A stretch of DNA of 63,745 bases, filler included, from Hausera hauseri (lineage: Eukaryota): assembly GCA_046269625.1 (NCBI GenBank). It is 10 parts of 10 records of this genome, joined end to end, with 100 filler letters (N's around TTAATTAATTAA, not from the genome) between each part and the next. Parts side by side here need not be neighbours in the genome. Positions count along the whole stretch, not along the records: positions 6,793 to 15,820 come from JBJURY010482131.1; 9 more parts are not named here. One strand, written 5' to 3'. The notes beneath the pieces were generated by a model. That model saw nothing but the letters and a program-made list of their open reading frames with translations. It made no database searches and was not told the DNA's origin. Made by a program: the position numbers and the translations under genes. How positions within the stretch are numbered: position 1 is the first letter of the stretch; the number at the start of each line of letters is the position of its first letter. Shown in pieces: positions 1-63,745 of the stretch.

Positions 1-688
1 TAAGGAAAAACTTATGAAGACTAACTATTAATACAGATGACCAAAAAGTCGTGCAACCTATAGTAAAAAAACCTACTCGATCTAAACAGACGAGGTAAAC
101 GAAATAAAACTATAACAATTGCTAAAAATTTTGCTGATCAAATAATGGAATATTAAACGCCGAAGCTATATAAAGAATACAAAGAAGTAAAGAAATTAGC
201 TAAAGAACTATATTACATAGATACCGGAAAGGACCAAATAATATACCGTTCTCCGAAATGGAAAAAACGAGTAAAGGAACAGCTTATATTTGTGAAGAAT
301 ATTAAGAAAAATTCTCACTGGAGGAATTTTTTTGTTATGATATCGTCCAGGTTATCTTGGAAAAACCATCCCGTATAAATCTTGAAAAAGTAATAATTCT
401 ATTTATTTCAGAAACACTCAATGAAACCGATTAAAAAGTTACGACTGGGAAAATAATCCAAGCTAGTAAATCCATTATTCTTCAATATGGCAAATAGAAT
501 GAATTATTTTTGAGAAATGAAGATAAACAACAATCAGAACTAGAACAAACAACCTTAGAGAAAGCTATTTTTGAAATTACAGAGAGTAGCCCACAAGAGG
601 AAGTAGTTCTCCTAGTTATGGGAAAGATGGTGAAACAAGGTCAAGAAGAAATGAAAAAAGCAGCGGAAACAAAATAAATAGTCTCTTT

Positions 689-2530
689 ATGCAAATTATT
701 TTACTTATTCTTGTGCTATTCTCTAATTTTAAGAAAACGGGAACAATCTTAGAATACGACTGCGATAAAATCTATGGCAGAAGTTACTATTTACTTATGG
801 ACTTACAATCGTGCCCGGATGCATTTCCGAGCAAATTGGAAACCATAACTCAAAATCTATACATTTACTACGATAGAACTACACTACATATGAAAGGATT
901 GGAATTCTCATTACGGCTATTAAAAACTATTACTTATTGTGGCCACCTACATCACGACTAGGTTATTCAACCTACGACAATGCCAAGATATGTGCAAATC
1001 AATCCCACTCACTGCTGCGACGCAGGCGAAACGCAACAATTAAAATGGGGAGACATCTTACTAACTGCAATCAAAAGTCAAATAACACAACAAGAAAAGT
1101 GGATCGCCAGGCATAAAGATGAAAAAAGAAATTATAGAAGAAAAAGCTTTGATACCGGCAAAGGAGTTATTTCAAAAGTGGTCGTACATGATCAATACGA
1201 AGTCGAAATCAAAGAAAATACCTATGTTTTTGAAACAAGTACCCACACCGTGATGGCTGCGTCCTTCTGTAAATTAGAAACAGGACATTGACACACAACA
1301 ACTTCAACAATAGTATGGACAGCACCAAAAAGCTATGACTGTACATTAGTACAAATTCGAAATGGTGAATTTAATGTAACAACAGGAAAACGCTATGCTC
1401 GACATTACGAAGCAAACTTCGAGAATTCAGATACTCAAGCAATTCCTGAAGTAAGAACTCCAAAAATTATTATATCCAAGGATATCAAAGGAGTTAAGTT
1501 CATACAACAGGACTTAACCATAAAATGCGGACATCAAGTATTCAGTACGAATTACGAAAATTATTTGATATCTGAGAAAGAGATTAAGGAAGCTAATAAC
1601 TAACCAACCAACAATGCACAGCTGGTTAACATAGCTGATTATATTGCAAATAGGGATGACTTCTTGTTTTATTTAACCCACAAAAGTATAGAATAAGTGT
1701 ATTCTGAAACAATTCAAAATTTTTGCAAGGCTAACTTTGAAACGTTGAGAAACAGACTGGCCATTTATGCGTCCAATCCAGAAATGATCACAATTACCCT
1801 CCTTTTGGTGCAAGGATCCTAGGTAGAGTTTTAGACGAAGTACTATTTACATACAAATGTAAAAGATTAGACTTACCATTGATTACTAATACACCATGTT
1901 ACTGAGAAATACCAGTCAAATATAATAATGAAATCCGATATGTTTAACCGATTACAAGAATGCTGTTGGCGTCGCACACCATTCAGACAGAAATTAAAAC
2001 TGTACAGCACTAAATAAACCTTTTATCAAATATGATAATCAAGATCTTTGGGTAAGGTTACCGGACCAAGATAGAGTGAAATAAAAACCAAAAAATTGAC
2101 GATGACTAACCTCATATATGCCATTGAAATCAATATGTTTACTGATGTATCAAAATCGGCTTTATAAAGTAAAAAGGAAATAGACTCGTTCGTAAAGTTT
2201 CTGGCATATCCAAGACAACAAGAACAAGTCGGAAATCGAAGAATACATAGAGTGATTGATGATACAGCTGGAGAGAGAAAATGGGATCAATTATGGACCC
2301 AAGACGCATATACGAAAATTGTTTCGAGTTTATGACATAAAATGTGAGGAGGATTCCTCAAATTTAAACAAGTAGCCTCAAGATTTCTGGCTATTTGTTT
2401 CATCCTGCAAACCCTGAAAGTATGTATTAATTCGCTATTGAATGCTTACGAAATTTATAACTTAACAGGGTTGTCGTTAAGTATAATCGGTGCATTATTT
2501 TCACCGCTTGGCAAATTTATTAAAGCTTAT
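689..2530 (+). pseudogene. env: Envelope glycoprotein, chuvirus/mononegavirus-like class III fusion protein (copy A)
   Basis: IILLILVLFS then ILEYDC...LMDLQSC, TYCGHLHH, CKLETGH-HTTTSTIVW, FCKANFETLRNRLAIYASNP, CY-EIPVKYNN, KFLAYPRQQ, and TM SRFLAICFILQTLKVCINSLL; colinear with copies B and C. Confidence 0.85.
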
Positions 2531-4223
2531 CATGAAAAACAATGGCGAGGAAAACTAGAGAAGCATGTAGATTACAAAACAAGTAAACCAGTAGTTAAGG
2601 ATACCTCATCAAGCTTTGACAACGATGATGCACCAGGGTATTACCCAGAATGTGGAATAAAAAAGAAAAAAATAAAGAAATTATTCAACATCACGAAAAT
2701 GAAATTGAAAAATAATTATAACAAACCAAATGCACCATATAAAAGTAAAACCATTCCGACTGTGAAATTGCCTAATTTACCAGACATGAAAGACCTATAT
2801 GCTACAAGAGAAGAGTACATAAGATTACGTAGTCTACCCAAATTCTCAAAAGAAGAGTTACTTCAATCCATAATTACACAAAACATGGAAAGGAACCGAG
2901 TGTCATTACCAATATCCCCAAAAATGGGTATAAGGCCACCAATACCTCACCATCGAGTGAAGGCGAACACTTCTCTTAACAGTCATAATATTGAACAGCA
3001 GAAAGAATCAAGATACTTACCCTTAATAATAAAATCTGCTGATGTACAACAAAATCCAACGGAGCGCACAAGTAATTATCCGGATCTCACTGAGTTCAAA
3101 CAACAAAACACGAAACTCGAGGAAGATCCTCAATCTCAGGATAGTCTGACAGTTATACTATCAAATGGAACAATAACAAATTATTGTGCAGCCAGTTATA
3201 TCTTAATGGAACCACATATAGACGATCATAATGACGTACTAACCGTTCTTGAAATTATAAGAGACAGTCGGTCGCACACTACTATCTACTTCGATACATT
3301 CGATATAGATGCGATGATAGACACAGCAGCTAGTGTCTCCTTAATAGCCAAACATGCGATACCTAATGAACTCCAATCTCAAATAAAGAAGGAACGTGCA
3401 GGCACTACTTCAGCTTTTGAACAATGTCTAAAACCTTATAGGTATTGAAAATGTGAGCCTTTGATTTGTGGGTAAAAGATAAAAGTAACCCTAGATGTGA
3501 TGAATACTTTAGATCCTCGATGCATTATTGGATGAAAGTTTTACGAAAACTTGAAGGATTCCATATTAACCTACAATCAGGATCAATTTGTCCTAATAAT
3601 GAAAACGTTCCCAGAAATTATAAAAAAACAGACATCTGGATAGGACATACTGAGAAAATACCACCGTACTCCAGGATGGTTATTCATGCCAGAATAATAT
3701 TTCCAGACAACAGCATTTTTGAATTTATACCAGAATTTCTTCTAAATGGACTTATATTACCTCACTATTGTGTCAACGTGATCGGAGGAACAATCCCTAT
3801 TGAAGTATTGAATCCATCACCAAAATATATTACATTATTTCCAAGAATGAAAATTGGACAAGCTTATGAAACGGTTTGTCATACCGAAATCGACGGTAAA
3901 CTTGCAGCAGTTTCGTTGGATAAAGAAAGGAAAGTTGAAGATACGCTCGACATTGTTTTCACAAAAGCGAAGAAAAATTTATCGGTTGAATATTTGGATA
4001 ATTTCTCAGAATTAATTTATGAATATATTGAAATATTTGCAAAAGATGAAACTGATATTGGACGAACCGACTTAGTCGAATTCAAATTATGCTTTTTGAT
4101 TAATCCTCGGACAGAAAAAGCGGTAGATTTATTGCGACAACCTATTCCAAAATATTATCCACCTCCAAAAGCACTCCAAAAGGAAGTTGAGAACAAATAC
4201 AAGCAATGTTAGGTAAAGGTATC
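2438..4223 (+). pseudogene. Env cytoplasmic tail fused in-frame to retroviral aspartic protease, then degenerate dUTPase-like domain and RT N-terminal stub (copy A)
   Basis: ORF 2438-3448 runs unbroken from the env membrane region (AYEIYNLTGLSLSIIGALF) to DAMIDTAASVSLI; 3466-4212 has IPPYSRMVI...IPIEVLNPS...KIGQA and IFAKDETDIGRT. Confidence 0.85.
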
Positions 4224-4479
4224 AAATAGGGGCGCAGACGCAATTTCGAGATTACCTTATAAATGAATAGTACATGAACCAACGGACAAAGAGAAAGATA
4301 GGCCATTGAACGAAAAAATTATCAATGACATGTTACAGGAACAACAACAAGTTTAGATTCAAAACATTGAAACCTTATAAAACCAAGATCCGTTCATTTT
4401 TTTAGGTCAAACAATTAGTCAATGGATATACGTTTGAGCAAGTATCAAGCCAAATTCAGAAATTTTATGAAAAACAGAA

Positions 4480-5620
4480 AGAACAATTAGAAATTGAAAA
4501 TGGTGTTTTGAAACTTAAGAGCGGAGAACGGAAATTAATAATGGTACCCACTCCAGCAATTAAACCTGCGATGTTACAGGAACATGATTCGCATTTAGCC
4601 GGTCACAAATCACTAAATAAAACCCTAAAGCGAATAACTGCAAAATTTTATTGGCCTTAGATGAACAAACACATTGAAGGATGGGTACGTTCTTGCAGAA
4701 TGTGTGCAACTCGGAAGGATAAAAGATTTCGTGCAAAACCAATTTTGGGAAACCTTCCAGAGGCACGACAACCAATGGAAATTTGTTCAATGGACATTTC
4801 AAAACCCTTCCCATCGTCAGATTCAGGATATAGATATATTCTGTCACTCGTAGATTATTATTCGAGATATGTTATCTTAGTTCCCTTGAAAAATATGACA
4901 AGTAGCACGGTACGGAAACCTTCTTCCACGAAATAGTAGCAATGTTAGGCACTCCAAAGCAGTTACTAACTGACCGAGCATCATATTTTATCAGTGAATT
5001 TTTTGAAAAATTATCAAGGATATTTCAGTGTAAACACTTGCTAACCACATCATACCATCCACAATGTAATGGTATGGTTGAACGAATGAATCGAACAATT
5101 CAAGGTATTTTGTCTACAAAAGTTTCCCATGATCAAAAAGATTGGCATCTTCATTTAAAAACCACACCTTTTGCGATCAATACTACACCTACCAAAGGTA
5201 CAAATCATTCACCATTTGAATTGATGTTTGGACAATTACCTTTGTTACCGTTGGATACCGAATTATTGCCGTCCCCTTTAACAATAAGCGACCATATGAA
5301 TGATTAATACCAAGACCTACTCAAAAGACTGGAATACTTTCAGAGGGAAGCCAAAACTTTCGAAGAAAAATATAAAAGCGGTTACGGGAACAGTTCAATA
5401 AAAAGGCGCGTCCACACACCTACAAAATTGGTGAGTACATAATAATACATTATCCGTCGTAAAGAAAGGAAAGTCGTTGAAATTGACACGTACCGGCCAA
5501 GGACCATATAAAGTAGTAGACGTGCGTCCATAAACTCTTTCTATCCAAAAGGGACCTAATAAATATGAAGCGGTATCCGTACAACAAGTTACGAGAGCAT
5601 CAGCATTGTATAATGAATTC
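4480..5620 (+). pseudogene. Integrase (HHCC, DDE core, GPY/F) of copy A
   Basis: HDSHLAGH...CRMC; MDISKPF...VDYYSRY; LLTDRASYF; HPQCNGMVERMNRT; KKGKSLKL...QGPYKVV. Confidence 0.93.
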
Positions 5621-5746
5621 ATACGACAGTCAGATTTCAACTCTGCAGAAACGGTAGAACCTAAAGTAGCTCTTTTATCCCAAAAACCTAGTAACCGGAA
5701 CTTTTACAGGTGCCGAGTTCACCTCATATTGGGTAGATACTTTTGT

Positions 5747-6657
5747 ATGGTTTAATTTCTTTTGTTTGCGTTTTTCTTGAAACTTACAGCTGCTATCGAC
5801 AACAATACTGAATTGGTCCAACGTGCAACCATTACACATGTCGATAAAAGCAAACCTAGTATTTGCTTCAGAACGCATTTACCAGTGTACCCACGGCACG
5901 AAATAAAACTTGTATTCACGCTATCAGATAATGTATTGACCAGTTGTTCAATCCCGGAAAAACACCGTAAAACATGTTGTCAATTGAGATAGAACACTTC
6001 TAATACTTATTACGTGCTATTAAAAACTCCTGATCCAGATGGATATGTCACCAAATGGAACTCAAACGTAAATATTCATATTCCCACTTACGGTATCATG
6101 GGATTCCTGGCTAACTTAGACTTACCAAATTATGACACATTTACCACCCGATTCTTAGAGAATAATCTGGAAATCTTAGATATTGACCCAACTACTCCAT
6201 ATATTAATTTTCACACTATACAACTTTTACCTCTTGGATATGAAATCGATATATGGTATGATACTTATTCCAGATTTGTTCCGCAATTACATTTTTGTAA
6301 TCTAAACGGTGCACATGATCGAGTATGCTGTACTCTCCATACCGACATATGATATTCACTTTGTTTTGACATGTACTTAAGGATTGGTAACAATCCTTCC
6401 AACCGTATACATTCTTTTCGATTACCAATGTTTATCTTTATTAAGCAGGCACAACTGAAATCGATTTCGTGTCAGATAACAAGTGCAACTACTACAACTA
6501 GGAATACCACACTTATTTCTACATCAACTACCCGGGTAGTCAGCCCTTAGGGTAGGAGAAAAGACAATGAAAAAGATGGAAAAGATGAAGACTATGGAAA
6601 TGAGGAAGACAACAAGCTAAAGTCAAAGCCAAAAATAAGCAAACACATAAGTAGGTA
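5747..6657 (+). pseudogene. Post-integrase secreted/surface protein with two Cys-containing repeats and a Thr-rich stalk (copy A)
   Basis: Signal-like FLLFAFFLKLTAA|IDNN in the integrase frame; repeats SCSIPEKHRKTCCQL and FCNLNGAHDRVCCTL; TSATTTTRNTTLISTSTT near the end. Confidence 0.55.
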
Positions 6658-6692
6658 GTTAGGAGTGCATGGCCGCAAGCCCCCCCCCACGG

Positions 6693-6792
6693 NNNNNNNN
6701 NNNNNNNNNNNNNNNNNNNNNNNNNNNNNNNNNNNNTTAATTAATTAANNNNNNNNNNNNNNNNNNNNNNNNNNNNNNNNNNNNNNNNNNNN
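6693..6792. other. Artificial contig spacer (N44-TTAATTAATTAA-N44). Identical spacers at 15821-15920, 21387-21486, 25814-25913, 32212-32311, 45328-45427, 49874-49973, 54737-54836, 59007-59106
   Basis: Exactly 100 bp each, with a six-frame-stop palindrome in the centre; sequence changes abruptly on either side. Confidence 0.97.
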
Positions 6793-7420
6793 CGTATAAG
6801 TATGGAGTTTGATAGGAGTTGTTGCATTATTCGCTATTCTGATATGCACGCGACCAGAGTGTACTTTCATAAGTACGTTACTGAGCGTTATATTTGGATT
6901 TAACGTTTCCTTTGGTTCAAAATATACTGGCTGATCGTCATCTTGCTGAATTTGTGCATAAATTATTATTTCCGTTCTTGGTGGGATATTTTCATCTACT
7001 GGTATCCACACTTCTCCAAATTTTCTATCCTTAGCGTCTTTCACGCCTTTCTTGGGTCTGATTTCTATTAATTTTCCTGTTTGCAAGTCGATTGCTATAT
7101 TTGGTAGCCTTTTTAATAAATCGCATCCCAGAACGACATCGTCAGTTAATTGTTCCATGATTGCAAATTCATGTCGAAATGTTTGTCCAATTAATTGGAT
7201 ATCTGGGTTCCATTTAAACATTAGTTTTGACATTTGGCCAAATGCTCCTGTACTATCCGGGTCTTTCGTATACTGCGGATATAACTATCTTCTTAGCGTT
7301 TGAGGTATTAAATCATTTTTGATGTAAGACATCTCGGAACCCGTATCAATTAACGCATAAACTTCCCAATCTTCAATAATGATTTTGTCGAAGGGTCTTC
7401 CTTTGATCACGGTTCCAAAA
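6793..7420 (-). pseudogene. Aspartic protease plus degenerate dUTPase-like domain (copy B)
   Basis: YALIDTGSEMSYI, DVVLGCDLL, IPPRTEIII...HIRIANN..PIKL. Confidence 0.88.
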
Positions 7421-8059
7421 CAGTTTGCTGCTACTTTCGAACGTGTAGTCACTGATATTTTGTGTCCGTATATTTGTACTTCTGGGGCGGATACTACGTT
7501 TCCCGATAATTGTCTTAATTCTTCGTTTGGATAGAATTCATTTTTTTCTACATGTAGTTCTTCCATTTCATGAGTACCTATTTGCGGCTCTCGATTGTTG
7601 GTATGTAGTTCAGTATGTTGGAAGGTTTTCAATCTTGGGTTGTCCCAAACCGTCGATCTAGTTTCGATATTTTTAGGTTCTCATGGTGAATACAACATCT
7701 TGGGGTCATCTGCGGATTGTCGTAAAATTCCGTAACGTTTTGTCCCTTCGTAAGGATCCTCTAAATTAATTTTTCTTTTATAAATTTCCTTTTGATATGA
7801 GCTCATGGATCGCTTGTCACAAACTTCGTAGAATGGAGCGGTAGGGGGTGATATGGGTAATGGCGCTTTAACTACAGAGTACACCTTGTGTCTATTCATC
7901 CTTGAAAATGCTTCTCCTCCCTTAGGCTCGTCATCATCTGATTATTTCTTCGTATAATAGGTTTTGTAGACTTCCGCTTTCGTGGGAATAACGGTCTCCC
8001 TCTTCCTTTGCGATTATAATAACTGACATGACGTTCTACGTCCAATTTTCATCTGCTCT

Positions 8060-9893
8060 CTTTGTAAGCTTTTAAGAATTTTCCAAAAGGCTTTATGATT
8101 TCAGTCAGAATTTTACATGAAAATCCGATTAGTGTAAATATTTCGTATCAGTTTATTAAGGCTTGGATAACTGCCTTAATCATTTGTATCAGAAAATATA
8201 TCGCTAAAAATCCTGATGCGGCTTGTCCAAAAATTAAAAATCTTCCCCAGATTTTGTAGAGTATTTCTGTTGTCACTCTCTGATAGTGGTTCACGCCAAG
8301 TAATGATTCCCATTTAGCCTGATATCGTGTATCGTCTACTACAGACACCATAGCTCGATTTAGCTCATGTGTTCGTTGTCGTGGGAAGGCGAGGAATTGT
8401 CTGAAAGCCTCAATTTCCTTCGGCCTATATATACCTTTTGACGAGGTGTCTTGAAATTTATCGTCTACAATACCCTTCGCAAGAATCGTCCCTGTTAGCT
8501 TGTTAGGAGCGGCAGTAATACCTCCGTTAGATAAACTAACCCAGTCTGTTTCACTTCGTCTGAACATTGGCTCTCCTAAGCTTGCTTTGCAATCTTTAAG
8601 AATGGTTGGTTGTGTTGCGTTATCCAACAGCACTCTCGTCAACGGTGTAGCTAATCTCGGAGTATTCTGATAAATAACAGGAAGTTCTTGGATGCAGCGT
8701 TTTTCTTCTACGTTGATGGGTCTTCTCTTTTTTCGCATTCATAGGTTATCAATACTTCGCCCGTAACTCGACCGAAAATTCCTTCTCTTATGGGAATTAT
8801 TGGAGAAGCTAATTCCGGGTTTGCATAAATAAGCGCCATTTTAGTTCTCATGATTTCTGTATCTAATTTGCAGTCATTCATTATCATTTTGTGATATAAT
8901 TCCGCTATTCCAACTTGTCCTTTATAGTAGAAGTAATAGTCTCTATTTTTCAGGTAATCTTCAATCCGAACATACTGCGTTTCTAATTTGTAGGTTTTTG
9001 CGTTTATCTCCGTTCCGGCTACAAAGAACGCTTCGTAGTTTGTGGTGAACATTACTACATCGCAACGAGTCATCATCTTTTTTTTATAAATTTTAGTCCG
9101 TACAGGTCTGAGATTAATATAGTCGGTGTAGGGTGTTCCGATACATCTTCGCGCGTTCTCGAATTAGTCTCCGATTTGTCTGCATATCGTTTTCCGGTAG
9201 TTTCATTAAACTTTAACTCTTTAATTTTGATAAAGTTAAAGCTTCTTCCAGAGGGAGGTTCCCATATTATAACCGAAATTCTAAAAGCACAGGTTCCGTC
9301 TTTTAAATGACATTTCTGATTCTCAGTGTATAATTTAGTAACACTATGGAACATTGCCTTTTGTAATCGCTTTTCTGATTCGTAGAAATCCACAATTACT
9401 ACTTTTGGTTCTAATCCTTTGCCAGTATCATATTCTGGTCCATTACAATGTCCGGTATGCATATCCAGCCTTCCGGCTACTACTTTCTATGGTCTGATTA
9501 TCTTTCGTGGTTACATTTCTAATTGCATACTGTCCCATTGTACTCTTCCAGTCTCTTTAGCTTGTTTGCAATGTTGGCGTTCTAAATTCATTGGAATTAG
9601 TGGAGTGGTTGGCTTAATTATGGAGGAATGTCCGTGTATTAGTCCATAGTGGAAAATACTACGCGATCGTCTTAACATGCACTCCATTCCGTCTAACCAT
9701 ATCAATTCTTGTTGTTGATACAGGAAGTAACTTTTCTCTCACGTTTCCAATTTGTGCGGTCTGGCGTCCTCGCATACTTCTAGGTCCATTAAGGAATATC
9801 TCTGTCCTAATTTAAACTTATCGCAATCATAGACGGTTACCGAACTTATCTGCTTTATTAGCATCATTAAGGTAAGCAAGCTAATTAGCCAAT
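8060..9893 (-). pseudogene. env: Envelope glycoprotein, chuvirus-like class III fusion protein (copy B)
   Basis: NWLISLLTLMMLIKQISS|VTVYDC..YSLMDLEVC; ECMLRRSRSIFH; CHLKDGTC; LYHKMIMNDCKL; GEVLITYEC; CIQELPVIY..TPLTRVL; GIY..FLAFP; TM WGRFLIFGQAASGFLAIYFLIQMIKAVI. Confidence 0.88.
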
Positions 9894-9899
9894 TCGATT

Positions 9900-12800
9900 C
9901 ATTTTTCCGACCTCCAACATCTGACGTTGTCAAGTTACGCAACTTATCGTCGAGTTTATTGTTGTTTAGTTTGTCTTCTTCCTTGTCAAATATCTTTGAC
10001 CAATTTATTTCGCAGGGCAATCTTTTCGCTGCTTTTCGTGCTAAGCTTATAGCTCTATTGATTTCATTCTCCCGATTAGGATTTATTTTGATAGCCAAGT
10101 ATAGCAGTACCTTTCTCAATTCTTCATTCGTATTTTCTACCATGATCTTTTCTGTTACTGACTCGTCGGTTAAGTTACTTTTTGATAGTTTGAAACGTCA
10201 GCTTCTCATCATTTTAACTTCATCGAAAATTATTTTTTCTTTATCATCTAATACATCTCCTCGAAAACTAGAATAATTCACAATTCGTATTAAATTTTTC
10301 ATTAACTCGTTTAATTCCTCATTATCCGAACTAAAAGTCGGAATCGACATCTGCTTCAATTCCCTAATTAATTCTCCGTTGTAATCCACTTCTTCTCGAA
10401 TTTTTCTAGATCTGTCTACTGGGCGCTTTTGTCTTGGACCCTTAGTGGTTGTTTCACTTAGTGGTACTATATTTATTTCGTATTGTTCCTTATCTTCCTC
10501 TGTTTGCAAATACTCAAAATATAGTGCAGCGTCTCGGACACCCATGATTTGTCCTACACATTGTTCTGTTTTGGCTTTACGTGTAGCTTCTTCTTTTGTC
10601 TGTGTGTTAGCTATCACTACTACTATCCGATTTGTTTCGTCAGGAATAATCCCGACGTCTATTAGATGTTCTTGGTCATCGAGTATTCTACCTCTAAAAT
10701 AAAATCTGTAGTTTAAGTCGTTCGTTCCACCATTGTTTATCAGCCATTCTCTTATATCCTTTACGTAGGAATGTGTATTTACTTCGCATTTTTTTCGTCC
10801 ATCCATTAGGATGACACCATTACCTTTATCGCCACCGTAGGTTTAGACCTCAAGATCTTAGCGTACCTCCTTATCAAAAGTTTTGGCACCGTACTGTAAA
10901 TCGTGTTTTCGCTAGATAGTTTAGTTAAAGTTGGAATAAGTTGTCTTAATTTACTTTCAGTAATGTTTACGTCAATTAGTTCAATCAAATCCCTTTCAGT
11001 TAGCTCTGAATCCAGTAGCATCTTTACATTGAATCTCCTGTCCTGCGGACATGTCTCTATTTTGTTTAGTTGTACTGCAGTCATAGATTTTCCGGCGAAT
11101 ATTTCGTCGAAGTATGCATCCCATTCGGGTTCGTTTCCGGCATACGGGAGTCGATAGTCCATTAAAGCCGCATTGGCTCTTTGAATGTTTTCCCGAATTT
11201 CCTTTAATCTAGGTTGTATTTCTTTCATTTGCGTAGTTCGGAACCCTACTCCATTTCCACAGGCATACTGAATCATTTTCAGTAGTTCAACCAATTCGTT
11301 TGGGCCGACCAGTCCTTTCTGGTGATAATAGGTCAATTCTAGAATCACATCCTTTTGACATCTTTGTACGAATTATCGTTTATTCTTAATTTCTGATTCG
11401 GTAAAAGCATATATGTTTCGATAGACTTCGAGCTCCTTTGTTATTTCCTCTAACTTTGTTGCTCTCTGTTTCGTCTTGATACATGTTTCTTCTACTTTCT
11501 GTATCTTGGACATCAACTGCCTCATCTGCTCATCGCTGATTTCTGCCATTTCCACTAATATATAGGCTAACTCATACAGCTCATTTATAACCTTCGAATC
11601 AGGGTCCATTGCATCCGACAATTTCTTTACAAACTTGTGTTCCTGAAAGCTAAAATGTGGGTCGTTCCCGATTTCTATTAACTTGGTATGGAAATTTTGG
11701 TCCGATCCGGCCATCCATGCTTGATGTTTGTGTAAAAACCTTATTGCATCCGTTAACGTATCTCGATATCCTGGACAAATGTCCAAGATTACAATGTCGG
11801 GTATTGAAATTTTGTCGATTGGTTTCTCGGTTAAATATTAAATCCCTTCTAGCCGAACAATCCTTAACTTTGCGTTTACATCATGAATCATATTCCGTTT
11901 CTCCGTAAAGTTTGTCTATTCAATCAATTTGTAGATTTCCTCCATCATTGACGCTCCCAGTTCCTTTTTCATAAATTTTAGTCGTCGTAGCCGTTTGAAT
12001 TGAGTACGGATATCTATTTCTATCCGCAACGTGGCTAAATCGTGTGCACTTTCCTCTAGTTGCTTCTTCGCCGTTGGCTCGCTTTGCGGAAATTCTGTTT
12101 TACGTTCTTCTACCAATTTGGTTAGTCGCGTTACTAATTCGGACCATTCCGACAGTTGATTTGCGATTACAGGTTTCGCAATTATTGCTTTATCTATCAT
12201 CTTATAAGCATCTTCTAACTCATCGTCTGGTCCTCTTAGGAAATTCATAACTCGTACGACATAACTAAACTCATCCTTGTACTCGTCCAATTCTATGATA
12301 CAAGCCTTTACTATATATTGGGTATCCTCGTTGTTTGGGAACATAATTCGATTTCTTAAATTATAAATCTGTGCTTATATTTCATTTTATATTCTAATAC
12401 GATCCTCTAATTTCGTATACCGTCTAGGTTTAGCGAAAATGAGTTTAAATGTCCATTAAGGGAGGAATATCTACTAGGTCTATACCCAATTTTTCTAAGT
12501 CGATATTACTTCGGTGGTTAACCGGTTTTTCCCTGAGCCGGCGAATCATTTCAAGGCGAATTTCATCCATCATACGTTCCAAACTGCGAGCTGCTCTCTT
12601 TAATTTCGGGCTTGCTTCTAAAATGGACAGTAATGCCTGAACTTTAGTGATTTTTACGTCGACTTTATCTTCATTTTTATTCCAAACTTCTGAAATTTCT
12701 ACTCCGCTTTTAACCCATGATTCTAATTCTTGCTTCCATTTTAACAACGTTTCGGTTGATACTTCTTCAGGTTGTTCTACGTCGATTGCTTCCGCAAACT

Positions 12801-13500
12801 TTCCTTTCCTATGCAGTTTCAAACTTTTATATAGCTTTTCAGCAAATTGTTGCTCTTTTCCAGATATGTCTACTTGTTCGCTAATTTGTTTAAGCCTTTC
12901 TAGGTCAGACTGTAATATTTCTGACTCATTACGCTTGTTTCTCAATTTTCTTAATTCATTGGCGTTGCTCCATGAATTTCGGACTTTCCACTTCTTGGGA
13001 TCGAAATCATCAGTATTCGTTGTTTCTTCCTCACTAGTAGGAAGTGGCCAAATCTCGTTAATTTCACTAGTTTCCTCTATAGACTCCGCTACTTCAACCG
13101 GTGTGTGTGAACCAATTTCTGGTGTGTTCAAACTATGGTCCGTGTCTCCTCCTACAACGACATTCGGGTTTTCCTTTTCTTCAATCTTCTCTCTGGTTAT
13201 TTTGGAGCGTGAACGACTTATACGTTTCGTTTTTAATGAAGGGCTTCGGCCTCTATTTTTCGTAATTTTAAGTATTAATGGCCCCATAAATTCATTTTCT
13301 GCGGTATCAGCTGTATCATCCTAAGTAAGCTTAACTACTTTTTCAACTGTAAACTCGGGCTCTGCGTCTAAGTCGACTGCTGTCGATGTACTTGGTTTAT
13401 CAGATGGTTTATTGCTTGTCAGAATACTCTTTTTCAGTGTCATATCGATTCGTTTAGGTGCTATCGCATGCTCATATTCAGTTTCTGGTTTTGCTAACCA
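9900..13500 (-). pseudogene. ~1200-aa accessory region between Gag and Env (charged/helical segments, unknown function)
   Basis: Back-to-back ORFs 12445-13287, 11916-12344, 11373-11786, 10806-11348, 10198-10806, 9739-10143; homologous segments recur at 37920-39150 and 63092-63745. Confidence 0.75.
10611..10835 (-). other. Integral ubiquitin-like (beta-grasp) domain in the retroelement polyprotein
   Basis: IKVMVS/MDGRKKCEVNTHSYVKDIREWL...YRFYFRGRILDDQEHLIDVGI matches the ubiquitin pattern [21 protein letters not shown]; no C-terminal GG. Confidence 0.7.
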
Positions 13501-13532
13501 TGGTACACTTCTACTAATCTCAACTTATCTCC

Positions 13533-14697
13533 CTATTCTCTTCTAGCCATTAAAATTTGTAAGTTGGTAGTGTCTGGCTGAACATCTAAGAATTTTCTCA
13601 AGTCCTGTATATCGATGATAGTGCCTGTATCTCCACGAACGCCATACTTTGCTTCTAGATTCTCATTGATTCTAATCATACTAGTCTTATTTTGATCAGT
13701 AAATGAGACGCTACGTGGATTTGGACATGACCTTGAAATATGTCCTTCTTTGCCACAAGTAAAACAAACTAGATTTCCATTTCTGCCGACTCTCTGTCGG
13801 CCGTCTTTGTTCACCGGTGACTTATATATATTTATACTTTTATTATACTGGTTTGGCAAGCTTTGCGCATTATCGGTATTTCGTCTGTTATCGTTATTTC
13901 GATTATCACCGTTTTGATTCGAGTAGTTTGAACCTTTATAATTTCCTCTATTCCTATCTCAGTTAGAGTCTGATCTGTTCGTATTTGTATAATTACTATC
14001 TCTGCCATTTCTGTAACCGCCATTATTATTTCTATTCCCATAATTTCTGTTACCTGTAAATCGTCTGTCGTCTCTTCCCCGATTATCATTGCGATTTCTA
14101 TCATTACGGTCGTTACAGTCATTATTTCTGTCGTTTCTATCATTATATCTGGCGTATCTATCAAGCGCCATTTCTAAATCTTGAGCTAGTCGTAACGTTC
14201 CTCCAAAATTCTCAGGTCTGGCTAAAATCAATTGTTTAACTAAGTCTCGCGACCAAATACCATTTATTAGTTGCGTCGTCATCATAACATCTAAATCTGG
14301 TGGTGAGGCCTTCTCTGCGGCGTCACGCTCTGCATCTGTATTGGCTTTAGCTACGTTAGCTATTCTCAATGTACTAATGTAACTATTGGCAAGTTTCTTC
14401 AACGCAAATGCGAACTGAGTAACTGATTCACTTTTGTTGTACTCTATTCTGAAATGCCATAAGTTTCTACTGCGACGTTACTGTCGGCAATAATTTACGG
14501 TTCAATGCTCCTACCAGGGAGGACCAAGATTTCTTCTCATCATTAGTGGGCTTACTATAAGCGTCAGCAGCTACGTTTTTCAAGTATAACAACAAGCGTT
14601 AAATCATTACTTCATCAGTAAGGCTAGTACCTTCTGCGTGCAATTTATAAGTTCTGAAGAATTCATTAAGCCCGTCCGGGTCTCCGTCGTATGTCGG
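13533..14697 (-). pseudogene. gag: Gag (capsid, RN-rich linker, CCHC zinc knuckle), copy B
   Basis: PTYDGDPDGLNEFFRTY, MHR-like Q-ESVTQFAFALKKLA, QLINGI...LAQDLE, CFTCGKEGHISRSC. Confidence 0.9.
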
Positions 14698-15011
14698 TGA
14701 AGGAAATTATCGAGTATTTTAGAAAACAATAAGATTTACCAAGCTTTAATAACTTTACAACGGTACAATTTTCGAAGATCAATACAATGAATCAACATCA
14801 GTCTATAAATTGTCAATTTGTTTCCTTCAATCGTCTGAAATTCTCTCGGTTCACTCGTTCTGATTTTCTTTTCCATCCCCGTCTTTATATAATGTTGGAC
14901 TCCATCAATCAATCATTTACAACTGTTTTTTATTCAATTTTTCATGATACTTTTTATTCAATTCTGGTTTTTCGATTAATAGTTCAATAATTACATTTTT
15001 GTCCTGTTACA
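14698..15011 (-). repeat. LTR-like segment (solo LTR of another element, or 5' LTR of copy B with the leader deleted)
   Basis: Minus strand begins TGTAACA and ends CCTTCA, with TATATAAAG and ATTAAA inside; abuts truncated gag; no TSD or second copy seen. Confidence 0.45.
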
Positions 15012-15149
15012 CTTTCATTCAGTGACATAAATAATAAATTGAAACGCTGATTAAATATTTATATTACATATATACATTCATTGTTATGGCGTTTTTTACT
15101 GTCGCCATTTACAATGTCTCCATTTACAACAGTTATATAGTCGTATTAA

Positions 15150-15820
15150 CCAAAAATATTGCCTCTATTTTATGTGGAAATCATGGATATCAGTAAAGAC
15201 CAAAAATATCTTCACGATTTCTGTCGAGCTATTGAAATTAGTCGTGCCTCAACAACGTGCAAACATAGAACCTGGAAAAACGGTTCTTTCTCGTTGGCTA
15301 ACAGCAGCAAATAGAATATTGCGTCATTATGTATCAACAGCATCGCCAACCTCTGAACTTTTGCTGCTAAATGACTACATATTGAAAGTATATGCTTCAG
15401 TATGGTTTTCTGTTAAGATTGAACCACAGTGTTATAAAGACGCAAATAGAAAAGCTCTCGATTTCTTCCTCTAGAAGCTTGCACAGTTGTTCACAATTGT
15501 ATTCAATGAAACAGGTTTTACGGTCATCCAGCAAATGTACTACTTTCAATGTTAGCAGATAACAGACCAGAAATTAGAGAACTTGCTGTAAGAAGAATAA
15601 AAAAGGCCAAGCAAACAAAATCTGTGAACATCAGGAAATTCACTGCCAAATTTGAATTTGTATGCAGAGGACTAGAACAACCTTCTGAATTGGCAAGAAT
15701 TTCCTATAACTGAACCACCAATGTTTATATCACAATCTTACGACGACCCTGAAAATGCCATTAAGTATAGACAAACTTGGACTTTAGATGGGTTCTTGTG
15801 CCACTGTCAGGCTGTTTAAA
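15150..15820 (+). mobile_element. hAT-like (hATm-type) DNA transposase C-terminal fragment
   Basis: PGKTVLSRWLTAANRILRHY..VYASVWFSVK, HPANVLLSMLAD-R-EIRELAV, TEPP, LCHCQAV. Confidence 0.65.
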
Positions 15821-17002
15821 NNNNNNNNNNNNNNNNNNNNNNNNNNNNNNNNNNNNNNNNNNNNTTAATTAATTAANNNNNNNNNNNNNNNNNNNNNNNN
15901 NNNNNNNNNNNNNNNNNNNNCAAATATTATGCTTATTAATTACATGAAAAAATGCAAACAAAGTTAAAATGATGCAATATTGGCTTCTAAATGTAACACA
16001 ATTTCGCATTTCGTCAATTTTGTCCCTAGTTGAAGAGGAATTTTGAAATTTTCGTTTCTTTTGTCAACCAAAATTTTACTAAAACCGGACATCCAGTTTG
16101 TTGTTCATTTTTTGTCAAAGTACAATGTATTCGTCTAATTATAATTAGATTTAAATAATTCACTCACTAAAAGTATAGTTATATGTCTGTTGAACCTTCC
16201 AAACCAATAAAACTGTCCGCAAATGTCACACTTAAAACGTTTTTCACCAGAGTCCATAAATGTAAACCAGTTTAATAATGCACTGTCTTGCGTGTCCGAA
16301 ATGTGTCACATTATAAAATTTACATGTGATATGAATGTGTTTAAGAATTCCGTCTAAAAGTTCACAGCTTTCCTGCTCTTTCTCTTGTAGGTTTATTTAC
16401 TTTCGGTAGGAAGAAAATGGGAAGTCTGTCTCACCCCGGGGAAGGGCCAAAATCGATAAATCAATTTTTCACATGTGCCGATCGATAATGCCCATGGAGC
16501 ACTATCGATCGGTACTGTGCTAAGCGACGGTGTCGCTATGCACCATTGCTATACACATTTTTGCGCATTTCACAAATCGTTAGCCGCGCATTGCACAATT
16601 GATTGAATCGATCGGGACAAAGTGCTAATCGATAGTGCACATTAGTGTACATCGATTAGTGCACTGTGCAGGTGCGCATCACATGTGAGTAGTGAAATAC
16701 GCGTCGTCTGGACCACCGTGGGAAAAAATCAAGATTTTTTCCCACGCTCGCCTATGGAAGACTCGGTACGGGCCAAGCGTAGTGTTCCACAAGCGGAACA
16801 TATCCCGTAGAGAGCGTGAGGAAAAATTCATGATTTTTTCCCACGGTGACGCATCACGTGAAATACGTAAAAATAAATAAATAATAAACAATAAATCATA
16901 ATTAATAATGAATAATAAATACAAACAAAAGTACTTACTGTAAATCTGTTCGAAATGATCTAAATATGAAAATTAAAAATTGCGGTGAAAAATTCACCTT
17001 TT

Positions 17003-17395
17003 AGCGCACAATGGGATCTGCCCCATGGCCATGCCGGTTCCCTCTTTTTACCCCATAGGATGCGCGAGGAGTTAGTTCCGCATTATGCATATGACCCAGT
17101 TATTAAATCACTATCAATATCAATCAAATTTTATCATTATGGCCTGATAAATAAATTACCATTTAATGAATTTACTGTCAGCCAATTAATCCAGAATTAT
17201 TAAAATGCATATTTAAATGATGAAATCAAACCAAAGAAAAATAATTACGTGTTGAAATCGGTTCGAAAAGTGCTGAAAAGAAAGTAAAAATATGTTGTAA
17301 AAATCACTGTTGAGCGCACATGGGAAACTGCCCCCATGGCCCTGCCAGTGCCCTCTTTTTACCCCATAGGGCGCGGCGAGGAGTTAGTTCCGCAT
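17003..17395. repeat. Two ~82-bp GC-rich direct repeats (17003-17083, 17313-17395) within a ~310-bp tandem duplication
   Basis: agcgcaca..tggg..ccccatggcc..ccctctttttaccccatagg..gcgaggagttagttccgcat is present twice. Confidence 0.9.
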
Positions 17396-17508
17396 GAATC
17401 TATCCCTATGAAATAAATGAAATAAGTAATAAGTTAATCAATAAAAAATATATATCAAAAATATATCAAAGTTAATAAAAATATTAAAAGGGAGTATATA
17501 TGTACAAT

Positions 17509-17829
17509 TTACAAATCAGATTCGTAACCCGAATCTATATTCAAGATGGTCAAAATAAATTCATTGTCTGAATCATTTAAATCAAAGTCATAATTTAAAT
17601 TCCAGACATCATCACTGCCATCATCATAATCATCATTGTCATCATCATTATCATCATCGTTATAGTCAGTGACATTTCCAATTCTGTTTAGCATTTGATG
17701 GAAAAGTCGTTCCTGTATTTGAGGTATAGTTTCTTCGTTATAAGGTACTAAATTTTCCATATATTCCACATTTATCATTTCGGTCAGCACCGCAAACGCA
17801 TCATCTTCATTTGTTTCTGATGTCCAAAT
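17509..17829 (-). CDS. Small acidic Maverick-associated protein (probable terminal exon) ending in DSGYESDL
   Basis: Open frame 17509-17790 extends to a TTACTTTAG acceptor near 17830; Asp-rich tract. Confidence 0.5.
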   Translation of the reverse strand: MWTSETNEDDAFAVLTEMINVEYMENLVPYNEETIPQIQERLFHQMLNRIGNVTDYNDDDNDDDNDDYDDGSDDVWNLNYDFDLNDSDNEFILTILNIDSGYESDL

Positions 17830-18039
17830 CTAAAGTAATACTCTCCACAAATGAGAAACATAATCAGTAAAACAAATTAAAATCAGTAAATATGTAAATC
17901 ACGAAAACAGATCATATTAATTATCAGTCTTAAATAAATACGAAGAAACATAAAGTCAATAAAGTGAGTAATTTATTAAAAGATCATCAGTCAATCAAAT
18001 AGCAAAGTCTACTAATTAAATCAAATTTAAACAGTAAAG

Positions 18040-18440
18040 TCATAAGTCAAAAAGCATTTCAACCTCATATAAGCACCATAAGGCCCTCGACAAATTAGTT
18101 AAGGAATGTTTGGAACATCCCAGTAATTTCAACGTAATATTACATAGTATTTCCTCATCCGGTAACTCTTTCAAATGATTTTTCTTTTTATCGAGTATTC
18201 CAGTATTCCCCATTTATTAATCTTTTTAACGAATAACGACGAATCGTCCAATTTTAAATTTTCACCCAATGACGATAAAGCATCATTAATGTTGTCAACA
18301 TCTATGGATCATAAATCAAGGACTCTGAAACCGAATTTCGTCTTCTTTATATTAGCAGGATCCGACAATTTTATTATAATAGGTTTTCTCAAGTCATTAA
18401 CGTAGTAGTCAAAAAACATTTGCCTCAAGAAACAATTCAT
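18040..18440 (-). pseudogene. Disrupted small Maverick ORF, possibly an OB-fold ssDNA-binding protein
   Basis: MNCFLRQMFFDYY...; C-terminus ILCNITLKLLGCSKHSLTNLSRALWCLYEVEML; one stop and one frameshift; directly downstream of pPolB. Confidence 0.35.
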
Positions 18441-18596
18441 TATATCCAAACTGAAAAATTAAAATTATTAACATTTTTCTCTTGCAAAAAGGAGTAATTA
18501 TTTTAAACAGACAATGCAAGAAAAAGAATTATTTAAAATACACAAATAAAAACAAGAAGTGAAGAATTTATTATTATTTAAATAACACACACAAGA

Positions 18597-20983
18597 TCAA
18601 AGTGAGTAATGTCCATATGCACGACTTTCGTTGCAACTTATCCAATGTCGTTTATTGTCCAGTGACGACAAGGCAATTTTAGGTCTTTTAACCGTATACA
18701 GTTGATGGTTAATAGACTGTATGAGACGTTGTTCCACTACAAACTCATTTTTCTGAAGATATATGTTTTTGAATGTACTGTGATTTATGCTCGTCTTTTT
18801 CAATGAAACTCCCTTTGCTCTCATTTTTTCTGATCCAGCACTATCCATCATGCTGTAACATTTTGGACGGAGAAAAACCCATTCAATAAAGCGAGGAACT
18901 CCACAACTTTCATCTTTAACTAAACCAATTTTATTAGCAACTTCTATCGAATAAAGAGGATTATCTGGCATGTAATTTGATGTATCCAACAAACCATCAT
19001 TTTTCATCTTTTGCAATAATGTATTTAAATTTATATTCTTACACAACAAAAAAAGCTGTCAGTATCGCCTGCAAGAAGTTTGAGTGTACATCCAAACAAT
19101 TGTCTATAAGTCTGCAACTCAACGTACTGTAAAATGTACATGCGTAATTTACTTAGGTCTAATACAACCTCTCCGACATATATTGGTCGATCAAGACACA
19201 CTACGTCTTTATTCAAGAGAACCAAGACAATATTGTCGTCGATTATCCACGATTTTTTGAACTGAAATTTGCTTGAGTATGTAACTAAATCCTTTTCTGT
19301 GGTACATATTCGTATATTCACATGTTTAAATAAATTTTCCACCGTTTTTCCATATAATGAATTATTTTTTAACTTATAATAGTCCTTGTCACATTTGGCC
19401 GATACGATTGATCTTTTTATTGAATTTTGATCAATATAACATTTAAAGCAGCATAACTGAGAAAATTGAACTGCTCTGTGCACTTTTGTAACCACCGCTC
19501 CAAGTTTTATATAAAATTGCAAAAGTCTCCAATGGACAATATAATTTATTTTATCTTCATGTGTTAACAGTAGTTTTTCAACTTTGGATACAGGCGGGCA
19601 TTTTTTCACAGGGGCCAAAGGAAAATCATCCACTAGATCATGAATATGTGCCGGTATAATGATGTCTACCTCTAGTACGTATCTAATAGGACTATTTTCC
19701 GCATTTACCTCTTGTATCTCATTTAAAATCGATTTCAATTGATAATCTTCAAATATCTACACAAAATCTTCATGTGGCAATGGTTGTGATAATGCCCATC
19801 CGTATAAATTGTTCACATTCAAATACAACAATGAAGAATCATCCGTGGCCTCTACATAATGCGTATTTACAAATGTAATTCCACCTCTGATTCCATATTC
19901 AAAAAATCTATACATTTCCGGATTACTCAATAATTCCAAATTTACATCCAAGGTTCGTAATGCACTGTTCCATGACACATGCGGAAGAGTTATAAAATTA
20001 AGAGGATCGAAACCATCATCATTTAGAGCTCTTTGACGAAAAACATTAAATACATCGGCTAACAAATATACATCGAGTTTTAAGTAATACAACATATAGT
20101 CAAGTAAATTTCGGCAATTTGCTTCGATCCATTTTTGTCTAGCATATTGATAATCATCAATATCAACATCGTCCCAAATTGGTGGTAAATCAGTTGTATT
20201 CTCCAATATAGTTAATGATGTTGCAAAATTGTAAGGAAAAATACCTTTTCTATAACCAATCTGTCCTGGAAAAGCGGTTGATGTCAAAGGCCATTGCACC
20301 AACTTTGAAGAAAGGGTGTCCAATGATTCGGGCATAAATTGATATGAATCGATAAATTTAATTGTCAGACCACCAGAAATGCGTGCAAACATGGCTAAAA
20401 CCTTTTCTCGGCTTTGTGCTATTACACTGGGTTTCCAACTTCGAAAATGCTTAAGGGCATATTTCATAATGTGGTGGGAATCATAACCTCTAAAATTATG
20501 GAAAACAACCGGAAGTACCATGCGAACCCGTCTTTGAACATTACATGTTTGACATGCAGCACCAATATACTGACCTGTAAAATGGTCATGATCTCGAACT
20601 TTATTCAATATTTCCTTTTTGCATAAATAACACAATTCAGCTTTAAGAAACGCAGATTCCTCCTCTGCAGATAATGAAAGCAGAGAATGATGAGTATTCT
20701 GATCATACCACGGAATCACAACATCTTTAGCCATAGACTCCAAATAAGATAAATAATCTACAATGCAATTATCCCCCACGAAATGGTTATATTGTGGCGA
20801 TAAGGTAGAATCCTTTAACGGAACAAGCAATAAACCTGCAGCAGCAGGAACGTGTTTCTGCTCATACCCACCACCGCAAGGTGGTAAAACAGACTCTAAA
20901 TCGGAATATACAACAAAAGCCGGAGACACAAGCTTAGACCAGTCGGTAAACTGACACTTGTTTGATGATGGCATAACATACAA
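18597..20983 (-). pseudogene. Protein-primed family B DNA polymerase with endonuclease VII-like insert (N-terminus missing, disrupted)
   Basis: VVYSDLES (ExoI), CYLC..VRDHDHFTG..CQTCN, FHNFRGYDSH, YLKLDVYLL, YLNVNNLYG, YKLKNNSLYGKT, AGDTDSF, LRPKCYS, RAKGV, DNKRH. Confidence 0.95.
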
Positions 20984-20997
20984 TGTTGTATGTTAAC

Positions 20998-21386
20998 AGT
21001 AGTTGGAAGGGAGGAGTTCGCATCAACCCCCCCCCAAGGGAAGGAAGGAAACCAATAGGAGGAGAACACTTCATCGAGGGGAAGGAAAACTGTCGAATGG
21101 GAAGAGGACACGTCATCGGGCGGGAGGAAGGAAGTAAGCCAATAGGAGTAGAGGACGAATTAGAGAGCGTTGGTGCCAAATGGGTTTCACTATTCCCACC
21201 CCGGAACAAAGCCAATTGGGTTTTCCCACCTCGAAACAAAGTCCTACCCTGGTAGAAAGTCGTACCCTGGAACAAAGCGGTATTCCCTTTAATGAGAAAT
21301 AAGGAATAAAAATTTATTTACATAAGCAATGAATAATGTCCATAGGCGACACTGTGGTTTTTATCAACCCAGTGTCGTTTATCGTC
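20998..21386 (-). mobile_element. Second Maverick/Polinton end: AGTAGT terminus, GC-rich TIR-like block, and last 22 codons of a paralogous pPolB (21318-21386)
   Basis: AGTAGT at 20998; minus-strand DDKRHWVDKNHSVAYGHYSLLM* parallels DNKRHWISCNESRAYGHYSL* of the first pPolB. Confidence 0.7.
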
Positions 21387-21486
21387 NNNNNNNNNNNNNN
21401 NNNNNNNNNNNNNNNNNNNNNNNNNNNNNNTTAATTAATTAANNNNNNNNNNNNNNNNNNNNNNNNNNNNNNNNNNNNNNNNNNNN

Positions 21487-21689
21487 TCAAATCGTAATAT
21501 AATAAGCAGTTTACGCTCTTGAGACAATGCAAACGTTACCCATACTTCGTCGTCAACAGGATAAACTCCAAATCCATTTGAATATCGTGTTAAGTATGCC
21601 GCTTTGATCACATTGCAATTAATCTTTTTTACATAATTTATATATGACCCTTTTGGGATGGTTGTAGGACTGTAATTGTTACTTGCCAT
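21487..21689 (-). CDS. Hypothetical protein downstream of penton (truncated by contig end)
   Basis: ATG-initiated open frame ~110 bp after the penton stop, same strand. Confidence 0.35.
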
Positions 21690-21801
21690 TCTCCAAGTAG
21701 GTCTATACTATTATCATAGTCTACAATGTATTTGCTCGCACTACTATTAGGTTGAGTATCCGCACAGGCATTGCTTAGTAGTACCATATAAAATGACACC
21801 A

Positions 21802-22130
21802 TCAATAATGTATTTTCTTAAAATGTAATGTCAGTATTGTCTTTGCCCCAAAACTAAAAGAAACTGGTCTTCCACTATCATCACGGATATTAATTTCGAT
21901 ATTGTTTATACATTTTGATGAAATAGGCAAGTACACTGAATTGCCTGGTGCAATATATACTGGATCATCACACTTGGGTTCTGAATCATCTATCCAAACA
22001 CATCTTAAAAGAGGGACTCGTTCTGAACCTACCATTATTCGTTCAACTATACTAGAATAGATGAACATTTGGTTAATGCATTGTTTAATGACAACGGTCT
22101 AGAATCGATATATTTATCTTTCAAGGTTAC
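21802..22130 (-). pseudogene. Maverick/Polinton minor capsid (penton) C-terminal fragment
   Basis: MFIYSSIVERIMVG...PLLRCV...YLPIS...NIEINIRDDSGRPVSF...ILTLHFKK is the typical Polinton penton C-terminus. Confidence 0.8.
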
Positions 22131-61559: not shown

Positions 61560-63100
61560 AGCTCGATTTAACTCATGTGCTTGTTGTCGTGGAAAATCAA
61601 GGAATTGCCTGAAAGCCTCAATTTGCTTCGGTCTGTATATACCTTTCTATCAGGTGTCTTGAAATTTATCGTCTGTAATTCCTTTCGCAAGATTGGTTAC
61701 TGTTAATTTGTTTGGAGAGGCAATAATACCTCCATTTGGCAAGCTCACCTAGTTCGTCTCACTACGTCTAAACATAGGTTCTCCTAAGCTTGCCTTACAA
61801 TTTTTAAGAATGATCGGTTGGGTGGCGTTATCCAATAATACTCTTGTTAGCAGTGTAGCTAACCTCGGAATATTTTGGTAAATAACGGGGAGTTCCTGAA
61901 TGCAACGTTTTTCTTCCACGTTGATGGGTACATCTTTCTTTTAGCATTCATAGGTTAGCAATACTTCGCCTGTCACCAGACCGAAAATTCCTTCTCTCAT
62001 GGGAATTATTAGAGAAGCCAATTCTGGATTTGCATAGATAAGAGCCATTTTAGTCCTCATAATTTCAGTATCTAATTTGCAGTCATTCATTATCATTTTA
62101 TGATATAATTCTGTTATTCCGACTTGTCCCTTATAATAAAAGTAATCATCTTTATTTTTCATGTAAAATTGAATGCGAACATCCTGCGTTTCTAGTTTAT
62201 ACGTTTTCTCGCTTATCTCCGTTTCTACGACGAAAAATGCCTCATAGTTGGTAGCAAACATCACTGCCTCACAGCGAGAAATCATCTCCTTTTTTATAAA
62301 TTTCAATCCATGTTGATCCGAAATTAATATGATAGGTGCAGTGTTCTAATACGTCCTCACGTTTCCTCGAATTAGTTTCTGATTTGTCCATATATCGCAT
62401 TCCTGTAGTCTCATTGAACTTTAGTTCTTTAATTTTAATAAAATTACAATTACTTCCAGAGGGCGGTTCCCATACTATAACCGAACTTCTAAAAGAACAG
62501 GTTCCATCTTGTAAATGACATTTTTGAACCTCAGTGTATAAATAGGTGACGCTATGAAACATTACTTTCTGTGATCGCATTTCCGATTTATAGAAATCTA
62601 CGACTAACACGTTCGATTGCAGTCCTTTTCCGGTGTCATATTCTGCTCCATAACAATGTCCACTAAGCATGTCTAATCTTCCGGCCACTACCTTTATGCC
62701 CTAATTATCTTTCCGGGTTGCATTTCTAATTCCATACTGTCCCACTGCACCGTTCAAGTCTCCTTCGCCTGCTTGCAATGCTGGTGTTCTAAGTTCATTG
62801 GTATTAGCGCAGTTGTTGGCTTGATTATAGAGGAATATCTGTATACTAATCCGCAGTGGAAAATACTACGTGATCGTCTCAGCATGCATTCCATTCCATC
62901 CAATGGTATCAGTTCTTATTGCTGGTACAGAAAGTACTTCTTCTGTCTTGTTTCTAGCTTGTGTGGTCTGGCATCTTCGCACACTTCCAGATCCATTAGT
63001 GAATATCTCTGATCTAATTTAAATTTATCGCAATCATAGATGGTAACTGCACCTATGTGTTTTATTAGCATCATTAAAGTGAGTAGGCTAATTAGCCAAT
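61300..63100 (-). pseudogene. env: Envelope glycoprotein, chuvirus-like (copy C)
   Basis: NWLISLLTLMMLIKHIGA|VTIYDC, IFHCG, CHLQDGTC, NDCKLD, GEVLLTYEC, TM WGRFLIFGQTASGFLAIYFLIQII. Confidence 0.88.
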
Positions 63101-63745
63101 TTGATTCATTTTTCGGCGGCCAACACCCATCGTTGTTAAGTTGTATATTATATCGTCGAGTCTATTACTGGTCCGTATGTCTTCTTTGTCAAACAGCCTT
63201 GCCCAATTTACTTCGCAAAGCATTCTTCTTGCTGCTTTTCGTGCTAGGCTTATATCTCTGTTGATTTCACCCTCTCGGTTAGGGTTTGTTTTGATACCTA
63301 AATATAACAACACTTTTCTCAACTCCTCGTTGGTGTTTTCTACCATGATCTTCTCGATAACCGATTCATCGGCTAAGTTACTTTTCGATAGATTGAAATG
63401 TGAACTTCGCATCGTTTGGCTGCATCGAATATTATCTTCTCGTTGTCGTCTAGTAAATTATTTCAAAGACTGCAATAGTTTACAATTCGTATTAAGTTCT
63501 TCATTAGTTCGTTTAATTCCTCGTTGTCTGTACTAAGAGTCGGAATCGACATCTGTCTCAATTCTCTAATCAGCTCTCCATTGTAATTCATTTCTTCTCG
63601 CGTTTTCTTAGGCCTACCTATGGTTGCTTTGGTCTTGGTCCTTTAGTGGTCGTTTTCTCAATGTCACAAAATTTATGTCGTATTGTTCCTTATCCTCGTC
63701 CGTTTGTAAATACTCAAAATACAGTGCAGCGTCTCGAACTCCCAT

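What the first reader, a model, noticed from the sequence alone, without database searches (positions are those of the whole stretch)
6793..14697. Gypsy retroelement with a viral fusion glycoprotein embedded between Gag and Pol
Seen: in copies A, B and C a Cys-rich glycoprotein with a C-terminal TM lies upstream of the protease; in B it lies downstream of gag. Its hydrophobic signal is internal: ORF 9739-10143 has ~80 in-frame residues before NWLISLLTLMMLI..|VTVYDC. Stops in B are sense codons in C (MRS*/MRSS, KLET*/KLETR, LIN*/VING). Known: retroviruses and errantiviruses carry env 3' of pol as a separate spliced ORF, and chuvirus-type glycoproteins are known to be captured by LTR elements. 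Inference: this is an enveloped retrovirus-like lineage making one roughly 4000-aa membrane-threaded polyprotein (cytosolic Gag, luminal Env, cytosolic Pol), processed by signal peptidase and PR, more like a flavi/alphavirus polyprotein than a retrovirus. I cannot confirm that it is undescribed.
Basis: partly seen in the sequence, partly recalled or inferred. Interest (0 to 1): 0.92.

Follow-up and report, generated by a model that had tools for sequence, protein, structure and literature searches.

The report
Burro-like retroelement with internal envelope gene
This is a broken copy of a retrovirus-like jumping gene, probably from a flatworm, whose membrane-fusion gene lies between the capsid and enzyme genes in what was likely one long protein; the layout is real but was already described for the planarian Burro elements, and how the protein is processed is still untested.

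Summary
Copy B (6793-14697, minus strand) reads gag with one zinc knuckle, about 970 unassigned codons, a weak ubiquitin-like domain, an internal signal-like segment, a Monjiviricetes-type fusion glycoprotein, a membrane anchor, a linker and a protease. Copies A and C have the same env-before-protease order. B and C share no scored stop or frame switch, and dN/dS is 0.08-0.23 throughout. Other contigs of run X1 differ from B at most of its upstream breaks, so one ancestral frame is likely. An intact relative folds like herpesvirus gB (class III), and the RT is Ty3-like. The layout is not new. PMC6431247 calls planarian Burro/GYPSM1 the first in-frame env between gag and pol, and PMC13524379 lists GAG-ENV-POL elements in nematodes, bryozoans and flatworms. 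This scan also noted it on other genomes. The membrane-threaded processing model is inferred from hydropathy and a kept signal motif, not tested. Left open: the unassigned middle region, and whether Pol is packaged on the Env tail. Verdict: new member of a known kind.

The parts
14440..14697 (-). Copy B: N-terminal part of Gag capsid region, broken; element appears cut near 14750, no LTR seen
   Evidence: translation; weak blastp to the N-terminus of relative P0012 (E 6e-4); no Pfam hit; X1 cover drops from about 3,400 to 17 at 14748
13494..14441 (-). Copy B: rest of Gag, Arg/Asn-rich stretch and one CCHC zinc knuckle (13719-13769)
   Evidence: Pfam zf-CCHC E 1.1e-6; blastp to P0013 and P0017
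10822..13493 (-). Copy B: unassigned middle region (acidic stretch, then a long charged stretch); about 970 codons from the knuckle to the ubiquitin-like domain
   Evidence: under selection in the part shared with D, dN/dS 0.21; no family or relative found; length
10633..10788 (-). Copy B: ubiquitin-like domain (weak)
   Evidence: Pfam PF00240 E 0.0054 and 0.00063, under the cut-off; similar segment before env in P0005 and P0158
9900..10632 (-). Copy B: conserved pre-env region; BCL-2 likeness inconclusive
   Evidence: dN/dS 0.13 against C over 10545-9900; hhalign probability 0.7%, 4 of 100 shuffles reach the score; fold unusable
9834..9888 (-). Copy B: internal signal-peptide-like hydrophobic segment, just before the conserved YDC motif
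   Evidence: hydropathy; motif comparison
8241..9833 (-). Copy B: fusion glycoprotein ectodomain, about 530 codons, Monjiviricetes/gB-type, broken
   Evidence: PF24664; colinear with P0010 at 26-31% identity, whose model matches herpesvirus gB
8156..8240 (-). Copy B: transmembrane anchor, followed by a basic tail
   Evidence: hydropathy; sequence
7399..8155 (-). Copy B: tail and linker (about 250 codons) joining env to the protease in frame
   Evidence: dN/dS 0.14-0.23, no shared stop with C; same frame in C
7105..7398 (-). Copy B: aspartic protease, catalytic motif at 7353
   Evidence: Pfam RVP E 1.4e-5; motif
6793..7104 (-). Copy B: protease-RT spacer, at the position of the dUTPase-like motif of Burro; piece ends here
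   Evidence: blastp to the same spacer in P0007, P0158, P0155; no Pfam hit; position from PMC6431247
59107..63745 (-). Copy C: pre-env region, signal, env, anchor, linker, protease, spacer, RT (YLDD at 59295); 79% identical to B
590..5560 (+). Copy A, a more distant family: signal, env, anchor, linker, protease, spacer, most of RT-RNase H missing, integrase
37920..39635 (-). Copy D: zinc knuckle and first part of the middle region, 67% identical to B

Best explanation
This is a decayed copy of a multi-copy Ty3/gypsy retroelement whose gB-type fusion gene lies between gag and the protease, likely in a single ancestral reading frame that is predicted to thread once into and once out of the ER membrane. 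Shown: the domain order, two hydrophobic segments, selection on one frame, and the class III fold of an intact relative. Inferred: the captured glycoprotein kept its own signal peptide, which would act as an internal signal. Gag and the middle region would stay cytosolic, the ectodomain would enter the lumen, and the anchor would return the chain to the cytosol for protease, RT and integrase. Signal peptidase would likely cut just before the YDC motif. That would leave a membrane-tethered Gag precursor and an Env-Pol product, which the element's own protease would likely mature in a membrane-associated particle. The layout is that of planarian Burro/GYPSM1 and the GAG-ENV-POL errantiviruses; the host is probably a flatworm.
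For: Order and families. One frame: 0 of 7+7 stops shared by B and C, dN/dS 0.08-0.23 in all six regions, dS similar in env (1.03) and protease (0.90). Of B's 20 stops along the best-frame path, 9 fall on places where most X1 depth shows another base, 7 are sense in C and 2 are not matched by a stop in D, 1 lies where 8 X1 contigs differ in length, and 1 sits on a B/C length difference and was not scored. Of 7 frame switches, 6 lie where another copy differs in length. Intact relatives: of 17 scanned (15 picked as top-ranked or long from 150 listed, plus 2 cluster members), 13 have env then protease in one chain; 3 also carry a gag marker upstream; P0021 has knuckle (weak), env, PR, RT, RNase H and IN. 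C and A group with 16 such polyprotein rows in an env tree (51 of 134 eligible rows plus an A piece, FastTree local support 95). Fold: P0010 model pLDDT 80, best matches herpesvirus gB, E 2.7e-14; all 33 PDB profile hits are gB (best E 0.011). Topology: only two hydrophobic segments in B; the [YF]DC motif lies within 80 residues of the start in 61 of 73 stand-alone glycoproteins (median position 25), and a hydrophobic stretch precedes it in 13 of 13 polyprotein relatives by eye, 11 of 13 at the threshold used. Literature.
Against: B and D have a stop at one aligned codon (13496 and 39154) shortly after the gag region; only 8 X1 contigs (depth 87 of 1,422) show the length difference that argues against its being real. 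The frame switch inside the capsid region near 14450 has no supporting row. No intact copy of this family was seen, and X1 may be the window's own source. The fold was predicted for a relative at 26-31% identity, with TM-scores to gB of only about 0.3-0.4. No signal-peptide or topology predictor was available. BIR, MATH and ankyrin domains of Burro were not found in B. Host placement rests on one degenerate gene with a long branch.
Confidence: 0.75

Rival explanations
1. Same gene order, but Env is made mainly from a spliced sub-genomic RNA, as in Drosophila errantiviruses (own knowledge). The full-length product would then be a minor species or would not be threaded.
For: Spliced env is the usual route in retroviruses and errantiviruses (own knowledge). 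No RNA data were available to exclude it.
Against: There is no stop after the anchor: the frame runs on under selection into the protease, so any env message would still give Env-Pol unless spliced or ended again. No methionine just before the signal segment is kept in A, B and C, and the upstream frame is under selection (dN/dS 0.13).
Confidence: 0.15
2. Gag ends at a real stop near 13496, and the env-pol part is reached by read-through or frameshifting, giving excess Gag as in ordinary retroelements.
For: B and D (67% identical) both have a stop at that aligned codon; it is the only shared stop among 4 in B and 7 in D. Recoding would solve the Gag-to-Pol ratio.
Against: Eight X1 contigs differ from B in length at that place. 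Relatives P0013, P0014 and P0021 run from a gag marker to env without a stop. No slippery heptamer is visible in the ten codons upstream (by eye).
Confidence: 0.08
3. The glycoprotein is a separate nested insertion or an assembly artefact inside an ordinary gag-pol element.
For: The window is a draft of joined pieces full of nested elements.
Against: Same position in A, B and C and in 13 of 17 scanned relatives; similar synonymous divergence in env and protease; continuous X1 cover from gag to the pre-env region.
Confidence: 0.02

Closest known systems
Burro / GYPSM1 giant gypsy-like elements of planarians (PMC6431247, section 7 read in full; original Grohme et al. 2018 not held)
   Same: Single long ORF with Gag and CCHC knuckles, a ubiquitin/SUMO-like motif before env, env with hits to mononegavirus fusion glycoproteins in frame between gag and protease, a spacer between PR and RT, many copies, decayed fragments.
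   Different: B has one knuckle, not two or three; no BIR, MATH or ankyrin hit; BCL-2 likeness inconclusive; the middle region matches nothing found. Total size and LTRs are unknown. No direct sequence comparison with Burro1 could be made.
GAG-ENV-POL 'ancient errantiviruses' with HSV/gB-type ENV in Nematoda, Bryozoa and Platyhelminthes (Chary and Hayashi, PMC13524379; abstract, section 5 part 1, sections 14 and 22, passages, supplement 1 rows)
   Same: Ty3/gypsy pol, gB-type class III env, env placed between gag and pol, ectodomain flanked by a signal or membrane segment and an anchor.
   Different: The paper does not use the word polyprotein (0 occurrences) and no processing model was seen in the parts read. 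Position in its POL tree and cysteine-bridge class were not tested here.
Non-canonical nematode endogenous retroviruses (Sacco et al. 2022, doi 10.1099/jgv.0.001739; not held; seen only as cited in PMC13524379)
   Same: Env and pol in flipped order, glycoprotein captured from an RNA virus (title). A continuous gag-env-pro-pol ORF is recalled from the abstract and comes from no call.
   Different: Nematode host; relation to this family not tested.
Atlas virus (PMC9094657, passages) and mosquito chuvirus-glycoprotein BEL/Pao elements (PMC7642597, search listing only)
   Same: An RNA-virus glycoprotein carried by an LTR retroelement; Atlas has a single polyprotein.
   Different: BEL/Pao backbone; in Atlas env is last and is a class II phlebovirus-like protein.

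Membership tests
Ty3/gypsy (Metaviridae) | RT closest to Ty3-type RT | tested here: met
   C's RT: best PDB hits Ty3 RT and Ty3 Gag-Pol, E 5e-41 and 3e-40, ahead of all other hits, such as foamy virus, MLV and HIV RTs
Ty3/gypsy (Metaviridae) | Order PR-RT-RNase H-IN | tested here: met
   PR then RT in C, PR then IN in A; full order in relatives
Ty3/gypsy (Metaviridae) | Paired LTRs, primer-binding site, target duplication | tested here: inconclusive
   No flanking repeat in the self-comparison; all copies are cut by piece ends or insertions; no genome held
GAG-ENV-POL errantiviruses with gB-type ENV | Env between gag and pol | tested here: met
GAG-ENV-POL errantiviruses with gB-type ENV | Class III, gB-like fold | tested here: met
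   by proxy: model of relative P0010 matches gB, colinear with B and C env; PF24664 on the window's own segments
GAG-ENV-POL errantiviruses with gB-type ENV | Place in the published POL tree and cysteine-bridge class | not tested
   the published sequences could not be brought into the tools
Burro/GYPSM1 | Single ORF from gag through env to pol | tested here: met
   inferred from copies: breaks are copy-specific where scored; one B/D shared stop is discussed as a rival
Burro/GYPSM1 | Ubiquitin/SUMO-like motif before env | tested here: inconclusive
   PF00240 under the cut-off; similar segment in two relatives
Burro/GYPSM1 | BCL-2-like domain before env | tested here: inconclusive
   weak Pfam hit in relative P0010; for B only a faint hint and an unusable model
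Burro/GYPSM1 | BIR, MATH and ankyrin motifs; two or three CCHC knuckles | tested here: not met
   none in B's segments at E 0.05; one knuckle. So it is filed as Burro-like, not as a Burro
Burro/GYPSM1 | dUTPase-like motif between PR and RT | tested here: inconclusive
   spacer present and shared with relatives, no Pfam hit
Burro/GYPSM1 | Giant size (over 25 kb) and triclad host | not testable with these tools
   no whole copy in the window; host only weakly placed near flatworms

The most novel reading that the evidence does not exclude
Signal-peptidase cleavage before env separates Gag from Pol, so these elements cannot package Pol as a Gag-Pol fusion. Protease, RT and integrase would ride into the particle on the cytosolic tail of the Env trimer, while Gag is held at the same membrane by the leftover signal anchor. 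Env would be needed even for copying inside one cell, which would explain why it stays under strong selection (dN/dS 0.08). The 970-codon middle region would be a new accessory module. I did not find this packaging route in print (searches; passages), but Sacco et al. 2022 and Grohme et al. 2018 could not be read.
Probability: 0.35. Interest if true: 0.6.

Novelty: new member of a known kind. Interest (0 to 1): 0.27.

Why it matters
As a sequence it adds one more divergent, decayed family to a published group: its env is only about 27-34% identical to the best relatives found. The wider interest lies in the group. An env placed in frame between gag and pol forces a topology unlike retroviruses and raises a testable question about how Pol is packaged. 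This broken copy is a poor object for answering it.

Tried and rejected
No whole genome is held. Word-index protein searches with the env region found nothing; the full HMMER search did. Pattern scans of viral and metagenome contigs found no relative; a scan with alignment A1 could not be built. The run search listed one holder, X1, and no RNA holder, which is no evidence on expression. The middle region gave no usable hit in Pfam, PDB or the Atlas, and a crude heptad scan gave one window. The pre-env region gave no PDB hit, and its single-sequence model had pLDDT 34, so it was not searched. Single-sequence PDB search with C's env found nothing. A sequence look-up in earlier scan notes found nothing. 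A paper search for Sacco et al. returned noise; that paper and Grohme et al. are not held. Only supplement 1 of PMC13524379 was searched; its other supplements and figures, which may list ORF layouts, were not seen. An RT tree with named references was not built, as no named RT sequences were at hand. The careful OGT tree did not finish; the quick tree was used.
Full report
Setting. The window is ten sequence pieces joined by N-padded linkers, rich in decayed retroelements. No genome is held. Four stretches are related to the finding: B (6793 to about 14750, minus), C (59107-63745, minus, 79% identical to B), D (37920-39635, minus, 67%) and the more distant A (590-5560, plus).

Anatomy. In B, Pfam finds a CCHC knuckle at 13719-13769, a weak ubiquitin-like domain at 10633-10788, the Monjiviricetes fusion glycoprotein family across about 9885-8125 and a retroviral protease at 7105-7398. 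Only two hydrophobic segments occur in about 2,600 codons: 9888-9834 and 8240-8156. C continues into an RT whose best solved relatives are Ty3 RT and Ty3 Gag-Pol. A has env, protease and integrase but lacks most of RT and RNase H. B has no LTR; cover by run X1 falls from about 3,400 to 17 at 14748, so B looks cut just upstream of gag.

One frame or several. Across 1,220 aligned codons B has 7 stops and C has 7, none shared. dN/dS is 0.13 before env, 0.08 in env, 0.14 in anchor and tail, 0.23 in the linker, and 0.15 in protease and spacer. Every frame switch between B and C sits on a length difference. For the part that C does not cover I laid the contigs of run X1, which may be the window's own source: 7,531 contigs on 12200-14900 and 4,640 on 10500-12300, mostly under 95% identical. 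That shows many diverged copies, though depth is not a copy number. Of B's 20 stops, 9 fall where most X1 depth shows another base, 7 are sense in C, 2 have no matching stop in D, 1 lies at an X1 length difference and 1 was not scored. Six of seven frame switches lie where another copy differs in length; the one inside the capsid region has no supporting row. Against this reading, B and D share a stop at one aligned codon shortly after gag, and only 8 X1 contigs speak against it. I keep recoding there as a minor rival.

Relatives. A full HMMER search with C's env-to-protease frame gave 505 proteins at E 0.001 or better, 150 listed. I scanned 15 top-ranked or long ones and 2 cluster members. 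Thirteen of these 17 have env followed by protease in one chain, 3 carry a gag marker upstream, and one has the usual integrase-env order. They are unnamed, apart from one filed under a bacterial bin and one from an insect. In an env tree of 51 rows, C and A group with 16 polyprotein rows and one fragment (local support 95). The intact relative P0010, colinear with B and C env at 26-31% identity, folds with pLDDT 80 and a 48-residue central helix. Its best matches are herpesvirus gB structures (E 2.7e-14, TM about 0.3-0.4). All 33 PDB hits of the env profile are gB.

How it likely works. In 61 of 73 stand-alone glycoproteins the [YF]DC motif lies near the N-terminus (median position 25). In the polyproteins, and in A, B and C, a short hydrophobic stretch precedes the same motif. 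The simplest reading is that the captured glycoprotein kept its signal peptide, now internal. The chain would enter the ER there, leave by the anchor, and be cut by signal peptidase before the motif, as at the core-E1 junction of hepatitis C virus (PMC5402940, start of abstract in a search listing). This is inference; no predictor or experiment was run. A consequence, also inferred, is that Pol would stay on the Env tail and not on Gag.

Host. A broken OGT gene on another piece is nearest, among named rows, to flatworms in a quick tree; the split has support 84 and the branch is long. Earlier scan notes on this genome also guess a flatworm (unchecked). I call the host probably a flatworm.

What is known. 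PMC6431247 (section 7 read in full) describes planarian Burro/GYPSM1: one ORF of 4,873-5,140 residues with Gag, ubiquitin/SUMO-like and BCL-2-like motifs, env with hits to mononegavirus glycoproteins, and a dUTPase-like motif between protease and RT. [quoted passage not shown] PMC13524379 (abstract, section 5 part 1, sections 14 and 22, passages, supplement 1 rows) reports GAG-ENV-POL elements with gB-type env in Nematoda, Bryozoa and Platyhelminthes and cites Sacco et al. 2022, which is not held. I reached the eLife paper on my own. The Burro lead came from earlier scan notes, which record the same layout in other genomes. B lacks detectable BIR, MATH and ankyrin motifs and has one knuckle, so I file it as Burro-like and not as a Burro.

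What stays unexplained. About 970 codons between the knuckle and the ubiquitin-like domain are under selection where a second copy allows the test (dN/dS 0.21 against D), yet match nothing found. A BCL-2-like domain before env is only hinted at.

Verdict. The architecture is published; the mechanism is plausible and untested. New member of a known kind, interest 0.27.

Noticed in passing
window 5402-6600 (+), copy A: After the integrase C-terminus the frame appears to run into a second hydrophobic signal-like segment (5741-5795), a Cys-containing domain and a Thr-rich stalk; the piece ends soon after. No Pfam hit.
   Followed up: partly
window 55100-58150 (-): RNase H and integrase of a related element (tblastn E 1e-87 with P0158), followed by a broken second membrane protein with a signal-like segment, an FN3-like motif (recalled pattern, no Pfam hit) and a transmembrane segment. 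It is not known whether it belongs to B or C.
   Followed up: partly
relatives P0007, P0008, P0009, P0013, P0014, P0155: Several polyproteins carry two to five aspartic-protease motifs in one chain; B and C show one.
   Followed up: no
P0005 (HBK71150.1): An env-PR-RT-IN retroelement polyprotein is filed as a hypothetical protein of a Flavobacteriaceae bin, probably a eukaryotic contig binned in error.
   Followed up: no
window 45673-47197 (-): Intron-free, frameshifted fragment of O-GlcNAc transferase (TPR and catalytic parts), possibly a retrocopy.
   Followed up: partly
window 32434-33843 (-): Unbroken 469-codon ORF ending in a FATC domain (SMG1-like by recalled C-terminal motif); 598 bases of it recur at 34225-34815 with 94% identity.
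   Followed up: no
window 18597-21317 (-): Broken protein-primed type B DNA polymerase with an endonuclease VII hit, Polinton-like.
   Followed up: no
window 26400-32211 and 49258-49873: A long TC-rich low-complexity array, and a tandem repeat with a period of about 64-80 bases.
   Followed up: no
window 36420-37967 (-): RNase H and integrase of another gypsy element abut copy D and cut it off.
   Followed up: no
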